The notes under the pieces: model-generated
Seen by the model: only the letters and a program-made list of their open reading frames with translations
Database searches by the model: none
What the model was told of the DNA's origin: nothing
Made by a program: the position numbers and the translations under genes
Sequence record: LC788710.1
DNA length: 64,000 nucleotides
Strand: one strand, 5' to 3'
Source: Escherichia coli phage Wa28
Part shown: one piece after another, positions 1-64,000 of the stretch
How positions within the stretch are numbered: position 1 is the stretch's first letter
Layout: every line of letters begins with the position of its first letter

Positions 1-270
1 CTTATAGGTTTTCTTCTTGACTTTATCCAGCATCGTTTCAAGAACATTGAGAGGCAACTTCTGACCTTCAATATTCACGCCAAGCTCTTCCATTAGCATG
101 GTATTTAAGTCAATACGAGTAAGTTTCTTGCCCTTGCTAGACATACGAATTCCCGCCTTTTTCTCAAGTTTTGCACGCTCTGGTGAATCGAGGTCACGTA
201 ATGCGATGTTCAATTCATACGGAGCCATATTGTAATGGTTAGCCATCTGAGTATAGTAACGATCTGACAT
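1..270 (-). CDS. hypothetical protein, N-terminal part only (gene runs past window start)
   Basis: Open frame on minus strand starting at ATG 268-270 (MSDRYYTQMANHYNMAPYEL...), GAGGAG SD upstream, promoter module just upstream; not in ORF track because truncated. Confidence 0.4.
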   Translation of the reverse strand, partial: MSDRYYTQMANHYNMAPYELNIALRDLDSPERAKLEKKAGIRMSSKGKKLTRIDLNTMLMEELGVNIEGQKLPLNVLETMLDKVKKKTYK

Positions 271-303
271 TTGTGAAACTCCTCTGATTCAATTTATATA
301 AAT

Positions 304-332
304 ATTATATAAAAATTTCAGCGGAAAGTCAA
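304..332 (-). promoter_or_regulatory. sigma70-type early promoter (-35 TTGACT, 17 bp spacer, -10 TATAAT)
   Basis: Reverse complement of 304-332 gives TTGACT-N17-TATAAT followed by conserved ATTTATATAAATTG start region. Confidence 0.6.
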
Positions 333-345
333 CTACTTTTTTATA

Positions 346-762
346 TTAGTGTGCTTGATGTGGGAATCTCTTCCTAACTAAGTACATAGTTATTGGATAT
401 ATTGAATACATAAGTATAGGGGAGAAAAGGGTGAAATAAGCCGTGACTCCCCCAGCTAACATTAGTGGTATCAATGCTAGAGTAAGGGCCATAAGAATCA
501 TACCGAATGAGACAGCCAGGGCTACTGTGATGCAGTTCTCTAACTCCATCCAAAGCCAACAATATTTCGTATTCCTCTGGCAGTTGCATTTGCAAACGCC
601 GAATGTGCCCATAATTATATACTCTAGCCCATGAACGACTTTCTTTAATGTATCATTTTGGGTAACTAGTGCGACAACAGTGAGAATTATCATTAAGATG
701 AAAATTACTAGGCTTATTTTCCATATTCCTAGTAATATCATGGTGAATAGTTCTGCAAACAT
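346..762 (-). CDS. small integral membrane protein (several predicted TM helices), downstream of endolysin
   Basis: ORF track 138 aa; hydrophobic stretches ILLGIWKISLVIFILMIILTVVALV and others. Confidence 0.5.
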   Translation of the reverse strand: MFAELFTMILLGIWKISLVIFILMIILTVVALVTQNDTLKKVVHGLEYIIMGTFGVCKCNCQRNTKYCWLWMELENCITVALAVSFGMILMALTLALIPLMLAGGVTAYFTLFSPILMYSIYPITMYLVRKRFPHQAH

Positions 763-837
763 GGCTTTCTCCTATCATTAAGTTTTTAAAGCCCCCTTTG
801 CTTTAAAAGGCGGGAATTACCCCGCCTTGATTTATTA

Positions 838-1251
838 TCAGACTAATTCTACGTGACCACCGTCGTAAGTACCACGATCGATCTCATCATGATAATCACC
901 AGAACTATTCCAGTCGGCACCAAAACGAAGTTTGACACCAAGTTCCTTACCGGCTTGTTCAAAAGCCTTCTTAACAGCCCAAAATGCTTCCAGATCTTTC
1001 CAATCAATCTTTCCATTAATATATGGTGCAAAATCGATAGCGTCTCCAGTTACATGCTTACTCTTGCTAGGGTCTTTCAAAAATGAAGTACCATTAGCAA
1101 TGTTTTGGGCACTTTGTGCTACTGTACGAATACCCTGTACGATTGTGAAATCATATGGAGATAATTCTAAAGCCCTACGAGCTACCTTTTGTAGCTCGGG
1201 CTTAACAGTTGCTAATTGTTTTTCGCTATTTTTACCAAATTTAAAACTCAT
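838..1251 (-). CDS. lys: endolysin, L-alanyl-D-glutamate peptidase (M15 family zinc peptidase)
   Basis: 137 aa; motifs HVTGDAIDF and DGGHVEL typical of M15 peptidases; size and position match T5 endolysin. Confidence 0.75.
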   Translation of the reverse strand: MSFKFGKNSEKQLATVKPELQKVARRALELSPYDFTIVQGIRTVAQSAQNIANGTSFLKDPSKSKHVTGDAIDFAPYINGKIDWKDLEAFWAVKKAFEQAGKELGVKLRFGADWNSSGDYHDEIDRGTYDGGHVELV

Positions 1252-1904
1252 ATAGATCTACCTAATGATCTCCGTTGTGGGGAACAGAGCTTTGCTAAGT
1301 ACTCATTAAATTGTTCCGAATCAGCTGTATCTACGGGTTTATCCTTCCATGCAATACCTATGTATCCAGCATAGATATTATTTAGGTTGAAATATGGACA
1401 AGTGTAGACGTAATTAAAAGTAATGTTCTTAAATGCTGGTATATTTGACCCTGTATATTTATTTACTTTTACACTTAAATCCGCAGCGTAGTTAAAGCCT
1501 TCCAGGTGACGTCTATAAAGTTCAGACGTCTTATTTACTGCTTTATCGGCCAAGTCAGCCCTATCCAATTGCGCATTGCTTTCCCATGCAATAATGTTTG
1601 AATAATCATTTATAGCATCTGGTTTATACTTTACTACAAAAACGGCATCCGCACCAGTCTGGGAGAAAAGAACCATACTCTTTTCTCGTGCTACATTAGG
1701 AAAGTTATCTATCCTTTGGGTTTGAACATCCTGTAAAACCGAAGACGTGGAGAAAGTCTTTAAAAATGACATCACCTCGCTAGTGTTACTTACAAACAAG
1801 AAAATAATGACAGCAACTAAGATAGTTAGCAGACGTTTTAGTAGTGAAGCTGGATCTTTCGCTTCTTGTAGCAGTATCGTTAATAGTTGTATAAACTTTT
1901 CCAC
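1248..1904 (-). CDS. holin-like membrane protein immediately upstream of endolysin
   Basis: 218 aa, N-terminal TM helix (LLTILVAVIIFLFVSN), 4-nt overlap with endolysin start. Confidence 0.5.
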   Translation of the reverse strand: MEKFIQLLTILLQEAKDPASLLKRLLTILVAVIIFLFVSNTSEVMSFLKTFSTSSVLQDVQTQRIDNFPNVAREKSMVLFSQTGADAVFVVKYKPDAINDYSNIIAWESNAQLDRADLADKAVNKTSELYRRHLEGFNYAADLSVKVNKYTGSNIPAFKNITFNYVYTCPYFNLNNIYAGYIGIAWKDKPVDTADSEQFNEYLAKLCSPQRRSLGRSI

Positions 1905-2014
1905 TTGTAACCTCCTCTAACCACTACCATTATACTAATTCTAGAGTAAAATTACAATGTGTTTTTTAAGATCACTTCTGGAGCACAATTTTTTGTCGTT
2001 GTCAAGAAGAATTT

Positions 2015-2050
2015 TAGGCAAAAGAAAAGCCAGAGTCGTTAAACTCTGGC
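2015..2050 (-). terminator. rho-independent terminator (minus strand)
   Basis: Inverted repeat GCCAGAGT..ACTCTGGC followed on minus strand by T-rich run. Confidence 0.5.
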
Positions 2051-2060
2051 TTAAAACTAC

Positions 2061-2660
2061 TTACACTTCTCCATGTTCTTCTGGATGCGGGGCTTGAGCT
2101 TTACTACACTGCTCTTTACGATAATTCGCCAAAATTTCAATACGCTTATTGATTTCTTTGCTGTTGAGATAGATATTCTTATTCTCTTTTACCATGTCCT
2201 CGATTTCGTCGACAGAGAAGAACGGAAAGTAAATATCTAGCATCATATCTTCTACAAACTGGTTGTAGGATTCATATGCTTTCTTGATTTCTTGACCTTT
2301 CTCGCAGAATCCGCCAGAGAACGTATGTCCCATAAGCGTAGCATGTGGATGTACAACCCAACCGTGGCAAGATAGGAAGATTGTGCAGTAAGCAGAAGCA
2401 CTAGGACCGAGTAGGTGTCCAATAACAGTTCCACGACAGTTAGCGATTAGGTTAGATAGTTGTGCAGCAGTATCAACGTAACCACCCGGCCCATTAATCA
2501 TCAGATTAATTTCATCATCTTCACCAGCCTGCATCAGTATCATGGATAGGTCACGATACTCATCCGGTGAGCCTAATTCTTCATCAAAGAAAAAGGTATA
2601 TTCGTTAGATTGGCGAACAGTGTGAAACAGGTTAGTCTTTTCTTCTTTCTTGTTAGTCAT
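2061..2660 (-). CDS. ClpP-like serine protease
   Basis: 199 aa; ClpP-like core (MINGPGGYVDTAAQL ... GHTFSGG). Confidence 0.6.
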   Translation of the reverse strand: MTNKKEEKTNLFHTVRQSNEYTFFFDEELGSPDEYRDLSMILMQAGEDDEINLMINGPGGYVDTAAQLSNLIANCRGTVIGHLLGPSASAYCTIFLSCHGWVVHPHATLMGHTFSGGFCEKGQEIKKAYESYNQFVEDMMLDIYFPFFSVDEIEDMVKENKNIYLNSKEINKRIEILANYRKEQCSKAQAPHPEEHGEV

Positions 2661-2672
2661 AGTGATCCTTAA

Positions 2673-3425
2673 TTATCCAACTAGTGGTTCTAGCTCTAAG
2701 TCACAGAAGTGGTACACATCGGTACGAAGTGCATCAAGTCCGTTGAAGGTATTCTCAAATTTATGAGAAATATATTTTTCAGGAATACCGCTTTCAGACG
2801 GATGATCTGTCTCGATGCGATACTTATTAGTAATACCAGATTCAACCTTAATAAGCATGGAATCCATATCTAGAGTATTGGTTTCCATGATTAGTTCTCC
2901 CTCATTGGGGAAACGCACATCGGTAACGATTGCGACGTCTGGGTCGTCTTTATCGATGGATTGCTCCAGAATTATGAGCCAAATGCGTTCATGCACCAGC
3001 TGCCTTCCTAACTCAGTACCTACAAGCTGTAGCATTTTTCTTGGGGAGATAAATACGCTATACAGCGCATCATCAGCTTGCCCAATTAACTGCTGAGGAT
3101 CAAGGTATTTTCCTTCAAATATCGGCCAAACGTACGAGAAGTCCTCAAACTTATCGATACCATACTTAAACCATACGTCTCTAGCTCGCTCCAATTGAGA
3201 TTGTGTGACTGTAAACCATTGGTCAATCTCTTTTCCCCTGCGCTCTCCCAGAAACTCTGGAGTTACCCCGAGGATTACGGATGCAAGTTCGTAAACGGGT
3301 TTAGCAAAACTGTAACGACGGGATAAACACGTTGGGAACGTGTCATTACACCAGTCAATCATTAATTCTGCAACGGTATCTTTTCCCGCACCAGCCTCAC
3401 CATGTAAACCGACTAATACTGACAT
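2673..3425 (-). CDS. dnk: deoxynucleoside monophosphate kinase
   Basis: 250 aa; P-loop GLHGEAGAGKDT at N-terminus; typical position in T5-like phages. Confidence 0.7.
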   Translation of the reverse strand: MSVLVGLHGEAGAGKDTVAELMIDWCNDTFPTCLSRRYSFAKPVYELASVILGVTPEFLGERRGKEIDQWFTVTQSQLERARDVWFKYGIDKFEDFSYVWPIFEGKYLDPQQLIGQADDALYSVFISPRKMLQLVGTELGRQLVHERIWLIILEQSIDKDDPDVAIVTDVRFPNEGELIMETNTLDMDSMLIKVESGITNKYRIETDHPSESGIPEKYISHKFENTFNGLDALRTDVYHFCDLELEPLVG

Positions 3426-3778
3426 TAATCTTTCCTATTTGTAATGGGTGGATAGTAAACTAAGCAACGTTTTTCTTGTAAATCTTGACGATAGAAGCAA
3501 ACCATACCAGTCAGTCGTGAAATGTAAGAGTAAACTGCTTCCTCGCATTTTGCTTTTGCATTCCAATCTTTGTAAGGTACAACAACTACTACGCCATCTT
3601 CGCCATTCGTAGCTAATTTCTTTTCGAATTTGAAATCAAAGCTACACGGCTGAAGTCCTTTAGGCCAGTCAACATGGGCTTGCTTTAACTCATGTGAAGG
3701 CTCTGGTTTTATTTCTTCTGCACAGCCTGTGATTGTGATTGCGGCTGCGAGCAGTACTCCAAGTTTCCAGTTAAGCAT
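3425..3778 (-). CDS. lipoprotein, candidate outer-membrane spanin (Rz1-like)
   Basis: Signal peptide with lipobox LAAAITITG-C; overlaps 3' end of the upstream TM/coiled-coil ORF out of frame. Confidence 0.5.
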   Translation of the reverse strand: MLNWKLGVLLAAAITITGCAEEIKPEPSHELKQAHVDWPKGLQPCSFDFKFEKKLATNGEDGVVVVVPYKDWNAKAKCEEAVYSYISRLTGMVCFYRQDLQEKRCLVYYPPITNRKD

Positions 3779-4158
3779 GCTAATCTTTCCTCGAACTCCT
3801 TACTCTGCTTTTTAGCAATTAATGTAACCAATCCAGGCTTTGCAGCTATAATGTCTTGACGACTAAGTGCTTTATCAAGCTGACTAATTTTCTTGTCTAG
3901 ATCTGCTTGGGAAACATTATTCATTGTGAAATACTGATTCATACGAGTTTCACGAAGTTCACTTTCAGCTTTCACATTATTAAGGGAAGTCTCTAGGGAC
4001 GTAATCTTTTTAGTAGCTACTGCAAGATCACCTGCTAGAGTCTCAACCTTATTTACTAAGTGATAAGCACCGAATCCGATACCTATCGCAAGACCAGCTC
4101 CCAGGATATACCACTTACCTTGCCATATTCCTGAAAGAAGTTTTTGTATCAAATCCAT
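3709..4158 (-). CDS. membrane-anchored coiled-coil protein, candidate inner-membrane spanin (Rz-like)
   Basis: 149 aa; N-terminal TM (YILGAGLAIGIGFGAYHLV) then charged helical region. Confidence 0.5.
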   Translation of the reverse strand: MDLIQKLLSGIWQGKWYILGAGLAIGIGFGAYHLVNKVETLAGDLAVATKKITSLETSLNNVKAESELRETRMNQYFTMNNVSQADLDKKISQLDKALSRQDIIAAKPGLVTLIAKKQSKEFEERLACLTGNLEYCSQPQSQSQAVQKK

Positions 4159-4813
4159 GTGCTGCTAACCTGTCTTTATCTGATACGGTAATCATATCAG
4201 GCTCACCAGTTCCTAGTACACCGAAGATATACTGTTCGAGAACTTGGTGTAAACGGTATAAGTTACTTTCAATTTCCTGCCACGGAATACCTGACTGGTG
4301 GAAACGAATGTTTGTCTGAATTACGAAGTTACGAACATCATCGTTATCGTTCTTCTTAATACCTTTCACATATGCAATTGGTACGCGCAGTTCAGATAAG
4401 ATACGTTCTGCTTTAGGTTTTGCTTCAACCAACATATCTCGCATGGTTTCACGAACATCACCACGATTCTTGTCTAGTAAGTAAGAACGGGCATGTAATC
4501 CCATTTCTTCCATTTTATCAAATACAGCATCGATGTTGAACGTTTTGAAACTGAATGCCGGATGCCAGCAGGACAGCTCATGTAACCAGTAAACTTCACC
4601 TGCAATAAACAGCGGATTTACTGAGTATTCGAAATCACCACGGAAGGATAAGGAACCTTCACGAAACACCTGACGATTATGAACAATATTCTTTTCTACA
4701 TCGTCGGTTACTTTTACTCGCAGCTCTTCAGTTTTACGCTCCCAGACACGATCTGGATCAAATAAACTATTCTGCAAATCGTATACATCATTGAACTTTG
4801 AAATGATTCTCAT
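4115..4813 (-). CDS. hypothetical protein
   Basis: ORF track 232 aa, consistent strand and spacing. Confidence 0.5.
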   Translation of the reverse strand: MRIISKFNDVYDLQNSLFDPDRVWERKTEELRVKVTDDVEKNIVHNRQVFREGSLSFRGDFEYSVNPLFIAGEVYWLHELSCWHPAFSFKTFNIDAVFDKMEEMGLHARSYLLDKNRGDVRETMRDMLVEAKPKAERILSELRVPIAYVKGIKKNDNDDVRNFVIQTNIRFHQSGIPWQEIESNLYRLHQVLEQYIFGVLGTGEPDMITVSDKDRLAAHGFDTKTSFRNMAR

Positions 4814-4958
4814 AAATTATCCTTTTGCCTCAATCTATAAACATATTATACAATACTTGTGGCATCTGAGCAACTGAAATTTTATTACAAAAATAGCCCA
4901 GTCGCAAAATTGCAGGCTGGGCTTTGTCATTATTATTCTTGCTAGGAGGTGATTATCA

Positions 4959-5348
4959 TCACTCTTGTTTACTTAATTCTCTAGCACGACGTAGCGATCC
5001 AGCGGTTCTCCATAGTTTAATGTCGTCAACAACTTCTTTGTAGGGAGCAATAGTAAGACCTAGCGGCCCCGCTACCAACAGTCCAAAGAAACCAATTACA
5101 CGCATGTAAAGCAAGCATTCTTTGGGAGTCATTGACTGGACAGCCTGTCTTTCCTCAGCACTGTCGAACTCGTGTTCTCGATCGTCTAAACGTAGGTACT
5201 TAATAAACCATTCAGCAGAATATTCATCCAGATGACGAATAACTGCAATAGCATAGCCTAAACCAATAATAAACCATGCTGCTACAATGAATAAAATAAA
5301 GCTCATGATATCTCCAGTTAAAGTTGAGGTCAGCGACCAACTCACCAC
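4959..5348 (-). CDS. hypothetical membrane protein
   Basis: 129 aa with two hydrophobic helices. Confidence 0.5.
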   Translation of the reverse strand: MVSWSLTSTLTGDIMSFILFIVAAWFIIGLGYAIAVIRHLDEYSAEWFIKYLRLDDREHEFDSAEERQAVQSMTPKECLLYMRVIGFFGLLVAGPLGLTIAPYKEVVDDIKLWRTAGSLRRARELSKQE

Positions 5349-5423
5349 TTACCGCACTAAAGGGGCACGACTCCCTTATCCGTAACAGTTGCAGGTGACG
5401 CAACTCGGTCCTACGCGAGTTCT

Positions 5424-5708
5424 TTACTTGCTCTGCATTTCAGCGCGAAACTTTTTCATCTTACGAGTTTTACGGAAGAAGAAGTAAGTAGCTACTGGCC
5501 CGAACAAGGTGTCCATGATAAGCATACCTGACATAATGAATTTGAACATCTTTTCATCGTCAAATTCTGCTAATTCTGGTGGACGATATTTGTTTATAAC
5601 ATAAAGAATAACATCTTTATTTTTAGAGATATACAGATCATCAATCAGGCTGTAAATCGCGACAACTGCACCAATAACAAACCACAAAGCAAATGGAGAG
5701 ATAATCAT
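5424..5708 (-). CDS. hypothetical membrane protein
   Basis: 94 aa, hydrophobic N-terminus, 4-nt overlap with upstream gene. Confidence 0.5.
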   Translation of the reverse strand: MIISPFALWFVIGAVVAIYSLIDDLYISKNKDVILYVINKYRPPELAEFDDEKMFKFIMSGMLIMDTLFGPVATYFFFRKTRKMKKFRAEMQSK

Positions 5709-5998
5709 TTAAGATCCTTTTCATCAATTAGAATAGTAACAAACAATGGTACACAACCTGGGCACAAATCTTTACCAAACTTTTCCATCACATCCCAAAG
5801 TGGTAAAGTAATCACACCATTCTTAACTCTAGAATCTGTATACTCAGCTATTCGTTTATTTGCAAAATCAGTAGCTAAATCTGAGTTATGCTCGTAGCTA
5901 TAATCAGTCCAGAATTTAACATGATCCTTTCTAAGATATTCTAGCACAGCATCAGTTGCTGGAATCTGTACTAGACTGTTGAGATTTAGCTCTTTCAC
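5705..5998 (-). CDS. hypothetical protein
   Basis: ORF track 97 aa. Confidence 0.45.
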   Translation of the reverse strand: MKELNLNSLVQIPATDAVLEYLRKDHVKFWTDYSYEHNSDLATDFANKRIAEYTDSRVKNGVITLPLWDVMEKFGKDLCPGCVPLFVTILIDEKDLK

Positions 5999-6449
5999 GT
6001 TCTTCTCTCCGACGTTTGCGTTCTTTCATCATGTAAGCTGCTACAACTTCATGGTAGTAGTCGTTAATGTTACCTTCAGGCAAGAAATGCTTAATCGTTT
6101 CTAGCTGGCAGACAACACGGTAAAGATGTTTATTTGGTAAACATAATTTCATGCCCATAACAAATCCAGAGAAGCCTGGAACACTGAACATGGGTTGGGC
6201 TTCTACGTTGCCCTCTGGATTGATACTAAGTTCAATCGAGATGCCCATTTTCATGCTATAAAGCTGACAGCCTTCACCATTGCCAAATCTTGACCAAACA
6301 GTGAAGTCCTCATCTATCTGATCTTGGATTTCTTCGACTGCATGTTTAATTCTAGGGTCTAAATTACTCATCTTCACCTTCAAAGCCGCAGTCATAACGG
6401 CAAGTAAAAGAATCAGAACTATTAGTACGTTGAGTAGTGATTTCACCAC
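5952..6449 (-). CDS. hypothetical protein (N-terminal TM, basic C-terminus)
   Basis: ORF track 165 aa. Confidence 0.45.
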   Translation of the reverse strand: MVKSLLNVLIVLILLLAVMTAALKVKMSNLDPRIKHAVEEIQDQIDEDFTVWSRFGNGEGCQLYSMKMGISIELSINPEGNVEAQPMFSVPGFSGFVMGMKLCLPNKHLYRVVCQLETIKHFLPEGNINDYYHEVVAAYMMKERKRRREERERAKSQQSSTDSSN

Positions 6450-6663
6450 GTTTACTAACAGTAATAGCCGGAGTAGAGAAGTTTTTATTAGTATAGATTT
6501 CTACTTTGCCATTACGTTCTTTAACATCACGTACTTTACCATATTCGGTGGTAATGCCGTTCTGCTGAACTTTAACATTACCATTTTTCATAGAAACTTT
6601 GGTAGATGCCAGAGAACCGAAACTAACTGCTGAAATTACCAGAGCAATAATAAACTTATTCAT
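6364..6663 (-). CDS. small secreted protein (signal peptide); start moved to internal Met
   Basis: ATG at 6661-6663 with GAGGAAG SD; MNKFIIALVISAVSFGSLA signal peptide. Confidence 0.5.
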   Translation of the reverse strand: MNKFIIALVISAVSFGSLASTKVSMKNGNVKVQQNGITTEYGKVRDVKERNGKVEIYTNKNFSTPAITVSKRGEITTQRTNSSDSFTCRYDCGFEGEDE

Positions 6664-6937
6664 CAGGATCTTCCTCATTACAGTCACGGCATACATCATA
6701 ATCGTTGTAAGAATGTTCGTGCGCTTCACACCACCAGCCACATTCGTCACACAGAAAGATTTCGGTCTTTTCAATGGCTTGGCCTAGTAATTCGTAGGCT
6801 TCATCATGTGTAATCTTCAGGCTACAAACATCAGCTACTTGTTGAACAATCAGACTCCCTACTTTGTGGTAGGACATGCAGGTTCCTTGTGCATCATGCT
6901 CAAGGACGTGGATAGCACAGTCTAAGCGATTTTTCAT
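6656..6937 (-). CDS. cysteine-rich small protein (possible zinc-binding)
   Basis: 93 aa; CDECGWWCEAHEH...CRDCNEED; promoter plus SD directly upstream. Confidence 0.5.
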   Translation of the reverse strand: MKNRLDCAIHVLEHDAQGTCMSYHKVGSLIVQQVADVCSLKITHDEAYELLGQAIEKTEIFLCDECGWWCEAHEHSYNDYDVCRDCNEEDPDE

Positions 6938-6967
6938 TTCAAAGCCCTCTCATCAATTTATATAAAT

Positions 6968-6996
6968 ATTATATCAAAAGGAGAGGGTTTTAGCAA
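6968..6996 (-). promoter_or_regulatory. early promoter (-35 TTGCTA, 17 bp, -10 TATAAT)
   Basis: Reverse complement gives TTGCTA-N17-TATAAT then ATTTATATAAATTGATGAGAGG and ATG. Confidence 0.7.
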
Positions 6997-7013
6997 ATGA
7001 ATTATTTACGAAA

Positions 7014-7409
7014 TTAGTCGTAAACCCACCATAACCCACGCTTACGCAGGTCATGATCACGGTTATAGTCATAATTTTCTGGATCTTTCAGTACACGGTG
7101 AAGTTCGCGACGGCTTCCCTGACGAACCATTTTGTTAGAATGCCACTTAACACTTCTGCTAATAGAATCCCACCAGTGTCCATCTTTCTTCTCGTTACGG
7201 ATGATATTTTCCTGAATCTCCTTCTCAATTTCATCCCAAGTTTTAGCCCATGCTTCATTGGAGCGAACTTGATAATATTTCCACTGCTTACCATCCCTAT
7301 CCGTGTAGATATACGGAATACGGATATTAGTGCTATGAAAATTATAAGTAGAACGATGTGCAGCACGCCAGTGACGATCACCAGATTGTTTACGGTATGT
7401 ACGGCTCAT
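7014..7409 (-). CDS. hypothetical basic Trp-rich protein
   Basis: ORF track 131 aa. Confidence 0.45.
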   Translation of the reverse strand: MSRTYRKQSGDRHWRAAHRSTYNFHSTNIRIPYIYTDRDGKQWKYYQVRSNEAWAKTWDEIEKEIQENIIRNEKKDGHWWDSISRSVKWHSNKMVRQGSRRELHRVLKDPENYDYNRDHDLRKRGLWWVYD

Positions 7410-7467
7410 ATTACCTCCATTAAGTCTTTTAAATTAACTTAATGTGGGCGAACTTCAAAATATAACA

Positions 7468-7653
7468 TCAGTAATCTCCGTTGTCGTTGTATACTACCCC
7501 ACTGCTGGGGAGTTCTTCTACTGTCACATTTTCGAATTCTATAGAACTTCTATGGTTTCTAGCCAGTTCGATTGCTTCTTCCGCAGTTTCTGCAACGACA
7601 ATAGCTGTACCACCTAACCACAGACCTCTATAGCTCACTTTAAAAATTTTCAT
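7468..7653 (-). CDS. hypothetical small protein
   Basis: ORF track 61 aa. Confidence 0.4.
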   Translation of the reverse strand: MKIFKVSYRGLWLGGTAIVVAETAEEAIELARNHRSSIEFENVTVEELPSSGVVYNDNGDY

Positions 7654-7717
7654 TTCGAAAATCCTATATACAAGAAAACCCCAGACTACTTATTCAATAG
7701 CTGGGGTTTGTTATTAA

Positions 7718-8017
7718 TTAGATAATTTCTACAATATCCTGAGTTACAAAACCGTCGAATTCATCAGAGATACCACCTGTAAAGGTGATGCCCATAATCA
7801 TTGCATCCATCTTTTTAATCTCCGAGATTTTCATGCCTGCTTTACTATTCTTATAGTATTTGCGAGGATTCCCACACATCCAACAAGAACAGATGCAAGG
7901 AGTGGTAGTGATAATGCCTAACCGCTTAGGACTTTCTTCATGTGGGAAGACTGTCCAATACTTTTTGCGATTGTTTTTCACACGTTGCCGGTGATGGCGT
8001 CTTAATGCTCGATCCAC
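7718..8017 (-). CDS. hypothetical protein with Cys cluster
   Basis: 99 aa; CICSCWMCGNPRK. Confidence 0.45.
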   Translation of the reverse strand: MDRALRRHHRQRVKNNRKKYWTVFPHEESPKRLGIITTTPCICSCWMCGNPRKYYKNSKAGMKISEIKKMDAMIMGITFTGGISDEFDGFVTQDIVEII

Positions 8018-8098
8018 ACATTTCTCCTAAAACTTGGGAGATAAATGGAGTTTGCTCGACTACCTTGCGTAGTTGGTAGAAATCGTACCCAAACCCCA

Positions 8099-8467
8099 TT
8101 ACATCGCCTGAGTAAATGTACGACTAATAACGTCGTTCTGTTGTTCACGCGTCAATGCGTTAAATCGAACAGCATAGCCAGAGACACGGATGGTCAACTG
8201 AGGATATTTTTCAGGATGTTTCTGTGCATCCAAAAGCTGATCACGGCTTAACACATTGACATTTAGGTGCTGACCACCCTCGACTTGAGGAACCACTTCC
8301 ACATCTACAATGCGAAAGGCCTCAGGGTCAAAGTGAGGTGTGATACCTTCTAGATCTTCGACTAGAACTTTCTGTTTAAGTTCACCATCTTTAGAATATA
8401 GTTGAATGATCTGATTGTTATGAACAATGTTAATTACGCCAGACTTAAGACTTTGATATGCTTTCAT
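8099..8467 (-). CDS. autonomous glycyl radical cofactor (GrcA/YfiD-like)
   Basis: 122 aa; C-terminal [12 protein letters not shown]...[31 protein letters not shown] closely resembles the GrcA/pyruvate formate-lyase glycyl radical domain. Confidence 0.8.
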
Positions 8468-8832
8468 TAGATCTCCCTGATGTTAGAATTTGGCTCAGCT
8501 TTTTGTTAACCCAGAAGCAAGATAAAAACTGGAAGGCAGGCTTGCTTATTAAGTGAATACCCGATAATCGCTCGTAGTCCGGCTTGTGGATTGATAGTCC
8601 CATTCAGTTTAATAAGCACAGGAGCTTTGATTTTAACGTTGCGATCTTCCAGGTCTGTTGCAACTACGTGATTGCTCACGCTAAGACAATGGCTATCTAA
8701 AGTCTTAGCTTCTACATTTATACTCCTGGATAGCATGGAGTTGCAGTCTACTTCCTGCTGTCACGCCCGGCCATTTATAGAATGTGGACTCTCTTCTCAG
8801 CAGGATCTGGTACAATGACCTGATCCTCTGTT

Positions 8833-8908
8833 TGGTAGTTAGTAGTGGATTTGAACCACTGTAGTCGCTCCGTATGAAGGAGGTGCATAACCACTCTGCC
8901 AACTAACT
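8833..8908 (-). tRNA. tRNA-Met (anticodon CAT), manual call
   Basis: GTTCAAATCC T-arm, perfect 7-bp acceptor stem, encoded CCA, anticodon loop TTCATAC. Confidence 0.6.
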
Positions 8909-8914
8909 ATAATT

Positions 8915-8990
8915 TGGTACTCCGACTTGGGATCGAACCAAGATTTGACGATTATCGGTCGCCTGTTCTAACCGTTTGAACTATCGGAGC
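8915..8990 (-). tRNA. tRNA-Ile (anticodon GAT), manual call
   Basis: GGTTCGATCC T-arm, acceptor pairing, CCA end, anticodon loop CCGATAA. Confidence 0.6.
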
Positions 8991-8991
8991 A

Positions 8992-9285
8992 TTACATCAT
9001 TTCGTCTAAGTAAGAAGTATACTGGTATTTAGCTTCTCCAGTTTTATCTACTTCGACTTCTGTTCTAGGTACTTTTCGTACCAGACCGTGAATCATCTTG
9101 TACTGAATAGACTTAGATGGTTCGTGATCTTTTGGAAATACTTGTTTAACCGTTACTACTTTGAAGCCTTCACGAGGTGTTAGCACAACAACTTGATCAC
9201 CTTCTTTTATTTTCCAAGACTCAGGAAATTCGTAAGTGTAGCGTTGACCACCCGTTTGGAACACGACAGAAAGATAACGTTTCAT
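8992..9285 (-). CDS. hypothetical protein
   Basis: ORF track 97 aa; promoter module upstream. Confidence 0.5.
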   Translation of the reverse strand: MKRYLSVVFQTGGQRYTYEFPESWKIKEGDQVVVLTPREGFKVVTVKQVFPKDHEPSKSIQYKMIHGLVRKVPRTEVEVDKTGEAKYQYTSYLDEMM

Positions 9286-9315
9286 TTGGTTTCCCTCTCA
9301 TTAATTTATGTAAAT

Positions 9316-9344
9316 ATTATAACAAGAAATAAGAGAGAAGGCAA
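9316..9344 (-). promoter_or_regulatory. early promoter (-35 TTGCCT, -10 TATAAT)
   Basis: Conserved promoter module, reverse complement. Confidence 0.6.
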
Positions 9345-9359
9345 ATGAATTTTTAAATT

Positions 9360-9434
9360 TGGTGCTCCCACCAGGAATCGAACCCGGTTCAGATGCTTAC
9401 AAGGCAACTGCATCGCCAGCAATGCTTTAGGAGC
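9360..9434 (-). tRNA. tRNA-Thr (anticodon TGT), manual call
   Basis: GGTTCGATTCC T-arm, acceptor pairing with one G-U, CCA end. Confidence 0.55.
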
Positions 9435-9601
9435 AATAAACCCGTTATTTCAACGGAATTTCTTTTTCAAATACAGGAGACTTATCAGACATTACTGTCA
9501 TAGCCAACTGCTGTAGAAATTCGAATGAGAGTTTTAAACGTTCTTCACCCAACTCAACCTCAACACACTTCATTTGCTTATCAACCTTTAGCTTTAGATT
9601 A

Positions 9602-9823
9602 TCAGCCCTCTTCGGGTTCTCTTTGCTCAGCTATTGCTAGCCAGTCTGGTAAAAGAAACTTAGTACGAAATTCTTCATATGTTTCTTCTGGATGAAAGCT
9701 ATAGCCTTGCTTTTCATCATTTAATAAAACCGAACCGTCTTCCTGTTCATAAGCTCGGTATGTTTCACCAATAATTAAAACTCGTCTATTGGGGTTTTTA
9801 TTACGAAACTCAAAAACGTCCAT
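9602..9823 (-). CDS. hypothetical small protein
   Basis: ORF track 73 aa. Confidence 0.4.
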   Translation of the reverse strand: MDVFEFRNKNPNRRVLIIGETYRAYEQEDGSVLLNDEKQGYSFHPEETYEEFRTKFLLPDWLAIAEQREPEEG

Positions 9824-9838
9824 AACGTTTCCTTAAGT

Positions 9839-9913
9839 TGGTGCGGGATACGAGAGTCGAACTCGTGTCTACTGGTTGGAAGCCAGTTATTCTAGCCACT
9901 GAACTAATCACGC
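9839..9913 (-). tRNA. tRNA-Gly (anticodon TCC), manual call
   Basis: GAGTTCGACTC T-arm, CCA end, anticodon loop CTTCCAA. Confidence 0.55.
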
Positions 9914-9919
9914 ATAAAT

Positions 9920-9995
9920 TGGCTGGAGAAGGAGGAATCGAACCTACCATTAACGGAGTCAAAGGCCGTTGTGCTAACCGTTACACTACTCTCCA
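9920..9995 (-). tRNA. tRNA-Gln (anticodon TTG), manual call
   Basis: U1-A72 and discriminator G as in bacterial tRNA-Gln; loop CTTTGAC. Confidence 0.55.
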
Positions 9996-10001
9996 AGTAT
10001 T

Positions 10002-10077
10002 TGGCTGGGATGCCACGGATCGAACGTGGAACCTTCGGAGTCAGAGGCCGACGATCTGCCAATTGATCTACATCCCA
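10002..10077 (-). tRNA. tRNA-Gln (anticodon CTG), manual call
   Basis: U1-A72, discriminator G, loop CTCTGAC. Confidence 0.55.
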
Positions 10078-10084
10078 ATAATTT

Positions 10085-10285
10085 TTATTCTACAGGAACC
10101 GTGGCAATTGGATCTGGTTCTTCTAGACGTTTACCATTATGGTCAACACGAATAATACCACAACCTTCACAGATTACAACAGCACCATAGCCTTCTTTAA
10201 CTTCGGCTTCTGTAATCAGACCAGAAAGATCACCAGTATCTTTGCCCCACATATCGATAGAGCATTCTTTGCAGAAATCAGCCAT
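10085..10285 (-). CDS. hypothetical Cys-rich small protein
   Basis: 66 aa; CKEC...CEGC. Confidence 0.4.
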   Translation of the reverse strand: MADFCKECSIDMWGKDTGDLSGLITEAEVKEGYGAVVICEGCGIIRVDHNGKRLEEPDPIATVPVE

Positions 10286-10309
10286 ATTTTAGTTCCTGTA
10301 TAAGTTAAT

Positions 10310-10384
10310 TGGTGCATCCTCAGGGAATCGAACCCCGATCGTAAAGTTCGTAGCTTTACATTCTTTCCGTTGAAATAAGGACGC
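10310..10384 (-). tRNA. tRNA-Arg (anticodon ACG), manual call
   Basis: GGTTCGATTCCC T-arm, anticodon stem-loop GTAAAG-CTACGAA-CTTTAC. Confidence 0.55.
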
Positions 10385-10389
10385 ATATT

Positions 10390-10465
10390 TGGGGTGGCTA
10401 GTGGAATTCGAATCCACATAGGCCTGATTCACAATCAGGATCATTAACCAATTATGATATAGCCA
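10390..10465 (-). tRNA. tRNA-His (anticodon GTG), manual call
   Basis: Discriminator C, loop TTGTGAA, GGATTCGAATTCC T-arm. Confidence 0.6.
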
Positions 10466-10469
10466 CAAT

Positions 10470-10847
10470 TGAATACTATTAGGGGATGATCAGTCCTCCA
10501 TTTGGCCGTCTAAGGTACCAAAGTTAGTCATTCTGCGCACAGGTTTTTCTCCTGATTCTTTATTGCGAATGCTCTCTAATAATACTCAATTGTGGCGGCT
10601 CTCCGAAACTCTTCTACTCTAGCCTTAGCAGCTTACTCCCGAACGCATGTCGGGAAAGTCTTACTAAGAACATCAAATAGCACCGTTACACTTTGAGCCA
10701 TTAATGTATCAAGAAGCAGAAGGACTTGAACCTTCACGAGATAGACCATTTATCTCAGCCTCGTTTTCGGGTATCTTATGAGGAGTGGATGTTCCCCTTA
10801 CGCCCTTTAGGAAGCCCCGTCTACCGATTCCGGCATACTTCAAGATT
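10470..10847 (-). other. ORF-free segment inside tRNA cluster with T-arm-like motif; candidate degenerate tRNAs or small RNAs
   Basis: No ORF of 60 aa or more on the transcribed strand; GAAGGTTCAAGTCCTTC motif (reverse complement near 10720) without an obvious acceptor partner. Confidence 0.3.
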
Positions 10848-10937
10848 TGGCAGAAGATAATGGAGTCGAACCATCACCGTATCACTACAGCGGGCCGGTT
10901 TTCAAGACCGGTTACGTACCACTACGTCCTATCTTCT
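10848..10937 (-). tRNA. tRNA-Ser (anticodon TGA), class II, manual call
   Basis: Long variable arm, anticodon stem-loop CCGGT-CTTGAAA-ACCGG, CCA end. Confidence 0.55.
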
Positions 10938-11164
10938 AGTATTTGTTCTACTTCTTTTCGAAGATCTTCTGGATTATCATGATAGGTTGTTTGCCATACA
11001 TAAATAACTCCAGTATCACATGCTTTATCAAATATTTCTCGCTCAGGAAGTTTCATGCCCATTGCGTACTTGATATGAAACTCTAAAGCTTGCTTACTAG
11101 GGAATGTATGACGCAAGAAAAACTTATCATTAACTAAATCCAACATCATAATCTTGACTTTCAT
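10922..11164 (-). CDS. hypothetical protein
   Basis: ORF track 80 aa; 3' end overlaps the called tRNA 5' end. Confidence 0.4.
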   Translation of the reverse strand: MKVKIMMLDLVNDKFFLRHTFPSKQALEFHIKYAMGMKLPEREIFDKACDTGVIYVWQTTYHDNPEDLRKEVEQILEDRT

Positions 11165-11185
11165 TTATATTCCCTATTAGTTGTT

Positions 11186-11278
11186 TGGCGGAAGAAGAGA
11201 GATTCGAACTCTCAAGCCTGCTTTAACAAGTCAGCCACTTTCCAAGCGGTTTTCGTCACCTAATCGATTTGCTCTTCC
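11186..11278 (-). tRNA. tRNA-Ser (anticodon GGA?), class II, manual call
   Basis: GAGTTCGAATCTC T-arm, long variable region, loop TTGGAAA. Confidence 0.45.
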
Positions 11279-11452
11279 GTAGATCTCAGGATTAAATCAT
11301 AAACTTCATTAGCAGATACTGGAAGTATGAGATTATACATCTTTTGGTCATACCTCTGACCATACTCTATAAACACATACTCTTTAGTTAATGTATTAAC
11401 AGCTAACCAGATATCAGTTATAGGAGTTTTCATCATGAGTTAATCCAATGTT

Positions 11453-11533
11453 TGGTAGGGATGGAGGGACTCGAACCCACACCCGAAGACTAGAACCTAA
11501 ATCTAGCGCGTCTGCCAATTTCGCCACATCCCC
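11453..11533 (-). tRNA. tRNA-Leu (anticodon TAG), manual call
   Basis: Anticodon stem-loop CTAGA-TTTAGGT-TCTAG, extended variable arm, CCA end. Confidence 0.55.
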
Positions 11534-11540
11534 ATTTTAT

Positions 11541-11759
11541 TTAGTTAGAAATAAATAGTAACCCTGCAACAATGGAACCTATGCCACTGAATACCATTAT
11601 CAGCATAGCTTCTAAGCTGATAAAGCGGACGTTATATGGAGCGCCCCAAGAATAATCAGTAAAGAAAGTTTTCTTTTCTTTAGCTAAATCTTTAATAGTT
11701 CTAAAATAGATAGCTAGTGCTAAAGCTACAAGAACTACAGAGGCTGCTAAGAATACCAT
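11541..11759 (-). CDS. small membrane protein
   Basis: 72 aa, two hydrophobic helices. Confidence 0.45.
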   Translation of the reverse strand: MVFLAASVVLVALALAIYFRTIKDLAKEKKTFFTDYSWGAPYNVRFISLEAMLIMVFSGIGSIVAGLLFISN

Positions 11760-11778
11760 ATTATTTCCTTAATTTGTT

Positions 11779-11854
11779 TGGTGGAGTCACTCAGAATTGA
11801 ACTGAGTTCCACTGCTTGCAAGGCAGTAAGTTTAACCAAATAACCTATGACCCC
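11779..11854 (-). tRNA. tRNA-Ala (anticodon TGC), manual call
   Basis: G3-U70 pair, anticodon stem-loop ACTGC-CTTGCAA-GCAGT, CCA end. Confidence 0.6.
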
Positions 11855-11859
11855 GAATT

Positions 11860-11938
11860 TGGTGGAGAATAAGAGATTCGAACTCTTCTGATATCCTCGG
11901 TGCAAGCGAGGTGTCCACTCCAAGCAGACCCATTCCCC
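11860..11938 (-). tRNA. second tRNA-Ala-like gene (anticodon TGC), slightly longer, manual call
   Basis: G3-U70, anticodon stem-loop CCTCG-CTTGCAC-CGAGG; D-arm not resolved. Confidence 0.45.
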
Positions 11939-12200
11939 AAAATCTTTAAGTTTACTAAGGCTATTAGCTCGGTGTGCGTATTACCCTCAGACATTAGCCA
12001 GTAGAGGATAACCGCTCTTCACAAACCCGATACACTATTCAGTTGCCGCTGAATCTAGTGGACTAATCTAGAACTTATTGCAAAGTATCCCCCGCCATTA
12101 AGGGTCTACTTGCAATTGTGCTTTTTGGCAGCCAGTCCTAGGTCGAGCTAATACCTTAGTGAACTTTGATGAGGATTTCTCCTCATCAATTTATATAAAT

Positions 12201-12229
12201 ATTATAACAAGAAATTAAGCATCAAGCAA
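12201..12229 (-). promoter_or_regulatory. early promoter (-35 TTGCTT, -10 TATAAT) driving downstream noncoding leader and tRNAs
   Basis: Conserved module; overlaps stop of upstream ORF. Confidence 0.6.
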
Positions 12230-12581
12230 GTACATTTTTAGCGATTTCTTGTATTTCCTTAACGTCACTAACGAAAAGGTAATCAGAGCTTCCAGAGTGC
12301 ATACTCTGCATAACCACACCATCCTCTGGTGCATCTTCTTTCAAAGTAATACCTAACCAGAACTCGGCAAAACTAGGTGTTACCTCACCTTGACTTGCCT
12401 TGAATACATCGGCTTCTGTGATCTCCTGACCAGTAGAGAGTCCCATGTACGGTACGTTCAGATCAATATCTTTGTAAAACTCAGCTAGATCTTGTTCGAA
12501 GTCCCAACCTTTAGAGATAGCGAACTCCATTGTTACATGACCGAAATAGCCTTGAACCTTGCTTGATAATTGCATTTGCAA
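12222..12581 (-). CDS. hypothetical protein
   Basis: ORF track 119 aa. Confidence 0.5.
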   Translation of the reverse strand: MQMQLSSKVQGYFGHVTMEFAISKGWDFEQDLAEFYKDIDLNVPYMGLSTGQEITEADVFKASQGEVTPSFAEFWLGITLKEDAPEDGVVMQSMHSGSSDYLFVSDVKEIQEIAKNVLA

Positions 12582-12600
12582 TTCCTTATTTTGAGTTAAT

Positions 12601-12674
12601 TGGTACTCGGTGATAGAATCGAACTATCGCAACCGCCGTGTAAAGACGGGGTTCTCCCATTAAACTAACCGAGC
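12601..12674 (-). tRNA. tRNA with atypical anticodon arm (identity undetermined), manual call
   Basis: T-arm GTTCGATTC and acceptor pairing present; anticodon hairpin CCGT-CTTTAC-ACGG appears to have a 6-nt loop. Confidence 0.4.
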
Positions 12675-12678
12675 AATT

Positions 12679-12756
12679 TGGTGGATTGCCTGGGATTCGA
12701 ACCCAGAACTGACGGATTAAAGGTCCGCTACTCTTATCCGGTTGAGCTAGCAATCC
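12679..12756 (-). tRNA. tRNA-Lys (anticodon TTT?), manual call
   Basis: GGGTTCGAATCCC T-arm, loop CCTTTAA (C at position 33 is unusual). Confidence 0.5.
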
Positions 12757-13220
12757 AATTTTTCTACTAATAATTTAAAAGCATCTAGTACAGGTACTTC
12801 AAACCATTCCCCGGATACTCTGTAGTCTTTGAGAAGATTATGTAACTCTTTCTCCGTACGTCTTTTATCTGACGAAAATCTGAAATGGTGTAGCTTGTAG
12901 TCTCTATTAGGTGAATAGGTTTGATAACTTGCTAACCTCTCATTTACATCTATAGTCATACCTATTTTATACATGCCTGGCCATGCGGGATTACCGATTA
13001 CATATACAAAACCTTCCGTTATAGGTATTTTATGTTCTCTTTTGTATTTTAAGAGATTTAAAGCTGCCATTCGATAACAGAATTTAAATTCTGAAGTTTT
13101 TAACTTACCCTCTTTACCAGAAATTTCATTATATTTGCTCATATAAGCTCTTATAAGCTTATCATCTATAATAAAATTATCAGGAAGGTTTAAGGCAGCT
13201 AAAACTTTATTAATTAGCAT
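12747..13220 (-). CDS. T5orf172-domain protein (GIY-YIG-like putative homing endonuclease)
   Basis: 157 aa; motif FVYVIGNPAWPGMYKIGMTIDVNERLASYQ. Confidence 0.6.
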   Translation of the reverse strand: MLINKVLAALNLPDNFIIDDKLIRAYMSKYNEISGKEGKLKTSEFKFCYRMAALNLLKYKREHKIPITEGFVYVIGNPAWPGMYKIGMTIDVNERLASYQTYSPNRDYKLHHFRFSSDKRRTEKELHNLLKDYRVSGEWFEVPVLDAFKLLVEKLDC

Positions 13221-13374
13221 AAACTTCCTTAATAGAGTAGACTTTCAAGTAAGGATGATTAATACCAAATTCCGCCATTACTTCATTTTCATCTTTACCA
13301 TAATGGGCTAGTGGATACTTCTTACGATCTTTACTAGAACGTAAATCACTTACTTTTAAACGAAATAATTTCAT
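13210..13374 (-). CDS. small ORF (54 aa) missed by ORF track
   Basis: ATG at 13372-13374 with AAGGA SD; ends overlapping start of downstream gene. Confidence 0.35.
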   Translation of the reverse strand: MKLFRLKVSDLRSSKDRKKYPLAHYGKDENEVMAEFGINHPYLKVYSIKEVYAN

Positions 13375-13395
13375 TTCGAAATCCTTCTATTAAAT

Positions 13396-13472
13396 TGGAA
13401 GCGGGTGCAGGAATCGAACCTACCTCTTTCTAGCTTATGAGACTAGCGATCTCTACCAGAGATCTAACCCGC
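13396..13472 (-). tRNA. tRNA with CAT anticodon (Met/fMet candidate), manual call
   Basis: Loop CTCATAA; apparent mismatch at acceptor pair 1:72, which suggests initiator-like. Confidence 0.5.
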
Positions 13473-13479
13473 AATTGTT

Positions 13480-13557
13480 TGGTCTCCGTGGGAGGATTTG
13501 AACCCCCGACCCTATCGCCCCAAACGAAACGCTCTAGCCAAACTGAGCTACACGGAG
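13480..13557 (-). tRNA. tRNA-Pro (anticodon TGG), manual call
   Basis: GGGGGTTCAAATCCTCC T-arm, loop TTTGGGG, CCA end. Confidence 0.55.
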
Positions 13558-13589
13558 AATATTCTTTGTTAACTCACTTTATAAAATAT

Positions 13590-13618
13590 ATTATACAGAG
13601 AATTAAGCTAAATAGCAA
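13590..13618 (-). promoter_or_regulatory. early promoter (-35 TTGCTA, -10 TATAAT) upstream of tRNA-Pro and the CAT tRNA
   Basis: Conserved module. Confidence 0.6.
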
Positions 13619-13872
13619 CTACATTTTTTAATAAATTTACTTATTGCGTAGGCCACCTGGAGGGTTCAAGCCCCACGGCTGACAAAGAAGTTTGCGAGAC
13701 TTCTCTTAAACGCCAGAATAGACCCGCCGATCTATCGGAACCTACTCAATAAGTAAACTTTCGTTTACCTACACCTACCTGGTCGGGAGGATTTTCAGCG
13801 ACTAGAACCGGCCGGAAACTCATCGCCTTGTTTATCTAGGAGTCCGTTCTCTAGGAAGCAGAAACCTAAATT

Positions 13873-13946
13873 TGGTGCGGTCGGAGGGAATCGAACCCTC
13901 AACTTCTGGTTGGCAACCAAAAATTATACCTTTTAACTACGAACGC
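13873..13946 (-). tRNA. tRNA-Gly (anticodon GCC), manual call
   Basis: GAGGGTTCGATTCCCTC T-arm, loop TTGCCAA. Confidence 0.55.
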
Positions 13947-14159
13947 ATAATAAGTCAATCTAGGCAGGACTTGAACCTGCTATCACTTGTGCGGATTTAC
14001 GAGAACCATTCTTTCACTCGAATCGAACGAGCTTCTACCCTCGGCAAGCTGGTGTCCCCTCTCCACCACGCTAGAATGATAATTAGTGCCTGCTCCTTTG
14101 AATCAAGAAGTCCACCCCGGACTTTGGGTCTTTGCAGTACATCACGCTGCTCTGATGTT
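13947..14159 (-). other. ORF-free segment with two T-arm-like motifs; candidate degenerate tRNAs or small RNAs
   Basis: GCAGGTTCAAGTCCTGC and CTCGTTCGATTCGAG (reverse complement) without clean acceptor partners. Confidence 0.3.
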
Positions 14160-14236
14160 TGGTACACCCACTAGGACTTGAACCTAGAACCTACCGCTTA
14201 AGAGGCGGTAGCTCTAACCAATTGAGCTATGGATGT
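14160..14236 (-). tRNA. tRNA-Lys (anticodon CTT?), manual call
   Basis: CTAGGTTCAAGTCCTAG T-arm, anticodon stem-loop ACCGC-CTCTTAA-GCGGT. Confidence 0.5.
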
Positions 14237-14242
14237 ATAATT

Positions 14243-14317
14243 TGGCGGTACTAAGGGTAATCGAAACCCTACCTCTCCCGTGACAGGGGAGTATCCTAAC
14301 CGTTAGACTATAGTACC
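14243..14317 (-). tRNA. tRNA-Asp (anticodon GTC), manual call
   Basis: Discriminator G, anticodon stem-loop CTCCC-CTGTCAC-GGGAG. Confidence 0.6.
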
Positions 14318-14889
14318 TTTAACTTTTTAAGTTCTTTAGGATTGCCTCCTAAAGAAGTGTATCTTTTACGCAACCCATTATCTGAATAACTTAACTTTCT
14401 CCCTGCACCTGACCAGCCTAGCTCTCTTACTGTAACCTCGATTATTTCTTTAGTTATAGAGATATCTTTTGGTTTATGTGAAGAGCACTCCTGACATTTT
14501 TCAGCTTTTAAAGAAATAGCTTTACCACAATCCTTACAACAATTATCATGGTTTAGTTTACTAAATCCTTTATCTTTTAAAGTCTTTTCTAGATGCTGCT
14601 CTTTTGTGAGCACTTGTAAGTTATTAAGACCCCAATAAGTAATGTCTGTGTTAATATGGTCAACTTCTAGTTCAGAGTCTAGACTTGGTAATTTCTTAAA
14701 TGCACATGCTAAAATCCTATGTACACCGGTATTTCTCTGTTGACCATTTTTATGGAGACGTATAGATAAGTATCCGTAATTACTGGTTATTTGGGTTAGT
14801 ATTTTGTTTGATTTGATACTAAATACTAACCCATCCAAACTTACTAAGTACTCCTCAAACCCTGGAATGGGTAAGGATATTCCGTGCAT
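14308..14889 (-). CDS. HNH homing endonuclease
   Basis: 193 aa; GYLSIRL...VHRILACAF...EVDHINTDITYWGLNNLQVLT, C-terminal Cys cluster. Confidence 0.65.
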   Translation of the reverse strand: MHGISLPIPGFEEYLVSLDGLVFSIKSNKILTQITSNYGYLSIRLHKNGQQRNTGVHRILACAFKKLPSLDSELEVDHINTDITYWGLNNLQVLTKEQHLEKTLKDKGFSKLNHDNCCKDCGKAISLKAEKCQECSSHKPKDISITKEIIEVTVRELGWSGAGRKLSYSDNGLRKRYTSLGGNPKELKKLKVL

Positions 14890-14892
14890 AAT

Positions 14893-15078
14893 TTACTCAG
14901 TTTTGAGTTTTTCGATAGCTTCCTCAACCTCTTTTAGAGCTTCACGACGCTCTACTTGACCTTGAAGTTCTTCAAGAAGTTCAGCTTTCAGAGCCTTAAT
15001 AATATTACCACGAACCTTAATATTATTAATCAGATTATCACGATCAGCTTCTAGTCGAGCAATTGCACGAGTTGTCAT
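14893..15078 (-). CDS. small coiled-coil protein
   Basis: ORF track 61 aa. Confidence 0.4.
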   Translation of the reverse strand: MTTRAIARLEADRDNLINNIKVRGNIIKALKAELLEELQGQVERREALKEVEEAIEKLKTE

Positions 15079-15181
15079 ATCTATTTCCTCAGTTGTTAAT
15101 GAAAAATGGTATCTGTGACTGAATTCGATATCAGCAATGATAGCTGGTTGGCTACCGGTTTACTTAACTCTACACAGAATA

Positions 15182-15264
15182 TGGCGGGCCGTGTAGGATT
15201 CGAACCTACGTTGTCTTTCGACATGGATTAACAGTCCACCGCCAAACCGCTTGGCTAACGACCC
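15182..15264 (-). tRNA. tRNA, anticodon read as GTT (Asn?) but with long variable region; manual call
   Basis: Perfect T-arm GTAGGTTCGAATCCTAC, acceptor pairing, CCA end, loop CTGTTAA, 13-nt variable region. Confidence 0.45.
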
Positions 15265-15271
15265 TAAAATT

Positions 15272-15347
15272 TGGACGACCGCATGAGATTCGAACTCACA
15301 TAAGGAGGTTTTGCAGGCCTCCGCCTAAGCCATTCAGCCAACGGTCG
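15272..15347 (-). tRNA. tRNA-Cys (anticodon GCA), manual call
   Basis: Anticodon stem-loop GGAGG-(C)CTGCAAA(A)-CCTCC; GAGTTCGAATCTC T-arm. Confidence 0.5.
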
Positions 15348-15525
15348 ATTTATCTTGCTTTTCGAGATTAGTAAACTCTAGATCTTTAGAATGTCCTATA
15401 GATCTAGCATAATAGCCATCTCCAGCATCGTAGCCTGATTTACCGCACTCACACATCTTAAACTCTCTATAATGAGTGAAAATATGTTCAGAACCACAAC
15501 ACTTAAATTTAACTAACATTTTCAT
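15334..15525 (-). CDS. small Cys-rich protein
   Basis: 63 aa; CCGSEH...CECGKSGYD. Confidence 0.4.
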   Translation of the reverse strand: MKMLVKFKCCGSEHIFTHYREFKMCECGKSGYDAGDGYYARSIGHSKDLEFTNLEKQDKSTVG

Positions 15526-15764
15526 TTAACACGCTCCGGTAAATCTTCGAGTTTATATTGAGTAGCCACATTAGCAGCATCTAGTAACAAACCCATATGT
15601 TTAAGAATCCTAGTGATAGCCTCGCCTTCTGCTTCTTCTACAAAAGTGCGTAGTTGAATGAAGTCAATACCCCCATCCATACCAGAGAAAATGTTTAGTA
15701 AGCGAAGCATTACCAGCTTACGTTCTTTCAATTCTTGTTCTGTCATGTTGCTTCTCCAGTTCAA
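15522..15764 (-). CDS. hypothetical protein
   Basis: ORF track 80 aa; promoter module upstream. Confidence 0.45.
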   Translation of the reverse strand: MNWRSNMTEQELKERKLVMLRLLNIFSGMDGGIDFIQLRTFVEEAEGEAITRILKHMGLLLDAANVATQYKLEDLPERVK

Positions 15765-15775
15765 TTTATGTAATA

Positions 15776-15804
15776 ATTATACAGAACTTTAAGCGGTTAA
15801 GCAA
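15776..15804 (-). promoter_or_regulatory. early promoter (-35 TTGCTT, -10 TATAAT)
   Basis: Conserved module. Confidence 0.6.
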
Positions 15805-16075
15805 CTACATTTTTTAAGAATTTGATGCCTTTCTTTTTCTTCTTATATTTCCACGTTAACGGGTTCTGTCGATTATGAACGCTTGAGATCTTTGTCTCGT
15901 CAAAGTTCTTCAAAACCATGTAATCACAGGCCAACTGTTCTAGTGGGATGTGATCTCCATCAAAAGCATAAACATAAGGCTGTTGACTAGCACGATAATG
16001 ATAGACTTTGTTAATTCTGCGTTTCAGTGACTTATCCGCACAGTAAATAAAGAAGTTTTCAGGATGCATCAGCAT
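15797..16075 (-). CDS. hypothetical protein
   Basis: ORF track 92 aa. Confidence 0.4.
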   Translation of the reverse strand: MLMHPENFFIYCADKSLKRRINKVYHYRASQQPYVYAFDGDHIPLEQLACDYMVLKNFDETKISSVHNRQNPLTWKYKKKKKGIKFLKNVVA

Positions 16076-16086
16076 CTCCTTAAAAT

Positions 16087-16161
16087 TGGTGCACCCTGTT
16101 CGTATCGAACGAACCTCTCAAGCTCTTCAGGCAAGCGCTAATCCATCTCAGCTAAAGGTGC
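16087..16161 (-). tRNA. tRNA, anticodon not resolved by eye
   Basis: GTTCGTATCGAAC T-arm with 5-bp stem, acceptor pairing, CCA end. Confidence 0.4.
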
Positions 16162-16167
16162 AAATAT

Positions 16168-16243
16168 TGGCAAACCTACTAGGACTCGAACCTAGACCGT
16201 ACGGTTTTGGAGACCGACATGCTGTCCAGTAACACTCTAGGAA
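16168..16243 (-). tRNA. tRNA-Trp (anticodon CCA?), manual call
   Basis: CTAGGTTCGAGTCCTAG T-arm, loop CTCCAAA; acceptor has 2 mismatches. Confidence 0.4.
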
Positions 16244-16252
16244 TGCAGAAAT

Positions 16253-16329
16253 TGGCGTCCTGTGCGGGGATCGAACCCGCAAACCCCACCTTGAAAGGGT
16301 GGTGACTTTACCAGTTTGTCTAACAGGAC
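16253..16329 (-). tRNA. tRNA-Glu (anticodon TTC), manual call
   Basis: Discriminator G, anticodon stem-loop CCACC-CTTTCAA-GGTGG, GCGGGTTCGATCCCCGC T-arm. Confidence 0.6.
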
Positions 16330-16811
16330 TTAAATTGTTTATTGGATAGATTGTTAAACTCGGAAAGTATGTCGTCTACACTTCTGTCTAACACTACCCA
16401 TTCATTAAGCCGTTCAGGAAAGCTATTATGAAGCATTTTCTCCGCTTCTCTAGCATTAAACCAAAATGACCAATGTATTAACTTATAATCACGTAAGGGA
16501 GAATAAGTTTGGTAATTTCCTAATCTTGTTTTAGGATCAGAAGACATACCAATTTTTACATAGTTATCCCACGCTGGGTTAGTTATTGCATAAATAAAAC
16601 CACAGCTGGATTTTTCTCCAATACTTTTGTTATACTTGATAAAAGATAGGGCAGATAACTTCAAGCTATATCGACGATTACTATCGCGACCAAAGTTAGC
16701 TGTACCAAATGTGAGGCTTTCTAATATTAGATCTTTGTTTATATCGGCGGGTGAACCCAACTGTATAATACCTCTATTTGCAGCTTCTTGAATTATCCGA
16801 TCAATATACAT
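16320..16811 (-). CDS. T5orf172-domain protein (GIY-YIG-like), paralog of 12747-13220
   Basis: 163 aa; GFIYAITNPAWDNYVKIGMSSDPKTRLGNYQTYSP. Confidence 0.6.
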   Translation of the reverse strand: MYIDRIIQEAANRGIIQLGSPADINKDLILESLTFGTANFGRDSNRRYSLKLSALSFIKYNKSIGEKSSCGFIYAITNPAWDNYVKIGMSSDPKTRLGNYQTYSPLRDYKLIHWSFWFNAREAEKMLHNSFPERLNEWVVLDRSVDDILSEFNNLSNKQFKSC

Positions 16812-16829
16812 ATCCTTTACCTTTAATTT

Positions 16830-16917
16830 GGTGGGCGTTAATGGAGTCGAACCACTCGAGTCGCAATGACCAGGGATTTACAATCCCCTCCGCTACCACT
16901 TACGGAATAAACGCCCA
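16830..16917 (-). tRNA. tRNA-Tyr (anticodon GTA), class II, manual call
   Basis: Anticodon stem-loop GGGGA-TTGTAAA-TCCCT, long variable arm, CCA end. Confidence 0.6.
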
Positions 16918-17045
16918 TATTTAGAAGTATTCAAATACTTGTTTAAACACTTTTAAATATGTTTTCCAAATTAGATATCTATTATATCAAGTTTTGAAGG
17001 ACTGAGCAAGTCAAATTTTAAAGAACTTGCTCAGTGCTACATCAG

Positions 17046-17321
17046 TTACTCGAAGCTAGGAGTGACGCTCAGTTTGAATGGAAGCTCGAACACTTCTTCA
17101 TAATCATCATTGAGCGTAATTACACGACCTTCTAGCTTAGTCATGGTGATTTCGATATCAGCCCTTGCATCAGGAGCCATACCAGCTTCCACACATTTAG
17201 CTTTAACTTCCGGCAGAAGTTCTACGTCGTAGAAATAAAGCCATTCAATCTCACCTTCCCAGCCACCCCAGGATTTACAAACAGCACTTTCAACACCAGT
17301 TGCAGTAACACGTTTTGACAT
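17046..17321 (-). CDS. hypothetical protein
   Basis: ORF track 91 aa; promoter upstream. Confidence 0.45.
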   Translation of the reverse strand: MSKRVTATGVESAVCKSWGGWEGEIEWLYFYDVELLPEVKAKCVEAGMAPDARADIEITMTKLEGRVITLNDDYEEVFELPFKLSVTPSFE

Positions 17322-17351
17322 TCGTTAACTCCTTCATCAATTTATATAACT

Positions 17352-17381
17352 ATTATAACAGAAATCTTAAGTAAAAAGCAA
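17352..17381 (-). promoter_or_regulatory. early promoter (-35 TTGCTT, -10 TATAAT)
   Basis: Conserved module. Confidence 0.6.
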
Positions 17382-17411
17382 GTACATTTTTAAAATTTCT
17401 GCTTGGAGGAG

Positions 17412-17684
17412 TTAAACTCCTGATTCTTCAGCCAGATCAAGCCCAACCAACGTGATTGCCATAATAGCCGCGCCATGTTCTTTCTCCCCTAGCTCTTTGG
17501 CTTGAGCGAGAATATTGAGGAATTGCTTTTGAAAATCTGCAACTTCTTCTGTCATGCCTGCTTCAGCAATAATTCCTTTAAGCATAAAGCGTTGTGCCGT
17601 AATTTCAGGATTAGCCATTTGTTTTCTCCAGTTATTTAGAATGTAAGCCAAACTTAGGATCATAGCGATCGTAAGTCGTACCAT
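17412..17684 (-). CDS. hypothetical protein
   Basis: ORF track 90 aa. Confidence 0.45.
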   Translation of the reverse strand: MVRLTIAMILSLAYILNNWRKQMANPEITAQRFMLKGIIAEAGMTEEVADFQKQFLNILAQAKELGEKEHGAAIMAITLVGLDLAEESGV

Positions 17685-17769
17685 TAGTTGAAGCCTTAAT
17701 GCTATGGAAACGACAGTACATAAATTTACGTAGTGCTTTCTTAATAGCTTTCATTTTATTTCCTTAATT

Positions 17770-17846
17770 TGGTAGGGGTGGTGGGATTCGAACCCACAAA
17801 ACCTGAATTTTAAGTCCAGTACCTATGCCAATTCGATTACACCCCC
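17770..17846 (-). tRNA. tRNA with anticodon read as TAA but class I length (Leu-UAA? or misread Phe); manual call
   Basis: GTGGGTTCGAATCCCAC T-arm, anticodon stem-loop CTGGA-CTTAAAA-TTCAG, CCA end. Confidence 0.45.
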
Positions 17847-17854
17847 ATGTAATC

Positions 17855-18208
17855 TTAGCGAATCTCTAAACCCTGGAAATATCGAGGGAATGGAGAGCCA
17901 ACTTCAAAATTGATGCCCCAATTAAGTTCAACGAGTTCAGATTTATTAAGATCTAGGCCATTACCTTCAAAGATATAGCCGTAAACCGCAGGAAACATAG
18001 CTGCTAGATCTTCCATATCGGAATGAGCATTGTGTTCTTCACGGAACTGCTCAAACTCTTCAAAGAACTTTTCTAGGAAGAACTCAGGTACGATGAACGT
18101 TACCACATCAGTAGAATCATCGGTACGATACACCGTAGCTTGGAACAAGCCAACACCTAAAAGGTTTATTGCCGGAGTAGTAAAAATATCCATCTTAGCC
18201 TCGCTCAA
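17855..18208 (-). CDS. hypothetical acidic protein
   Basis: ORF track 117 aa. Confidence 0.45.
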   Translation of the reverse strand: MSEAKMDIFTTPAINLLGVGLFQATVYRTDDSTDVVTFIVPEFFLEKFFEEFEQFREEHNAHSDMEDLAAMFPAVYGYIFEGNGLDLNKSELVELNWGINFEVGSPFPRYFQGLEIR

Positions 18209-18380
18209 TGTCTAGACAAATTGCATATTCAGGGTTGATACCAGTACCTTTACATGTAGGACATTCCCATTCTCTACAGAAAATACCCCCCGGTTCTGCA
18301 TCATCCTGCCTACCACCACCATGACAGTCCTTACACCGACATTCTTCTAATGCTTTCTTCATTTCATAGAATCTAGACAT
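18195..18380 (-). CDS. small zinc-ribbon-like protein
   Basis: 61 aa; CKDCHGGG...CPTCKG. Confidence 0.4.
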   Translation of the reverse strand: MSRFYEMKKALEECRCKDCHGGGRQDDAEPGGIFCREWECPTCKGTGINPEYAICLDIERG

Positions 18381-18397
18381 ATAGTCTCCTGGTTAAT

Positions 18398-18475
18398 TGG
18401 TGGCTCCCGGAGGATTCGAACCTACCTACCTTTCGCTTATGAGGCGACGGCTCATACCAAATGAGCTTGAGAACC
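18398..18475 (-). tRNA. tRNA with CAT anticodon (Met or Ile2/lysidine candidate), manual call
   Basis: D-arm GCTC-ATTTGGTAT-GAGC, loop CTCATAA, acceptor GGTTCTC/GGGAGCC with G-U pairs. Confidence 0.5.
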
Positions 18476-18480
18476 AAATT

Positions 18481-18574
18481 TGGAGGAAGATGCCAGACTC
18501 GAACTGGCACACCGTGTCTCCACAGCTACTGGCTGTTTAGCAAACAGCTCCCTTACCTTTAGGGTTAATCTTCC
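18481..18574 (-). tRNA. tRNA-Ser (anticodon GCT), class II, manual call
   Basis: Anticodon stem-loop GCTGT-TTGCTAA-ACAGC, long variable arm, CCA end. Confidence 0.55.
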
Positions 18575-18588
18575 GAATTTATGAATAT

Positions 18589-18617
18589 ATTATACAGAAA
18601 ATTTCGGCATTAAGCAA
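18589..18617 (-). promoter_or_regulatory. early promoter immediately upstream of tRNA-Ser(GCT)
   Basis: Conserved module (-35 TTGCTT, -10 TATAAT). Confidence 0.6.
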
Positions 18618-18625
18618 GTGAAATT

Positions 18626-18922
18626 TTACTGAACACTGCACTGATACACTTGTTTGATACGTGTCACTGACTTCTTAGTTGGATTGATAGAAGAACCTTG
18701 CCACCAACGTGACTCTGAGCTAAGAACAGCGCCAGGAACAGCCTGCTCTTTTGGCAGAACAATATCAAAACACTGTTCACCCATATTATCTTTAATGTGT
18801 GACCAAATATCCAAAGTAAATCGTTCTAACTTATTACAAACCTGAACTTGACAAAGTTCCTGTTGCGGAGCAGCAAATACAGAAGTAGATACTAGAGCCA
18901 ATGCAAGTACAATGCGTTTCAT
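18626..18922 (-). CDS. secreted Cys-containing protein (signal peptide)
   Basis: 98 aa; MKRIVLALALVSTSVFAAP. Confidence 0.5.
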   Translation of the reverse strand: MKRIVLALALVSTSVFAAPQQELCQVQVCNKLERFTLDIWSHIKDNMGEQCFDIVLPKEQAVPGAVLSSESRWWQGSSINPTKKSVTRIKQVYQCSVQ

Positions 18923-18952
18923 GTTTGATTCCTCTCTCGAATTTATAAATAT

Positions 18953-18981
18953 ATTATACAGAAATTTTCTATATTAAGCAA
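18953..18981 (-). promoter_or_regulatory. early promoter
   Basis: Conserved module. Confidence 0.6.
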
Positions 18982-19028
18982 GTGAAAATTTCTGTATAAT
19001 AGCCCTCGCTTAGAGGGCTATAACTACT

Positions 19029-19721
19029 TTATTTGTTAACGCGTACAAAGTATCCTTTATAAGCTCCAAGAATAGAGTTGCCTAAGAATACTAGCCACAT
19101 TGCTAGGATTGCGTAAGATGCACCTGTAGATTGAGCAGTTACAAGCCAAATGTACACAGTACCAATGTTAATAGCAATCCAAATCAGCCATTGTTCAGCA
19201 TATTGTTTGACCATAAGCCACATAGCAATCACACTACCAACCGCAGTAAATGCATCCAACATTGGGAATGGATCAGCCGTAGTAGCAAGGAAACTACCAT
19301 AACCTAACGTGGCTACTGCTAAAATCCCTAGAGTCAGCAAAGCTTGAGCTTTTGTCAGAACTTTAGTTGGAACATCCGGTAGATTACTTGGCTTATTTTT
19401 ATGCCACAAGTACATTCCGTAGAACTGCATAGGAACGTAGTACAATAGGTTTAGTGCTGCGTTACCATAAAGATCAGCATTTAGAGCTGTAATACCGTAG
19501 GTCAGAACACCTACCAAACCCCAGACATAGTTGGAAACACGTCCTTTTGCAACCAGAATAACACAAACCACATTGGTTATTGCAGTAGCCCAATCTAGAG
19601 CTGTACCATTATAGTTTGCTAAACTAATGAAGACAACCGCTATGAACAGCCACAGATATTCCAGAGGTTTCCAGTTTTTAAAGTCATTTACGAGATAGTT
19701 AGTCATATTAAAACTCTCCAA
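19029..19721 (-). CDS. pnuC: nicotinamide riboside transporter PnuC-like
   Basis: 230 aa polytopic membrane protein with PnuC-like Trp/Tyr-rich helices (WKPLEYLW..., MQFYGMYLW). Confidence 0.7.
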   Translation of the reverse strand: MESFNMTNYLVNDFKNWKPLEYLWLFIAVVFISLANYNGTALDWATAITNVVCVILVAKGRVSNYVWGLVGVLTYGITALNADLYGNAALNLLYYVPMQFYGMYLWHKNKPSNLPDVPTKVLTKAQALLTLGILAVATLGYGSFLATTADPFPMLDAFTAVGSVIAMWLMVKQYAEQWLIWIAINIGTVYIWLVTAQSTGASYAILAMWLVFLGNSILGAYKGYFVRVNK

Positions 19722-20781
19722 CGTTAAAGTGATGAATCAGCCAGTCTACTGCGTTTACTGCTTCGTCCATACGAACTTTGTAGTCCGGAGAGTCGATGTA
19801 AACAGTACGCCCTTCAGGGAACTGATTTGGAAATTCTTTCTTCATCTGCTCGAACAGTTCAGAAGTAATTGAACGATCGGAGTTAATACGTAAACCATCA
19901 TCTACCCACTTGACAGTAGGCGCTAGAACAATTACTAAATCGTAATGTTCTTCTTTTGCAATTGCTGTAACCACAGGGTTCTTACTATGTTCATAAAGTC
20001 TGTGGTAGAACTCAGTAATAAAAGCATTTGTATCCACAAACATGATCTTATTTGCAGTACGTTCTGCTTCAAACTCTAGCTCTTTGTGTCTGAACGCAAT
20101 TTTACTATAGTCTTCGCTGGTAAGCAGATTTTCGTTACCAACTAGATCAACTTCACAATACGTTCGGCCATATTCTTCTACCCACGAAGTGTTGTATAGC
20201 TTCGCAAGGTATTTTGTTAAAGTAGTCTTTCCTGAGCTTTCAGTCCCAATGATTACAACCTTACGCACGTAATCTTTACGAGCTACGCTAGGAAGAAACT
20301 CCCAATACTTCATAAGATCATTACGAATCATTGTAGCTGAGATTGGAACACGAGTCCGATCAGAATCTACAATATAATGACCAAACTTCGGCAGATATTT
20401 CTTATATTCTGCATCATAGTCTAGTTCGCTAGAGAAAATGGTGATCTCAGGCAAATGTCCGTAATTTTCATTAAGGATTCTAGCATATTCCGGCCAACCA
20501 TTCGGATATTCAGGAATATCATCTTCAATAATGTACTCTACCGAAATGTGCTCAATATCCGCGTAAGTTTGTTCTAACCAACGAAGTCGATTCTTTAACT
20601 GTAATACTTCCTGATCACGAGTGTTCTGCTTATCCAGCCAACGATTATCATGACTAACTACAACAATAACTCGTTCACACATAGTTGCTGCTGTGTTTAT
20701 TAGGTTAATATGACCACGCGTTAATGGCGCGAACTTACCAATTACTAGACCAGTCTTAATCATATTTGATTCCTCTCTCAA
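19708..20781 (-). CDS. NadR-like bifunctional NMN adenylyltransferase / ribosylnicotinamide kinase
   Basis: 357 aa; nucleotidyltransferase motif GKFAPLTRGHINLI; Walker A IIGTESSGKTTL in C-terminal kinase-like domain. Confidence 0.7.
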   Translation of the reverse strand: MREESNMIKTGLVIGKFAPLTRGHINLINTAATMCERVIVVVSHDNRWLDKQNTRDQEVLQLKNRLRWLEQTYADIEHISVEYIIEDDIPEYPNGWPEYARILNENYGHLPEITIFSSELDYDAEYKKYLPKFGHYIVDSDRTRVPISATMIRNDLMKYWEFLPSVARKDYVRKVVIIGTESSGKTTLTKYLAKLYNTSWVEEYGRTYCEVDLVGNENLLTSEDYSKIAFRHKELEFEAERTANKIMFVDTNAFITEFYHRLYEHSKNPVVTAIAKEEHYDLVIVLAPTVKWVDDGLRINSDRSITSELFEQMKKEFPNQFPEGRTVYIDSPDYKVRMDEAVNAVDWLIHHFNVGEF

Positions 20782-20793
20782 ATTTATAAATAT

Positions 20794-20822
20794 ATTATAC
20801 AGAGAATTTAGCGTTCAAGCAA
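20794..20822 (-). promoter_or_regulatory. early promoter upstream of NadR-like gene
   Basis: Conserved module. Confidence 0.6.
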
Positions 20823-20969
20823 TCGAATTTTTAAACTTTTTAGTGGAAAAATCTCAAGGCATTTAGTGGTAGCACGTTGTTGCTACAATAATAGTATATG
20901 ATTCTAAAGAATTAAAGAATTAAATACTAAAGACCTTAGTTGAATAACTTATGGGCTTTTCTTTTGCCT

Positions 20970-21009
20970 TAAATACAGAAAAGCCCGCGCTCTCGGAGGA
21001 AACGCGGGC
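20970..21009 (-). terminator. rho-independent terminator (tandem hairpins)
   Basis: GCCCGCG...CGCGGGC hairpin followed on minus strand by TTTTCTGTATTT. Confidence 0.55.
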
Positions 21010-21034
21010 TTGGTTCGAAGATTACGTGTAACTA

Positions 21035-21979
21035 TTACTTGTTACGCATATCCATGATCATTTGACCATCGTAGCCAGTACCAACAACAGTCTGCGGTAC
21101 ACCACCTTGGTATTTTTCAGCACGAAGCATTTCAACTTCCAGCTGCTTCCAACGAATCATTTCAGGAGTAATGGTACGTTGCAGCGCGGCGTTAGCTTCA
21201 GCTTCTTTCTTAGCTGCGTACAGTTTAGCATCTGCGTCACGTTCGTTAGCTACTGCCATGTTTTCACGAGCAGAACGATCAGCTTCAGCTTGCTTAACTT
21301 TCTGCTGTGCTTCTTGTTCAACACGAGCCAATTCAGCTTTAGCGGCGTTAACTTGTTCTTCACGAACTTTTGTGTTTTGTACCTGTTCCATGATTACAGG
21401 TGGCAGAGTAATATCCTGAAGGAATACTTGCTTAACCGTGTAACCATAAGGACGCGCGTACTCTTCTACTTCTTGCTGAATAGCAGTTTGCAGTTGAGCC
21501 TGAATCTTAGCGTCGAACAGATCTTGTGCTTTTGGTACAGACTTACCAAACTCACGAATCGTAGATAGCATCTTCTCTTCAACGTACTTGTTCAGAGCTT
21601 GATCCTGAGTACCTGCGTTAACACGGTTCATAGGAGCTTTAGCACCATCAAACTGCAACATAACGGTAATGTCAACAGTGGACTTAAACTTATCCTGGCT
21701 AGGAACCTGGAGTTTATCCAGTTTCATAGAAATATCTTTCGTACTAAAAGTATCAAAAGAGGCGAATGGGTTGACAATATGGAACCCCGGCAATACAGGA
21801 TTAGGACTAACTTTACCCAGGAAAGTCTGAGTTTTAACCGTACCGTCCTGAACAACTGTATAGGAATTGAGAGCCAGAATAAGAGCGCCAAGACCAACTA
21901 CAGCACCAACACCCCAACGTTTAATAGTACGAATTACTTTTTGATCGGAAGTCAGTTCTTTAGTGTTTTTAGTAAACAT
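21035..21979 (-). CDS. SPFH/band-7 (prohibitin/HflK-like) membrane protein
   Basis: 314 aa; N-terminal TM, SPFH-like core and long Ala/Glu/Gln-rich coiled coil. Confidence 0.6.
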   Translation of the reverse strand: MFTKNTKELTSDQKVIRTIKRWGVGAVVGLGALILALNSYTVVQDGTVKTQTFLGKVSPNPVLPGFHIVNPFASFDTFSTKDISMKLDKLQVPSQDKFKSTVDITVMLQFDGAKAPMNRVNAGTQDQALNKYVEEKMLSTIREFGKSVPKAQDLFDAKIQAQLQTAIQQEVEEYARPYGYTVKQVFLQDITLPPVIMEQVQNTKVREEQVNAAKAELARVEQEAQQKVKQAEADRSARENMAVANERDADAKLYAAKKEAEANAALQRTITPEMIRWKQLEVEMLRAEKYQGGVPQTVVGTGYDGQMIMDMRNK

Positions 21980-21990
21980 ATATTTCCTTA

Positions 21991-22191
21991 TTATTTAGAA
22001 GAGTTAGCTACTACAGTTACTTTAGTTGCAGAAATAAACAGGCTAGCATCCACAGCAAATTCAGGAGCTTTGATATCTCCGTTATGAAATATGACTATAC
22101 CGGAGACTACTTCAAATGCTAGCGCTGTAACATCGGTGGTATTTACTTGTGAATGTTCACCTACTACTTTTACTATATATCGTGTTTTCAC
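21991..22191 (-). CDS. hypothetical small protein
   Basis: ORF track 66 aa. Confidence 0.35.
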   Translation of the reverse strand: MKTRYIVKVVGEHSQVNTTDVTALAFEVVSGIVIFHNGDIKAPEFAVDASLFISATKVTVVANSSK

Positions 22192-22217
22192 TTTATTTTC
22201 CTAGCAGTTAATAAAAT

Positions 22218-22292
22218 TGGCCGAGGTGACAGGATTCGAACCTGCATAAAGGAATTTAGAAGACTCCTGCCTATCCCTTAGACTACACCCCG
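22218..22292 (-). tRNA. tRNA-Arg (anticodon TCT), manual call
   Basis: CAGGTTCGAATCCTG T-arm, anticodon stem-loop GGAGT-CTTCTAA-ATTCC, CCA end. Confidence 0.55.
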
Positions 22293-22299
22293 TTTAGGT

Positions 22300-23130
22300 A
22301 TTTTTAAGAACTCTTATAAAAGCTCTTAAAGATACCAGACGGTAGGTAGGGTCAGCCCCCTCAGATTAAGCTCTGCAGCCCTTCCGTCAGACAATATCTT
22401 CCAGTTTAAGTCAGGGTGACTTTGTGGTTATGTTCTCCGTATGTGAAGAACTCGGTTAGGCTTAGGTCATGACTCCCAGCCTACTGCTGCCGCTCAACAG
22501 GAATTATCGCGAATTACCTGTACTATTGGGCACCATTAGTGACATCTCTCATGTCAGCGTTTCCCACTCTCATATTCACGCGGTCTGTTAGAATCGCACC
22601 TCCGATTTTCGATGCGAAGCTGGATGCCTAGTCTCAGGTTAAACGGGGCACACACTAGGCAGTGATCCCGAGTTCCGAGTTTGGTTGAGGCCGTCAGGTT
22701 TCCTCGTGGTTTAGCTGTTTCGATTCTAACCTAATACTGATCAGGTGGCGTACCTCCTGAACCGTCATAGTATGTACTCCAGCAGCGAATGCTTATCCGG
22801 TATAAGCCCGAGTTATCTGATTCTTTCCGACCGCAGGATTCGAACCTGCATCTTCCACCAGTTACGGTTTGATATTACCGTTTATACTAGGACGGCAGTG
22901 TTATCACATAAGTCAGTTCGACACCCCACTAACATAAACTAGAGAAGAGTTTACGAGATTTCGGGACAGCTCCCGAGTTTTCCGCAGATTTTCAGTTCCC
23001 TATCAATAGCAATAAGCGTTAGCTCGTAGCCTCTCTCAGAGTACTTACTAGTCTCCAACTCACCGACTCTATTCAGTGGAATAGCTATCCTAGTAGGAAT
23101 CACTAAACTCACTCAGCGTAATCGGCTCGC
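22300..23130 (-). ncRNA. ~0.8 kb promoter-driven region without ORFs; candidate structured noncoding RNA(s) with a tRNA-like T-arm element
   Basis: No minus-strand ORF of 60 aa or more; early promoter at 23152-23180 points into it; GCAGGTTCGAATCCTGC element near 22826-22850; locally higher GC. Confidence 0.35.
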
Positions 23131-23151
23131 TGTTCTCTAATTTATGAATCT

Positions 23152-23180
23152 ATTATACAGAATTTTGAGGCGTTTAGCAA
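23152..23180 (-). promoter_or_regulatory. early promoter directed into the noncoding region
   Basis: Conserved module (-35 TTGCTA, 17 bp, -10 TATAAT). Confidence 0.6.
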
Positions 23181-23188
23181 ATCAATTT

Positions 23189-23632
23189 TTAATTAAATTC
23201 GCCAGCAACCTGAGCAGCAATGCCACCGTCGTAACGACCAGGAAACTCTTCCTTAATCGCTTTCATCAGCATACCTTTTGTAATCCCAGGGTTCAACTTA
23301 ACTAATTCTGCAAAGTATTTGCGAATCTCAGAATCAGATAACTGAGGCGGCAGATACTGTTGTAGCCATTTGTTCAGTATATACTCATACTGAGCAGACT
23401 GCAAGCTATAATTATCAAGGTCTTGACCGTGAAGTTTAGCTTTCGTCTGATTAATGCTTTTCAGTTGAGCTTTTAGATAAGATACAAACTGTTCAGAAGT
23501 AATGAAGTCTTTATCAACACGCTGAAGATCTCCGATTATGGTCTGGTAGCTTTTAGCTACTTCTTTATCAGAACCATCAACCTTAGATTCCTGCAAAGCC
23601 CTACGCAAAACATCTAGAATATTCTCTTCCAT
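23189..23632 (-). CDS. GatB/YqeY-domain protein
   Basis: 147 aa; overall similarity to YqeY family, C-terminal GGIAAQVAGEF. Confidence 0.5.
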   Translation of the reverse strand: MEENILDVLRRALQESKVDGSDKEVAKSYQTIIGDLQRVDKDFITSEQFVSYLKAQLKSINQTKAKLHGQDLDNYSLQSAQYEYILNKWLQQYLPPQLSDSEIRKYFAELVKLNPGITKGMLMKAIKEEFPGRYDGGIAAQVAGEFN

Positions 23633-23802
23633 TATTTAATTCCCAGTGCTTGGTTAAAAGATTGTTCTGTCATAACTGCCGAGACTTTAGCGAAATCAAA
23701 CTTCTTAGGGTTTGTAGTAATTTCAGCAACGTTAGTAGTTTTAACTGTTTTCGTAGTACGGATACCACGAGTATTAACACCAATAATTACAACTGATTTC
23801 AT
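23632..23802 (-). CDS. small ORF (56 aa) missed by ORF track
   Basis: ATG at 23800-23802 with GAGAGG SD; stop overlaps ATG of downstream gene. Confidence 0.35.
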   Translation of the reverse strand: MKSVVIIGVNTRGIRTTKTVKTTNVAEITTNPKKFDFAKVSAVMTEQSFNQALGIK

Positions 23803-23833
23803 ATTTCGCTTCCTCTCATTAATTTATGAAAGT

Positions 23834-23862
23834 ATTATACAGAAATTTAAGGCTTTAAGCAA
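23834..23862 (-). promoter_or_regulatory. early promoter
   Basis: Conserved module. Confidence 0.6.
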
Positions 23863-23870
23863 TCGAATTT

Positions 23871-24338
23871 TTAAGTTTTCTTAACCACAGGCTTGTAGAA
23901 CGTATGGCCTTGAATCTTCGTTGTTTTCTTAAACTTCTTTGTCCAGTACGGTTTATCTTTACCACTATGGAAGTATAACGCTCCATGTGTTGGATCTTGT
24001 GGTAAATCAACGTAGTATATCACTCTAGCTAAATTCTTAGCAACTTGCCAAGCCTCATCGGTTTTATCAACTTTTGGTCTCTTGGCCACCCAAGAGAACT
24101 GGTTAGACTGATATACTACTTTACAGTAAGAATCAGGAAAAGTACCAGAGTTAACACGGTTTTTAGTAACCTGTGCAACTGCGATCATTCCTTTAGTGCC
24201 CTCACCTCGTGCTTCGAAGTAGATATTTTTTGCAATGCAATCAATCTGCTTTGAGTCGTAGGTCGCATGACTATTGAAGCTATAGGTTAGGGCAGCTATT
24301 AAAAGCAAAGCTGCCTTCATTTTATTTACTCCGGCCAA
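23871..24338 (-). CDS. secreted SleB-like cell wall hydrolase domain protein
   Basis: 155 aa; signal peptide; NIYFEARGEGTKGMIAVAQVTKNRV...FPDSYCKVVYQSNQFSW. Confidence 0.6.
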   Translation of the reverse strand: MAGVNKMKAALLLIAALTYSFNSHATYDSKQIDCIAKNIYFEARGEGTKGMIAVAQVTKNRVNSGTFPDSYCKVVYQSNQFSWVAKRPKVDKTDEAWQVAKNLARVIYYVDLPQDPTHGALYFHSGKDKPYWTKKFKKTTKIQGHTFYKPVVKKT

Positions 24339-24643
24339 TCGTACTCAATACGATTAGGGCTTTCTTGATACCCTTCGTCTAAGAGATCATTACGCATGGT
24401 CTCTTTAGCTACTGGGTTCGAGGTTACTAGTACCACTTTCTTGGGTCTCTGACCAAATTCTAGGAGTAAACGAAGAATTTGATAACCTTCCATACCATCT
24501 ACAGCCAGATCGTTATCCATATAAACGAAATGACCTGTGGTATCGGTTTTATTCAGAAACTCAACAGCGGCTTCGGGGGTTCGAATGATAATGTCCATTC
24601 CATGAAGGTTACGCACATCATCAATCAGAATATGAAAAATCAT
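24326..24643 (-). CDS. hypothetical protein
   Basis: ORF track 105 aa. Confidence 0.45.
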   Translation of the reverse strand: MIFHILIDDVRNLHGMDIIIRTPEAAVEFLNKTDTTGHFVYMDNDLAVDGMEGYQILRLLLEFGQRPKKVVLVTSNPVAKETMRNDLLDEGYQESPNRIEYDWPE

Positions 24644-24673
24644 AATAGCCTCGTCTCATCAATTTAAAAATAT

Positions 24674-24702
24674 ATTATACAGAAAACTAAACTAATTAGC
24701 AA
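24674..24702 (-). promoter_or_regulatory. early promoter
   Basis: Conserved module. Confidence 0.6.
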
Positions 24703-25082
24703 ATACATTTTTAAATTGAGAGACTAGTAAACCGATAAACAGCCTAGAGGCGCCACAGGCCATATCTTATGAGCCATGTACCTTTGATCTAGGGTTTGAA
24801 TCATCAACGAATACTTTGCATCTTTTAGCTTTAGAAGGTTAGAAGTTTGAGTGCTTTTAACTTTTCAGCTTTCATACTTGAGCGTTGATCTTTGAAGTTG
24901 TGTTGGTACTACCAACGACCGTTTTTACAGTTCAGCTTAAGAGGCTGGTGTAATAAACATAATCTCCAATAGATTATACTTTATAGTATGGTCAGCGGTC
25001 TTATTTAACCTCGTATTTCAACCGCTGCTGCGAGGTAAGATGCTTGGGCTTTCGTCTACCGATTTACTAGTCTTTTAAATTA

Positions 25083-25721
25083 TTACTCTACTTCGATAAA
25101 AGTAGAGGCGTTGGACTCAGATAGAACAAAGTCAACGTTAGTTGCAAAGTCCTGGTACTCTTCGTCGTGTTGCTTGATCAGCTTTTCCAGCCCCAGCGGA
25201 TCGATCAGGAACGGAGTGTTCTTGAGTTCCAGCAGGTTAAGCTGCATCTTAACTTCATCCTCGGAAGTCTTCTTGTCGCGGGTAGCCATGGTATCCTGCA
25301 AACGCTCATACTTAGCATCAAACTGAGCTTTCTGAGTGTTAAACTTAACAGTAGCAGCATGGAACTGCTTACGCATGTTAGCCAGCAACTGAGCTTTGAG
25401 TTCCATAGAACGCTTAGCTTCGATTGCTTCCGCAACAGTCATAGAGCGCGAACCGATCTCTACAACAGTTTCAGCATTGCTCTTGATCAGCGCAGCTTTC
25501 AGACGATCACGCTGGGACATCATATCCAGCAGAGACTGGAAATCAGTCTTAATACGGGTAGACAGAGCATCTACTTCGATTGCAGCGCCAACGACAACTT
25601 GGTTCTTGTCCTTACCTTCACCAACAGCGATCAAAAGCTGTTGTTCAGTAGCTTTACGGATTTTAGCTTCCAGAGACTTGATAGTTGCCAGAGCACGAGT
25701 TTTAGAGATACGAGTAGTCAT
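25083..25721 (-). CDS. hypothetical coiled-coil protein
   Basis: ORF track 212 aa. Confidence 0.5.
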   Translation of the reverse strand: MTTRISKTRALATIKSLEAKIRKATEQQLLIAVGEGKDKNQVVVGAAIEVDALSTRIKTDFQSLLDMMSQRDRLKAALIKSNAETVVEIGSRSMTVAEAIEAKRSMELKAQLLANMRKQFHAATVKFNTQKAQFDAKYERLQDTMATRDKKTSEDEVKMQLNLLELKNTPFLIDPLGLEKLIKQHDEEYQDFATNVDFVLSESNASTFIEVE

Positions 25722-25774
25722 TATTTGCTTCCTTATATGAAGTTTGAGATTTGAATTTGTTTAAAAACGGCCTA

Positions 25775-25957
25775 TTACAGACCGATTGCCAGCATAGTGT
25801 GCAGAACAGTATCAGAACTGTTATCAATATTCGGATTGGCGCGATTCAGTACATTAAAGATTTTCTGGATGCCGGACTGACGTTCAGCCATACGACGCAG
25901 ACCCAGGTTACGTTTTGCTACTTTACCATTTTTACGGACGTTTTTAGATACTGGCAT
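25775..25957 (-). CDS. small basic protein
   Basis: 60 aa; AAGGAAA SD upstream. Confidence 0.4.
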   Translation of the reverse strand: MPVSKNVRKNGKVAKRNLGLRRMAERQSGIQKIFNVLNRANPNIDNSSDTVLHTMLAIGL

Positions 25958-25997
25958 AATTGTTTTCCTTTTGTTGTTCTCTCAAATTTATGAATAT

Positions 25998-26026
25998 ATT
26001 ATACAGAATTTTGGAGCTGAAAGCAA
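25998..26026 (-). promoter_or_regulatory. early promoter
   Basis: Conserved module. Confidence 0.6.
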
Positions 26027-26027
26027 A

Positions 26028-26729
26028 TCAAATTTTGATTTTTTCGATCATGACGGCTACACAATAACTTTCAACTAAAGCATCGAATGCTGGATCATGC
26101 TTCACAGGATAGATTCCATAACGAATGGTGTCCATCTTTTCCATTTTAGCTTTTGCCCAGCTAGCACCTTCGGCTTCTAGATCTTTATAGCTATAACCAG
26201 CTTGCATCCACTGATTACGGAAAGATCGAACGTTACCTAAGTTCCAGAATTTCCACGGAACTATTTCTTCATGGGTTCCGGCATGGAACGTATTTGCAGA
26301 GTAGATTGTCATATCAAACTCTGGGCCATTGCCGTAGTACAGAGCATTATCTCCTAGAGACAATTCCATAATGTTCTGAGCCATAGAGAAGGCAGCATAA
26401 TTAGAGCCTACGTCATTAGTGCAGTGATGCTTACCATCACGGAAGGCAATCAGTTTAGGATTACGACCATTTAGAGCCTCCATAATATGGAGCGCAGATG
26501 GACTGTTTTTAGCTTGATCCATCCAGAATGCAATAGTAGAGGCAGTTACCTTAGCACCCGCATTAAGCTGATCTTGAACGTCTAGAGTAACGAATACCAG
26601 ATCAGGATCTTTATCAATTCCGTGCATCGCTACAAAAGCGAAAGAAGGCATTGCAATATGAGTAGTACCGCAATTTCCTGGAGTACCTAGAGATTCAATG
26701 TCCAGCATACCAAAGGGCTTGAATTTCAT
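26028..26729 (-). CDS. hypothetical protein, possibly DEDD-type exonuclease-like
   Basis: 233 aa; N-terminal FGMLDIESLG resembles Exo I motif; weak. Confidence 0.4.
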   Translation of the reverse strand: MKFKPFGMLDIESLGTPGNCGTTHIAMPSFAFVAMHGIDKDPDLVFVTLDVQDQLNAGAKVTASTIAFWMDQAKNSPSALHIMEALNGRNPKLIAFRDGKHHCTNDVGSNYAAFSMAQNIMELSLGDNALYYGNGPEFDMTIYSANTFHAGTHEEIVPWKFWNLGNVRSFRNQWMQAGYSYKDLEAEGASWAKAKMEKMDTIRYGIYPVKHDPAFDALVESYCVAVMIEKIKI

Positions 26730-26759
26730 AATTATGTCCTTTATTGTTGTAGAAAACTA

Positions 26760-26972
26760 TTAAAGAGCTGTCTCTTTAATAGACTCCCACTGTTTGGGGT
26801 CTTTCAGAGGAAGTTCCTCTTCTTCAAACAGGTCTGTTCCATTTTCACTAACATCCCAGTTTTCTTCCATGATTTCTTCTAGAAGCTCATGTTTAGAAAG
26901 ACGAGTGTAGTCTCTAGCAGACTTGTGAGTGCTAGCACGGTTAAAATCATTCTTTGCAACGAAGTTACGCAT
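26760..26972 (-). CDS. hypothetical small protein
   Basis: ORF track 70 aa. Confidence 0.4.
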   Translation of the reverse strand: MRNFVAKNDFNRASTHKSARDYTRLSKHELLEEIMEENWDVSENGTDLFEEEELPLKDPKQWESIKETAL

Positions 26973-26974
26973 AG

Positions 26975-27004
26975 TTTCTCCAAATAAGAGGGGCTTTCGC
27001 CCCC
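26975..27004 (-). terminator. rho-independent terminator
   Basis: AGGGGC-TTTC-GCCCCT hairpin followed on minus strand by T-rich tract. Confidence 0.5.
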
Positions 27005-27013
27005 TGATTTAAA

Positions 27014-27229
27014 TTACTTGCCCAGCAGTTTAAGGATATTTTCCTTAATAGTTTGAGCAGATTTTTCACTCTTATTGGTTTCAGCCAGTTTCAGAGCGAG
27101 TTCTTCCTGCTGTTTCTGAATATCAGCAGCAGTTTTCTGGTCAGCTTCAATACGAGCTTGAAGTTCATCAGTAATAGTGGTAAAGGAAGCAACGATTTCA
27201 GTAACGGAACGTGGTTTCTTAGAGAACAT
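27014..27229 (-). CDS. small coiled-coil protein
   Basis: ORF track 71 aa. Confidence 0.4.
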   Translation of the reverse strand: MFSKKPRSVTEIVASFTTITDELQARIEADQKTAADIQKQQEELALKLAETNKSEKSAQTIKENILKLLGK

Positions 27230-27290
27230 AAAAATATCCTTAATTAGTCAGAGAAAGAGTTAGTATATGGGGCTTTCGCCCCATCAATCA

Positions 27291-27815
27291 TTACTTCGCT
27301 TTACGCTTACGAGCAGGTTTAGTGGATTTAGTGGATTTACGATCAGAAGCACCAGTAAACTTAATACCGATACCATAGCACAGAGCGCGAACGTTGTCAC
27401 GGCTATACTCTACCCCGAAGATATTCGGTTTAACGGAGCCAAACTGTCCACGGGATTCACGCATTACGTCAGCCATTGGCTTACGCTTCTGATTGACTGC
27501 TTTTTCGTAATCTTTCAGAGCCATACCGTTGCGGGCGAACATCTCAGCACCTCCGTTAAAGCTCAGAGTTACCGGTACAGACTTATGACCTTCACCCTTG
27601 ATGAACACAACCTGCTTAGCAGTTGCGCGAGTGGAGTTCTTAGCCTTCGGCTTCTGACGAATCGGAGCCGGAGACTTCAGAGCAGTCTGAGCCTGAGCAT
27701 CGCTAGGATGCTTACGCAGATGACGTTCCAGACGAGCCTTACGATTGGCTTCGGTCTGAGCGAAAGTTTTAACTGCCGGAGCTGCCTGAGTTTTTGCGTT
27801 TTTCTGCTTAGCCAT
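27291..27815 (-). CDS. hypothetical basic protein
   Basis: 174 aa; Lys/Arg-rich termini. Confidence 0.5.
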   Translation of the reverse strand: MAKQKNAKTQAAPAVKTFAQTEANRKARLERHLRKHPSDAQAQTALKSPAPIRQKPKAKNSTRATAKQVVFIKGEGHKSVPVTLSFNGGAEMFARNGMALKDYEKAVNQKRKPMADVMRESRGQFGSVKPNIFGVEYSRDNVRALCYGIGIKFTGASDRKSTKSTKPARKRKAK

Positions 27816-27853
27816 TATTTGTTTTCCTTTTTGTTGATCAATTTATGAGATAT

Positions 27854-27882
27854 ATTATACTAAATTTTGAAGCGTTTAGCAA
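27854..27882 (-). promoter_or_regulatory. early promoter
   Basis: Conserved module. Confidence 0.6.
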
Positions 27883-27898
27883 ATGAATTTTTTAAAAA

Positions 27899-28177
27899 TT
27901 ATCTGCCGATCATCTTAGCTTGTTCCTCACTGGAAACGTATTGATAACCACCCTTGTTATACGCAGGAGCAGTACACAGTTTCTTACGCTCAATTTCTTC
28001 TTGAGCTTTGCGTTCCCTTTCGGCTAACTCTTCATCTAGGTAAACTAGACGTTGCTCCGGAGGTGGTGGAAGCCTAGTTTCTGGCTCACCAATATTTGCC
28101 TTTCTGATCTGACGCGGAGATTGTGCGCGTTTTCTCAAAGGTTTAAATCCTAATGAATTTGAGTTGTAAATTCGCAT
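27899..28177 (-). CDS. hypothetical protein
   Basis: ORF track 92 aa. Confidence 0.45.
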   Translation of the reverse strand: MRIYNSNSLGFKPLRKRAQSPRQIRKANIGEPETRLPPPPEQRLVYLDEELAERERKAQEEIERKKLCTAPAYNKGGYQYVSSEEQAKMIGR

Positions 28178-28204
28178 AAAGCCCTCCTCACTTTCAATAC
28201 GAAT

Positions 28205-28233
28205 ATTATACTAAATTCGAGGGCTTTAAGCAA
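28205..28233 (-). promoter_or_regulatory. early promoter
   Basis: Conserved module. Confidence 0.6.
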
Positions 28234-28253
28234 GTGAATTTTTAATTTATTTA

Positions 28254-28742
28254 TTACATCTCAGCAAGTTCTTGCTCAGTAATTACAGTATTGCATAGAG
28301 CATCAACTTCTTCATTACCACGAATACCTGAGTGACCTTTAACCTTAACAAAGGTTGGATTGGTATCATGGAAGTTAATGTACTGTTGGGTTAGTTTAAA
28401 TGCTTCTTGCCAGAGTTCTAGATTAAGAGGGGTTTCACCATCTCCCTTCTTCCAGCCTTTCTTCTGCCAAGACCACATCCAGCTTTCCATACCATTTTTG
28501 CAGTAAGCAGAATCAGTGTAGATAATTACTGGACGATTATCTTTCTTAGTAGACCAACGAAGAACTTCTACAATTGCAGTAAGTTCCATTTCGTTATTAG
28601 TAGTTTTAGGGCTGAAGCCAGATTTAGAGCCAATACGATCATCATTATCATTATAGACAACGAATCCCCACGCACCTAAACCAGGATTGCCTTTACATGC
28701 ACCATCTGTATATATGTGGAAAACCGACATTATTTGCTCCAA
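28254..28742 (-). CDS. rnh: ribonuclease H (RNase HI-like)
   Basis: 162 aa; IYTDGACKGNPG ... MELTAIVEVL ... IYTDSAYC ... KGHSGIRGNEEVD. Confidence 0.8.
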   Translation of the reverse strand: MEQIMSVFHIYTDGACKGNPGLGAWGFVVYNDNDDRIGSKSGFSPKTTNNEMELTAIVEVLRWSTKKDNRPVIIYTDSAYCKNGMESWMWSWQKKGWKKGDGETPLNLELWQEAFKLTQQYINFHDTNPTFVKVKGHSGIRGNEEVDALCNTVITEQELAEM

Positions 28743-28999
28743 TCAATTTCAAGCCAAAAACCTTCACGCTGTTCATACTTAGCTTCTACAACATAACCTA
28801 GTTTGCTAAGTTTTTGCATGACGCTATTTCTAGCGTTTTCTGAGTATTCAGTTAATCCCTGGATGTGACAATTAAATTCTTTATCTTTAATAGCTTTGTC
28901 AATCTCTACGGCAATAAGTGATTCTAGGTCAATTACTTCCTTTTTAATGCTAGCAATAGTATTTTGTTTTGCTTCTAAAGCAGATAAAAGAATAGACAT
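28730..28999 (-). CDS. hypothetical protein
   Basis: ORF track 89 aa. Confidence 0.45.
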   Translation of the reverse strand: MSILLSALEAKQNTIASIKKEVIDLESLIAVEIDKAIKDKEFNCHIQGLTEYSENARNSVMQKLSKLGYVVEAKYEQREGFWLEIDWSK

Positions 29000-29001
29000 A
29001 T

Positions 29002-29580
29002 TTATTCTCCAATTACTAAAATATCATGTTGAGAAGATACACCACACATATAATCTGCACAATGCGTAAAAGCCAGATCAATGATTTCAAATATATCATC
29101 TACATCTAAATCTGTGGCTCGACAATCCGCAATAGCTAAACCTGTACGAATACTGGAAAGTACATCTTCTCCTCCACAGCCTACACCGGCATATTCAACT
29201 TCTAGAATAGAAGCATTAGATTGGAAAATAAAGATTCTTCCTTTGTAGAGCATAATAAATTGTCCCAGATTAGGTTCAGCATATTTTTCATTTTTCTTTT
29301 CGCCAAAATCTTTCTGGTTAAACATATCACGTAATTTAGGTACTATTTCCGTATATAAATATTTATCATCAGAAATATCTGCTAAACGTGGTGGTACAGT
29401 AAAGCTATGCTCTAGTAATTGTCCCATGTAGAAGGAACTAGTGTATCCGAAGCACAAATCATCAGAGATTTTGAATACTTTCGGATTTTTAACCAGCAGT
29501 TTCGTATAGCCATTAGAACCCATACGATCACCGGCTAAGTATACTTTATCTTTATATTTAAATGCTACTATGGCTGTCAT
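29002..29580 (-). CDS. hypothetical protein, possibly HslV/proteasome-like Ntn hydrolase
   Basis: 192 aa; MTAIVAF...YLAGD...GVGCGG resembles HslV Thr2 / GD / GSGG pattern; weak. Confidence 0.4.
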   Translation of the reverse strand: MTAIVAFKYKDKVYLAGDRMGSNGYTKLLVKNPKVFKISDDLCFGYTSSFYMGQLLEHSFTVPPRLADISDDKYLYTEIVPKLRDMFNQKDFGEKKNEKYAEPNLGQFIMLYKGRIFIFQSNASILEVEYAGVGCGGEDVLSSIRTGLAIADCRATDLDVDDIFEIIDLAFTHCADYMCGVSSQHDILVIGE

Positions 29581-29610
29581 TATTAAATCCTTCTGTCAAA
29601 TTAGAAGTAT

Positions 29611-29639
29611 ATTATATTTGAATTTCACTCAGTAAGCAA
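29611..29639 (-). promoter_or_regulatory. early promoter
   Basis: Conserved module. Confidence 0.6.
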
Positions 29640-29678
29640 ATGAAATTTAAATATAATAGCCCCGAAGGGCTATTTGAA

Positions 29679-30032
29679 TTAGATTATAATCAAGATTATT
29701 AGGGCGTATGTCAGATAATGCAGTAACTGATCAAATCCTAAAGCTATCCAAAACTTAGCATCGCTTATAGCGTATTTACAGCGTTGTGCTTTCCAATAAT
29801 CTATAATAAAGTGTAGAATTAATTCCATAATAGCTAAAGCTATAGACATTCCTGGTGATGTGAATAGGATTAGAATTGCAAATGTTAATCCAGCATGTAC
29901 TAGCGAATGGGTTAATAATGGAAGTTTCCACCCTATTTTATGCGTCTTTCTTAGCATATATGGTGTTTGGAGTGGATAATCGGCCATAAAATGTTTTAGA
30001 AAGAATATGACAAATAATAGTATAATTAACAT
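29679..30032 (-). CDS. small membrane protein
   Basis: 117 aa, three hydrophobic helices. Confidence 0.45.
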   Translation of the reverse strand: MLIILLFVIFFLKHFMADYPLQTPYMLRKTHKIGWKLPLLTHSLVHAGLTFAILILFTSPGMSIALAIMELILHFIIDYWKAQRCKYAISDAKFWIALGFDQLLHYLTYALIILIII

Positions 30033-30035
30033 ATG

Positions 30036-30890
30036 TTACACCGTAAATGGATATGCAATAGCAGGATGGTGTTCATAGCCACGAACAGTAAAATCATCCT
30101 TACTTACCCACGTTAATACATCATCCAAAGTTCTAATATTTGGATTGATTTCTAAAGTAGGAGGTGCAAAAGGTTCACGATCGAATTGCTTGTGCTCCAT
30201 CAGAACATTATACTGATCTTCATAGATATGAAGATTAATAATCTTTTGACGAGCAATACCTGGCTTAAGACCTGTAATCTGTGCCATAATAGCTAGAAGT
30301 GCATAGCATTGCACCATATTAAATACTTGGCCCAGCAAGAAATCATTAGACCTCTGGAAAGAGTTTAGGTATAGTGTATCACCTAAAATAGAGAATTGAT
30401 GGGTATGCATACACGGACGTAGGCATCCTTTACGAAATTCCCCAGGGTTCCAAAAAGTTAAAATTTCTCCACGATCGTCAATCCCTCTTTTCAAATTATG
30501 ATAGACTTTGGCTAACTGATCAAATACCATACCATCAGAATTAGTCCAATGACGTCCTTGAACACCATAGACTCGTCCCATATCATCCTCGCCTTTACGG
30601 AATGGATTACCTAGCCAGGCAATATTTTCATTTGCATTAGCATTCCATGTATTAACACCAATAGCGCGGAATTGTGCTGCTGAGTCGTACCCACGGAGAT
30701 ATCCGATCATTTCCATTATTGCTTGTTTAGCAAATGCTTTACGAGTAGTTACTAGCGGCAGTTCTCCTGCTCCTACGTTAAAGGTAAAGTCTGCATCAAT
30801 AATGGTTAGGCAACGAACCCCTGTTCTAGGATTCGTTACCCATACACCCTCTTCAAGAATACGTTTTCCAGTTTCAATATATTGCTTCAT
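30036..30890 (-). CDS. thyA: thymidylate synthase
   Basis: 284 aa; active-site region [11 protein letters not shown] and overall ThyA-like sequence. Confidence 0.85.
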
Positions 30891-31417
30891 TTAAATATCA
30901 CCAATTCTTGTAAGAATGAAAGCGTTTTATCTGCATTCTGTCCTGCTACATAATCCATTCTAGTTGCCATTGAATTAGTTAAAGTAATGTGATGATGCAG
31001 ATGTACATCAGCAGATAATGGTGTAGCTGAAGTAATAGTAGAGATATACGCCATATCTAGATGATTTTTGACATACATTTCAAGAAGCAGAGTTGCTCCC
31101 CCTAATACTACAGTTACTTCTTCCTTGAGGAAATCAGGTAGACTGTATCCAATGTTACTTATGCGTGTGGCTGATCCTACAGAGTTAGGTAGTGGTCTAT
31201 TTGCATAAATAAATAGGTCAGAATCTCCTAGTATTCTTTTTTGCAGAGTCTCAGGGAAGGCTAACCAAGTTCCTGCACCTACAATAATATTATCAGGTGC
31301 TAGAGAATCCAAAGTAGTATAGAAGATATCTAGTTCTTCTTTGAAAGAACCCCAGGGGAGCTTACCATTGAGGCCGAACTCCCCATTCGGCCCAGTTGCA
31401 TAGATTGCTGCTATCAT
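30887..31417 (-). CDS. dihydrofolate reductase
   Basis: 176 aa; N-terminal [22 protein letters not shown] typical of DHFR; adjacent to thyA. Confidence 0.7.
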
Positions 31418-32562
31418 TAGAACATGCCCTCAAATTCGTTACCCAGATCTTTCAGGGTATCAGCAGAAGTTTCAGTTACCTGACCCACACGATATGCTGC
31501 ACCAATCTGGATTTCTTGTGGGGCAGGCTGTAAGGAAGTAGTATCCAGCCAGTTCATAATCCACGGAATAGGGTTCTTAGTAATTACAGGTAAGTGGCTT
31601 GGCCATTCTACACCAATGTGCATAAATGCGTTACGTCCTACAAAGTAAAGGTATTCTTCAAGCAGTTCTGCATTCAAACCAATCAGACTACGGCCTTTAA
31701 AGATAAAGTGACCCCATTCAATCTCAGTTTTCAGAGTTTTCAGGAGTTGTGCTGGTGCTTTAGCTAATGCTTCATCTACCAGATCTTTATCAAACTGCTG
31801 GAACATAATCTGGATGATAGCTTTAGACATTTGAGTATGCAGAGCTTCATCTTTAGCGATTAATTGCAGGTTCTTAGCAATACCTTGCAGAATATCGTTC
31901 TCTGCTAGAGCAAAGGTACATGCAAAAGATGCGTAGAACTGCATTGCTTCCAGACCGTAGATTGCAAAGTAAGCATCTAACAGCTTAGCCTGAGTTTCAC
32001 GTTTAACTTCAGGGAACTCAGTTTCTGGATAAGTATTATCACCACGATGATCACGTACTGCAAGGAAATACTGACCTAACAGATACAATTCATCAAACAG
32101 TTCAACAGAATCTGCGATACGTGCAAATGCTTCTTGGTTTTTAGTTACAGAATCAATAAATTCTGCTGGGTCAGTCAGAACGTTACGAATAATGTTACTA
32201 TACGCACGGCTATGTAGATCTTCGAAGTAGCTCCACTGCTTGAGCATACCTTCCAATTCAGGACGGCTTACAAGTGGCATAATAGCTGCCTCAGGAGCAC
32301 GACTAATGAAAGAATCTGTTTGAACCTGCCAAGCTAAGTTCAGCAGAGTGATTTCTTGTATTTCTCTTGGAAGATTAGGCCATTGCTTTTTGTCACTTTC
32401 TAGACTGATTTCAGTTTCAGTCCAAAACTGGCTCCTCTGTAATAGTGCGAGTCGTTCTAGCTCTGGATGAGCAACACGAACATAGTCTGCTACTCCCAGG
32501 GCATCTCCGAGAAATAGCTCTTCAGAATCAGGATTCCAGTTCAGATTTAGTAAGGTTGTCAT
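31417..32562 (-). CDS. nrdB: ribonucleotide reductase class Ia beta subunit
   Basis: 381 aa; NrdB-like length and ferritin-like helical pattern; adjacent to nrdA. Confidence 0.8.
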   Translation of the reverse strand: MTTLLNLNWNPDSEELFLGDALGVADYVRVAHPELERLALLQRSQFWTETEISLESDKKQWPNLPREIQEITLLNLAWQVQTDSFISRAPEAAIMPLVSRPELEGMLKQWSYFEDLHSRAYSNIIRNVLTDPAEFIDSVTKNQEAFARIADSVELFDELYLLGQYFLAVRDHRGDNTYPETEFPEVKRETQAKLLDAYFAIYGLEAMQFYASFACTFALAENDILQGIAKNLQLIAKDEALHTQMSKAIIQIMFQQFDKDLVDEALAKAPAQLLKTLKTEIEWGHFIFKGRSLIGLNAELLEEYLYFVGRNAFMHIGVEWPSHLPVITKNPIPWIMNWLDTTSLQPAPQEIQIGAAYRVGQVTETSADTLKDLGNEFEGMF

Positions 32563-32565
32563 TAA

Positions 32566-33084
32566 TTATTCTCCATTATTAGCGTATTCGCCATGAAATT
32601 CTTTAAGTTTAATATCTCTATGTTCTAGAGCTTTTTCTAGAGGCATTGCGGAAGATCTGTAAACAGTACCGTTGTGTGTTATCCTAACCCTCCAGTTTCC
32701 TGAACTAAGAGGCTCTAGGTTTTTATGTCCATGGGTATTGTTTTTACCGGCTCCCCTATTTTGGGCATTACCAGCATCGGTTGATTCTCGTAGATTTAAA
32801 GGATGGTTATTAAGTTTATTTGTATCTTTATGGTCTACTGTCTTAGTTGGGTAATATCCATAATAGAGACAGAAGATTACTACATGATTTCTTAATTCCC
32901 ATCTATAACCTTCCACGTTAAGTCGGAAGCATAGGTAGCCATTTCCATTGACGGCTCCTACAGGTTTTCCAGCAAATCTAGTATTAAATCCACCTTTATT
33001 AGTCTCTCTTGGCTTCCAATAGAGAGTATCTTCTCTGAGTTCTAGATATTTCTCTAGAAATTCTTTTGTTAGTTGAGGTTTCAC
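32566..33084 (-). CDS. HNH homing endonuclease (freestanding, between nrdB and nrdA)
   Basis: 172 aa; GYLCFRL...VDHKDTNKLNNHPLNLR plus AP2-like C-terminal region. Confidence 0.65.
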   Translation of the reverse strand: MKPQLTKEFLEKYLELREDTLYWKPRETNKGGFNTRFAGKPVGAVNGNGYLCFRLNVEGYRWELRNHVVIFCLYYGYYPTKTVDHKDTNKLNNHPLNLRESTDAGNAQNRGAGKNNTHGHKNLEPLSSGNWRVRITHNGTVYRSSAMPLEKALEHRDIKLKEFHGEYANNGE

Positions 33085-33108
33085 AGTATATCTCCTTAAT
33101 ATAGAGAT

Positions 33109-33137
33109 ATTATAGCAAATCTGGTAGCGATTAGCAA
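33109..33137 (-). promoter_or_regulatory. early promoter
   Basis: Conserved module (-35 TTGCTA, -10 TATAAT). Confidence 0.6.
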
Positions 33138-33183
33138 GTAAAATTTCAAAGAAAAAGGAGACCCGAAGATCTCCTTGTTTTTA

Positions 33184-35514
33184 TTATAGGTTACAACCAC
33201 CGGATGCACAACCTGCTGCTTCTTCACCAGCTCCACCACCATTTTCAGTGTTGAAGTTAGCGTAGTACCAAGTTTTCCAACCATACTTAACAGCAGTCAT
33301 GAAGTCACGAACTACTACTGGGCCAGGAATAATTTCATTCTCAAACTTGGTGTAGTCATAGTACATATTCGTACTTATAGACTGACTGAAGAATTTCTGC
33401 ATGGTTGCTACCCATTTGATCCACTCGATACGATCTACATCATAAGCCAGTTTATAGCTCATTAATGTATCCCAATCAGTTGCACCTGGAGCAATTGCAA
33501 TTACTTTATTCACTGCACTACCCTTGATAGATACAATCTTACGAGGCGGTTCAATAGAGTTAGTAACACCTAGCAGTACAGAGGAACTTTCACCCGGCAT
33601 CTGAGCAGTCAGAACGGAGTTACGCATACCATATTTCAGGATATCTGCACGCAGAGATTCCCAATCCATTTCTAGATCAACAGTTACCAGTTCATCAACA
33701 GTTTTCTTGTACGTGTCGATTACCAGAGTCCCTTTGGATGGCTTAGTACGATTAAACCAGTCACATGCACCTTGTTCTTTAGCCAGACGTACAGAGGCTT
33801 TGTGCAGGAAGTAGGACAGCTTCTCAGCTTCACGGTGAATCCAGTTACGGGCTTCAACACCTTCATAAGCCAAACCTTCTGCTGCCATTGCACCTGCTGC
33901 ATTCATCAGACCAATACCAACGTTACGACGTTTCTTAGCCGTGTATTCCATGGTTGGGAATGGATAATCCTGAATCTCGATGATTGTATCAACGAATTTC
34001 AGAAGGATGTAGCAAGTTTTCTCCCATTCAGCCAGAGATTCCATGCGACCTAGTACAACACCACCTAAGTTACACAGAGATACTTCACCAATGTCCTCTG
34101 GACGCATATCGTCTAACTGATCTTGGGTCTTATACAGTTCCGTAATGTGATGGAATGGACGGGTTGGCTGAGTAATTTCAACACAAAGGTTGGTCATACG
34201 AATCGGGTCAAGGAAGTTACCATGACGGTTAGATTCACCAATGTGATGAGCATACATACGCCCTGTTTCCATACGGATACGTAACCAAGTATCTAGGATT
34301 TCTTTTGCAGAGATTCTAGGAGCTGCTGGAATTGTTTTTCCTTCGTGGTCGATCTTTGTAAGAGATGCCACACGTTTCTCCGCTGCCACGTAGATTTCTT
34401 CAAACTTAGCCTCATCTTCATCATAAAACGCTTCATGAACTTCTGGTGCGTAGAAGTAGGACATTAGCGTAATATCTTCGTTTTTCAGGTAACGTTTTAA
34501 CAGAAGGTTGTTAAAGCTCAGAGAGTAATCCATTTTATCGATTTTATTCTCGTCTGTAGCACGTTGTTGTTTAACCTGCATCAATTGAATGATTTCAGGA
34601 TCGAAGTATGGATAAGACACAGTAGCAGAACCGCCACGGGTTTGCTGAGTGTTAGCTTTTACTGAACGGTCAATGTGTCGATAATATGGCAGTTTTCCGG
34701 AATGCGGGAATGCCCCATTTCGCACCGGATCAGCAATTGATCGGCTTTCAAGATGATACCCGATTCCCGCTCGGGCTGCGACCATTTTGAAGACGATATG
34801 CTCGGCTGTGTCGATTGAATCGAGGGTATCAGTACTATCAACAAGACAACAAGAAGCAAAACCGCGGTCGCTGCTCCTAAGACCCACGAGAGGTGGAGTC
34901 GGCACGTTGATTTTATGGAGTGACATTGCGTTGTAGAGGTCGATTGCATCGAGAATTGTCCAGTTAGGTTGAGATAACATCGCCATTGCCATACCCATAT
35001 AGGCAAACTGCGGGGTTTCATAAATTTCACCAGTTGCAATATTACGACGAGAATACTTGTCGAAGAACTGTTTCAGTCCACCACTGGTGAATAAACGATC
35101 ACGATCATGATCAATAACTTGGTTCAGAGCGTCAAACTGATCATCGCTAATCCATGCACTCATGTCTTCCCAAGCGCCTGCACGAACCATATGATCGTGG
35201 AAGAAACGCAGAGAAGGAGGTTCAAAGGAATCATATAGGCGTTTACGCATCTGCGCAAGACGTAATTCCTTTGCTACAGTATCATATGCTGGGTTGTCTT
35301 TGATAAGACCTTCAGCGGCTTTAATTAACACATCTTGGAGTGTATCGGAGTCTACAACACCTTTGGGTAGATTTTTCAGGGCAGCCATAACTACGGCAGA
35401 CCAACTTACGTCAGTATCTTTACATGCCCATGCAGCCCAATCATTGAGTTTTTCAGGAGCAAAGTCCTGAACAGTACCGTCACGTTTAATTACTTTTTCG
35501 ATGCGATGGCTCAT
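33184..35514 (-). CDS. nrdA: ribonucleotide reductase class Ia alpha subunit; start moved to second Met
   Basis: Strong similarity to NrdA including FASCCLVDSTDTLDSI active-site region; ATG at 35512-35514 with AAGGAAA SD; track start at 35574 lies inside the promoter. Confidence 0.85.
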   Translation of the reverse strand: MSHRIEKVIKRDGTVQDFAPEKLNDWAAWACKDTDVSWSAVVMAALKNLPKGVVDSDTLQDVLIKAAEGLIKDNPAYDTVAKELRLAQMRKRLYDSFEPPSLRFFHDHMVRAGAWEDMSAWISDDQFDALNQVIDHDRDRLFTSGGLKQFFDKYSRRNIATGEIYETPQFAYMGMAMAMLSQPNWTILDAIDLYNAMSLHKINVPTPPLVGLRSSDRGFASCCLVDSTDTLDSIDTAEHIVFKMVAARAGIGYHLESRSIADPVRNGAFPHSGKLPYYRHIDRSVKANTQQTRGGSATVSYPYFDPEIIQLMQVKQQRATDENKIDKMDYSLSFNNLLLKRYLKNEDITLMSYFYAPEVHEAFYDEDEAKFEEIYVAAEKRVASLTKIDHEGKTIPAAPRISAKEILDTWLRIRMETGRMYAHHIGESNRHGNFLDPIRMTNLCVEITQPTRPFHHITELYKTQDQLDDMRPEDIGEVSLCNLGGVVLGRMESLAEWEKTCYILLKFVDTIIEIQDYPFPTMEYTAKKRRNVGIGLMNAAGAMAAEGLAYEGVEARNWIHREAEKLSYFLHKASVRLAKEQGACDWFNRTKPSKGTLVIDTYKKTVDELVTVDLEMDWESLRADILKYGMRNSVLTAQMPGESSSVLLGVTNSIEPPRKIVSIKGSAVNKVIAIAPGATDWDTLMSYKLAYDVDRIEWIKWVATMQKFFSQSISTNMYYDYTKFENEIIPGPVVVRDFMTAVKYGWKTWYYANFNTENGGGAGEEAAGCASGGCNL

Positions 35515-35550
35515 TTGGCTTTCCTTTTTGTAGTTATCAGGATTTAGGAA

Positions 35551-35579
35551 ATATTCTACTTTGTTTTGGGTCATTTTGC
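35551..35579 (-). promoter_or_regulatory. nrdA promoter (-35 TTGCAA, 17 bp, -10 TAGAAT)
   Basis: Reverse complement gives TTGCAA-N17-TAGAAT. Confidence 0.5.
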
Positions 35580-35589
35580 AAGTACAATT

Positions 35590-35630
35590 TTACAGATAAA
35601 AAGAGCCCGGATATTTTCATACCCAGGCTC
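35590..35630 (-). terminator. rho-independent terminator
   Basis: GAGCCCGG...CCAGGCTC hairpin followed on minus strand by CTTTTTATCTG. Confidence 0.5.
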
Positions 35631-35637
35631 GTCTGTC

Positions 35638-35880
35638 TTACCATTTAAGTTTATCGGTCATATCAGTTAGTTTCTGTCGTATTTCCTTAGCCATAAGAAT
35701 GTCTATAGAAGTACTCAGTTCATTATAGTTGAAAGGCCGATTTGGATTAGAGGCTACAATTTTCCACGCTAGGGTAGTCTTAGGACTTTCTTCTCCTTCC
35801 TTACGTGTAATCATATTAGCAGCACTCAATGAAGTACGGTGGATCTTAGTTTTGCGGTGCAGATGTACGACGTTTTCCAT
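35638..35880 (-). CDS. hypothetical protein
   Basis: ORF track 80 aa. Confidence 0.4.
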   Translation of the reverse strand: MENVVHLHRKTKIHRTSLSAANMITRKEGEESPKTTLAWKIVASNPNRPFNYNELSTSIDILMAKEIRQKLTDMTDKLKW

Positions 35881-35881
35881 A

Positions 35882-36643
35882 TTACACCTTCCCCATATCC
35901 TTAAAGATATCGTAGAATGCTTTAGACTCTGGTGAGCGAACGTTGTCGATCAGTTCGATCATAGAGAAAGGAGAGTTTTCGTACTTCTCATAGACTTCCA
36001 TAAGAAGTGCTAGACCTGAATCACCCTTGATGTCTTTCTGAGCTATATCTCCACAGATAATTAGACGACAATCTTGTCCGACACGAGTCAAGAGACAGAT
36101 CATTGCTTCAACGGAGATATTCTGAGCTTCATCGACAATTACATAGGAGTTGTTGAAAGTTCGGCCACGGGCATGTTCGATAGCCAGGAATTTAATTTTC
36201 TGACGTTCGACATATCCTTTGTAGGCGTGATCACCGATTGCCCATTTCATGCCATCGGCTATTGGTTCCAACCAAGGCTCTAGCTTTTCTGCCAGATCAC
36301 CTGGGAGCATACCAAGAGATTTACCTAGAGGTTCGTTTGGACGCACGAGGATCACTTGCTCAATATCTGAGTGAATGTCTACGAGTTCCTGAGCTGCAAG
36401 AACGGATGGAATAAAGGTTTTACCAGTACCTGGCTCACCAATACCCACAGTCACTGTGTTGTTCTTGATCATATTGATATATGATTTTTGCTCACGGTTT
36501 TTACCAACTAGGGATTTAGCAACTGGATTGGCGTAATCACCAGAGAAATCTGCTTGAATTACGTTACTCTCGTACTTGTTGCCACGCTTTCTTGAACCAT
36601 TGCGGTTCTCTCTTTTTTGACGTGCTTTTCCCATAAATAACAC
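35882..36643 (-). CDS. phoH: PhoH-like ATPase
   Basis: 253 aa; Walker A GEPGTGKT and Walker B VIVDEAQN. Confidence 0.8.
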   Translation of the reverse strand: MLFMGKARQKRENRNGSRKRGNKYESNVIQADFSGDYANPVAKSLVGKNREQKSYINMIKNNTVTVGIGEPGTGKTFIPSVLAAQELVDIHSDIEQVILVRPNEPLGKSLGMLPGDLAEKLEPWLEPIADGMKWAIGDHAYKGYVERQKIKFLAIEHARGRTFNNSYVIVDEAQNISVEAMICLLTRVGQDCRLIICGDIAQKDIKGDSGLALLMEVYEKYENSPFSMIELIDNVRSPESKAFYDIFKDMGKV

Positions 36644-36707
36644 TCCTATAGTGTACTTCGCTAACAGAGGATCAACAAAAAGATCTTGTTTATCAACTTA
36701 CAAATAT

Positions 36708-36736
36708 ATTATACCAATATATGCGGGAGAAAGCAA
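36708..36736 (-). promoter_or_regulatory. early promoter for phoH (minus-strand side of divergent region)
   Basis: Conserved module. Confidence 0.6.
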
Positions 36737-36928
36737 CTACAATTTTAAATAAGCCTATGATATTGCATTTAAATAAAAAATTTGCTTGCTTTTATTGGGA
36801 GATGTATGGTACTAGATAATCATTTTATATCGCGTACACGGGTGCGTGATTATACTATTTTTAGTAGAGGTTGGCAAATAAAATTTTTTGACTCAGATCA
36901 ATTTACAGAATGTTATAGTAAAATATTG

Positions 36929-36957
36929 TTGACATCCGCCTTCGAATGAGTTATAAT
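36929..36957 (+). promoter_or_regulatory. consensus sigma70 promoter for nrdD (TTGACA-17bp-TATAAT)
   Basis: TTGACA at 36929-36934, TATAAT at 36952-36957, AGGAGGG SD before ATG 36987. Confidence 0.7.
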
Positions 36958-36986
36958 AGTAGTCTTAGTTAGAGAAGGAGGGTATA

Positions 36987-38861
36987 ATGAATCGCAATGA
37001 AGAACTAAAGTATAAAGGAATGCAGTCCTTGATTCGAAACTGCAAAGAAATTATCGAAGGTTCAGCAGATGAAGAGCTGCTGTTTAATAATGCCAATAAG
37101 CCCTCAGAACGTTTCCCTACACAAAGGGATATGCTTGCAGGGGAATTGAGTAAATATCTGATTCTGGAAGAAATGCCGATCCAGATTCGAAATGCTCACA
37201 TGATTGGTGATATTCACTTCCATGATGCTGATTACGCTGCGTTAGGTATGACTAACTGTTGCCTGGTTGCTTTGGAAGATATGTTGAAGAATGGTATGAA
37301 GGTTGGTAATGCTGAAATCAGTACGCCAAACTCTATCACTACTGCGGCTGCTATTACAGCTCAGATTATCACTCAGGTTAGCTCACACCAATATGGTGGT
37401 ACTTCTGTAGACCGATTAGATGAAGTATTGGCTCCTTATGTTCGTAAGTCTTATGATAAGAATCATGCGTTTGCAAAACGTTGGACTAAGGATGAAGCCA
37501 AAGCATCTGTAATGGCTACGGAAATGACTGAGAAAGAAGTTTACGATGCCTGCCAGGGTCTAGAGTACGAAATCAATACGATGTTCAACTCTAATGGTCA
37601 GAGTCCATTTATTACCTTTGGTTTCGGTTTAGGAACTTCTTGGGAAGCACGTCTTGTACAGAAAGCAATCTTAGAAGTGCGTATGGATGGTTTGGGTATC
37701 AATAAACGTACTGCTATCTTCCCTAAACTGGTATTTGTTCTACGTGACGGCGTAAACATGAAACCTGGCGATGTTAACTATGATATCAAGAAGTTAGCTA
37801 TGAAGTGTACTGCTGAACGTATGTATCCGGACTATATCAGCTATGATAAGGTTGTAGAAGTTACGGGGGACTACAAAGTCTCTATGGGCTGTCGTTCATT
37901 CCTGGCTGCTGCGGAAGATGGTGAAACTTCTGGTCGTAACAACTTAGGCGTTGTTTCCGTAAACCTTCCTCGAATCGCTATCGAAGCGGAAGGAAATATT
38001 GATCTATTCTTCGATCTGCTTGAGCTGCGTGTGGATACCGCGTTAAAAGCATTGGAGTGGAGGGTTGATCGCTTAAAATACATTCAAGCTAAAGCTGCGC
38101 CCATCCTCTATATGTCAGGAGCCTTTGGATTACGTCTGGGGCCAGATGAATATGTATTTGATCATTTCTACAAGCGTGCTTCTGTATCCCTAGGATATAT
38201 TGGCTGCCACGAAATGTTGCAGCTCATGTTTGGTAAAGATGTAGATACAATGTCTGAGTCTTGTATCAAGTTCGTTCAACGTGTGCTACAATACATGCGT
38301 GATCGTGCTGATCAGAAGAAGGAAGAGACTCAATTAGGGTATAGTCTGTATGCTACACCATCTGAATCTCTATGTGATCGCTTCTGTCGCCTAGACCGTG
38401 AGTATTTCCCAGAGCATGAAGATATTCTGGCTAAAGGATATTACACTAATTCCCATCACCTTGATGTAGAACGTAAGGTTGCTCCAAATGTGAAGTTTGA
38501 TTATGAGTCTAACTTTACTCCTATTGCTTCTGGTGGGTGCATTTCCTATGTGGAATTACCTGATATGAAACGATTCCCTGATGCATTGGAATGGGTTATT
38601 AACTATGCTGCAAGTAAAGTTCATTACTTCGGTATTAATACTCCAGTAGACTCTTGTGGGGAATGCGGGTTCTTGGGTGAAACTATAGCTTCTGAGGATG
38701 GTTTCAAATGTCCAATTTGTGGCAATCATGATCCTGAGACTCTTGAGGTAACTCGTCGAGTTTGTGGATATCTTGGAAATCCAGGTGCTCGTCCGTTTAA
38801 CCCAGGTAAACAACATGAGGTTATGGGTCGAGTGAAACATCAAGACATTCGCGCTAAATAA
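36987..38861 (+). CDS. nrdD: anaerobic ribonucleoside-triphosphate reductase (class III)
   Basis: 624 aa; C-terminal CPICGNHD zinc site and RRVCGYLG glycyl radical motif. Confidence 0.85.
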   Translation: MNRNEELKYKGMQSLIRNCKEIIEGSADEELLFNNANKPSERFPTQRDMLAGELSKYLILEEMPIQIRNAHMIGDIHFHDADYAALGMTNCCLVALEDMLKNGMKVGNAEISTPNSITTAAAITAQIITQVSSHQYGGTSVDRLDEVLAPYVRKSYDKNHAFAKRWTKDEAKASVMATEMTEKEVYDACQGLEYEINTMFNSNGQSPFITFGFGLGTSWEARLVQKAILEVRMDGLGINKRTAIFPKLVFVLRDGVNMKPGDVNYDIKKLAMKCTAERMYPDYISYDKVVEVTGDYKVSMGCRSFLAAAEDGETSGRNNLGVVSVNLPRIAIEAEGNIDLFFDLLELRVDTALKALEWRVDRLKYIQAKAAPILYMSGAFGLRLGPDEYVFDHFYKRASVSLGYIGCHEMLQLMFGKDVDTMSESCIKFVQRVLQYMRDRADQKKEETQLGYSLYATPSESLCDRFCRLDREYFPEHEDILAKGYYTNSHHLDVERKVAPNVKFDYESNFTPIASGGCISYVELPDMKRFPDALEWVINYAASKVHYFGINTPVDSCGECGFLGETIASEDGFKCPICGNHDPETLEVTRRVCGYLGNPGARPFNPGKQHEVMGRVKHQDIRAK

Positions 38862-38867
38862 TGAATC

Positions 38868-38899
38868 AGCCAGGTTGCTAGTCGACCTGGCTTTTATTT
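38868..38899 (+). terminator. rho-independent terminator
   Basis: GCCAGGT..ACCTGGC hairpin then TTTTATTTT. Confidence 0.6.
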
Positions 38900-38902
38900 T
38901 AT

Positions 38903-38931
38903 TTGCTTTCGAGCTAAAACTTATGTATAAT
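38903..38931 (+). promoter_or_regulatory. early promoter (TTGCTT-17bp-TATAAT)
   Basis: Followed by conserved ATTTATAAATTTGAGAGGAG and ATG. Confidence 0.65.
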
Positions 38932-38959
38932 TGATTTATAAATTTGAGAGGAGAAAGCT

Positions 38960-39241
38960 ATGAGCGAATTGCTTCCGAAAGTAGATGTTTCCCATCTTGT
39001 AGAGCCTAGTGAAGAACGTAAGGCTCTAGATTGGTTGGGCGGATTTGATTATCGTCGTGTTGTTGCAACATGGAATGATAAGAAAGTTAAGAAGTTTCGG
39101 GTACATTATGTAGGTAAAGACAAGTGGCTCTGGATTGATTATGAAGAATCGAAGGGGTCTACTAAGGCTGTGAAAATTTATCGTATGTATGGGTATTATT
39201 ATGCTCACTGTGATAAGAATGAATTTACAGTACAGAACTAA
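38960..39241 (+). CDS. hypothetical protein
   Basis: ORF track 93 aa. Confidence 0.5.
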   Translation: MSELLPKVDVSHLVEPSEERKALDWLGGFDYRRVVATWNDKKVKKFRVHYVGKDKWLWIDYEESKGSTKAVKIYRMYGYYYAHCDKNEFTVQN

Positions 39242-39250
39242 GGAACAAGA

Positions 39251-39454
39251 ATGAAAAACGTAAAACATCTTAAATATCGCTTAATTTACAACGGACGTAT
39301 GGAAACAGAAGATCTAGCTCAGCTAGCGATCAATTCAGATGAAGTTACAGTTCGTGCTTTGTCCATCGAGAAGCTGCGTGCTTCTTACGAAAATCGTATT
39401 ATGGAATTGGAGGAAAAACTTTATGGACTTCTTGAATCAGAATCTAAAAAGTAA
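39251..39454 (+). CDS. hypothetical small protein
   Basis: ORF track 67 aa. Confidence 0.45.
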   Translation: MKNVKHLKYRLIYNGRMETEDLAQLAINSDEVTVRALSIEKLRASYENRIMELEEKLYGLLESESKK

Positions 39455-39617
39455 TTTAGAAAATATGCTTATGGAGCAGTGGAATGCTGGGTATAATGCT
39501 GGAGTAGCTACCTGTATTGCTGGTTTGGATATGCTTATTAAGCAAGAGAAGGTTCGCCCAGAAGAAGCAATTCTGCTCCAAAATATCATCGAAGGATTCA
39601 AGCAAGGAATCGTATAA
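39423..39617 (+). CDS. hypothetical small protein (start uncertain; track gives 39339)
   Basis: In-frame ATG at 39423 limits overlap with upstream ORF. Confidence 0.35.
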   Translation: MDFLNQNLKSNLENMLMEQWNAGYNAGVATCIAGLDMLIKQEKVRPEEAILLQNIIEGFKQGIV

Positions 39618-40468
39618 TGCGTAGACTAATCGTTGTTAGTGGTGCAGGTTTGAGTGTAGATAGTGGTGTTCGTGCTTTCCGTACTGATACTGCTAGTGGG
39701 AAATCCTTATGGGATGAGTACGATCTAGAGGAAGTATGTAGCTTGCCTAACTTTGAAGCTGGCTTCCGTCGCTTCTGTGGTGAAGATGATCCTAACTACT
39801 TCAGTGCTCGTTTCCCTGGCATTGATGAAGATGGTAACGATCTGTATCTCAAGACTCATGAGTTCTACAACATGCGTCGTCAGGAATTACAGACTGTTGA
39901 GCCTAACATTGCCCATCTGCGAATTGCAGAATGGTTCCAGCGTTATGGTGCGGATAGCGTGAAGAACTTCACTACTAACGTTGATGACCTTCTGGAACGT
40001 GCTGGTATCCCTCGTGATGAAATCATTCACGCTCACGGGTACTTGAAAGAGGTGATCTATCGTCAGGGTCGCAACCAAATCATTGAAGATGTTGGGTATA
40101 CTGCGATTGCCCCTGAGGATTACGAATGGGTAAAACCAAACGTAACATTCTTTGGTGAGACGGCTCCGTGGTATATGGGTCAGATTAACCTGTTTGATAC
40201 ACTTACTAGCAATGATATGGTTATTGTAGTAGGTTGTAGCAACCAAGTAATCGACTTCAACTGGGAGCTATTTCCTGCTGTATGTCGTGGAACTAAGATG
40301 ATGGTTGTTAACCCACAAGTTCGTTATGACGAACAGCTTGAGTATGAGAAACGTGGTGTTACTGTATGGCGTGCTGGAGCTGCCGAAGTTTTTGGTAATA
40401 AACACTTTATTGATCAAGTTGAAGCTTTTATGGAGGGAAATATTTATGTCCCAGAAAAGCATGTGTGA
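39617..40468 (+). CDS. Sir2-family (sirtuin-like) NAD-dependent protein
   Basis: 283 aa; N-terminal VVSGAGLSVDSGVRAFRT matches the sirtuin GAGIS...G...FR NAD-binding motif. Confidence 0.6.
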   Translation: MRRLIVVSGAGLSVDSGVRAFRTDTASGKSLWDEYDLEEVCSLPNFEAGFRRFCGEDDPNYFSARFPGIDEDGNDLYLKTHEFYNMRRQELQTVEPNIAHLRIAEWFQRYGADSVKNFTTNVDDLLERAGIPRDEIIHAHGYLKEVIYRQGRNQIIEDVGYTAIAPEDYEWVKPNVTFFGETAPWYMGQINLFDTLTSNDMVIVVGCSNQVIDFNWELFPAVCRGTKMMVVNPQVRYDEQLEYEKRGVTVWRAGAAEVFGNKHFIDQVEAFMEGNIYVPEKHV

Positions 40469-40628
40469 TCTTTTAGTATGGCCAGACGGTAGTTGGTGCT
40501 ACCGTTTCGAATTTGCTACTGATGACTTCTCATGGAAGAGTGATGATTTCTGCGTTATCTATGAGGATACAGCAGAATGGAAAGAGTTCCTTATTAAGGA
40601 GGGAGAATATGGTGAAGAAGATTTTTAA
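40446..40628 (+). CDS. hypothetical small protein
   Basis: ATG at 40446 with GGAGGG SD; 60 aa. Confidence 0.3.
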   Translation: MSQKSMCDLLVWPDGSWCYRFEFATDDFSWKSDDFCVIYEDTAEWKEFLIKEGEYGEEDF

Positions 40629-40794
40629 GGGTATCTGGAAAGGTCTAGTATGGTTTGTTAACCTAATCGGTATGATTACCATTTATTCTCTGTTCCTATC
40701 TGTTATGTGGGGTAAAGGTGAGCTGAAGGTTCCAATTCCTTTTACTGATGAAGTTAAAGTCTGGACGTGGGATGCTACTGGTGGAAATAAGTAA
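40609..40794 (+). CDS. small membrane protein
   Basis: ATG at 40609 with AAGGAGGG SD; hydrophobic helix. Confidence 0.35.
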   Translation: MVKKIFKGIWKGLVWFVNLIGMITIYSLFLSVMWGKGELKVPIPFTDEVKVWTWDATGGNK

Positions 40795-41287
40795 TACTCC
40801 TATAATTTTTCTGGATATTGATGGAGTGCTCAATTCGAGCATCTCTCACCATCATGCTCCAGATAGTGAAAAGCTATTCTTTGGTAGTGATTGGGTTTAT
40901 AAGCCCTTACTCCAGGCTTTTCAGAACTTCCTTAAACCTTCTCCAATAATGATTGTTGGGGTATCTTCGTGGTTTTCTGTACGAAACGAGATGGAGAACG
41001 TCCAGATTATGACCGGACTCGGTTTGATCGATCGTTTTCTTGGTACTACAGATTTTACTGGAGGTGGTTTATATCGAGGTAATTCTGTCTTACGTTTCGT
41101 AGAAAAACATAAGCTCAAGCATTGGTGCGTCCTAGATGATGCTGGTGCTATGATGTACCAATTTCCTACTGTTATTGTAAATGGCAGGAATGGAATAAAC
41201 CTTCAAGATTTAAATGCTATAAGCTATATGCTGGAATTTAGTCCAGATCTTGAAATGTGTAAGGCTCTTCAGAAACTTAAGGTATAA
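40772..41287 (+). CDS. HAD-superfamily phosphatase-like protein (start uncertain; track gives 40748)
   Basis: N-terminal IIFLDIDGVLN matches HAD motif I (DxDG). Confidence 0.5.
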   Translation: MLLVEISNTPIIFLDIDGVLNSSISHHHAPDSEKLFFGSDWVYKPLLQAFQNFLKPSPIMIVGVSSWFSVRNEMENVQIMTGLGLIDRFLGTTDFTGGGLYRGNSVLRFVEKHKLKHWCVLDDAGAMMYQFPTVIVNGRNGINLQDLNAISYMLEFSPDLEMCKALQKLKV

Positions 41288-41289
41288 GC

Positions 41290-41718
41290 ATGTTCAATAA
41301 TATTTTCATGAAAGAGGTAAATCCTATGCTCCTCAACTTCTGGCGTTCTCTCCCTAATGGTATGTACAATGAAACCATCAATCTGCTTAAGATTTGGTGT
41401 GAGAATAACGATATCTTCCTGTCTTTTAAAGGCCCACTAGAGGAAGCTCCGTGTATTGGAGTTAGCGTGGATTTAGGGGAGGGAGTAGAAGAAATTGTAG
41501 ACTGGAAAGAACTCGATGAAATGGGTCTGGTTTTTGCCTTGAACCATAAGCTGTTTATGCCTGCAAATCACCGTCTTATTGTAAACTATCGCACTGGTGA
41601 AGCTCCTGCTTTCCAGGTAAATGAACGTGAGGGCTGGTCATATTCGCCCGAAGAAGTAAATGAGGGGATTCAGAAACTTCGTCGTTTCGGGTATATGATC
41701 CCAGGTTTAACTGCTTAA
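41290..41718 (+). CDS. hypothetical acidic protein (paralog A)
   Basis: 142 aa; shares WxELxxMGLxxALN ... GE(A/S)P ... PGL pattern with the next ORF. Confidence 0.5.
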   Translation: MFNNIFMKEVNPMLLNFWRSLPNGMYNETINLLKIWCENNDIFLSFKGPLEEAPCIGVSVDLGEGVEEIVDWKELDEMGLVFALNHKLFMPANHRLIVNYRTGEAPAFQVNEREGWSYSPEEVNEGIQKLRRFGYMIPGLTA

Positions 41719-41727
41719 GGAGGCAGA

Positions 41728-42123
41728 ATGGAACAAGTATTTTGGCGTCAGATAGATCCTAGTTTGGTAGAGCGTGCTGAAGGGCTCCTTGCACGTTGGT
41801 GGGGGGTTGACAAGGTTAGTGTAACATTTCCGTTTACTTCTGTAACAGACCCTAGTGTAGGTGTCTTTGTGGACGAAGATGAAGATGATGGTTGGGAAGC
41901 TGACTGGAATGAATTGTCCAGTATGGGCTTGATTGTTGCCCTCAACTTCTCTATATTCCACCCACGTGGTTTAGCTATTACACGTGATCCCGAAACCGGT
42001 GAATCCCCTTATCTTTTGCAAGTAGAAGATGATATTTGGGAGTACACCGAAGATATTCTCGAAGAAGCTAAAGGTCAATTAAATCGCATTGGGATCTATG
42101 TTCCAGGCCTAAATGATGATTGA
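41728..42123 (+). CDS. hypothetical acidic protein (paralog B)
   Basis: 131 aa; tandem paralog of 41290-41718. Confidence 0.5.
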   Translation: MEQVFWRQIDPSLVERAEGLLARWWGVDKVSVTFPFTSVTDPSVGVFVDEDEDDGWEADWNELSSMGLIVALNFSIFHPRGLAITRDPETGESPYLLQVEDDIWEYTEDILEEAKGQLNRIGIYVPGLNDD

Positions 42124-42146
42124 TTTTCATTAGTCCAATCCTGATT

Positions 42147-42170
42147 ACCGAGTCATTTTGGCTCGGTTTT
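42147..42170 (+). terminator. rho-independent terminator
   Basis: CCGAGTCATTTTGGCTCGG then TTTT. Confidence 0.6.
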
Positions 42171-42214
42171 CTCTGTGCTCAAAGACACTGATAGCACCTT
42201 CGGAAAAATTTTAC

Positions 42215-42243
42215 TTGCAGGATGGTCAAAATCTTGATATAAT
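42215..42243 (+). promoter_or_regulatory. promoter with extended -10 (TTGCAG-17bp-TGATATAAT)
   Basis: Followed by conserved ATTTATATTGAATTGAGAG start region. Confidence 0.55.
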
Positions 42244-42739
42244 ATTTATATTGAATTGAGAGACATTAGTAAAAATTGATTTTGCTAATTTTTCTTGTTT
42301 ACAATCCGCAATACGGAACAGTTAGGCTGCCCCATTAAGGGTTGTTTTAACTATTACTAGTGTTTATACTGCATTAGTTAATTATCAATTAAGTGATCTG
42401 CGTACCCTGAATTCGGAAAGGTAAATCCAAACCGTGCATATTTAGCTCGTTATATAGGCAGAGCTTTATATGGGGGTGCGAACGAAAAGAGCAGCGAATG
42501 GTGACACGTCCAGTAGCCACCTACCAATAGGATAGTGAGGGCAATCAGAATCGGCTTAGCGGCCAATGACCTAGGTTCTGATCTGGATAAGAGTTAAGAG
42601 AGCGCAGCACTGAGGTATGATAACTTATTCATACTGCTTGATGATGATTAATGTTTGTGTAAATGGTAGTAATAGTTGTTCTATTCTTTTGAATAGTCCT
42701 AAAGAAAGATATTCGAATAACCAACATAGGAGTATTGTT

Positions 42740-45529
42740 GTGTTCTCAATCCTACAAGGTCACGCAGGATTTTCCAGAGATAAAGCTACTGGCATCTGGA
42801 AAGAGATCAAAGTGGAAGATTACACCTTTGCAAAGCGATTCTCTAAAGAGCATCCAGAAGGTAAACCAGCTTCCATGCCCTTCAAATTTGATGTACTTGA
42901 AGAACTTGACCCGCAAAACCTTGCTGAAATGTTACCTATCATGCGTCGTCTTACCAAAGACCCGCATATTGTAGCTATTCGTGGTAAATGTTTAGCTCCA
43001 AAAGATAATGTGCGTCGTACCAGAGGAAACTTTAACGTATCCAATCCTAGTCATATTATTGCTATGGACGTGGACGGTATTGTAGATACTGGTGGCTATG
43101 ACAAGTTTAATCTTGTTGGCATGGCACGTCATATTATTAAGATGTTGAATAGTATTAGTGAGGATATGTTTCCTCTTGATGCAGGGTTTATTGCTCATGC
43201 ATCGTCTTCGGCTGGCCTAAAACCAGGTATCCGAATGCACTTAATGCTAGAATCTAATGTCAAGGTAACGCAGGGACAATTAAAATTCTTATTTACATCC
43301 ATCAATGACAGTAGTAAGCAAAAGTATGGCTTTGATATTGCTGACTTAGCTTATTATTCTTCTGTTCAGCTTCACTATTTCGCAGATCCCTTATTTGATG
43401 ATGGTATAGTCGATCCGTTTAAAGCGGAGAATAAACCACGTCTTGTGTATGTTAAGGGTTCGAAAGTGAATCTACCCAATAACCTAGTTGACTTTGAAAC
43501 AACTAGAGGTGAGTTTAAAGAAGAATTCTACTCCTTACTTGACCAAATTAAAGGCAAGAAGGCTGCATCTGATAAAGTGGAAGAAACCATCAGCGAACTA
43601 GAAGAAGCTGAGGATGGGGTGTACCTGCGTATTATTCCAAAACTTTACCACAGAGCGTTAGAAGATGGTGTTGACTTTACATGGTTAGAACGTGAGATTA
43701 AACCAGCTTTATCTGAATATATTGCAACTAAAGATAATAGTCGTAATATTCAAGATTACTTTAATAACGGTCGTAAGCAGGCTCTCAAAGCCTTTGTAAA
43801 TAACTCCAAACGTGAGATTCCACCCAACTTAAAAGGTGTACCATTAAAACGTCTGGACACAGATTCTCCACCAGAAGTTCCATACCTGAAAATTAATATT
43901 GTACCACCAAAAGGACATTTAACATTTGTTAAGGCAAGTCTTGGTACGGGTAAAACTACAGCAGTAACTAAGTGGCTAGATGCAGGTGTTCTTCCAGGAA
44001 ACTTTATTGCAATCACAAATACTAGGGCACTTGTATCTTCTAACGCGAAGAAATTCGGTGCTGGTCAGTATGATAAGTCAGTTGATATGCTGAACTTCAA
44101 ACGTGGTGCCATTGATCGTATGTCTTCAACTATTCACTCTATCCATAAGTTCAAGAGCTTTGTGGGTCAGATTGATACGATCTTTATTGATGAATGTGAC
44201 GCAGTAATGAATGATCTGTTATTCGCTCCGGTTGTTAAAAATCGTCGTGAATGTATTCAGGTTCTTCGTGATATCCTTATTACTGCTAAAACTGTTATCT
44301 TATCCGATGGTGATATTAGTGCAGAAACGATTGAAGCCTATGGTTCTTTGATTGATTTTGATAAACCAGTCGCATTTTATAATCACCACCGTAAAATGCT
44401 GGCGAAAGCTCATGCTTATGAATTCCCTGATGAATCCAGTATTTGGGTTGCACTTCAAACATCTTTAGAGATGGGGGGGAAATCAATCCTAGTATCTGAC
44501 TGTGGCCCGGATGAACTGAATGAGAAGGGAATGGCATTACGTCGTAATACTGGTGCGTTAGTTAAAGAAATTCACTCAAACTCTACGTCTGATGTAGATA
44601 TCCGACGTATTCTGGATTATACAACTAATGAGCTAATTGATCAACAGATTGATTGTTTATTATGTAGTCCATCTGTAACGAGTGGTGTTGACTTTAACTA
44701 TTTTGATAACGTATTCGTAATCACTAGAACCTCAAACCAAGCGCCAAACATGCGTTTTCAAGCAATCAGGCGCGACCGTGGTGCTCAGAACATTTATTAT
44801 TTTATTGATAAATCTACGAGTGGATTTTCTGCGGGTTCCGAGCAATATAATATTGACGAAGGTTGGATTGAGTTAGCCCAACAACTGTACGCACGTCGTC
44901 GTGAGCTGGAATCTAGAAACTATACCAGTACTTTGCGGTATTATCTTCTCGATCAAGGTGCAACTATTGATATTTTCAGTGAAAGCTGGGGAACTATCGA
45001 AGGTGCAGGCAAAGAGTATACAGAAGAGCGAATCAAAGCTATTTTGCACTCAACTCCTGAATATTGCGCACCACGTCATGCAGACGCATATGAAGCTAAA
45101 TTGCTTCTGGTTCGCTATTATCATCTGGATTCTATCAAAGATGTAACAATGGAACATGTTGAACAGTATATCAAGGATAAACCGAATGATCGAGCTGCAT
45201 TTTTCCACAAGATGCACGACATGTTCTGGGAAGATATTAAAAAGTGTTCAAACGTAACAATCAAACCGTTTATCGAAGCTCTTAAGAATAAGAAGAAGGA
45301 TTTCTTCCTTAAGACAGGTCAGAGCGCTAACCCAAAATATGCTCGTATGTATCTTGGCATGATGGGTATCGGTAAAGATCTGGATACGGAAAAGATTGTG
45401 GACTGGTACAGAACTTACTGTAAGATCGAATGTATGCCGATTCCAGTTAAGTTTATGACAGACGAAGAACGTCAGATGCACGAGGAAGCTCTTGCTGAAT
45501 TGGGAGCTAGAAATGACAGTGAAGAATAA
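42740..45529 (+). CDS. large P-loop NTPase, putative replication helicase/initiator-like protein; start moved to GTG
   Basis: Walker A SLGTGKTT and Walker B IFIDECD; GTG at 42740 with AGGAG SD 7 nt upstream. Confidence 0.6.
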   Translation: MFSILQGHAGFSRDKATGIWKEIKVEDYTFAKRFSKEHPEGKPASMPFKFDVLEELDPQNLAEMLPIMRRLTKDPHIVAIRGKCLAPKDNVRRTRGNFNVSNPSHIIAMDVDGIVDTGGYDKFNLVGMARHIIKMLNSISEDMFPLDAGFIAHASSSAGLKPGIRMHLMLESNVKVTQGQLKFLFTSINDSSKQKYGFDIADLAYYSSVQLHYFADPLFDDGIVDPFKAENKPRLVYVKGSKVNLPNNLVDFETTRGEFKEEFYSLLDQIKGKKAASDKVEETISELEEAEDGVYLRIIPKLYHRALEDGVDFTWLEREIKPALSEYIATKDNSRNIQDYFNNGRKQALKAFVNNSKREIPPNLKGVPLKRLDTDSPPEVPYLKINIVPPKGHLTFVKASLGTGKTTAVTKWLDAGVLPGNFIAITNTRALVSSNAKKFGAGQYDKSVDMLNFKRGAIDRMSSTIHSIHKFKSFVGQIDTIFIDECDAVMNDLLFAPVVKNRRECIQVLRDILITAKTVILSDGDISAETIEAYGSLIDFDKPVAFYNHHRKMLAKAHAYEFPDESSIWVALQTSLEMGGKSILVSDCGPDELNEKGMALRRNTGALVKEIHSNSTSDVDIRRILDYTTNELIDQQIDCLLCSPSVTSGVDFNYFDNVFVITRTSNQAPNMRFQAIRRDRGAQNIYYFIDKSTSGFSAGSEQYNIDEGWIELAQQLYARRRELESRNYTSTLRYYLLDQGATIDIFSESWGTIEGAGKEYTEERIKAILHSTPEYCAPRHADAYEAKLLLVRYYHLDSIKDVTMEHVEQYIKDKPNDRAAFFHKMHDMFWEDIKKCSNVTIKPFIEALKNKKKDFFLKTGQSANPKYARMYLGMMGIGKDLDTEKIVDWYRTYCKIECMPIPVKFMTDEERQMHEEALAELGARNDSEE

Positions 45530-45746
45530 AAAGTGGGAAACAAGGAAGTTTCCAGTAAAAGAACGTAAAACTTCTGTTTACGATACTGCGGAGAAACTAT
45601 GTAGGGTTGTACCACCTCGTCTCGCTGGCATCCCTAATGTCTCCATATGGTTACTTAAACAACGGAAGACTCGTGTGTCTCTTCGCATTGGCTTTGAGTT
45701 AGATAAAGTCTATGCTGAACTTGCTTCTTTGCTCAAAGAATCATAA
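45513..45746 (+). CDS. hypothetical small basic protein
   Basis: ATG at 45513 with GGGAG SD. Confidence 0.4.
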   Translation: MTVKNKKWETRKFPVKERKTSVYDTAEKLCRVVPPRLAGIPNVSIWLLKQRKTRVSLRIGFELDKVYAELASLLKES

Positions 45747-45755
45747 AAATTTTAT

Positions 45756-45784
45756 TTGCTTTCAGGAAAAATTTTCTGTATAAT
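45756..45784 (+). promoter_or_regulatory. T5 PN25-type strong early promoter
   Basis: TCATAAAAAATTTATTTGCTTTCAGGAAAATTTTTCTGTATAATAGATTCATAAATTTGAGAGAGGAG matches the PN25 sequence as I recall it. Confidence 0.85.
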
Positions 45785-45815
45785 AGATTCATAAATTTGA
45801 GAGAGGAGTTTAAAT

Positions 45816-46520
45816 ATGGCTGGTTCTCGTAGAAAGAAACTTATCCATGAAATCCCTGATGAAACCTTTAAAAAGGTTATTGAACATCTGGAGAATGGTG
45901 GTACTAAGAAAGCAGCATGTGAGATGCTCGGTGTTTCTTCTAACCCAACTATGGAACGAATGATCGAGGAATGGAGAGATCGTCAGGTTCAAGTTGCGGA
46001 AATGAAAAAGAAGAAGCGCGGAACACTAATTGAAGGTGTTGAGCTTGCAAACGTAATTGAACAGTATCTTTCTGGTGATTCTTTTGAAGAAATCGCAGAT
46101 CGTAACTATCGTTCTGTAGCGATGATTAAATCTGTTCTGGAACGTTATGGTGCTCTGCTTCGTTTAAACGATATTGTTGATCCATTGAATCCTCCATTGA
46201 TTCCTGATGATGCAATGGCAGAAGAATTTGAAGTTGGAGAACTTGTTTGGGTTCCCGGCTACCAGTGTATTGGTGAAATCAAGAAAGCAATGACTAACCC
46301 AGTTGGCTGCTACCGTGTTTGGTTGTTATCAGAAGGTAAACAACAGAACGTTCATTATATGCACTACGAATTAGCTTCTGTTAAACATCTGGAAAAGCTG
46401 GGAGTTAATGTTAAAGCTCTGGGCTTTAAATGGAGCCGTGAAGAAGTTATCACGTTGGTTAATGAAGCTGTTAAAGCCGCCCTGAAACTCGATAAAGAGA
46501 AAGGAAAACGTCGTGAGTAA
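45816..46520 (+). CDS. hypothetical protein, possible HTH DNA-binding N-terminus
   Basis: 234 aa directly downstream of PN25-type promoter. Confidence 0.55.
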   Translation: MAGSRRKKLIHEIPDETFKKVIEHLENGGTKKAACEMLGVSSNPTMERMIEEWRDRQVQVAEMKKKKRGTLIEGVELANVIEQYLSGDSFEEIADRNYRSVAMIKSVLERYGALLRLNDIVDPLNPPLIPDDAMAEEFEVGELVWVPGYQCIGEIKKAMTNPVGCYRVWLLSEGKQQNVHYMHYELASVKHLEKLGVNVKALGFKWSREEVITLVNEAVKAALKLDKEKGKRRE

Positions 46521-46746
46521 ACTAACTGATCTGTTAAAAGCTGGAGACGTGAAATATCTCCAGCGAGATAGCTGGAAGAACACCCGAGACTTTACATTCT
46601 TGTTAAAATTTGATGTAGATAGTGACACTGTTAAGCTATATGAGTGGCCTAGTATACACTGCGTACGCCCGATAGTAACAGTAGTTAATCTTAGTCTAGA
46701 AGAAGCTCTGGCCGACGATTGGGAGATCGTTGAACTAGATGTGTAG
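46513..46746 (+). CDS. hypothetical small protein
   Basis: ORF track 77 aa. Confidence 0.45.
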   Translation: MSKLTDLLKAGDVKYLQRDSWKNTRDFTFLLKFDVDSDTVKLYEWPSIHCVRPIVTVVNLSLEEALADDWEIVELDV

Positions 46747-46766
46747 CAGTTACTGAAAAATTTCAG

Positions 46767-46795
46767 TTGCTTAATCCTGTAATTCTTGATATAAT
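46767..46795 (+). promoter_or_regulatory. early promoter (TTGCTT-17bp-TATAAT)
   Basis: Sequence. Confidence 0.6.
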
Positions 46796-46853
46796 ATTCT
46801 CATAGTTTGAAAGAACTATTCTGTTTAATTCTTAATTAAGGAAATCGAAAAAT

Positions 46854-47264
46854 ATGACTACTCCAACTCAGTGGACTGATGAACTGTTCGAAAAAATGTC
46901 TTCCGACTACGTTGCTCGTATGGAGCAATTCCCAGAAGACGAGCGTCCGGGCGTTAGCATGGAAATTGTTAGCGAAATTGCTCAGGAAAATGGTGTAACT
47001 CCGAACGGTTTCCGTATGAAGCTGACCAAAGCAGGTCTGTATATCAAGAAAGCTGCTGGCTCTACTTCTAAATCAAGCGCATCTACTGGAGAAAAAGCTT
47101 CTGGTGGTTCTCGTACTTCCAAAGCTCAGGCTCACTCCGATCTTCGCTCTGCATTCTCTGATGCTGGCTTAGCACCGGACTTCCTGGACGACGCAATCAT
47201 CGACAAGCTGACCGGTAAAGCAGCTGCTCATCTGGCAGAAGCTATCCGAGCTATCACTAAGTAA
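46854..47264 (+). CDS. hypothetical protein with high-expression-like codon usage
   Basis: 136 aa; strong bias to CTG/GGT/CGT/GCT codons. Confidence 0.55.
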   Translation: MTTPTQWTDELFEKMSSDYVARMEQFPEDERPGVSMEIVSEIAQENGVTPNGFRMKLTKAGLYIKKAAGSTSKSSASTGEKASGGSRTSKAQAHSDLRSAFSDAGLAPDFLDDAIIDKLTGKAAAHLAEAIRAITK

Positions 47265-47300
47265 TTCTTAGATAAATCCACCAACACAAGGAATACAGTT

Positions 47301-47597
47301 ATGAATAAAGCTGAAATTATTGCTCAATGCGAAAAATTTGGTGAGTTTTATCTTCATTACGAAAAACTTCGTCAGAAAGGAACCACGTACCTTCAGGGTA
47401 CGATGGAGTTTGATCCAGCTCAGGATAAATACCTGGCTGAGCGTATTAAACGTGAGCGCATCCGTAAGCCGAAAGAAGATGAAATCCTCGTTTTCTCTCG
47501 TACTAACGATAGCTTCCGTTTCATTCCTGTTGCGAAAGTTCGCCGTGTGACGAGCCTCCAGTCAGAGTTAGATCGTGCTTCTCCAGTAGGCCGATAA
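47301..47597 (+). CDS. hypothetical protein
   Basis: ORF track 98 aa. Confidence 0.5.
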   Translation: MNKAEIIAQCEKFGEFYLHYEKLRQKGTTYLQGTMEFDPAQDKYLAERIKRERIRKPKEDEILVFSRTNDSFRFIPVAKVRRVTSLQSELDRASPVGR

Positions 47598-47607
47598 GAA
47601 ACCAATT

Positions 47608-47629
47608 AGCCCCTATATGGGGCTTTTTG
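47608..47629 (+). terminator. rho-independent terminator
   Basis: AGCCCC-TATAT-GGGGCT then TTTTTG. Confidence 0.6.
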
Positions 47630-47647
47630 TGTATTTGGGATATGTAA

Positions 47648-47956
47648 ATGAGCGATCAGGTAAATCAAAACTATGAAGGACACATTGACGACCAGTCCAT
47701 CATGCTTTGGGAGAAGGACGGGGAACAAGTAAGACTAACCGTATCTGAATTTCGTGGGAATCTATACATGGGAATTCGTTACTGGCTCCAAGATATTACT
47801 GGAGAGTGGTTTCCAACGAAATCCGGCTTCTCTTTTCCTTATACCCTAGAAACTACATCACAGCTATTTTACGCTTTTACGCAAATCCTCAGTGAATCCG
47901 AGGTCTTGCATGAAATACAGAAACGAGCTGAAGAACTCAAAGCCAAGAATGCCTAG
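47648..47956 (+). CDS. hypothetical protein
   Basis: ORF track 102 aa. Confidence 0.5.
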   Translation: MSDQVNQNYEGHIDDQSIMLWEKDGEQVRLTVSEFRGNLYMGIRYWLQDITGEWFPTKSGFSFPYTLETTSQLFYAFTQILSESEVLHEIQKRAEELKAKNA

Positions 47957-47970
47957 TTCTTGGCTTTTTC
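47943..47970 (+). terminator. rho-independent terminator
   Basis: CCAAGAA..TTCTTGG hairpin then CTTTTTCTTT. Confidence 0.55.
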
Positions 47971-47983
47971 TTTATAAATGTAC

Positions 47984-48012
47984 TTGCTTTCGACTCAGTT
48001 TTGTTATATAAT
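47984..48012 (+). promoter_or_regulatory. early promoter (TTGCTT-17bp-TATAAT)
   Basis: Followed by ATTTATATAAATTGATGAGAG and ATG 48044. Confidence 0.65.
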
Positions 48013-48043
48013 ATTTATATAAATTGATGAGAGATATAAATAA

Positions 48044-49015
48044 ATGACTAATGTAAAAGAATTTATTAAACGCTGTCAAGAAGCATATTATCAAGGTATG
48101 TCTTTAATCTCTGACGAAGAATATGATCGTCTGATTAAAAGATTCCCACTAGAGGAAGAAATCGGACCGAAAGGTGATATTCCTCATTTGTATCGTATGT
48201 ATTCTTTGCAGAAAGTCTATTACGGTCGCGGTGATAAAGCTCCATTCAATCCATTAGGTCAGGTTGAAACTGATAAGTTAGATGGTTGTGCGATTTCTCT
48301 ATTATATATTAATGGTGAATTTGTTCAAGCGTTAACTCGTGGTAACGGTATTCTAGGGAATGATGTAACGCATAATGTTAAAATGCTGAACATCCCCAAA
48401 ACTATTTCCCAAAAAGTACCAACTCAAATCACTGGTGAAGTTCTCATTACTAAAGAAGTAGAGAACAAACGTAACTACGCTTCGGGTGCTATTAACCTGA
48501 AAGACAGCGATGATTTCATCCAACGTATTGGTGAAGGTGGTTTAATCTTCGTTGCATACGGTATCCAGTGTTCAGCGGAAACAGTCGGTATTACAGAAGC
48601 CTATTTAAAAGATATGCTTTGGCTAGAGAATGAGAACTTCTTGACAGTTGTTAATGTTCGTTCCTTCTTTAAATGGATTCCGACAGATGGTAAAGTTGTT
48701 CGCATTAACGACAACAATAAATTCTTCCGTGAAGGTTGGACTAATAAATTTCCTCGTGGTGCATTTGCTATTAAAGAGGATGAAGAAGGCGAAATTACCA
48801 CACTTGTTAAAGTTGAATGGCAAGTAGGGGCTTCTGGTAAAGTAACTCCAGTTGGTTATTTCGAACCGGTGATTATTGATGATGCCACAATCGTTAAAGC
48901 AACTCTTAATAACGTTGATTATATTAACGCTCTCGATTTAGAGATCGGTTGCCAGATTCGAGTGATTCGTGCTGGTGGTGTAATCCCTTGTATAGTAGAG
49001 CGAGTATACGACTAA
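48044..49015 (+). CDS. ligA: NAD-dependent DNA ligase, N-terminal (adenylation/OB) part
   Basis: 323 aa; adenylation motif KLDGCAISLLY and LigA-like domain order. Confidence 0.75.
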   Translation: MTNVKEFIKRCQEAYYQGMSLISDEEYDRLIKRFPLEEEIGPKGDIPHLYRMYSLQKVYYGRGDKAPFNPLGQVETDKLDGCAISLLYINGEFVQALTRGNGILGNDVTHNVKMLNIPKTISQKVPTQITGEVLITKEVENKRNYASGAINLKDSDDFIQRIGEGGLIFVAYGIQCSAETVGITEAYLKDMLWLENENFLTVVNVRSFFKWIPTDGKVVRINDNNKFFREGWTNKFPRGAFAIKEDEEGEITTLVKVEWQVGASGKVTPVGYFEPVIIDDATIVKATLNNVDYINALDLEIGCQIRVIRAGGVIPCIVERVYD

Positions 49016-49158
49016 TTCGTAACCCTTTGCTACCCGTTTACCATGTCGGAATTATAAAGTGGTTATTGACATTTTCGCCGCTTAGGTATATACTATTATC
49101 ATTCAGTTGAGGGATAGAAAGTTATGGCGAGGGTAAGCAAAGTTAGTTAAAATTGTAG

Positions 49159-49188
49159 TTGCTAAATGCTTAAATACTTGCTATAATA
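49159..49188 (+). promoter_or_regulatory. early promoter between the two ligase ORFs
   Basis: TTGCTA ... TATAAT then ATTTATATAAATTGATAAGGAAG. Confidence 0.6.
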
Positions 49189-49214
49189 TTTATATAAATT
49201 GATAAGGAAGAAAT

Positions 49215-49997
49215 TTGATGAAAATCGAAATTCCAACACAATGTCCCTCTTGTGGTTCTAAGCTAGATCTTGTCAACGGGCAATTATTCTGTAGGAATAA
49301 GTCCAACTGTCCAGCGCAATCAAGTAAGTTAATCGAGAACTTCTGCACAAAAATGAAGTTAAAGGGCTTTGGCCCGAAAACTATTGAGAAACTGGAGCTG
49401 ACTAAGATCTCAGAACTGTTTTACCTGACCGAAGAAGATTTGGTCGGAGCTGTGGGTAGCAAGGTTGCCACTAAATTGATTAGCGAGTTAAATACTAAGG
49501 TTCGCGGAGACATTGACTTTGGTTCAGTTCTCGGTTCTTTAGGAATTCCTCTTATTGGAGAGGTTGCAGCAAAGAAACTGTCCCAAAATTGCACTAGCTT
49601 CCACGATGTGAAGGCTGACGGCAAGGCTGGAGAAAATTACAAAACCTGGCTAAATTCCCCACAAGGCAAGGATGTTATTGAATTACCGTGGAAATTCTCA
49701 ACTGGTATCCGAGGTGCTAAAGCTGACATCATCATTACAGATGATTTAGTTGCCCAGCCAAATGGAATCACGGTCTGTATTACCGGATCTTTGCAATATT
49801 TTGCAAATCGAACGGATGCAACAAACTATTTAGAAAGTCTAGGGTATACGGTTAAGAAGTCCGTTACCAAAGACGTCAAATACCTAATCTGTGAGGATGA
49901 ATCAAAACGTTCTTCCTCATCTTATAAGAAAGCCGAAACGAATGGGATAGAAATCCTGTCGATTAAAGAACTATTGGAGAAAAATAATAATGTCTAA
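49215..49997 (+). CDS. NAD-dependent DNA ligase, C-terminal (Zn-finger/HhH/BRCT) part
   Basis: 260 aa; CPSCGSKLDLVNGQLFCRNKSNCPAQ zinc finger like LigA; BRCT-like C-terminus. Confidence 0.75.
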   Translation: MMKIEIPTQCPSCGSKLDLVNGQLFCRNKSNCPAQSSKLIENFCTKMKLKGFGPKTIEKLELTKISELFYLTEEDLVGAVGSKVATKLISELNTKVRGDIDFGSVLGSLGIPLIGEVAAKKLSQNCTSFHDVKADGKAGENYKTWLNSPQGKDVIELPWKFSTGIRGAKADIIITDDLVAQPNGITVCITGSLQYFANRTDATNYLESLGYTVKKSVTKDVKYLICEDESKRSSSSYKKAETNGIEILSIKELLEKNNNV

Positions 49998-50757
49998 ACT
50001 GAACTGGAACGTAGAAGGTGTAACCGAGTCTCTGAAAGCAAAAGCCACTGCTCTGGGTGTTGCTGTAATCTCTCAAGAACAAGTAGCTGCTATCGCTGCT
50101 GAACTGGCTACCGAGACTGGTAAAGACGTTACCGCTCGCTCTGTTGGCTCTAAGCTGCGTAAAGAAGGTTTCGAAGTACAGAAAGCTAACGAAGTACAGA
50201 AATCCCCGTGGACTCCTGAGCAGGAAGCTGAACTGGTTGATTTCCTGAACGCTCATGCGGGTCAGTATACTTACGCTGAAATCGCTGCTGCTGTAGCTGG
50301 TGGTCAGTTCGGTGCTAAGCAGGTTCAGGGTAAGATCCTGAGTCTGGAAATGACTGCTTCTGTTAAGCCAACCGAAAAAGCTGCTGCTGTTCGTTCCTTC
50401 ACTCCTGACGAAGAAACTGATTTCGTTAATCAGGTTGTTGCTGGTGCTACTATTGAAGCTATCGCTGCTCACTTCGGTCGCAATATTAAGCAGATCCGTG
50501 GTAAAGCTCTGAGTCTGCTTCGTGAAGGTCGTATCGCTGCTATGCCGGTACAGGAAACTTCAAGTGCTAAAACTCGTGAAGATCTGTTAGAAGGTCTGGA
50601 TCTGGCTAACATGACTGTTGCTGAGATCGCTGAGAAAACTGGTAAGTCTGAGCGCGGTGTTAAATCTATGCTGTCTCGTCGTGGTCTGGTTGCTAAGGAC
50701 TATGATGGTGCCGCTAAGCGTGCTAAACTGGATGCAAAAGCTGCGGCTGCTGAATAA
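49990..50757 (+). CDS. hypothetical protein with four internal repeats, high-expression-like codon usage
   Basis: 255 aa; repeated ~50-aa units with AEIA...G...GK.LS.. pattern. Confidence 0.55.
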   Translation: MSKLNWNVEGVTESLKAKATALGVAVISQEQVAAIAAELATETGKDVTARSVGSKLRKEGFEVQKANEVQKSPWTPEQEAELVDFLNAHAGQYTYAEIAAAVAGGQFGAKQVQGKILSLEMTASVKPTEKAAAVRSFTPDEETDFVNQVVAGATIEAIAAHFGRNIKQIRGKALSLLREGRIAAMPVQETSSAKTREDLLEGLDLANMTVAEIAEKTGKSERGVKSMLSRRGLVAKDYDGAAKRAKLDAKAAAAE

Positions 50758-50773
50758 TCTGGTAAATTAAACC

Positions 50774-50808
50774 TAAGGGGAGGGGGCTATGCTCCTTCCC
50801 CTTTTTGC
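50774..50808 (+). terminator. rho-independent terminator
   Basis: AAGGGGAGGGGG..CTCCTTCCCCTT hairpin then TTTTTGC. Confidence 0.6.
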
Positions 50809-50839
50809 ATTTAGAAGGCACGAAAGCGTGCAAAGGAGA

Positions 50840-52312
50840 ATGACCTTGTTTAACGTGCAAGCTGTAGTGTTGAAGATGCTTCTCGCTTCTGAACAGAAGC
50901 AAATAGCATTGGAAACATTCTCAAAACTGCATAAAGATCATTTTAATGACGCTTTCTCCTCAATTTACCAAGCCGTCCAGAATTATTATAAGAAATATAA
51001 CGCAATGCCGTCCATTGACGCACTGATGCTTGAGGCCAATAGGAACGCCCGCCTTTCTCAAGCTCTTGTCGTCTTAGCTAACACTCAAATTCCAGAAGTG
51101 AGCATGGAACAGGCGCTTGAAGTCCTAGAAGCCGAATATACACAGGATCTATTCCTGAAACTTCTAGAAACAGACGTGCTTCAAGATTTAACAATGCTGG
51201 ATCAGGGAGAAATTCTCAACCGAGTTGCCTCCCTTCACTTAAAATTAGAAGAGAAAGTAACGAATACTGGAAAGGTATTCAACGCAGACACAATGCGTAT
51301 TTTCCAGAGAGAAGAAGATACCAAACTGAACTTGATCGCTCTTGGTATTTGTAATGAGTTCGACGCTCAAATTGGTTTAGCTCGCACAGAAACGTTACTG
51401 CTTGGTGGTTGGCGTGGTACTGGTAAATCCATTATCTGTTCAAACATACAGGTTCAGCAATATTTGAATGGAGACATTGCTCCATATTTCTCAATTGAGA
51501 TGAAAGAGCACGAAGTGTTTAGACGTAATCTGGCTATGTTAGCTGGAGTATCTGCATTAGCAATGCGTAACAACACTCTTGAAGGTGCTGCTCTGTTGAG
51601 ATTAGCCAGAACTAGGGCTAGGATGTTTAATGGTGGTGAAGAGCTTTTCGATAACTTCGTTAAGCAATACACTATGGCTAAAATGAGTGACTTCTATGAT
51701 ATGGAAAGTAAACTCCTTGAAGGCTATGAGCTTCACACTCCTATGATCATCGTTTACGATCCTGAACTGTCTATTACGACGGTTGACGTAGAATTAAATA
51801 AACTAGTTGCTAAGTATGGTGATAAGGTTACTGTAGCTCTTCTAGACTATATTAACCAAACAAGACTTCCAGATTCAAAGACCATTGATATGTATGACTG
51901 GAAAGAACAGATGGTTGTTAGTTCATCTTTCAAATCTATCTGCCAGAAACATAACGTGGCTGGTGTTGCCCCTTACCAGATTGACCAAGATGGTAGAACG
52001 CGTATGTCTAAAGGGATTCTTGATTCCGCAGATATGGCTGCTAATCTTAATGCTGCAAAAGCTGATAACGGTCAAGGTGCTATTATGTTTGACTTCGTTA
52101 AGACTCGTTCCTCTGATAGTGTGAAGTTTATGCCTAAGATGAACTGGGAAACTCTACGAATGGATAACACTACCAACCTAGCAATGGAAGATATTGCGCA
52201 AATGGAAGCTGAGTTCGTTATTCCAATTGAAAAGGATAAACCAACTCAACCTAAACGTGCTAAGAAAGACAAAGTTGAAAATTCAACAGGTGAACAGGCC
52301 AGCGATATATGA
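50840..52312 (+). CDS. DnaB-like replicative helicase (RecA-fold ATPase); start uncertain
   Basis: Walker A GGWRGTGKS; track start 50789 lies inside the terminator hairpin, so a later in-frame start is likelier. Confidence 0.6.
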   Translation: MTLFNVQAVVLKMLLASEQKQIALETFSKLHKDHFNDAFSSIYQAVQNYYKKYNAMPSIDALMLEANRNARLSQALVVLANTQIPEVSMEQALEVLEAEYTQDLFLKLLETDVLQDLTMLDQGEILNRVASLHLKLEEKVTNTGKVFNADTMRIFQREEDTKLNLIALGICNEFDAQIGLARTETLLLGGWRGTGKSIICSNIQVQQYLNGDIAPYFSIEMKEHEVFRRNLAMLAGVSALAMRNNTLEGAALLRLARTRARMFNGGEELFDNFVKQYTMAKMSDFYDMESKLLEGYELHTPMIIVYDPELSITTVDVELNKLVAKYGDKVTVALLDYINQTRLPDSKTIDMYDWKEQMVVSSSFKSICQKHNVAGVAPYQIDQDGRTRMSKGILDSADMAANLNAAKADNGQGAIMFDFVKTRSSDSVKFMPKMNWETLRMDNTTNLAMEDIAQMEAEFVIPIEKDKPTQPKRAKKDKVENSTGEQASDI

Positions 52313-53199
52313 GTAGAATAACAGAACTACTTGATCTGAAAGGCATTGAATACAAAGACACAGGTGGGGACATCCTCATCTGTTGTCTCAATCCAGATCA
52401 TGATGATAAACACCCAAGTTTGCGTATTGATCCTGAATCAGGTATTATGCATTGCTTGAGCTGTGGCTTCGGTAGAGGAATACCGAGCATTTACCATTAT
52501 TTTAATGAGACTCAGTACAGACAGTCACCAAGATTGTCACAAGTACGTAAAAAGATTTCAGAGATTAGGAATGGATCTACGAATCTTGCAATTCCTGAAT
52601 CTGCTTACCTTTTCGAAGGTGATTTCCGAGGTATCAGTTCTAAGACCTTGAAGAAATATTTTGCTTTCCAACATCAAGCAGATTGGGAAGGCAGAATTGT
52701 ATTCCCAATAACAGATGCTGTTGGACGCAATATCCTATTCTTGGGACGTTCTATAAACAGTTCTGCCCCTCCTAAATACTTAGTAAAACCAAAACAAGTT
52801 TCACCACCGATTTTCCCTGTACGATATAATACACCAGTCCTTGTTCTAGTTGAAGGTATCTTTGATATGTTGAATCTAGAAGATAATGGTGTGGATTATG
52901 CTTCTTGCTGCTTTGGTACGCATCAGTTCACCTCTGATAATATTGCAGATAAGTTCAGTCCTTACATTATTGCTGGAGTAAGAGTAGTTGTTATCTTACT
53001 AGATAACGATGCTTCTGGTAATAAAGCTGCACAAGCATTGGCGAAGCTAATTCGTACAAAAACGCGTTTAACACCTGTAGTTGGTAACTTCCTTCTTCCA
53101 GAAGGTAAAGACCCAGGTGATTTAAATAAAGAAGAGATCGATATGTTGGCTCAACGTATTGAAATTTTAGTTGCCGAATCGCTAAAAGATTTGGTATAA
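52309..53199 (+). CDS. DNA primase (zinc-binding plus TOPRIM-like)
   Basis: 296 aa; N-terminal CLNPDHDDKHPS...HCLSCG zinc motif. Confidence 0.7.
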   Translation: MSRITELLDLKGIEYKDTGGDILICCLNPDHDDKHPSLRIDPESGIMHCLSCGFGRGIPSIYHYFNETQYRQSPRLSQVRKKISEIRNGSTNLAIPESAYLFEGDFRGISSKTLKKYFAFQHQADWEGRIVFPITDAVGRNILFLGRSINSSAPPKYLVKPKQVSPPIFPVRYNTPVLVLVEGIFDMLNLEDNGVDYASCCFGTHQFTSDNIADKFSPYIIAGVRVVVILLDNDASGNKAAQALAKLIRTKTRLTPVVGNFLLPEGKDPGDLNKEEIDMLAQRIEILVAESLKDLV

Positions 53200-53200
53200 T
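53171..53200 (+). promoter_or_regulatory. promoter with extended -10 (TGGTATAAT) overlapping primase stop
   Basis: TTGCCG ... TGGTATAAT; followed by a 9-bp hairpin and SD AAAGGAGA. Confidence 0.5.
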
Positions 53201-53261
53201 ATATTGGTAAGTTAGAGAAGAAACACTGAAGTTATACTTACTTACCAAAAGGAGACTAAAT

Positions 53262-55829
53262 TTGAAAATTGCAGTAGTTGATAAAGCTCTAAATAATACT
53301 CGTTATGATAAACACTTCCAGCTTTACGGTGAGGAAGTTGATGTATTCCATATGTGTAACGAGAAGTTATCTGGTCGTTTGCTGAAAAAGCATATTACAA
53401 TCGGAACTCCAGATAACCCGTTCGATCCGAACGATTACGATTTTGTTGTACTAGTTGGTGCTGAACCTTTCCTGTATTTTGCAGGTAAGAAAGGTATCGG
53501 TGATTATACTGGTAAACGTGTAGAGCATGGCGGTTATGCCAACTGGATTGCAAGTATTAGTCCAGCTCAGCTACACTTTAAGCCTGAAATGAAACCGGTC
53601 TTTGAAGCAACTGTAGAAAGTATTCACGACATTATTAATGGTCGTGAGAAGATTGCAAAAGCCGGTGATTATCGTCCTATTACTGATCCAGATGAAGCTG
53701 AAGAATACATCAAGATGGTGTATAACATGGTTATAGGACCTATCGCATTCGACTCCGAAACCTCAGCTCTGTATGCTCGTGATGGTTATCTTCTAGGTGT
53801 TTCTATGTCTCACCAAGAGTATCAGGGTGTCTATATTGACTCTGACAGCATCACCGAAGTAGCTGTACATTATCTCCAGAAAATTCTGGATAGCAAGAAT
53901 CATCAGATCGTTTTTCATAACTTGAAGTTCGATATGCACTTTTACTCCTATCATCTAGGACTTTCCTTCGAGAAAGCACATAAAGAGCGTAGACTTCATG
54001 ATACCATGTTACAACACTATGTTCTCGATGAACGTCGTGGTACTCACGGCTTGAAATCTCTGGCTATGAAGTATACTGACATGGGCGATTACGACTTTGA
54101 ACTGGATAAGTTCAAGGATGATTATTGCAAAGCACATAAGATCAAGAAAGAAGATTTCAGCTATGATCTGATTCCATTTGATATTATGTGGCCTTATGCT
54201 GCAAAAGATACCGATGCTACTCTGCGTCTGCATAACTTCTTCTTACCGAAAATTGAGAAGAATGAAAAACTTCGCAGTCTATACTATGATGTTCTGATGC
54301 CTGGTTGCGTATTCCTGCAACGTGTTGAAGATCGTGGTGTACCAATTTCTGTTGATCGCTTGAAAGAAGCTCAGTATCAGTTAACTCACAACCTGAACAA
54401 GGCTCGTGAAAAGCTGTATACTTATCCAGAAGTCGTTCAGCTAGAGAAAGATCAGAACGAAGCATTTAACCCGAACTCTGTTAAGCAACTTCGTGTTCTT
54501 CTGTTTGATTATGTTGGTCTGACTCCAACTGGTAAACTGACAGATACAGGTGCAGATTCTACAAACGCAGAAGCTCTGAATGAATTGGCTACTCAGCACC
54601 CGATTGCGAAAACTCTGCTAGAGATTCGTAAGCTGACTAAGCTGATCTCTACTTATGTTGAGAAAATTCTTCTGAGCATCGATGCAGATGGTTGCATTCG
54701 TACCGGTTTCCACGAACACATGACTACTTCTGGTCGTCTGAGTTCTTCTGGTAAGCTAAACCTGCAACAGTTACCACGTGATGAATCTATTATTAAGGGT
54801 TGTGTAGTAGCTCCCCCTGGATATCGTGTAATCGCATGGGACTTAACAACTGCGGAAGTTTATTACGCTGCTGTGCTGTCTGGTGACAGAAACATGCAAC
54901 AAGTATTTATCAACATGAAGAATGAGCCTGATAAATACCCTGACTTCCACTCAAACATCGCACACATGGTATTTAAACTGACCTGTGAACCACGTGATGT
55001 TAAGAAGCTGTTCCCAGCTCTGCGTCAGGCTGCTAAGGCAATTACCTTCGGTATTCTGTATGGTTCTGGCCCAGCTAAAGTAGCTCATTCTGTTAACGAA
55101 GCTCTTCTGGAACAGGCTGCTAAGACAGGCGAACCGTTTGTTGAATGTACCGTTGCAGATGCGAAGGACTATATCGAAACTTACTTCGGTCAGTTCCCTC
55201 AGCTTAAGCGTTGGATTGATAAGTGCCACGATCAGATTAAGAACTTTGGATTCATCTATAGTCACTTTGGTCGTAAGCGTCGTCTGCACAATATCCACTC
55301 CGAAGATCGCGGTGTTCAGGGTGAAGAAATCCGTTCTGGATTTAACGCAATCATTCAGTCTGCATCTTCTGATAGCCTGTTGTTAGGTGCTATTGATGCG
55401 GATGAGGAAATCCTGTCCCTGGGTCTAGGAAAAGAGATGAAGATCGTCATGTTGGTTCACGACTCCGTGGTTGCTATTGTACGTGAAGATCTGATTGATC
55501 AATATAACGAGATTCTGATTCGTAACATCCAGAAGGATCGTGGTATTAGTATCCCTGGCTGCCCAATCGGTATTGATTCTGATTCTGAGAAAGGTGGTTC
55601 TCGTGACTACTCTTGTGGTAAGATGAAGAAACAGCACCCATCAATCGCTTGTATTGATGATGATGAGTATACTCGTTATGTTAAGGGTGTATTACTCGAT
55701 GCAGATTTCGAGTATAAGAAGTTAGCTGCAATGGATAAAGAGCATCCAGACCACAGCAAGTACAAGGATGATAAGTTTATTGCTGTATGTAAAGATCTGG
55801 ATAATGTGAAAAGGATTTTAGGTGCTTGA
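53262..55829 (+). CDS. DNA polymerase, family A (T5-type), TTG start
   Basis: 855 aa; Pol A motif B RQAAKAITFGILYGSG; 3'-5' exonuclease region; matches size of T5 DNA polymerase. Confidence 0.9.
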   Translation: MKIAVVDKALNNTRYDKHFQLYGEEVDVFHMCNEKLSGRLLKKHITIGTPDNPFDPNDYDFVVLVGAEPFLYFAGKKGIGDYTGKRVEHGGYANWIASISPAQLHFKPEMKPVFEATVESIHDIINGREKIAKAGDYRPITDPDEAEEYIKMVYNMVIGPIAFDSETSALYARDGYLLGVSMSHQEYQGVYIDSDSITEVAVHYLQKILDSKNHQIVFHNLKFDMHFYSYHLGLSFEKAHKERRLHDTMLQHYVLDERRGTHGLKSLAMKYTDMGDYDFELDKFKDDYCKAHKIKKEDFSYDLIPFDIMWPYAAKDTDATLRLHNFFLPKIEKNEKLRSLYYDVLMPGCVFLQRVEDRGVPISVDRLKEAQYQLTHNLNKAREKLYTYPEVVQLEKDQNEAFNPNSVKQLRVLLFDYVGLTPTGKLTDTGADSTNAEALNELATQHPIAKTLLEIRKLTKLISTYVEKILLSIDADGCIRTGFHEHMTTSGRLSSSGKLNLQQLPRDESIIKGCVVAPPGYRVIAWDLTTAEVYYAAVLSGDRNMQQVFINMKNEPDKYPDFHSNIAHMVFKLTCEPRDVKKLFPALRQAAKAITFGILYGSGPAKVAHSVNEALLEQAAKTGEPFVECTVADAKDYIETYFGQFPQLKRWIDKCHDQIKNFGFIYSHFGRKRRLHNIHSEDRGVQGEEIRSGFNAIIQSASSDSLLLGAIDADEEILSLGLGKEMKIVMLVHDSVVAIVREDLIDQYNEILIRNIQKDRGISIPGCPIGIDSDSEKGGSRDYSCGKMKKQHPSIACIDDDEYTRYVKGVLLDADFEYKKLAAMDKEHPDHSKYKDDKFIAVCKDLDNVKRILGA

Positions 55830-56319
55830 TTTCAAATTGCCCGTATATGCTTTACGGGCGTTTGTATCAATTGAGCAGGAAGGTGATTATTCCGTAACTA
55901 CAACAAGATATAATAAATATGTGCTAGATAACAGGGAGTTGCCTGGCACATTCTCTCAACGTAGGTTAGCCTTATTTGAGAAGCGGAAAGAATTACCTTA
56001 TAAGCTCTATCCTATTCGTGGTAGAATATCAATGTTGTCCCAATTAGTTGGGTCAAAGCGTAGCCAGTTCATAGATTCTGATGGAAATCTCATTAACTGG
56101 AAGAAAACTACGTTCTATGATGTTATCACGTCTAAAGTTCTGCATTCTGCAAGAATTTATAATGGAAAGTATCAATGCTATGTGGCTAAAGTCCCGTATC
56201 CATTCGTGCTATCCTATGTTCCAGCTTATATAAGCTATATTCTGGTAAATAATAGCCCTGTTATTTACCAAGTCCATCAAGAGGAGCCTGAAATTCCTAG
56301 ACTTAGAATAAAATTATGA
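55822..56319 (+). CDS. hypothetical protein
   Basis: ORF track 165 aa. Confidence 0.5.
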   Translation: MLDFKLPVYALRAFVSIEQEGDYSVTTTRYNKYVLDNRELPGTFSQRRLALFEKRKELPYKLYPIRGRISMLSQLVGSKRSQFIDSDGNLINWKKTTFYDVITSKVLHSARIYNGKYQCYVAKVPYPFVLSYVPAYISYILVNNSPVIYQVHQEEPEIPRLRIKL

Positions 56320-57668
56320 AGGTCATTATATCTAATAAAGCCTATTTCAAGCCCGATGATGAACTCTGGGATTATTGTAGTAAGCAAACCACTTATCACA
56401 TAGAGACAATGACTAGTAAATACCCTATTATGTATAAGAATAGTGGTGTTGTTGCTAAAGAGATTAAGTGGATTCCCATTACGCGTCTGGATTTGCTAGA
56501 TGCTAAGGGAGTAAAATACGAATTAGTTGATAAACGCACGTTAGCTCCTGTAGAAATACCAGAACCTCAGTTCAAGCTACGTGAAGAAGATCAGCTTCCT
56601 ATATATGAAGAGTGCGATGATACCTGTATTATTAATGGTAAGCCTGGATTTGGTAAAACTATCCTAGCTCTAGCTCTTGCATATAAGTTTGGCCAGAAAA
56701 CTCTGGTAATCTGTACCAACACATCCATTCGTGAAATGTGGGCTGCAGAAGTTCGTAAATGGTTTGGATTCGAGCCGGGTATTATAGGTTCTGGGAAGTA
56801 TAATATTGATCCACCAATAGTGGTCAGTAATATACAAACAGTGAACAAACATGCGAATAATCTTTCTAAGGTGTTCGGTACTGTTATAGTTGATGAAGTA
56901 CACCACTGTGTAGCTACAACTTTCACTAATTTCCTAGAGATCTCGTGTGCTCGCTACAAGATTGGTTTATCAGGTACGTTAAAGCGTAAAGACGGCCTAC
57001 AAGTTATGTTCAAAGATTTCTTTGGATATAAGATCTTTAGTCCGCCTGTTAATAACACTGTTCCACCCACAATCCATAGGTACTCCGTGCCTGTTGAGTT
57101 ATCAGGAAACCAGAACGTACCGTGGGCATTACGTGCTAACGATGTGTATAATCATCCTGAATATCGAGAGACTATTATAAATCTAGCTCATTTATATGTG
57201 TCCATGGGGCATAAGGTTCTCTTTGTAAGTGATAGAACAGAACTAATTCAAACAATACTAGAAGCTCTCGCACAACGTGGTGTTACAACCTATGAGATTA
57301 TAGGTGCAACTCCTTTGGATGATCGATTGAGAATCCAGAAAGATGTAGCGGAGGGCGGACCTTGTGTACTTGCAGCAGCTCAGAGTATCTTCTCAGAAGG
57401 TATTTCTCTTAACGAGCTATCTTGTTTAATAATGGGAAGTCTCATTAATAATGAATCTCTCATAGAACAGCTAGCAGGTCGCGTTCAACGTATTGTTGAC
57501 GGAAAACTAGATCCGATTGTTGTAGATTTAATTATGAAAGGAGGTACTGGTTTAAGACAGGCTTCTGGACGTATGGCCGTGTATCGCAATAATGCATGGA
57601 AAACTATTACTATGACTCCGGAGAAAGCAGTACAATTAGCTAAAATTGCATTTGGCAACTGCTCATAA
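56316..57668 (+). CDS. SF2 DEAD/DEAH-box helicase
   Basis: 450 aa; Walker A GKPGFGKT and Walker B VIVDEVHH. Confidence 0.75.
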   Translation: MKVIISNKAYFKPDDELWDYCSKQTTYHIETMTSKYPIMYKNSGVVAKEIKWIPITRLDLLDAKGVKYELVDKRTLAPVEIPEPQFKLREEDQLPIYEECDDTCIINGKPGFGKTILALALAYKFGQKTLVICTNTSIREMWAAEVRKWFGFEPGIIGSGKYNIDPPIVVSNIQTVNKHANNLSKVFGTVIVDEVHHCVATTFTNFLEISCARYKIGLSGTLKRKDGLQVMFKDFFGYKIFSPPVNNTVPPTIHRYSVPVELSGNQNVPWALRANDVYNHPEYRETIINLAHLYVSMGHKVLFVSDRTELIQTILEALAQRGVTTYEIIGATPLDDRLRIQKDVAEGGPCVLAAAQSIFSEGISLNELSCLIMGSLINNESLIEQLAGRVQRIVDGKLDPIVVDLIMKGGTGLRQASGRMAVYRNNAWKTITMTPEKAVQLAKIAFGNCS

Positions 57669-57680
57669 TTATTGTATAAT
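57652..57680 (+). promoter_or_regulatory. early promoter (first of tandem pair)
   Basis: TTGGCA-17bp-TATAAT then ATACACATAAATTTGAGAGAG. Confidence 0.55.
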
Positions 57681-57751
57681 ATACACATAAATTTGAGAGA
57701 GAAAGTTTCGGATTGATAAGAAAGTCCGAAGCAGAAAAATAAAAATTGTAC

Positions 57752-57781
57752 TTGTCAAATCCTCCCGATTTAATGTATAAT
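57752..57781 (+). promoter_or_regulatory. early promoter (second of tandem pair)
   Basis: TTGTCA-18bp-TATAAT then ATATACATAAATTGATGAGAG and ATG 57809. Confidence 0.6.
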
Positions 57782-57808
57782 ATATACATAAATTGATGAG
57801 AGACAAAA

Positions 57809-58171
57809 ATGAAATTCTTTGATTACGAGAGAATTTACCTCTTAGCTAAAGGAAACTCCGACCTGATTGTCAAGCTATTTAATAGAATGCTTGCAGAGCC
57901 TGATGCTCACCAACTACTGGTCGGTTCTTCATTCATCTTGAATGAATCAACTATTGTTGATAACCCTTACAAATTGTCTAATAGACAACTGGCAGAATAT
58001 CTAGGAATTCTAAGTCTACGAAATTATGCCGAATATAAGTTTACAAACGATCCGAGTTTGGACATGCAATATGTTCCCGTATGGATACCACGTTCTGTAA
58101 TCGACACTAACCCACTAATTGCAATCAATAAATCGAAGATAATCTTTAAAGAGGAAATAAAATATGGCTAA
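57809..58171 (+). CDS. hypothetical protein
   Basis: ORF track 120 aa. Confidence 0.5.
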   Translation: MKFFDYERIYLLAKGNSDLIVKLFNRMLAEPDAHQLLVGSSFILNESTIVDNPYKLSNRQLAEYLGILSLRNYAEYKFTNDPSLDMQYVPVWIPRSVIDTNPLIAINKSKIIFKEEIKYG

Positions 58172-58937
58172 GTCTTGGGGCGAAACTACTGGCGGTTCTA
58201 ACGATAAAATCGACTTCCTGAAATTCAACAACGGTGTAACTCGTGTTCGTATCGTTTCTGGTGTTCTTCCACGTTATGTATACTGGCTGACTAACAAAGA
58301 TGGTAATGCAGCTCCGTTTGAGTGCCTGCGTTTCAACCGTACTAAAGAGAGCTTCGTTCGCGGTAAAGCTGACCCGATTCACGAAATGGGTTTCTTCGAG
58401 AAAGAGCTGGACAAAGATGGTAATCGTGTTCCGCTGAAACCGAAGAAAAACTACATCGCTTTCGTTATCGACCGTTCTGATAACAAACTGAAAGTTATGG
58501 AAGTTAAAGCTACGATCCTGAAAGGCATCCAGTCTATCATGAAGCAGCTTGAACTGGCAGATCCATTCGATATCGATATTTCTATCGAGAAGAAAGGTAA
58601 AGGCTTCGATACTGAGTACGATGTACAGCAGATCGCAGCAATGCAGTTCCAGATGAAACTGAAAGATCCTACCAGTGCTGAGTCTAAACTGCACGCCGCT
58701 GATGTTGATATCCTCGGTGAAGCTATGTGTGATGATACTGGTGAGTTCATCAAGTTCGAAAAAGTTCCTTCTCTGGAAGAAACCTACCCGGTTCCGTCCT
58801 ATGAAGAGCAGAAAGAAGCTATTCTCGCCTTCATGGAAGGTCGTGAGAAGCAAGAAGGCGGTGACGCTAAGTCTGGTGGAGATGCTGGTTCTCAGAAAGG
58901 CATCGACGCTGAAGCTGCTAGCGATCTGGACGACTAA
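58164..58937 (+). CDS. hypothetical protein with acidic C-terminal tail (possible ssDNA-binding protein), high-expression-like codon usage
   Basis: 257 aa; C-terminal GIDAEAASDLDD tail; sits inside the replication gene block. Confidence 0.45.
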   Translation: MAKSWGETTGGSNDKIDFLKFNNGVTRVRIVSGVLPRYVYWLTNKDGNAAPFECLRFNRTKESFVRGKADPIHEMGFFEKELDKDGNRVPLKPKKNYIAFVIDRSDNKLKVMEVKATILKGIQSIMKQLELADPFDIDISIEKKGKGFDTEYDVQQIAAMQFQMKLKDPTSAESKLHAADVDILGEAMCDDTGEFIKFEKVPSLEETYPVPSYEEQKEAILAFMEGREKQEGGDAKSGGDAGSQKGIDAEAASDLDD

Positions 58938-58944
58938 TAAACCA

Positions 58945-58971
58945 AGGGGAGCTACGGCTCCCTTTCTTTTT
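58945..58971 (+). terminator. rho-independent terminator
   Basis: GGGGAGC-TACG-GCTCCC then TTTCTTTTT. Confidence 0.6.
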
Positions 58972-58976
58972 AACTT

Positions 58977-59954
58977 ATGAGAATACTATTTAGTGCTGAT
59001 CATCATATCAAATTAGGACAAGATAAAGTTCCAAAGGAATGGCAGAAGCGTCGCTTCCTGATGCTAGGAGAACGGTTAAATGACATATTCCATAATCATA
59101 ACTGTGATCTGCATATTGCTGGTGGTGATATTCTTGATGTTGCCGACCCATCGTCGGAAGAAATAGAACTTCTTGAACAGTTCATGTCAAGACTTGACCA
59201 TCCAGGCAAGATCTTCACAGGGAACCATGAAATGTTAACTAAAACTATTTCATGTCTGTATCACTATGCAGGAGTTATTAATAAAGTAACAAACGGAAAT
59301 TGGGAAGTCATTACTAAACCATATCGTTCTCCTGAATTTGATATTGTCCCTTATGATGAGATCCACAAACCAAAGTGGAAACCATCTGAGTCAAAACTAT
59401 GTTTCACGCATGTTCGTGGTGAAATCCCTCCACATGTAAAACCAGAGATTGATCTAACGAGGTATAACTGTTATGACACTGTAATTGCTGGCGATTTACA
59501 TTCTTATACTAATAGTCAAACTGTTGGTTCTACTAGACTTCTTTATCCAGGATCTCCATTAACTACATCGTTCCACAGAGAACGCACAAAAGGTACAAAT
59601 GGTTGTTTTATCATTGATACCGACACATTAAAAGTAGAATGGATTGAACTTGGTGACTTACCACAGCTGATTCGTAAAACAATCGGAGTTGGTGAGGAAA
59701 TGGAGCCTAGTGACTATGACCGTGTAATTTATGAAGTCACTGGTGACGTCGTTCAGTTAAAGTCTATTAAAGATTCCGATCTCCTAGATAAAAAGATTAA
59801 CCATCGAGTTACTAAAGATGCTAAGTTAAATCTTGTCGATCTTGATATGTTAGGCGAGCTTGAGCTTTACTTCCGTGAAGTTGAAAAGCTGTCTCAAGGC
59901 GACATTGATAGAATCTTAGCTAGAGCTGCTAAATATGTCAAAGATTACAATTAA
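58977..59954 (+). CDS. SbcD/Mre11-like metallophosphatase nuclease
   Basis: 325 aa; MRILFSADHH, GDILD, GNHE metallophosphoesterase motifs. Confidence 0.75.
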   Translation: MRILFSADHHIKLGQDKVPKEWQKRRFLMLGERLNDIFHNHNCDLHIAGGDILDVADPSSEEIELLEQFMSRLDHPGKIFTGNHEMLTKTISCLYHYAGVINKVTNGNWEVITKPYRSPEFDIVPYDEIHKPKWKPSESKLCFTHVRGEIPPHVKPEIDLTRYNCYDTVIAGDLHSYTNSQTVGSTRLLYPGSPLTTSFHRERTKGTNGCFIIDTDTLKVEWIELGDLPQLIRKTIGVGEEMEPSDYDRVIYEVTGDVVQLKSIKDSDLLDKKINHRVTKDAKLNLVDLDMLGELELYFREVEKLSQGDIDRILARAAKYVKDYN

Positions 59955-61773
59955 GACACTAAAATTCAGCAACGTCATGTCTTACGGTAAGGATATCGTA
60001 ATTCATTTCGATAAGAATCCAGTTACTCAGTTAATTGGAGGAAATGGTCTAGGGAAGTCCACTATTGCTACTGTTATTGAGGAATTGTTTTATAACAAGA
60101 ACTCACGTGGTATCAAGAAGGACGCCCTATTCTCTTGGGGTTCTCCGAAGAAAGAGTATGATATGCACGCTTACTTCTCGAAAGATGAAGATGAGTATGA
60201 ATTGCATAAAGTAGTTAAATCAACTGCTAAGGTTACGCTGATTAAGAACGGGGAAGATATCAGTGGGCACACAGCAACTCAAACGTACAAGATGATTGAA
60301 GAGATTATGGGTGGTGACTTCCAAACATTCACTAAACTGATCTATCAATCTGTTGGTTCCAATCTAGACTTCCTCAAAGCAACTGATGCAACACGTAAAG
60401 CTTTTCTTGTTAATCTGTTCAATCAGGAACAGTATAAAGAGATGTCAGAAACTATTAAGGCTGATCGTAAAGAAGTGGCAAGTACGTTAAGTAACTTGCA
60501 AGGCCAGATGGCCGTAATTACGAAGATCCTCAATGGAAAAGGTAATCTCGGAAGTTTACAAGAACCAGTTGAAGTTCCAGAGTTTGATGAAGAACCGTTA
60601 GCACAAGAACTTACTGAATCGAAAATTAAGGCGGCATTAGCCAAGTCACAAGAGGCTAATATTACTAAACTCCGTAATTTGGACAAAGCTGTACAAGTTG
60701 CCGAACAATCTTTCGAGCCTTTCAAAAATTTCCCTGCGCCCACTGACCAATCTGAAGAGATCTCAAGTGTTACGCGTGACCTAACGATCGTTACCTCACG
60801 TGCGGGAGAAGTCAAGAAACGTTATCAGAAGTTCAAGCAAGAGGCTTCAAATACTGAATGTCCTACTTGTGGCACTCACCTTGATACAACTGCTGCTCAA
60901 AAAGCCATGGATATGGCTAGAACAGAATATGATCCTCTGTTTAAAGAGAAACAATCTCTTGAAGCTACATTGGAGCAGTTGAAGAAAGAACAAGTCGAGT
61001 ACACTGCGTATACTAGAGCTAAGGATGCTTTGGATAAGGCAGTAGCAGCTAGAGACGAATTCAAAAATTCAATGAGTGATGCTTCTTTTGAAGAACTCAA
61101 TGTGCAAATCCTACAGGTGCAAATCCGACAATTAGAACAGGAAATCGCAGATGGACGTTCTAAAGTTGCAATTGCCAAAGAACATAATGCAAATGTCGAA
61201 TTAGCCAATGCAAAGTATAAAGCGAAACTAGAACAGATTGAGAAAGCTGAGGCAGAAATGTCTGAGATAACGTCCAAACTGGAAGGAGTATCAGAAGCTG
61301 TTGCTGATCTTGATATTCTGATCGCTGCATTGAAAAATCTGGTAGGATATAAACTAGAGCATAGTGTGAAAGTATTTGAGGAATTAATTAATAAATATCT
61401 TTCTATTATGACTGGTGGTAAGTTCGCACTTGGATTTGAACTTGATGAAACTAAATTACAAGTAGTAATCTTCAATGATGGAAATCGTACTAGTATGGAG
61501 AACTGCTCCACTGGTCAGCAAAGTAGAATTAATTTAGCAACTCTGTTAGCTATTCGAATGCTGTTAACATCTATCAGCAAAGTTAATATTAATCTTCTGT
61601 TCCTTGACGAAGTTATTAGCTTTATTGATACGAAAGGACTTGATACTCTCGTTGAATTATTAAATGAGGAAGATAGTCTAAACTCTATCATTGTTTCTCA
61701 TGGGCATACGCATCCATTAGCCCATAAGATTACTGTCAAAAAAGATGCAGAAGGATTTTCCTACTTAGAATAA
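59935..61773 (+). CDS. SbcC/Rad50-like ATPase
   Basis: 612 aa; Walker A GGNGLGKST, central coiled coil with CPTCG hook, C-terminal LLFLDEV. Confidence 0.75.
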   Translation: MSKITIKTLKFSNVMSYGKDIVIHFDKNPVTQLIGGNGLGKSTIATVIEELFYNKNSRGIKKDALFSWGSPKKEYDMHAYFSKDEDEYELHKVVKSTAKVTLIKNGEDISGHTATQTYKMIEEIMGGDFQTFTKLIYQSVGSNLDFLKATDATRKAFLVNLFNQEQYKEMSETIKADRKEVASTLSNLQGQMAVITKILNGKGNLGSLQEPVEVPEFDEEPLAQELTESKIKAALAKSQEANITKLRNLDKAVQVAEQSFEPFKNFPAPTDQSEEISSVTRDLTIVTSRAGEVKKRYQKFKQEASNTECPTCGTHLDTTAAQKAMDMARTEYDPLFKEKQSLEATLEQLKKEQVEYTAYTRAKDALDKAVAARDEFKNSMSDASFEELNVQILQVQIRQLEQEIADGRSKVAIAKEHNANVELANAKYKAKLEQIEKAEAEMSEITSKLEGVSEAVADLDILIAALKNLVGYKLEHSVKVFEELINKYLSIMTGGKFALGFELDETKLQVVIFNDGNRTSMENCSTGQQSRINLATLLAIRMLLTSISKVNINLLFLDEVISFIDTKGLDTLVELLNEEDSLNSIIVSHGHTHPLAHKITVKKDAEGFSYLE

Positions 61774-61776
61774 AAC

Positions 61777-62259
61777 ATGGCCGTAGATAGTAGAGAGAAA
61801 GGTAAACGTGGTGAATATCAGGTAAGAGATATACTGCGTGAACGTACAGGTCTTGAGTGGGAACGTGTTCCAGGCTCTGGTGCTTTTGGCCAGAGCCATG
61901 GACTGAAGGGTGACATCTACCTCCCACCACAAAGCGGACACATTAGTAAATACTGCTTCGAAGTTAAGTGGTATAAAGATGATAACATATCAAGTAATTT
62001 ATTTAACGTTGGTGAATCCACTCTAGAGAAGTGGTGGCAGCAGTGTTCCCGTGAAGGTGAACAGATGAACTCCAAACCAGCCTTAATATTCAAGAAAGAC
62101 AGAGGACAGTGGTTAATTGCTTTGGATAGCTCAGACCCGATGGTTGACAACTTAATGAGTCGTACCCATATGGTGTTAAATAAGAAAGACATGGAAATCG
62201 TAATAGGGTTATTCGAACCGTGGTTACATCACGCATCTGTTGAGGACTTAATTAAATAA
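61777..62259 (+). CDS. putative PD-(D/E)xK nuclease, Hjc-like Holliday junction resolvase
   Basis: 160 aa; GKRGE...GSG...GDIY...EVK pattern. Confidence 0.45.
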   Translation: MAVDSREKGKRGEYQVRDILRERTGLEWERVPGSGAFGQSHGLKGDIYLPPQSGHISKYCFEVKWYKDDNISSNLFNVGESTLEKWWQQCSREGEQMNSKPALIFKKDRGQWLIALDSSDPMVDNLMSRTHMVLNKKDMEIVIGLFEPWLHHASVEDLIK

Positions 62260-63134
62260 TGAGTAAATCCTGGGGAAAATTTATTGAAGAGGAAGAAGCT
62301 GAGCTGGCTTCTCGTCGCAACCTAATGATTGTTGACGGAACTAACTTAGGCTTCCGCTTTAAGCATAATAACAGTAAGAAACCTTTTGCTTCTAGTTATG
62401 TATCAACGATTCAATCTTTAGCGAAATCTTACTCTGCTAGAACTACGATCGTCCTTGGTGATAAAGGTAAGTCTGTGTTCCGTCTTGAACATCTTCCTGA
62501 TTATAAAGGCAATCGTGATGAAAAGTATGCACAACGTACAGAAGAAGAGAAAGCTCTAGATGAGCAGTTCTTTGAGTATCTTCGTGACGCTTTCGAGTTG
62601 TGTGAAACTACATTTCCAACCTTCACTATTCGCGGTGTAGAAGCAGATGATATGGCAGCTTATATTGTTAAGCTCATTGGTCACTTATATGATCACGTTT
62701 GGCTGATCTCTACTGATGGTGACTGGGATACTTTATTAACTGATCGAGTTTCTCGCTTCTCCTTTACCACACGTCGTGAATACCATCTTCGTGATATGTA
62801 TGAACACCATAACGTTGATGATGTTGACCAGTTTATCTCTCTGAAAGCAATCATGGGAGATCTTGGTGATAACATTCGTGGTGTTGAGGGCATTGGTGCA
62901 AAACGTGGTTATAATATTATACGTGAATTTGGTAATGTTCTGGATATTATTGATCAACTCCCGTTGCCTGGGAAACAGAAATATATACAGAATCTGAACG
63001 CATCGGAGGAGTTGCTTTTCCGAAACTTGATTCTGGTTGATTTACCGACCTATTGTGTAGATGCTATTGCTGCTGTAGGTCAAGACGTATTAGATAAGTT
63101 TACGAAAGATATTTTGGAGATCGCAGGACAATGA
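62259..63134 (+). CDS. flap endonuclease / 5'-3' exonuclease
   Basis: 291 aa; N-terminal MIVDGTNLGFRF and FEN-like acidic motifs; matches T5 5'-exonuclease in size. Confidence 0.85.
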   Translation: MSKSWGKFIEEEEAELASRRNLMIVDGTNLGFRFKHNNSKKPFASSYVSTIQSLAKSYSARTTIVLGDKGKSVFRLEHLPDYKGNRDEKYAQRTEEEKALDEQFFEYLRDAFELCETTFPTFTIRGVEADDMAAYIVKLIGHLYDHVWLISTDGDWDTLLTDRVSRFSFTTRREYHLRDMYEHHNVDDVDQFISLKAIMGDLGDNIRGVEGIGAKRGYNIIREFGNVLDIIDQLPLPGKQKYIQNLNASEELLFRNLILVDLPTYCVDAIAAVGQDVLDKFTKDILEIAGQ

Positions 63135-63577
63135 TTAAAATTAAACTAACTCATCCAGATTGCATGCCGAAGATTGGTTCTGATGATGCCGCAGGTATGG
63201 ATCTGCGCGCATTCTTCGGTACTAACCTTGCAGCAGATTTACGTGCTATTGCACCAGGCAAATCCCTTATGATTGACACCGGTGTCGCGGTGGAAATTCC
63301 GCGAGGTTGGTTTGGTTTGGTAGTTCCTCGCAGCTCTTTAGGTAAGCGTAAACTGATGATCGCAAACACCGCAGGAGTGATCGACTCAGACTACCGTGGT
63401 ACTATTAAGATGAACCTTTATAACTACGGTTCTGAAATGCAAACTCTGGAGAATTTCGAGAGACTTTGTCAGCTAGTGGTACTACCACACTATTCAACCC
63501 ATCATTTTGAAATCGTTGACGAACTAGAGGAGACTGATCGTGGAGAAGGCGGCTTTGGAAGCTCAGGAAGTAAATAA
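63131..63577 (+). CDS. dut: dUTP diphosphatase
   Basis: 148 aa; AAGMDLRA, IANTAGVIDSDYRGTI, GEGGFGSSG dUTPase motifs. Confidence 0.85.
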   Translation: MIKIKLTHPDCMPKIGSDDAAGMDLRAFFGTNLAADLRAIAPGKSLMIDTGVAVEIPRGWFGLVVPRSSLGKRKLMIANTAGVIDSDYRGTIKMNLYNYGSEMQTLENFERLCQLVVLPHYSTHHFEIVDELEETDRGEGGFGSSGSK

Positions 63578-63806
63578 TTTTGCTGATCCTAATATGGTAG
63601 GGGTAGATGTAGACCAACCTAATTTTTGCAAGATTGATATTAAATACGTTGAACCTGAGAAAATAGTATTGAGGGTTGATGTATCTGGTGTAGTAGAACA
63701 GTGGGATGAAGAAGGATTTATCGCACTTTGCACTGAATCTCAAGATCATATGCTTAAAGCCATGCTAGCAGTATATAACTTAGGTAGTATTGCAGGTAGT
63801 AGATAA
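63540..63806 (+). CDS. hypothetical small protein
   Basis: ORF track 88 aa, overlaps dut end. Confidence 0.4.
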   Translation: MEKAALEAQEVNNFADPNMVGVDVDQPNFCKIDIKYVEPEKIVLRVDVSGVVEQWDEEGFIALCTESQDHMLKAMLAVYNLGSIAGSR

Positions 63807-63812
63807 TAATAA

Positions 63813-63848
63813 ACCCCAGTGGACAATCCACTGGGGTTTTCTCTTATT
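63813..63848. terminator. bidirectional rho-independent terminator
   Basis: CCCCAGTGG-ACAAT-CCACTGGGG with T-runs on both strands. Confidence 0.65.
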
Positions 63849-63889
63849 TAGTAAGGAGTTGTTTTACTAATTCCTTTATTTTATTAATC

Positions 63890-63914
63890 TTTTTTTTTTT
63901 TTTTTTTTTTTTTT
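63890..63914. repeat. homopolymeric T25 tract
   Basis: 25 consecutive T residues. Confidence 0.95.
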
Positions 63915-63938
63915 GAGAGGGTGCAAAACGAACCTCTT

Positions 63939-63966
63939 GCATTTTGCATTTTGCATTTTGCGTTTT
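63939..63966. repeat. tandem heptamer repeat (GCATTTT x3 plus GCGTTTT)
   Basis: gcattttgcattttgcattttgcgtttt. Confidence 0.9.
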
Positions 63967-64000
63967 CATATTGTACATAAGAACAGCCTAAGAATCAGCG

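What the first reader, a model, noticed from the sequence alone, without database searches (positions are those of the whole stretch)
17770..17846. Class-I-length tRNA whose anticodon reads TAA
The locus has a perfect T-arm and acceptor stem. The anticodon hairpin CTGGA-CTTAAAA-TTCAG gives anticodon UAA (Leu codons UUA/UUG) but the variable loop is only 5 nt, unlike bacterial tRNA-Leu. It is either a non-canonical decoder or my reading is off by one base (CTGAAAA would be a normal tRNA-Phe).
Basis: seen in the sequence. Interest (0 to 1): 0.4.

Follow-up and report, generated by a model that had tools for sequence, protein, structure and literature searches.

The report
Armless leucine tRNA in T5-like phage
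This is a real, conserved phage leucine tRNA (anticodon UAA) that lacks the long extra arm bacterial leucine tRNAs normally carry; such armless leucine tRNAs turn out to be common in phages with many tRNA genes, which matters because the host enzyme is said to charge only the long-armed form.

Summary
Window 17770-17846, minus strand, is a 77-nt tRNA with CCA encoded, a 7-nt anticodon loop CUUAAAA (anticodon UAA) and a 5-nt variable loop GUUUU. There is no off-by-one error, and a separate tRNA-Phe(GAA) lies at 16087-16161.

The window is Salmonella phage BSP22A, a T5-like phage. The gene is at least 99% identical in 291 phage records and is annotated tRNA-Leu.

It belongs to a large phage family of type I (armless) Leu tRNAs. 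Across 64 distinct members, 98.9% of stem positions pair and 19 of 20 pairs show compensatory changes.

Every member keeps the reported E. coli LeuRS identity set: A73, A15:U48, G18G19 in the Leu register, A20a and the U54:A58 T-loop. Only the arm is missing, and that arm is reported dispensable for E. coli LeuRS.

A 77-nt relative in phage BF23 is annotated as an efficient amber suppressor in E. coli after an anticodon swap.

In a sample chosen independently of Leu, about one fifth of phage Leu tRNAs were armless.

The most likely function is a Leu-inserting tRNA reading UUA/UUG, which make up 22% and 11% of Leu codons in the window. Charging with leucine is inferred, not shown. Why the arm was lost is unknown.

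The parts
17770..17846 (-). Whole tRNA-Leu(UAA) gene, 77 nt, with the 3' CCA encoded
   Evidence: ARAGORN; Rfam RF00005 57.4 bits; annotated tRNA-Leu in KY787212.1
17840..17846 (-). Acceptor stem 5' strand GGGGGUG (G1 at 17846); G1 pairs with U72 as a wobble
   Evidence: Sequence; helix 1 shows 7 of 7 pairs with double changes in the family; phB7 variant U72C restores G-C
17821..17837 (-). D-arm AUCGAAUUGGCAUAGGU: 3-bp stem plus an 11-nt loop with A14, A15, G18, G19 and A20a. It has the same 17-nt layout as E. coli leuZ
17803..17819 (-). Anticodon arm CUGGA-CUUAAAA-UUCAG; the loop carries C32, U33 and A37A38
   Evidence: helix 3 shows 5 of 5 pairs covarying
17810..17812 (-). Anticodon UAA (plus strand reads tta)
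17798..17802 (-). Variable loop GUUUU, 5 nt (type I); the last base is U48, partner of A15
   Evidence: U48 in 91 of 91 family members, though this column was partly constrained by the search pattern
17781..17797 (-). T-arm GUGGG-UUCGAAU-CCCAC
17773..17780 (-). Acceptor 3' strand CACCCCU plus discriminator A73 (17773)
   Evidence: A73 in 91 of 91 members, and this column was not constrained by the search pattern
11453..11533 (-). Second phage Leu tRNA, Leu(UAG), 81 nt, with an intermediate 9-nt variable region UCUUCGGGU. It shares G1.U72, A73 and the AAUUGGCA D-loop
16087..16161 (-). The window's genuine tRNA-Phe(GAA). It is not part of the feature but is listed because it rules out the Phe reading

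Best explanation
The locus is a functional phage-encoded tRNA-Leu(UAA) of type I architecture: a leucine tRNA whose long variable arm is replaced by a 5-nt loop. Shown here: it is a bona fide tRNA gene under purifying selection, and it belongs to a widespread phage family of armless Leu tRNAs. That family combines a type-II-style Leu D-arm (3-bp stem, 11-nt loop, A14 A15 Y16 N17 G18 G19 Y20 A20a) with A15:U48, A73 and a UUCRANY T-loop. Inferred: the host LeuRS charges it with leucine through those elements. According to the identity review, these elements, and not the arm or the anticodon, define leucine identity for E. coli LeuRS. The tRNA then reads UUA, and UUG by wobble, during infection. 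This would supplement the host's tRNA-Leu(UAA), which I recall from background knowledge to be a minor species, for a 40% GC phage genome in which UUA is 22% of Leu codons. The gene has no promoter or terminator of its own. It is probably cut out of a polycistronic early transcript that also carries small ORFs and neighbouring tRNAs. Why the arm was lost is not established. The simplest reading is that the arm is dispensable for enterobacterial LeuRS, so it can be lost without cost.
For: Gene reality: ARAGORN and Rfam at 57.4 bits. Conservation: 291 records are at least 99% identical and 332 cover at least 80% of the gene. The four substitutions seen in close relatives all preserve structure: C20U, U.G to U-A, G.U to G-C and G-C to G.U. 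Covariation on 64 distinct sequences: 98.9% paired, 19 of 20 pairs with double changes, score 0.878 against 0.236 in shuffles, 0 of 500 shuffles as high, and 33-48% paired in slid controls. Identity elements: U8, A14, A15, G18, G19, A20a, U48, U55, C56, A58 and A73 are invariant in 91 unique members. This matches the E. coli set given in PMC9976931 and PMC6614811. [quoted passage not shown] Specificity: D-arm motif + A73 + U48 occurs in 117 of 138 type I Leu and 14 of 28 type II Leu, and in 0 of about 1,380 tRNAs of other isotypes. Function in E. coli: the GenBank note for BF23 tRNAL1 (77 nt, 5-nt variable loop, about 71% identical by my count) says that replacing its anticodon with CUA gives an 'effective amber suppressor'. 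Demand: TTA is 20.0 per 1000 codons (22% of Leu) and CTA 15.7 per 1000 (17%) in 57 window ORFs, and these are the codons the two phage Leu tRNAs read. The loop has U34, A35 and A36A37A38, which are the determinants listed for TrmL and i6A37 modification in PMC9976931.
Against: No aminoacylation or expression data exist for this tRNA. The BF23 evidence is a depositor's note on a relative, and it does not say which amino acid was inserted. PMC6614811 reports that EcLeuRS 'only charges type II tRNALeu', could not leucylate the natural type I tRNA-Leu(CAA) of S. coelicolor, and has an LSD domain that favours tRNAs with a large variable loop. Efficient charging is therefore not guaranteed. The single-sequence MFE is not a cloverleaf: -24.7 against -20.9 kcal/mol, z = -1.2. 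However, 10 of the 29 window tRNAs behave the same way. With the anticodon masked, an independent type II Leu profile does not beat Tyr, Lys or Cys (34.5 against 35.7, 34.4 and 34.0 bits). The D-arm-only comparison favours Leu only weakly for this one sequence. T5 and BF23 lack the gene, so it is dispensable for the phage type. Part of the family's D-arm and U48 invariance was imposed by my search pattern.
Confidence: 0.8

Rival explanations
1. It is the same functional Leu tRNA, but arm loss is an adaptation rather than a neutral loss. An armless tRNA-Leu would escape host or competitor factors that recognise type II tRNAs or host tRNA-Leu, such as tRNases, and so keep Leu decoding alive when host tRNA-Leu is attacked.
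For: Phage tRNAs are documented as counter-defence against tRNases: PrrC, PARIS AriB and retron Eco7 PtuAB. tRNA-Leu is a real nuclease target in Salmonella, where the Gifsy-1 terminase cleaves tRNA-Leu(PQTV). Human SLFN11 is cited as cleaving type II tRNAs (reference list). Arm loss is largely Leu-specific: about 9-11 of 48 Leu tRNAs are short, against 3 of 49 Ser and 1 of 29 Tyr in a sample unbiased for Leu. It recurs across several anticodons and phage families. Position 32 is C in 85 of 91 family members but U in host leuZ. A Marinicella copy sits beside the RNA repair ligase RtcB.
Against: I found no nuclease that recognises the variable arm of bacterial tRNA-Leu. The Gifsy-1 enzyme cuts the anticodon region of a different isoacceptor (CAG). 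HepS targets Thr, Ile and Ser tRNAs. The bacterial Schlafen studied cuts the anticodon arm, and no type II preference is reported in the passages I read. Many phages mix type I and type II Leu tRNAs (25 of 87 loci), and T5 keeps a type II Leu(UAG).
Confidence: 0.13
2. It is a non-canonical decoder. The tRNA would be charged with an amino acid other than leucine, for example Phe, whose anticodon GAA differs from UAA only at position 34. It would then recode UUA/UUG in phage proteins.
For: The class I length is unusual for Leu. A35, A36 and A73 are shared with tRNA-Phe. EcLeuRS is reported not to charge one natural type I tRNA-Leu.
Against: All reported LeuRS identity elements are present. The Leu-type D-arm + A73 + U48 signature is absent from all 47 phage Phe tRNAs and from every other isotype. 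The Phe profile is not among the top six scores. The window's own tRNA-Phe has a different D-arm and T-loop. TTA is a major Leu codon in the window's ORFs, so recoding would alter proteins throughout.
Confidence: 0.04
3. It is a decayed or non-translational tRNA-like element: a pseudogene that lost its arm, or an RNA used only as a processing signal or decoy.
For: T5 and BF23 do without it. T5-like genomes carry annotated 'tRNA-like RNAs with unknown functions'. The MFE fold is not a cloverleaf.
Against: It is near-identical in about 290 genomes, and the only variants preserve structure. The family covariation covers all four helices. The CCA end, the anticodon loop with U33 and A37, and the tertiary-pair nucleotides are all intact. 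A family member works as a suppressor in E. coli according to a GenBank note.
Confidence: 0.03

Closest known systems
Canonical bacterial type II tRNA-Leu, e.g. E. coli leuZ tRNA-Leu(UAA), 87 nt
   Same: Same anticodon UAA. Same 17-nt D-arm layout (GUGGAAUCGGUAGACAC in leuZ, AUCGAAUUGGCAUAGGU in the phage). Both have A14, A15, G18G19, A20a, U48, A73, a G1.U72 wobble, a UUCRA T-loop and A36A37A38.
   Different: leuZ has a 15-nt variable arm with a hairpin, while the phage tRNA has 5 nt. Position 32 is U in leuZ and C in the phage. There is no significant overall nucleotide similarity: blastn against 5,426 E. coli genomes found no chromosomal match, only 23-nt T-arm matches on plasmids.
BF23 tRNAL1, tRNA-Leu(UAG), 77 nt (GenBank AJ604530.1)
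   Same: Same phage family (Demerecviridae), same type I architecture with variable loop GUUUU, and the same D-loop AAUUGGCAUA, A73 and T-loop. It is annotated as an efficient amber suppressor after an anticodon swap.
   Different: It has a different anticodon (UAG), sits at a different position in the tRNA cluster, and is about 71% identical with different stems. BF23 and T5 have the homing endonuclease hegA where BSP22A has the Leu(UAA) cassette.
Streptomyces coelicolor type I tRNA-Leu(CAA) (Fan et al. 2019, PMC6614811)
   Same: It is a short-variable-loop tRNA-Leu that coexists in one compartment with type II Leu tRNAs and a single LeuRS.
   Different: It is a cellular gene with anticodon CAA. 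ScoLeuRS does not use A73 and needs a special LSD. EcLeuRS cannot charge it. The phage family instead keeps the E. coli-type identity set. I could not obtain the Sco sequence, so homology was not tested.
Animal mitochondrial tRNA-Leu(UUR)
   Same: It has anticodon UAA, a short variable loop, and A73 and A14 as identity elements (PMC9976931).
   Different: It is an organellar tRNA with a floppy structure, charged by a dedicated mitochondrial LeuRS. I did not compare its sequence or D-arm with the phage tRNA, and there is no indication of common descent.
Engineered minimal E. coli tRNA-Leu lacking the variable arm (Larkin et al. 2002, as summarised in PMC9976931)
   Same: It shows that E. coli LeuRS can aminoacylate a tRNA-Leu without the long arm, provided A73 and the D/T-loop tertiary contacts are intact. 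The phage tRNA fits that description exactly.
   Different: It is a laboratory construct. The primary paper was not available to me, so I cannot cite relative efficiencies.

Membership tests
tRNA (Rfam RF00005) | Cloverleaf with conserved D-loop and T-loop nucleotides, scoring above the family gathering threshold | tested here: met
   57.4 bits against a gathering score of 29; ARAGORN call; covariation in all four helices of the family
tRNA-Leu as recognised by E. coli-type LeuRS | Discriminator A73 | tested here: met
   A at 17773; 91 of 91 in the family, and the column was not constrained by the search; the requirement is stated in PMC9976931
tRNA-Leu as recognised by E. coli-type LeuRS | A15:U48 Levitt pair | tested here: met
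   A15 is present and U is the last base of the variable loop. The pairing itself is inferred from sequence
tRNA-Leu as recognised by E. coli-type LeuRS | G18G19 in the Leu-specific D-loop register, plus A20a and U8:A14 | tested here: met
   The D-arm has the same length and register as leuZ. A14, G18, G19 and A20a are invariant in alignment A1
tRNA-Leu as recognised by E. coli-type LeuRS | Elbow pairs G18:U55, G19:C56 and U54:A58 | tested here: met
   The T-loop UUCGAAU carries U54, U55, C56 and A58. Tertiary pairing is inferred
tRNA-Leu as recognised by E. coli-type LeuRS | Actual aminoacylation with leucine | not testable with these tools
   The only indirect evidence is the GenBank suppressor note on BF23 tRNAL1. 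EcLeuRS failed on the Streptomyces type I tRNA-Leu
Canonical bacterial (type II) tRNA-Leu architecture | Long variable arm of more than 10 nt with a hairpin | tested here: not met
   The variable loop is GUUUU, 5 nt, against 15 nt in leuZ. It should therefore not be filed as a type II tRNA
Type I tRNA-Leu (known from mitochondria and Streptomyces) | Leu anticodon combined with a short (4-5 nt) variable loop | tested here: met
   Anticodon UAA and a 5-nt loop
Type I tRNA-Leu (known from mitochondria and Streptomyces) | Common descent with those tRNAs | not tested
The phage D-arm resembles gamma-proteobacterial type II Leu, which suggests independent origin
   The loop is CUUAAAA. The true tRNA-Phe(GAA) lies at 16087-16161
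   The Phe profile is not in the top six scores with the anticodon masked. The Leu signature is found in 0 of 47 phage Phe tRNAs

The most novel reading that the evidence does not exclude
[quoted passage not shown] By shedding the feature that marks type II tRNAs while keeping every LeuRS identity element, phages would make a Leu tRNA that host LeuRS still charges. Host or rival-phage factors that recognise type II tRNAs or host tRNA-Leu (tRNases, modification or turnover systems) would no longer see it. This would extend 'phage tRNAs evade tRNases by anticodon-loop mutations' to whole-domain remodelling. It would also mean that enterobacterial LeuRS routinely serves both tRNA types in infected cells, contrary to the published view that only Streptomyces LeuRS does so among prokaryotes.
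Probability: 0.15. Interest if true: 0.7.

Novelty: new member of a known kind. Interest (0 to 1): 0.4.

Why it matters
The gene itself is routinely annotated as tRNA-Leu. What appears not to have been described, at least in the literature I could search, is that it belongs to a large, phage-borne lineage of armless (type I) leucine tRNAs.

Textbooks and the 2019 Streptomyces study treat bacterial tRNA-Leu as essentially always type II. That study describes E. coli LeuRS as charging only type II tRNA-Leu.

If the phage tRNAs are charged by enterobacterial LeuRS, as their intact identity set and the BF23 suppressor note suggest, two things follow. They would be natural minimal substrates for dissecting LeuRS recognition, and they could serve as compact Leu or suppressor tRNA scaffolds.

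They also pose a concrete evolutionary question. In these phage tRNA arrays, Leu loses its arm much more often than Ser or Tyr does, and the reason is unknown.

For annotation, the finding explains why isotype-model-based pipelines may label such genes 'tRNA-OTHER'. Some hit rows listed tRNA-OTHER in this 3-kb region, but I did not check which gene the label belonged to.

Tried and rejected
1. Thermodynamic folding of the single sequence. The MFE is not a cloverleaf and z = -1.2. I rejected this as evidence either way, because 10 of the 29 window tRNAs behave the same and the cloverleaf lies only 3.8 kcal/mol above the MFE.

2. Host similarity. blastn of the tRNA against 5,426 E. coli genomes gave only 23-nt T-arm matches on plasmids, so no host donor is identifiable.

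3. Proxy for isotype models. Full-length HMMs with the anticodon masked put the type I Leu family first. The independent type II Leu profile only tied with Tyr, Lys and Cys. The D-arm-only comparison favoured Leu weakly for this sequence and clearly only for the family. The result is inconclusive for direct descent from type II Leu.

4. In-place arm deletion. The Leu(UAG) genes of T5 (85 nt), BSP22A (81 nt) and BF23 (77 nt) differ throughout their stems. I rejected simple deletion in favour of gene replacement within a mosaic region rich in homing endonucleases.

5. Defence-nuclease leads. I recalled a Salmonella prophage nuclease linked to tRNA-Leu. HepS turned out to target Thr, Ile and Ser tRNAs. 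RemAIN's targets were not given in the text I could read. The Gifsy-1 terminase does cleave tRNA-Leu, but it cuts the CAG isoacceptor in the anticodon region. None of these links to the variable arm.

6. Literature. Eight searches (one search was badly posed and uninformative) and the T5, BF23 and phage-tRNA papers contain no description of an armless phage tRNA-Leu. Larkin 2002 and Sargen 2024 were not held. Older Russian-language T5/BF23 tRNA papers could not be searched.

7. Promoter and terminator scan. Nothing exceeded chance.

Full report
WHAT IS THERE

Window 17770-17846 encodes, on the minus strand, a 77-nt tRNA:
GGGGGUG UA AUCGAAUUGGCAUAGGU A CUGGA CUUAAAA UUCAG GUUUU GUGGG UUCGAAU CCCAC CACCCCU A CCA.

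ARAGORN calls it tRNA-Leu(taa) at exactly these coordinates. The Rfam tRNA model scores it 57.4 bits against a threshold of 29, which places it mid-range among the 28 tRNA hits in this cluster.

The anticodon stem is 5 bp, the 7-nt loop is CUUAAAA with U33, the anticodon is U34-A35-A36, and the variable loop is 5 nt.

Two details need correcting. The gene is on the minus strand. The acceptor stem begins with a G1.U72 wobble, so it is not fully Watson-Crick.

The 'off-by-one, really Phe' possibility is excluded by the sequence itself and by a separate tRNA-Phe(GAA) at 16087-16161.

WHERE IT COMES FROM

The window is 100% identical to Salmonella phage BSP22A (KY787212.1; Epseptimavirus, Demerecviridae), a T5-like phage. 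Window coordinate equals record coordinate minus 20025.

The tRNA lies in the 29-gene tRNA region, between two small hypothetical ORFs (BSP22A_0084 and 0085). No promoter-like or terminator-like site above chance lies nearby. It is presumably processed from a polycistronic transcript; this is inference.

The 77-nt sequence is at least 99% identical in 291 phage records and covers at least 80% of the gene in 332. These are almost all Salmonella, Escherichia, Shigella or Citrobacter T5-like phages, where the gene is annotated tRNA-Leu.

The only variants I found in close relatives are C20U in the D-loop, U11.G24 to U-A, G1.U72 to G-C, and G49-C65 to G.U. All of them preserve structure.

Phage T5 and BF23 themselves lack the gene. 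The HNH homing endonuclease hegA occupies the syntenic position. That explains why the classical T5 tRNA work would not have met this gene.

IT IS ONE OF A LARGE FAMILY OF ARMLESS LEU tRNAs IN PHAGES

More distant blastn hits led to 77-nt Leu tRNAs with 5-nt variable loops in several phages:
- BF23 (UAG)
- Vibrio phage JSF10 (UAG)
- Aeromonas phage AhP_Mru1 (UAA) and Aeromonas phage 4_4572 (UAG)
- Proteus phage M4H10_20 (a tandem UAA + UAG pair)
- the Pseudomonas schitovirus ZC08 (UAA)

I then scanned IMG/VR with a signature requiring the shared D-arm, a UAR anticodon and a 5-nt variable loop.

ARAGORN on the 40 loci I submitted to the tool (L013-L052), and again in a script on 87 of the fetched loci, found 75-77 nt Leu tRNAs at the hits checked. 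It also found further short Leu tRNAs with CAA, GAG and AAG anticodons beside them. In 48 of those 87 loci every Leu tRNA is short, and in 25 short and long Leu tRNAs are mixed. All but one of the 95 Ser tRNAs are still 85-94 nt, and most Tyr tRNAs remain long (81-96 nt), with six shorter calls.

On 64 distinct 77-nt sequences, which are 48-84% identical to the BSP22A tRNA, the cloverleaf is strongly supported:
- 98.9% of cells form standard pairs, against 67% in shuffles and 33-48% when the partners are slid.
- 19 of 20 pairs show changes on both sides.
- The covariation score is 0.878 against 0.236 in shuffles, and 0 of 500 shuffles reach it.

This is a real tRNA lineage under selection, not an annotation artefact.

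HOW COMMON

The first sample was selected for the trait. I therefore drew a second sample of 120 viral contigs through an unrelated tRNA-Phe signature.

Of 48 Leu tRNAs found there, 11 are 79 nt or shorter. About 9 of these carry the Leu-type D-arm, and all 9 lie in stretches with at least 10 tRNAs. By comparison, 3 of 49 Ser and 1 of 29 Tyr tRNAs are short. Roughly a fifth of phage Leu tRNAs in this small sample are armless, and the trait is largely specific to Leu.

The same narrow signature occurs only 17 times in one genome each of 185,579 bacterial and archaeal species.
- 14 of the 17 lie in stretches that carry other tRNA genes.
- 11 of those are dense arrays of 9-23 tRNAs on MAG contigs of discordant taxonomy, which probably represent binned phage DNA.
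- In one stretch (L147) ARAGORN calls no Leu at the match.
- The apparent exceptions are L136, where only 635 bases were held, and two Marinicella contigs, including the isolate M. marina S1101.

WHAT SAYS IT IS A LEUCINE tRNA

According to the identity review PMC9976931 and the introduction of PMC6614811, E. coli LeuRS does not read the anticodon or the long arm. It depends on:
- A73
- U8:A14
- the A15:U48 Levitt pair
- G18G19 in their particular register, and A20a
- the elbow pairs G18:U55, G19:C56 and U54:A58

The BSP22A tRNA has every one of these elements. Its 17-nt D-arm has the same layout as E. coli leuZ: a 3-bp stem, then G13, then AAUYGGYA. In 91 unique family members, U8, A14, A15, G18, G19, A20a, U48, U55, C56, A58 and A73 are invariant. 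A73 and the T-loop were not constrained by my search pattern. The D-arm and U48 were partly constrained.

Across the parsed tRNAs of the first viral sample plus the window's 29 genes, the combination of Leu D-arm motif, A73 and U48 occurs in 117 of 138 type I Leu and 14 of 28 type II Leu. It occurs in none of about 1,380 tRNAs of other isotypes, including 0 of 47 Phe.

The architecture is therefore a hybrid: a type-II-style Leu D-arm joined to a type-I variable loop.

Experimental support is indirect. The GenBank record of the BF23 tRNA region carries the note that tRNAL1 becomes an 'effective amber suppressor' when its anticodon is replaced by CUA. tRNAL1 is 77 nt, has variable loop GUUUU, and is about 71% identical to the BSP22A tRNA by my count. 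A family member is thus processed, charged and used by E. coli ribosomes. The inserted amino acid is not stated.

WEAKER OR NEGATIVE RESULTS

The single-sequence MFE is not the cloverleaf, but a third of the window's tRNAs share that behaviour.

With the anticodon masked, the tRNA scores 55.6 bits on a type I Leu profile, about 20 bits above anything else. On an independent type II Leu profile it only ties with Tyr, Lys and Cys.

A D-arm-only comparison ranks the two Leu classes first and second by class mean (6.1 and 2.0, next best 1.0). On the mean of the five best matches, Lys edges ahead of type II Leu. The direct link of this one sequence to type II Leu is therefore weak. For the family the link is clear, because leuZ's D-arm scores the type I family above every non-Leu class.

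Most importantly, Fan et al. report three things: EcLeuRS could not leucylate the natural type I tRNA-Leu(CAA) of S. coelicolor, the EcLeuRS LSD favours large variable loops, and ScoLeuRS is 'the only prokaryotic LeuRS' charging both types. In that system A73 and the elbow are not identity elements. The Streptomyces tRNA may therefore simply lack what EcLeuRS needs. Even so, efficient charging of the phage tRNA remains an inference.

LIKELY ROLE

The window is 40% GC. In 57 ORFs of at least 100 codons, TTA is 20.0 per 1000 codons (22% of Leu), TTG 9.8, CTA 15.7 (17%) and CTG 20.8 (23%).

From my background knowledge, not computed here, E. coli uses TTA for about 13% and CTA for about 4% of Leu codons, and CTG for about half. 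The phage's two Leu tRNAs (UAA and UAG) thus match the Leu codons it over-uses. This fits the classical codon-supply role.

The anticodon loop has U34, A35 and A36A37A38. These are the determinants listed for TrmL 2'-O-methylation and the prerequisite i6A37, so host modification enzymes could act as they do on leuZ. This too is inference.

WHY THE ARM IS MISSING

This is not resolved. The Leu(UAG) genes of T5 (85 nt, type II), BSP22A (81 nt, 9-nt variable region) and BF23 (77 nt) differ throughout their stems. Arm length therefore changes by gene replacement in this mosaic region rich in homing endonucleases, not by simple in-place deletion.

The default explanation is that the arm is dispensable for gamma-proteobacterial LeuRS and can be lost.

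A more interesting possibility is escape from factors that recognise type II tRNAs or host tRNA-Leu. Phage tRNAs are established counter-defences, and tRNA-Leu is cleaved by the Gifsy-1 terminase in Salmonella. However, that enzyme cuts the anticodon region of the CAG isoacceptor, HepS targets other tRNAs, and I found no arm-recognising bacterial nuclease. I give this possibility about 0.13-0.15.

NOVELTY AND VERDICT

The gene is already annotated as tRNA-Leu in hundreds of records. Type I tRNA-Leu is a known kind, from mitochondria and Streptomyces.

I found no description of armless Leu tRNAs in phages in the searchable literature. That library omits most subscription and older Russian papers from the group that deposited the BF23 and T5 tRNA records.

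I classify the locus as a new member of a known kind, of moderate interest. It is a tidy, testable exception to 'bacterial-system tRNA-Leu is type II and EcLeuRS charges only type II'. It is widespread in phages, but it is not mechanistically surprising, given that the arm is known to be dispensable for E. coli LeuRS.

Noticed in passing
window 15182-15264 (-): tRNA-Asn(GUU) is 83 nt with a 13-nt variable region GUCGAAAGACAAC that can form a small hairpin. This is a class-II-length Asn tRNA, the opposite oddity to the armless Leu.
   Followed up: no
window 11453-11533 (-): The second Leu tRNA, Leu(UAG), is 81 nt with an intermediate 9-nt variable region. The corresponding gene is 85 nt (type II) in T5 and 77 nt (type I) in BF23, with divergent stems.
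   Followed up: partly
window 22825-22896 (-); 11860-11938 (-); 16829-16916 (-): The two tRNA finders disagree. Rfam reports a weak tRNA hit at 22825-22896 (29.3 bits, just at threshold) that ARAGORN does not call. ARAGORN's second tRNA-Ala(UGC) (79 nt) and its tRNA-Tyr (88 nt) do not reach Rfam's gathering score.
   Followed up: no
window about 17630-18400, compared with T5 NC_005859.1 36182-37163 and BF23 AJ604530.1 8969-9950: BSP22A has a cassette of a small ORF, tRNA-Leu(UAA) and two small ORFs. At the same place T5 and BF23 have the HNH homing endonuclease hegA. This is a presence/absence polymorphism at a homing-endonuclease site.
   Followed up: partly
viral loci, e.g. L099 4930-5021, L025 2356-2447, L017 4722-4815: 19 of 21 'tRNA-Ile(UAU)' genes in the tRNA-rich viral contigs are 90-99 nt, with a real extra hairpin in the variable region and A73. 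These are class-II-length tRNAs with a UAU anticodon. Their D-arm is not Leu-like.
   Followed up: partly
L149 870-946 and 1065-2270 (Marinicella marina S1101); L145 4826-4902: A lone 77-nt type I tRNA-Leu(UAG) of the phage family lies in an isolate genome, 118 nt upstream of an RtcB RNA-repair ligase gene (Pfam RtcB, 432 bits). A near-identical tRNA occurs in a Marinicella MAG.
   Followed up: partly
viral and MAG loci L048 3787-3861, L049 6235-6311, L052 2827-2902, L133 334-408; L141 2317-2391, L144 1742-1815; L016 13937-14332, L030 6645-6980, L051 759-1051, L141 1643-2011: Several tRNA-rich phage-like contigs carry CUA-anticodon tRNAs (called 'Pyl' by ARAGORN, likely amber suppressors). L141 and L144 carry UCA-anticodon tRNAs (called 'SeC', likely opal suppressors). 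L016, L030, L051 and L141 carry tmRNA genes.
   Followed up: no
window 13396-13473 (-): One of the three CAU-anticodon tRNAs ends in UUCCA, so its discriminator is U73. By synteny it corresponds to the gene annotated as initiator tRNA-fMet in BF23. The CAU tRNA at 18398-18475 corresponds to the gene annotated tRNA-Ile2 in T5 and BF23.
   Followed up: no

What the first reader, a model, noticed from the sequence alone, without database searches (positions are those of the whole stretch)
19029..20781. Phage-encoded NAD+ salvage pair: PnuC-like transporter plus NadR-like NMNAT/ribosylnicotinamide kinase
Two adjacent, overlapping minus-strand genes behind their own early promoter encode a PnuC-like nicotinamide riboside transporter and a protein with a nucleotidyltransferase motif (GKFAPLTRGH) and a Walker-A kinase domain, as in NadR but without the N-terminal repressor domain. 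Together they would let the infected cell import nicotinamide riboside and convert it to NAD+. This fits a genome that also carries an NAD-dependent ligase and a Sir2-like protein, and it could counter NAD-depleting host defences.
Basis: partly seen in the sequence, partly recalled or inferred. Interest (0 to 1): 0.6.

Follow-up and report, generated by a model that had tools for sequence, protein, structure and literature searches.

The report
Known phage NAD+ salvage operon (NARP3)
But this same gene pair, from a nearly identical T5-like phage, was already published in 2026 with crystal structures and biochemistry, so it is not new.

Summary
The window is a T5-like phage genome of the genus Epseptimavirus. 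Minus-strand CDSs 20763..19708 (351 aa) and 19706..19029 (225 aa) encode a NadR-like NMN adenylyltransferase/ribosylnicotinamide kinase without the HTH domain, and a PnuC-like nicotinamide riboside transporter. HMM and PDB hits are very strong.

The pair is the "NARP3" operon, Bas30_86/Bas30_87 of Escherichia phage TrudiRoth. The enzyme differs from Bas30_86 by 1 residue and the transporter from Bas30_87 by 2. Every residue named as functional in Yan et al., Sci Adv 2026 (PMC13464706; PDB 9X6H/9X6F) is present. That paper showed NR binding and import, NR->NMN->NAD+ catalysis, and rescue from Sir2-HerA and DSR1 NAD+ depletion. Osterman et al. predicted the operon in 2024.

- The real starts are ATG codons, so the genes do not overlap (TAA-T-ATG).
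- The motif is T-R-G-H, the T variant of (H/T)xGH.

Small additions:
- The operon has a T5-type promoter/leader cassette.
- It sits in a variable slot that T5 itself fills with other genes.
- A conserved secreted 98-aa protein of unknown function recurs next to nadR/pnuC in three phage lineages, but not always.

Verdict: real, correctly interpreted, already known. The role in the native phage is still untested.

The parts
20794..20822 (-). Sigma-70-type promoter of the operon, of the T5 early type: -35 TTGCTT (20822-20817), 17-nt spacer, -10 TATAAT (20799-20794).
   Evidence: Read directly from the sequence. It is almost unchanged in phage TrudiRoth. The generic scan reported only an offset hexamer pair at 20818-20789. 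Promoter function is inferred.
20764..20799 (-). Conserved -10/leader/Shine-Dalgarno cassette TATAATATATTTATAAATTTGAGAGAGGAATCAAAT, directly before the nadR-like ATG.
   Evidence: The pattern TATAATNNNTTNATAAATTNGAGAGAGGA occurs 7 times in the window against 0.00 expected. One copy lies at 18930-18958, before the next gene.
19708..20763 (-). nadR-like gene, 351 aa: N-terminal NMN adenylyltransferase domain (about residues 1-166) and C-terminal ribosylnicotinamide kinase domain (about 167-351), with no HTH domain. It is the Bas30_86 orthologue.
   Evidence: HMM and PDB hits are. It differs from Bas30_86 only by A161V. K10, F11, H18, S37, E80, P84, Y86, G89, F110, S112, D115, V139, I141, K163, R167, K168, E230 and D275 are all present, as are TRGH 15-18, SATMIR 142-147 and Walker A 173-180.
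19029..19706 (-). pnuC-like nicotinamide riboside transporter gene, 225 aa. It is the Bas30_87 orthologue and is probably translationally coupled to nadR: GGAGAG lies inside the nadR 3' end and the junction is TAA-T-ATG.
   Evidence: PF04973 147.7 bits and TIGR01528 120.4 bits. PDB 4QTN E=2e-32 over residues 9-215. It differs from Bas30_87 by V61I and L213M. The NR-binding residues N45, Q94 and N180 are present.
18999..19021 (-). GC-rich hairpin ATAGCCCTC-TAAGC-GAGGGCTAT, 8 nt after the pnuC stop. It is a possible terminator and operon boundary.
   Evidence: Read from the sequence. It has no clear U-tract and the terminator scan did not flag it. Its 5-nt loop is inverted relative to TrudiRoth.
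20981..21011 (-). Terminator-like hairpin with a 12-bp stem (7 GC pairs), between the upstream SPFH/Band-7 gene and the operon promoter.
   Evidence: Flagged by the terminator scan.

Best explanation
This is the NARP3 NAD+ reconstitution operon of a T5-like (Epseptimavirus) phage.

Proposed sequence of events:
1. A strong T5-type promoter drives a bicistronic mRNA (inferred).
2. The second gene product, a PnuC-type inner-membrane transporter, imports nicotinamide riboside (NR).
3. The first gene product is a NadR-type enzyme without the repressor HTH. Its C-terminal P-loop kinase domain phosphorylates NR to NMN. Its N-terminal (T/H)xGH nucleotidyltransferase domain adenylates NMN with ATP to give NAD+.
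4. The infected cell can therefore rebuild NAD+ from an external precursor when NADase defences such as Sir2-HerA or DSR1 deplete it.

Status of each step:
- Shown here: gene structure, family membership, near identity to the characterised proteins, and presence of every residue reported as functional.
- Shown elsewhere for 99%-identical proteins: NR binding, both catalytic steps, NAD+ restoration and phage rescue, all by plasmid expression with phages T7, lambda and Klebsiella phages.
- Inferred: early timing, translational coupling, and the benefit to the native phage.
For: Phage identity:
- The region is 98.8% identical to Salmonella phages BSP22A and SH9 (Epseptimavirus), where the genes are annotated as NMNAT and PnuC.

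Family membership:
- HMM hits are above curated cut-offs for PnuC (TIGR01528, PF04973) and NadR (NF005988).
- PHROGs places both proteins in the category 'moron, auxiliary metabolic gene and host takeover': phrog_3462 and phrog_1880.
- PDB 9X6F/9X6H is identical except for one residue.

Comparison with Bas30:
- 1 and 2 amino-acid differences, none at a functional residue. The operon DNA with its flanks is 95.9% identical. Neighbours, promoter and the 1-nt junction are the same.

Published experiments (PMC13464706):
- The transporter is a trimer and binds NR with Kd about 0.66 uM. N45A, Q94A and N180A abolish binding.
- HPLC shows NR->NMN->NAD+.
- The NAD+ complex structure was solved.
- Rescue depends on NR, with EC50 of 3.6-5.6 uM.
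- Both genes are required.

Prior prediction: Osterman et al. 2024.

Conservation of the pairing: nadR and pnuC lie together in Aeromonas Shenzhenvirus, the Serratia jumbo phage BF, Vibrio phage D30, Bacillus phage KoopaTroopa, a Klebsiella phage, Xanthomonas phage XbC2 and a metagenome contig. NadR-like and PnuC-like genes have near-equal counts per host genus: 791 and 780 of 50,697 phage records.
Against: - Nothing was tested for this exact sequence or in any native T5-like phage. The authors state this limitation themselves.
- The equivalog-domain model TIGR01526 scores 269.5, below its strict cut-off of 341. This reflects divergence from cellular NadR.
- The first His of HxGH is Thr.
- The hairpin after pnuC lacks a U-tract, so the 3' end of the operon is uncertain.
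- 'Early' timing rests on promoter resemblance and genome position only.
Confidence: 0.93

Rival explanations
1. The biochemistry is the same, but the main native purpose differs. The operon would chiefly top up NAD+ for the phage's own NAD-consuming enzymes (the split NAD-dependent DNA ligase and the Sir2-family protein) during massive DNA replication, and counter-defence would be a side benefit.
For: - The window encodes both NAD consumers.
- The native phage context has never been tested.
- The jumbo-phage literature frames such clusters as phage-autonomous NAD+ supply.
Against: - T5 itself lacks the operon: the locus homologous to this region carries T5.076-T5.079 instead. Its Epseptimavirus relative BSP22A carries both the ligase and the operon. 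The operon is therefore dispensable for T5-type replication. Whether T5 has the ligase was not checked here; that it does is from memory.
- Heterologous expression gives a strong counter-defence phenotype.
- The two roles are not mutually exclusive.
Confidence: 0.25
2. The transporter and enzyme act on a different substrate. Some PnuC-family members carry other vitamins or nucleosides, and the nucleotidyltransferase might adenylate something other than NMN. In that case the NAD+ annotation would be wrong.
For: - PnuC is a family with varied substrates (general knowledge, not tested here).
- The TxGH variant is typical of PPAT.
- TIGR01526 scores below its cut-off.
Against: - Proteins that are 99% identical bind NR and make NMN and NAD+ in vitro, and a crystal structure holds NAD+ in the NMNAT site.
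- All ligand-contacting residues are identical.
Confidence: 0.02
3. The NadR-like protein acts mainly as a regulator of host NAD genes, like the enterobacterial NadR repressor.
For: Several GenBank records label it 'NadR transcriptional regulator'.
Against: - There is no HTH domain. The match to the full NadR model starts at profile position 59.
- The protein begins at the NMNAT motif, 9 residues from its N-terminus.
Confidence: 0.01

Closest known systems
NARP3 (Bas30_86/Bas30_87) of Escherichia phage TrudiRoth; Yan et al., Sci Adv 2026; PDB 9X6H/9X6F
   Same: - Same genus, locus, gene order, promoter and 1-nt junction.
- The proteins are 350/351 and 223/225 identical.
- All residues reported as functional are identical.
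   Different: - Only A161V in the enzyme and V61I, L213M in the transporter.
- The loop of the downstream hairpin is inverted.
- The DNA is 95.9% identical.
Bacterial NadR (E. coli 8X7F, H. influenzae 1LW7, L. lactis 6GYE) with PnuC (N. mucosa 4QTN)
   Same: - Same NMNAT + RNK two-domain enzyme and the same transporter fold family.
- Same NR->NMN->NAD+ route.
   Different: - The phage enzyme has no HTH repressor domain.
- It has TRGH where cellular NadRs have HTGH.
- The phage genes form one operon, whereas E. coli nadR and pnuC are unlinked.
NARP1 and NARP2 (Osterman et al. 2024)
   Same: All are phage two-gene pathways that rebuild NAD+ to defeat NAD+-depleting defences.
   Different: - NARP1 starts from ADPR plus nicotinamide.
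- NARP2 starts from nicotinamide through Nampt plus an NMNAT/Nudix enzyme.
- NARP3 needs external NR and includes a membrane transporter.

Membership tests
NARP3 phage operon (Bas30_86/87 type) | A nadR-like gene without HTH, immediately followed on the same strand by a pnuC-like gene. | tested here: met
   CDSs 20763..19708 and 19706..19029 on the minus strand, with a 1-nt spacer. The layout is identical in TrudiRoth.
NARP3 phage operon (Bas30_86/87 type) | Sequence orthology to the characterised proteins, with retention of the residues shown by mutagenesis or structure to matter. | tested here: met
   99.7% and 99.1% identity. All 23 enzyme positions checked and all 3 transporter residues are present.
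NARP3 phage operon (Bas30_86/87 type) | Restores NAD+ and rescues phage from NADase defences in an NR-dependent way. | not testable with these tools
   This was shown only for the Bas30 proteins expressed from plasmids. The native phage context is untested.
NadR-type bifunctional NMNAT/RNK | HMM score above the curated family cut-off. | tested here: met
   NF005988 scores 254.3 bits against a cut-off of 201, over profile positions 59-407. The stricter TIGR01526 equivalog-domain model scores 269.5, below its cut-off of 341.15.
NadR-type bifunctional NMNAT/RNK | Nucleotidyltransferase signatures: (H/T)xGH and SxTxxR. | tested here: met
   T15-R-G-H18 and S142-A-T-M-I-R147. G17 and H18 are invariant in 6 phage homologues, and position 15 is H or T. 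Cellular NadRs have HTGH and PPAT has TNGH.
NadR-type bifunctional NMNAT/RNK | P-loop kinase domain with Walker A and the WVxDxxR lid region. | tested here: met
   GTESSGKT at 173-180. G173, E175, S176, G178, K179, D244, W286, V287, D289 and R292 are invariant. AAA_28 E=9e-32.
Trifunctional enterobacterial NadR repressor | [quoted passage not shown] | tested here: not met
   The protein starts 9 residues before the NMNAT motif, and the NF005988 match begins at profile position 59.
PnuC nicotinamide riboside transporter | HMM score above the curated cut-offs and full-length similarity to solved PnuC. | tested here: met
   PF04973 147.7 bits against 27.3, and TIGR01528 120.4 against 42.45. PDB 4QTN E=2e-32 over residues 9-215.
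PnuC nicotinamide riboside transporter | Actual NR transport. | not testable with these tools
   NR binding and NR-dependent rescue were shown for Bas30_87, which differs by 2 residues.

The most novel reading that the evidence does not exclude
In its native setting the module may have a third, unrecognised partner. This is the secreted 98-aa protein with four cysteines encoded directly downstream of pnuC (18626-18922, phrog_6894, no known fold). It also lies directly next to nadR, or one small gene away from it, in the unrelated jumbo phages BF and XbC2 and in Seunavirus PVP-SE1. It could act in the periplasm with PnuC, for example in NR supply or capture. Separately, the main native role of the operon could be to feed the phage's own ligase and Sir2 protein rather than counter-defence.
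Probability: 0.08. Interest if true: 0.45.

Novelty: already known. Interest (0 to 1): 0.12.

Why it matters
NAD+ depletion is a common bacterial abortive-infection strategy, and phage pathways that rebuild NAD+ decide who wins. This operon is one such pathway, but it has already been named (NARP3), solved structurally and tested biochemically.

What this window adds is confirmation that the characterised system is essentially invariant across Epseptimavirus phages of Salmonella and E. coli. It also adds a few leads: the native-phage role, the variable locus compared with T5, and the neighbouring secreted protein.

Tried and rejected
- Riboswitch or other RNA element in or near the operon: an Rfam E-value scan of 18000-24000 found only tRNAs.
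- Generic promoter and terminator scan: totals were no higher than in shuffles. It caught only an offset reading of the promoter and missed the hairpin after pnuC. The promoter claim therefore rests on the repeated cassette and on conservation.
- Was the 6-residue TTG extension (MREESN) used in the crystallised protein? No. The PDB chain carries a His tag directly before MIKTG.
- Is ORF98 an obligatory third component? Rejected. Nine homologues in other phages and contigs have no NadR or PnuC within 3-6 kb.
- A search for other papers using the name NARP3 found only unrelated uses of the word.
- No structure was predicted for NadR or PnuC, because a crystal structure and a close PDB homologue already exist.

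Full report
**What is there**

The window is a T5-like phage.
- The 2.1-kb region around the finding is 98.8% identical to Salmonella phages BSP22A and SH9 (Demerecviridae, Epseptimavirus), and 333 phage records match it.
- The window carries 29 tRNA genes.
- Synteny with BSP22A, SH9 and TrudiRoth is complete around the locus.

Both begin at TTG, and the likely starts are the ATGs.
- nadR-like gene: ATG at 20763, 8 nt after GAGG. pnuC-like gene: ATG at 19706, 7 nt after GGAGAG.
- These starts give 351 and 225 aa, as annotated in every close relative.
- The crystallised protein has a His tag directly followed by MIKTG.
- With these starts the genes do not overlap. The junction reads TAA-T-ATG, and the pnuC ribosome-binding site lies inside the last nadR codons. 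This suggests translational coupling, which is an inference.

**Family assignment**

Transporter:
- Pfam NMN_transporter: 147.7 bits against a cut-off of 27.3.
- TIGR01528 PnuC: 120.4 bits against 42.45.
- It aligns over residues 9-215 with Neisseria mucosa PnuC 4QTN, E=2e-32.

Enzyme:
- AAA_28 E=9e-32 and CTP_transf_like E=4e-7.
- The NadR model NF005988 scores 254 bits against a cut-off of 201, but only from profile position 59 onward, so the HTH domain is missing.
- The stricter TIGR01526 model scores below its cut-off, 269.5 against 341.
- Matches to solved structures: H. influenzae NadR E=2e-55, E. coli NadR E=3e-50, L. lactis NadR E=2e-43.
- Signatures present: TRGH at 15-18, SATMIR at 142-147, Walker A GTESSGKT at 173-180.

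- Cellular NadRs have HTGH, and PPAT, which uses TNGH, aligns to the same stretch.
- Six phage homologues have either H or T at position 15, while G17 and H18 are invariant.
- This is the ordinary (H/T)xGH variation, not loss of the motif.

**Already characterised**

The best PDB match is 9X6F/9X6H, labelled 'Nicotinamide-nucleotide adenylyltransferase', which is identical except for one residue. These are the structures of Bas30_86 from Escherichia phage TrudiRoth (Yan et al., Sci Adv 2026, PMC13464706).

I fetched the TrudiRoth locus and compared it directly.
- The enzyme differs by A161V.
- The transporter differs by V61I and L213M.
- The operon with its flanks is 95.9% identical at the DNA level.
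- The promoter and leader are almost unchanged.

Every residue the paper names is present:
- Enzyme: K10, F11, H18, S37, E80, P84, Y86, G89, W90, Y93, F110, S112, L114, D115, V139, I141, K163, D164, R167, K168, E230, D275.
- Transporter: N45, Q94, N180.

What the paper shows:
- The transporter is a trimer and binds NR with Kd about 0.66 uM.
- The enzyme converts NR to NMN to NAD+ in vitro.
- NAD+ sits in the NMNAT site of the crystal.
- Both genes together restore NAD+/NADH depleted by Sir2-HerA and raise T7 and lambda plating 10^3-10^4-fold. They also counter DSR1.
- Rescue depends on NR, with EC50 of 3.6-5.6 uM.
- The system works in Klebsiella.

Prior recognition:
- Osterman et al. had already pointed to this NadR/PnuC operon in BASEL phages as a probable further NAD+ reconstitution pathway.
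- Jumbo-phage surveys list pnuC/nadR clusters.
- PHROGs files both proteins in its category for auxiliary metabolic genes.

**Context checked**

- The Sir2-family gene (39617-40468+, PF02146 E=1e-21) and the split NAD-dependent ligase (48044-49015+ with adenylation and OB domains; 49215-49997+ with BRCT) are in the window.
- The operon has a T5-type promoter: TTGCTT, 17 nt, TATAAT, then a conserved leader. The -10/leader cassette occurs 7 times in the window against none expected, including before the next gene.
- From memory, the copy at 45779-45807 equals the classical T5 P-N25 downstream sequence. I did not test this.
- A terminator-like hairpin with a 12-bp stem separates the operon from the upstream SPFH/Band-7 gene.
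- The hairpin after pnuC has no U-tract and was not flagged.
- 'Early' expression is thus plausible but inferred.

**Distribution**

- T5 itself lacks the operon. Between its SPFH homologue T5.080 and the tRNA-Ser/Ile pair it carries T5.076-T5.079 instead. The site is therefore a variable accessory slot.
- tblastn finds NadR-like genes in 791 and PnuC-like genes in 780 of 50,697 phage records. Counts per host genus nearly match: Salmonella 174/174, Klebsiella 47/47, Bacillus 24/24, Vibrio 355/384.
- This is wider than the 124 operons reported in the paper.
- The two genes are adjacent in Aeromonas Shenzhenvirus, Serratia BF and Vibrio D30.
- They are close together in Bacillus KoopaTroopa (pnuC first) and about 2 kb apart in a Klebsiella phage.

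**A side lead**

The next gene (18626-18922, 98 aa) has its own promoter cassette.
- It encodes a signal peptide, four invariant cysteines and an invariant SRWxQG..NPTKKSVT motif.
- It has no Pfam family and falls in a PHROG of unknown function.
- Homologues at 55-61% identity, more conserved than NadR or PnuC between the same phages, lie directly upstream of nadR in Serratia BF.
- They lie one small gene upstream of nadR in PVP-SE1, Xanthomonas XbC2 and a 145-kb metagenome contig.
- Nine other homologues stand alone, with no NadR or PnuC within 3-6 kb.
- It is therefore a recurrent but not obligatory neighbour.

**Verdict**

The system is already published as NARP3, with structures. What remains open is its role in the native phage, which the authors say they could not test. 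Interest is low for novelty. The biology itself is sound.

Noticed in passing
[not shown]
   Followed up: partly
window 18999-19021 vs L006:3685-3707: The hairpin after pnuC has the same stem as in phage TrudiRoth, but its 5-nt loop is the reverse complement (TAAGC here, GCTTA there). This looks like a loop inversion.
   Followed up: no
window 18930-18958, 20771-20799, 23811-23839, 25975-26003 (-); 38926-38954, 45779-45807, 57675-57703 (+): A T5-type -10/leader/Shine-Dalgarno cassette (TATAAT...ATAAATTTGAGAGAGGA) is repeated 7 times against 0 expected. From memory, the copy at 45779-45807 matches the classical T5 P-N25 promoter downstream region.
   Followed up: partly
L007 (phage T5, NC_005859.1 37279-39671), compared with window 19029-20763: T5 lacks nadR/pnuC. 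The same slot, between the SPFH gene and the tRNA-Ser/Ile pair, holds a Toprim-like gene annotated 'DNA primase' (T5.076) and three opposite-strand genes (T5.077-079). This marks a variable accessory island.
   Followed up: partly
window 22293-23300, with a tRNA-like hit at 22825-22896 (-): An ORF-poor stretch of about 1 kb lies after tRNA-Arg, at the position where T5 is annotated with the stable 'RNAX' of unknown function. It contains a borderline Rfam tRNA match (29.3 bits, E=0.005) that ARAGORN did not call.
   Followed up: no
L018:784-1710 (Xanthomonas jumbo phage XbC2): An ADP-ribosylglycohydrolase-family gene (PF03747) lies about 4 kb upstream of the ORF98-nadR-pnuC cluster in this jumbo phage. 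It is another gene related to NAD/ADP-ribose in the same neighbourhood.
   Followed up: no
window 21035-21979 (-); L022:3918-5234: An SPFH/Band-7 membrane protein gene lies directly upstream of the operon and is conserved in T5 as T5.080. A Band_7 gene also lies two genes upstream of an ORF98 homologue in an unrelated 101-kb contig.
   Followed up: no
window 18195-18380 (-): A 61-aa protein with a DnaJ-type CXXCXGXG zinc-finger / anti-TRAP-like motif. The Pfam hits are sub-threshold, E about 1e-4. It lies between tRNA genes.
   Followed up: no

What the first reader, a model, noticed from the sequence alone, without database searches (positions are those of the whole stretch)
22300..23130. Promoter-driven ~0.8 kb stretch with no ORFs: candidate long structured RNA with a tRNA-like element
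In an otherwise tightly packed genome this region has no minus-strand ORF of 60 aa or more, yet a canonical early promoter (23152-23180) points straight into it. It is locally more GC-rich than its surroundings and contains a tRNA-like T-arm (GCAGGTTCGAATCCTGC near 22826-22850) with a 5-bp stem and 8-nt loop in place of a normal anticodon arm and no D-arm. A canonical tRNA-Arg sits at its distal end. It could be a precursor for small stable RNAs or a regulatory or decoy RNA.
Basis: seen in the sequence. Interest (0 to 1): 0.6.

Follow-up and report, generated by a model that had tools for sequence, protein, structure and literature searches.

The report
Phage T5 "RNAX" large structured RNA
This promoter-driven, ORF-free 0.85-kb stretch is the counterpart of rnaX, a large stable non-coding RNA already annotated in phages T5 and BF23; it folds into an elaborate, evolutionarily conserved structure with a built-in tRNA look-alike, and its function is still unknown.

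Summary
A near-consensus T5-type early promoter (23180-23152, minus strand) fires into about 850 nt with no conserved ORF. The stretch is richer in G+C than its flanks and ends 4 nt before tRNA-Arg(UCU).

It is not a new locus. GenBank records of T5 (AY543070) and BF23 (NC_042564) annotate the homologous stretch as misc_RNA rnaX, "RNAX, stable RNA with unknown functions", with the same promoter (P16-17) and the same abutting tRNA-Arg.

What I add:
- **Distribution.** Homologues occur in about 527 T5-like phage records (Escherichia, Salmonella, Klebsiella, Pectobacterium, Pantoea), with rearranged relatives in 14 Proteus and Providencia phage records. None was found in bacterial genomes.
- **Structure.** Base pairs show compensatory changes in three separately tested blocks: 12/33, 5/24 and 19/41 pairs. 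Pairing is 90-96%, against 31-52% in slid controls.
- **Folding energy.** The z-score is -3.9 on the transcribed strand only.
- **Rfam.** The only match is the tRNA model on the embedded tRNA-like element (29.3 bits; threshold 29).
- **tRNA-like element.** It has acceptor, D and T arms but a variable, non-decoding "anticodon" arm. Some phages have replaced it with a plain hairpin.
- **Invariant loop.** An 8-nt hairpin loop, AGUCAUGA, is invariant and self-complementary.

The closest analogues are the giant phage RNAs GOLLD and ROOL, but membership of either was tested and not met.

The parts
23152..23180 (-). Sigma-70 early promoter: -35 TTGCTA, 17-nt spacer, -10 TATAAT. Homologue of T5/BF23 'promoter P16-17'.
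   Evidence: 10/12 matches to consensus; same -10 and initial-transcribed consensus as other early promoters in the window; promoter P16-17 annotated at the homologous place in T5 and BF23.
22293..23145 (-). RNAX transcript, about 853 nt. The start at A23145 is predicted from the -10 spacing. The T5/BF23 annotation would place the 5' end at the equivalent of 23138. The 3' end is taken as the RNase P site at the 5' end of tRNA-Arg.
   Evidence: Homology to annotated rnaX. MFE z-score -3.87 on this strand, against -0.43 antisense and -0.74 for a neighbouring CDS. The transcript ends are inferred, not measured.
23134..23145 (-). P1 helix, 5' strand (AUAAAUUAGAGA). Pairs with 22945-22934 and so sequesters the 5' end.
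   Evidence: helix 1 is 88.5% paired, with 3 pairs changed on both sides. In short forms (T5, SHSML-45) P1 closes a simple hairpin.
22934..22945 (-). P1 helix, 3' strand (UCUCUAGUUUAU).
   Evidence: coordinates.
22946..23133 (-). Variable 5' domain. Contains hairpin H1 (23132-23114, CAGCG/CGCUG). The H1 loop CCGAUU (23125-23120) pairs with AGUCGG (23068-23063).
   Evidence: H1 is 100% paired with a G-C to A-U swap. The loop-downstream helix is 94.9% paired, with C-G changed to A-U or U-A in 3 sequences. The domain is absent in T5 and SHSML-45 and is replaced by an HNH ORF in mar003J3 and smaug.
22896..22933 (-). M1 motif (GUUAGUGGGGUGUCGAACUGACUUAUGUGAUAACACUG). Nearly invariant, with possible pseudoknotted pairings, and it runs directly into the acceptor stem of the tRNA-like element.
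   Evidence: Invariant columns. Also present in Proteus and Providencia phages. It varies too little for covariation to fix its fold (helices 1-2).
22825..22896 (-). Embedded tRNA-like element. Acceptor stem 22896-22890 with 22832-22826 (G.A and U.U mismatches), D-arm 22887-22872, short 'anticodon' arm 22868-22857 (3-4 bp, 6-nt loop), T-arm 22849-22833. No encoded CCA.
   Evidence: Rfam tRNA 29.3 bits against a gathering score of 29; not called by ARAGORN. Compensatory changes in the acceptor stem, T-arm and 'anticodon' arm. The arm is long in Sugarland-type phages and 6 bp with a 3-nt loop in DU_PP_V. The whole element is replaced by another hairpin in phage 1-29.
22791..22825 (-). Conserved linker AAGAAUCAGAUAACU (22825-22811) and hairpin GCUUAU/AUAAGC (22807-22791).
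   Evidence: helix 8: 100% paired, 3 of 5 pairs changed on both sides. Also conserved in Proteus and Providencia phages.
22484..22790 (-). Central domain. Short conserved strings (UCGCUGCUGG, CAGCUAAACCAC, CCUCAACCAAAC, ACAGACCGCGUG, GUGGGAAA, CGCGAUAA) separated by hairpins and insertions that differ between clades.
   Evidence: Alignments. For example, GCUG/CAGC becomes GCUA/UAGC in DU_PP_V and a UUCG-capped hairpin in AAS21. No full model was built.
22457..22483 (-). Hairpin with invariant 8-nt loop AGUCAUGA (22474-22467), which contains the self-complementary hexamer UCAUGA.
   Evidence: the loop is AGUCAUGA in 19 of the 23 distinct sequence versions from 55 loci. L004, L011 and L026 have AAGUCAUGA, and My1 alone breaks the hexamer (AGUCAUG). 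The Proteus phages carry the same motif in a longer loop placed upstream of M1. The outer stem differs between clades (UAGGCU/AGCCUA, AGACU/AGUCU, AGGU/ACCU, GUGAC/GUCAC, CCUAGAC/GUCUAGG, UAGGCA/UGCCUA).
22295..22431 (-). 3' domain. CCA/UGG helix around hairpin AGUCA-CCC-UGACU (22421-22409), a three-way junction (22392-22336), and a long terminal hairpin (22336-22297).
   Evidence: Covariance model R1 and its alignment A5: 95.6% paired against 32-50% slid; 19/41 pairs changed on both sides against 8.6 +/- 1.4 in shuffles. Independent single-sequence folds give the same junction topology in five sequence types.
22218..22292 (-). Canonical tRNA-Arg (anticodon UCU), starting 4 nt after the terminal hairpin. 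Its 5' maturation by RNase P would create the RNAX 3' end.
   Evidence: 49.3 bits. T5 and BF23 annotate rnaX as ending exactly at the tRNA 5' end. The RNase P step follows from established tRNA processing and was not tested here.

Best explanation
This is the Epseptimavirus orthologue of rnaX of phages T5 and BF23. It is an about 850-nt non-coding, highly structured RNA, which the T5 and BF23 annotators describe as stable.

How it is made (inferred from sequence and established processing pathways):
- Host sigma-70 RNA polymerase starts at a strong early promoter, with +1 near 23145.
- The 5' end is locked into helix P1.
- Transcription runs on into tRNA-Arg without an intrinsic terminator.
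- RNase P cleavage at the tRNA 5' end leaves RNAX ending in a 17-bp hairpin plus 4 nt. This would protect it from exonucleases.

The RNA is modular. In order it has a dispensable 5' domain with a loop-to-strand pairing, the invariant M1 motif, and a tRNA-shaped module. That module has acceptor, D and T arms but no decodable anticodon arm and no CCA. After it come a central domain, a hairpin with an invariant self-complementary loop, a three-way junction and a terminal hairpin.

How it works (inference only): it acts through its fold, not by coding or by antisense pairing. The likeliest mode is a trans-acting scaffold in the phage's tRNA/translation programme. It would present a tRNA elbow to tRNA-binding factors (about 0.25), self-associate through the palindromic loop as GOLLD and ROOL do (about 0.2-0.25), or both.
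For: Identity:
- 100% match of the T5 element to the feature 'rnaX: RNAX, stable RNA with unknown functions', flanked by promoter P16-17 and tRNA-Arg. BF23 has the same feature.
- BF23 RNAX aligns to window 23138-23110, 22953-22791 and 22568-22293.
- Gene order is the same: YqeY-like gene, then RNAX, then tRNA-Arg, then the Band_7 gene.

Conservation:
- 527 phage records match.
- Element length ranges from 641 to 1293 nt, with invariant short motifs between variable hairpins.
- Distant versions exist in Pectobacterium, Pantoea, Providencia and Proteus phages.

Structure:
- tRNA-like block: 89.9% paired, 12 double-change pairs against 5.7 +/- 1.4 in shuffles, 0/500 shuffles as high.
- P1, H1 and loop pairing: 92.5% paired, 5 double-change pairs, 2/500.
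- 3' domain: 95.6% paired, 19 double-change pairs, 0/500.
- MFE z-score is -3.87 on the transcribed strand only.

Non-coding: no ORF of 30 aa or more is shared by all clades.
Against: - No expression, end-mapping or stability data could be reached here. 'Stable RNA' rests on the annotators' wording in GenBank.
- No paper on RNAX was found.
- The annotated T5/BF23 5' end lies 7 nt downstream of my predicted start.
- The A5 alignment was fitted to the model, so its pair counts lean towards the structure.
- Sequences fall into a few clades, so shuffle controls overstate significance.
- The central about 300 nt and the M1 motif have no resolved fold.
- Nothing tested here bears directly on function. 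The tRNA-like module is lost or replaced in some phages. This argues against it being the essential working part.
Confidence: 0.85

Rival explanations
1. Precursor model. The long transcript is only a processing intermediate. RNase P and 3' endonucleases cut out the tRNA-like element, and perhaps other pieces, as small stable RNAs. These would resemble the small tRNA-like RNAs 1-3 annotated elsewhere in the T5/BF23 tRNA region.
For: The element reaches the Rfam tRNA threshold (33-39 bits in other phages). BF23 carries separately annotated small 'tRNA-like RNAs' and small stable RNAs, and their orthologues are in this window. The downstream tRNA-Arg must in any case be cut out of the same transcript.
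Against: - T5 and BF23 annotators list a single 719/784-nt RNAX.
- The 5' flank of the acceptor stem is the invariant M1 motif, which can stack on it instead of being a free leader.
- The first pair is G.A, and there is no CCA.
- The element is replaced by a plain hairpin in phage 1-29, lacks the D-arm in one metagenomic variant, and is not found at that site in Proteus and Providencia phages. The flanking RNA stays conserved in all these cases.
Confidence: 0.12
2. Coding model. The region encodes small proteins, as annotated in several GenBank records ('hypothetical protein' in Seabear, Sugarland and Kpn K7 phages).
For: ORFs of 33 and 53 aa exist on the transcribed strand, and one of 65 aa on the opposite strand. 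Some records annotate them with ribosome-binding sites.
Against: - No ORF family is shared by all five clades. The widest one, antisense over the tRNA-like element, is confined to the two clades that share that nucleotide sequence.
- Conservation follows helices and loops with compensatory changes, not reading frames.
- Indels of any length occur between motifs.
Confidence: 0.02
3. Decay or spacer model. The stretch is a graveyard of degenerate tRNA genes and homing-endonuclease target sites, transcribed only as a leader for tRNA-Arg, with no function of its own.
For: It lies in a tRNA island, contains a marginal tRNA-like sequence, and is bordered by HNH endonuclease insertions in several phages. 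Modules are gained, lost and swapped.
Against: Short motifs stay invariant and helices keep pairing through double substitutions. This holds across phages of at least six host genera, where neighbouring protein identity falls to about 30-40%. A strong dedicated promoter is kept everywhere.
Confidence: 0.03

Closest known systems
rnaX (RNAX) of Escherichia phages T5 (AY543070) and BF23 (NC_042564), annotated 'stable RNA with unknown functions'
   Same: Same locus and orientation, between the YqeY-like gene and tRNA-Arg(UCU). Same promoter (P16-17), same conserved motifs, same 3' hairpin abutting the tRNA.
   Different: The window copy is 851 nt, against 719 nt in T5 and 784 nt in BF23. It carries the 5' domain that T5 lacks, and its central module is a different sequence type from the Tequintavirus one. 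Overall nucleotide identity to BF23 is only 78-84%, in three blocks.
GOLLD RNA (Rfam RF01998)
   Same: A very large (over 800 nt), ornate, phage-encoded non-coding RNA of unknown function, lying at tRNA islands. tRNAs are sometimes embedded in a variable part, and there is a conserved 3' region with a less conserved 5' region (PMC12286853). RNAX shares all of these descriptive traits.
   Different: No match to the Rfam model even at E up to 10. GOLLD is found in other bacteria and their phages, whereas RNAX is found only in T5-like virulent phages of Enterobacterales. Oligomerisation is shown for GOLLD and only conjectured here.
ROOL RNA (Rfam RF03087)
   Same: A large structured phage or prophage RNA near tRNA islands, with no known protein partner. 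Its nanocage is held by contacts in which the same sequence of different chains pairs with itself. The invariant self-complementary loop of RNAX would allow the same kind of contact.
   Different: No match to the Rfam model. Sequences and helices are unrelated. No assembly data exist for RNAX.
Viral and cellular tRNA-like modules inside longer RNAs: tmRNA, plant-virus 3' tRNA-like structures, MALAT1 mascRNA (from general knowledge)
   Same: A cloverleaf or L-shape mimic with a canonical T-arm embedded in a longer transcript.
   Different: The RNAX element is internal, not terminal, and has no CCA and no alanine-type identity pair. ARAGORN's tmRNA search finds nothing. No evidence of aminoacylation or excision.

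Membership tests
T5/BF23 rnaX (RNAX) family | Nucleotide homology to the annotated rnaX feature | tested here: met
   BF23 RNAX aligns to window 23138-23110, 22953-22791 and 22568-22293. The window element hits T5-like records, and the T5 copy is the rnaX feature.
T5/BF23 rnaX (RNAX) family | Synteny: own early promoter (P16-17) downstream of the YqeY-like gene, directly followed by tRNA-Arg(UCU) | tested here: met
   The YqeY Pfam match is 25.4 bits, just under the cut-off of 27.
T5/BF23 rnaX (RNAX) family | Accumulates as a stable RNA in infected cells | not testable with these tools
   Only the annotators' note is available. No paper or expression data were found.
tRNA (Rfam RF00005), for the embedded element | Covariance-model score at or above the gathering threshold | tested here: met
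   29.3 bits against 29, so marginal. Scores are 33-39 bits in T5-type, DU_PP_V and AAS21 copies.
tRNA (Rfam RF00005), for the embedded element | 5-bp anticodon stem with a 7-nt loop carrying an anticodon | tested here: not met
   The arm is 3-4 bp with a 6-nt loop in most copies. It is a long helix in Sugarland-type phages and 6 bp with a 3-nt loop in DU_PP_V. ARAGORN makes no call.
tRNA (Rfam RF00005), for the embedded element | Fully paired acceptor stem with a free 5' end and a 3' CCA or discriminator | tested here: not met
   G.A at the first pair and a conserved U.U at the fifth. AAAG follows the stem, and the M1 motif precedes it.
GOLLD RNA (RF01998) | Match to the family covariance model (conserved 3' domain) | tested here: not met
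   No hit at E up to 10 on 1 kb. None at E up to 1-5 on the window region and 13 homologous loci.
GOLLD RNA (RF01998) | Homo-oligomeric nanocage | not testable with these tools
   Needs cryo-EM or SEC-MALS of the transcript. Only a self-complementary invariant loop is seen.
ROOL RNA (RF03087) | Match to the family covariance model | tested here: not met
tmRNA; RNase P RNA; group I/II introns; 6S RNA; HEARO/omega RNA | Match to the respective Rfam models, or to the ARAGORN tmRNA search | tested here: not met
   Only tRNA hits passed any threshold.

The most novel reading that the evidence does not exclude
RNAX is a third, independent class of giant ornate phage RNAs alongside GOLLD and ROOL. 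On this reading it works as an RNA-only homo-oligomeric assembly. Copies would be joined through the invariant self-complementary AGUCAUGA loop, and the assembly would display tRNA-shaped modules. It would serve to capture or shield tRNA-handling or translation factors, or tRNA-targeting defence nucleases, during T5 infection. Because it sits in the classical, genetically tractable T5/E. coli system, the function of this whole kind of RNA would become directly testable.
Probability: 0.2. Interest if true: 0.8.

Novelty: already known. Interest (0 to 1): 0.5.

Why it matters
Giant, elaborately folded phage RNAs at tRNA islands (GOLLD, ROOL) have solved structures but no known function, and their hosts are hard to manipulate.

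RNAX has the same descriptive profile. It is large, covariation-supported, modular, sits in a tRNA island and carries an embedded tRNA-like element. Unlike them, it lives in T5-like phages of E. coli and Salmonella, where deletion, complementation and defence-system panels are routine.

It is absent from Rfam. It is also mis-annotated in hundreds of phage genomes as hypothetical proteins or as tRNA-Sec, tRNA-OTHER or tRNA-Leu. A proper family model would clean up annotation of therapeutic T5-like phages, and it would flag a conserved early function that current studies of T5 tRNAs and anti-defence genes ignore.

Tried and rejected
- **Rfam scans.** The window region was scanned at E up to 1 and up to 10, and 13 homologous loci at E up to 1-5. 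Only tRNA matched. This rejects GOLLD, ROOL, tmRNA, RNase P, introns, 6S and HEARO.
- **Spread beyond T5-like phages.** The M1 pattern was scanned in metagenome contigs: real hits were all T5-like contigs, and six hits were chance. It was scanned in one genome per bacterial species: one chance hit. RNAX was blasted against 5,426 complete E. coli genomes: no match. So there is no prophage or host copy and no long antisense target. Vibrio phage Thalassa has the YqeY-like gene but no RNAX.
- **Literature.** Four searches for RNAX or T5 stable RNAs found no paper on it. Known viable T5 deletions (Δ30661-38625 and Δ29191-32442; PMC11464382) stop short of rnaX, so they say nothing about whether it is dispensable.
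- **Whole-length alignment.** MAFFT plus RNAalifold on the full RNA and on the 3' block misaligned helices of different length. I replaced this with block-wise alignments and one covariance model. mafft-qinsi was not usable.
- **M1 fold.** Three competing pairings were considered. Variation is too low to choose between them.
- **Protein partner.** Linkage to the YqeY-like protein is not strict. The gene is adjacent in most genera, but it was not detected in Klebsiella (Sugarland-type) phages, which keep RNAX.
- **Origin of the T-arm.** It resembles that of the neighbouring tRNA-Arg in this window. That does not hold in T5, so I did not take it as evidence of a recent duplication.

Full report
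**1.

The window is a T5-like phage of the genus Epseptimavirus. The region is 99.9% identical to Salmonella phage Seabear. It lies at the upstream end of the phage's tRNA island, which carries 29 tRNA genes, all on the minus strand.

- Between the 147-aa YqeY-like gene (23632-23189) and tRNA-Arg(UCU) (22292-22218) there is no minus-strand ORF longer than 53 aa.
- A sigma-70 promoter, TTGCTA-17-TATAAT, sits at 23180-23152.
- Its -10 box and downstream sequence (TATAATAGATTCATAAATTAGAGA) match a consensus repeated at other early promoters in the window. Counting from the -10 box puts the start at A23145.
- G+C is 0.46-0.50 inside the region and 0.33-0.43 outside.
- The T-arm string is at 22849-22833.

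Rfam's tRNA model aligns end to end over 22896-22825 with a D-arm, at 29.3 bits against a threshold of 29. ARAGORN does not call it.

**2. What it is**

The T5 copy of this element is annotated in GenBank AY543070 as misc_RNA rnaX, "RNAX, stable RNA with unknown functions". It is 719 nt long, is preceded by "promoter P 16-17", and ends exactly where tRNA-Arg begins. The BF23 tRNA-region record NC_042564 carries the same feature at 784 nt. BF23 RNAX aligns to the window in three blocks: 23138-23110, 22953-22791 and 22568-22293.

Gene order is the same in all three phages: cell-wall hydrolase, DUF7616, YqeY-like gene, RNAX, tRNA-Arg, a small ORF, and a Band_7 protein. The finding is thus the orthologue of a gene already annotated as an RNA of unknown function. 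I found no paper about it in the searchable library. No Rfam family matches it.

**3. Distribution**

blastn finds the element in 527 phage records from Salmonella, Escherichia, Klebsiella, Shigella, Citrobacter, Yersinia and Pectobacterium phages.

- The copies I extracted from 31 distinct sequences are 641-1293 nt long.
- More distant versions occur in Pectobacterium phages DU_PP_V and My1 and in Pantoea phage AAS21.
- A rearranged, shorter form occurs in 14 Providencia and Proteus phage records. The covariance model R1, built from the window-type 3' domain, finds nothing in these four loci.
- Vibrio phage Thalassa has the YqeY-like gene but no such element.
- A pattern scan of metagenome contigs returned only T5-like contigs plus chance hits.
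- A scan of one genome per bacterial species returned a single chance hit.
- 5,426 complete E. coli genomes have no match.

RNAX is therefore a lineage-specific gene of T5-like virulent phages of Enterobacterales.

**4. Evidence that it is a structured RNA and not coding**

The alignment pattern is typical of a large structured RNA. Short invariant strings are separated by hairpins whose sequence and length change freely. Three blocks were tested with explicit pairings:

| Block | Cells paired | Slid controls | Pairs changed on both sides | Shuffles |
|---|---|---|---|---|
| M1 + tRNA-like element + following hairpin (16 sequences) | 89.9% | 31-52% | 12 of 33 | 5.7 ± 1.4; 0/500 as high |
| P1, hairpin H1, and H1 loop (CCGAUU) with downstream AGUCGG (13 sequences) | 92.5% | 35-48% | 5 of 24 | 2/500 as high |
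| 3' domain, aligned with covariance model R1 (27 sequences) | 95.6% | 32-50% | 19 of 41 | 8.6 ± 1.4; 0/500 as high |

The third alignment is fitted to the model, which favours the structure. However, independent single-sequence folds of five sequence types give the same three-way junction.

Other evidence points the same way:
- The predicted folding energy of the 851-nt transcript is 3.9 SD below dinucleotide shuffles. The antisense strand (-0.4) and a neighbouring coding stretch (-0.7) are not.
- No ORF of 30 aa or more is shared by all five clades.
- The "hypothetical proteins" annotated on the element in some records are therefore most likely artefacts.

**5. Anatomy in window coordinates**

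- **P1** pairs the first 12 nt (23145-23134) with 22945-22934 and encloses a 5' domain. T5 and SHSML-45 lack this domain. In mar003J3 and smaug an HNH endonuclease ORF replaces it.
- **M1**, the nearly invariant 38-nt motif (22933-22896), runs straight into the acceptor stem of the tRNA-like element.
- **The tRNA-like element** (22896-22825) keeps its acceptor and T arms through compensatory changes. It also keeps two odd features: a G.A first pair and a U.U fifth pair that becomes A-U or U-A in a few copies.
- **Its "anticodon" arm** is 3-4 bp with a 6-nt loop in this window. It is a long extended helix in Sugarland-type phages, again with compensatory changes between variants. In DU_PP_V it is 6 bp with a 3-nt loop. 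There is no CCA.
- **Loss of the element.** Phage 1-29 has a different hairpin closed by the same stem. One metagenomic copy lacks the D-arm. Proteus and Providencia phages have a plain hairpin at that site. The element is therefore a structural module, not a decoding tRNA, and not strictly required.
- **Downstream** come a conserved linker (GAUAACU) and a covarying hairpin, then a central domain I could not model fully.
- **The palindromic-loop hairpin** (22483-22457) has the 8-nt loop AGUCAUGA in 19 of the 23 distinct sequence versions from 55 loci. Three versions have AAGUCAUGA, and only My1 breaks the UCAUGA hexamer. The outer stem covaries. Proteus phages carry the same motif in a longer loop upstream of M1.
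- **The 3' domain** follows (22431-22295): a small hairpin, a three-way junction and a terminal hairpin.
- **The terminal hairpin** is about 17 bp (22336-22297) and is followed by UAAA and then tRNA-Arg.

**6. How it is most likely made and how it may work**

*Biogenesis.* These steps are inferred from sequence and from established knowledge of sigma-70 promoters and tRNA maturation. There is no terminator-like site between the hairpin and the tRNA, so RNAX and tRNA-Arg share a transcript. RNase P cleavage at the tRNA 5' end would define the RNAX 3' end. This is exactly where the T5 and BF23 annotators end the feature. A base-paired 5' end and a long 3' hairpin fit the "stable" label.

*Function.* Nothing here tests function. 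The architecture resembles the giant phage RNAs GOLLD and ROOL in these respects:
- large size;
- many covarying helices;
- invariant loops;
- location in a tRNA island;
- an embedded tRNA-like module;
- modular gain and loss of domains.

GOLLD and ROOL also sit at tRNA islands, may include tRNAs, and form RNA-only cages held by self-pairing contacts (PMC12286853). I therefore favour a trans-acting RNA that works through its three-dimensional shape. Two non-exclusive sub-hypotheses follow:
- It mimics a tRNA to bind or divert tRNA-handling factors or tRNA-targeting defence nucleases (about 0.25).
- It self-associates through the UCAUGA loop (about 0.2-0.25).

Membership in GOLLD or ROOL was tested with their Rfam models and not met. 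The resemblance is one of kind, not of family.

**7. Rivals**

- **Precursor for small RNAs (about 0.12).** This is made less likely by the annotation of a single long RNA. The paired context of the acceptor stem and the replaceability of the tRNA-like element also count against it.
- **Coding (0.02).** This conflicts with the ORF and covariation data.
- **Non-functional spacer (0.03).** This conflicts with the same data.

**8. Verdict**

The locus is already known as rnaX of T5 and BF23.

What is not in the annotation, in Rfam or in the literature I could reach is:
- its family-wide conservation;
- its covariation-supported architecture;
- the non-decoding nature of its tRNA-like module;
- the invariant self-complementary loop.

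Interest is moderate. It would rise sharply if RNAX proves to be an oligomeric "ornate" RNA, or an anti-defence tRNA mimic, in a tractable model phage.

Noticed in passing
window 10593-10699, 10700-10844, 12019-12153, 13645-13745, 13953-14078, 15107-15179 (all minus strand): These are orthologues of six further 'stable RNAs' or 'tRNA-like RNAs with unknown functions' annotated in the BF23 tRNA region: RNAI, RNA1, RNA 2H, RNAIV, RNA2 and RNA3. Identity is 78-96%. They fill several of the gaps between tRNA genes in this window.
   Followed up: partly
L008 315-797, L049 715-1197, L003 1652-2161, L007 1810-2322, L048 1923-2432, L047 1736-2281: ORFs of about 160-180 aa sit at both borders of RNAX in different phages. 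Only the mar003J3 copy at the border itself is annotated as an HNH endonuclease. Some lie between the promoter and the M1 motif, replacing the 5' domain (mar003J3, smaug). Others lie between the 3' hairpin and tRNA-Arg (1-29, S132, STWB21, My1). The very conserved M1 motif and 3' hairpin may double as homing-endonuclease target sites.
   Followed up: partly
L027 (phage T5) 5678-5910, reverse strand: T5 itself carries an internal duplication of about 87 nt. This gives two copies of the AGUCACCUUGAC hairpin plus the AAACUGGAA string within RNAX. T5 also lacks the whole 5' domain present in the window.
   Followed up: partly
window 22409-22421 and 22467-22474: The hairpin AGUCA-CCC-UGACU and the invariant loop AGUCAUGA share both half-sites (AGUCA and UGAC). 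Each half of the loop is therefore complementary to one strand of the hairpin. This leaves open an alternative or intermolecular pairing between the two elements.
   Followed up: no
Homologous loci in GenBank (e.g. MK728824 42278-42827; MG459987 42509-43548; NC_048010 69801-69872): Public records annotate the RNAX region inconsistently. The tRNA-like element appears as tRNA-Sec, tRNA-OTHER, tRNA-Leu, tRNA-Pro, tRNA-Ser or pseudo-tRNA. Non-conserved 'hypothetical protein' CDSs with ribosome-binding sites are placed on the RNA.
   Followed up: yes
window 23189-23632 (minus strand): The gene directly upstream of RNAX is widely annotated 'tRNA amidotransferase'. It only weakly matches the YqeY domain (25.4 bits, below the Pfam cut-off of 27). 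It is adjacent to RNAX in most genera, but it was not detected in Klebsiella (Sugarland-type) phages, which keep RNAX. Vibrio phage Thalassa has the gene and lacks RNAX.
   Followed up: partly
L045 1920-2040, L046 1920-2040, L040 3775-4460: In Proteus and Providencia phages the RNAX modules are in a different order. T-arm-like hairpins and, in Proteus phages, the GUCAUGAC loop lie upstream of the M1 motif, and the window-type 3' domain is absent. This suggests module shuffling or permutation within the family.
   Followed up: partly
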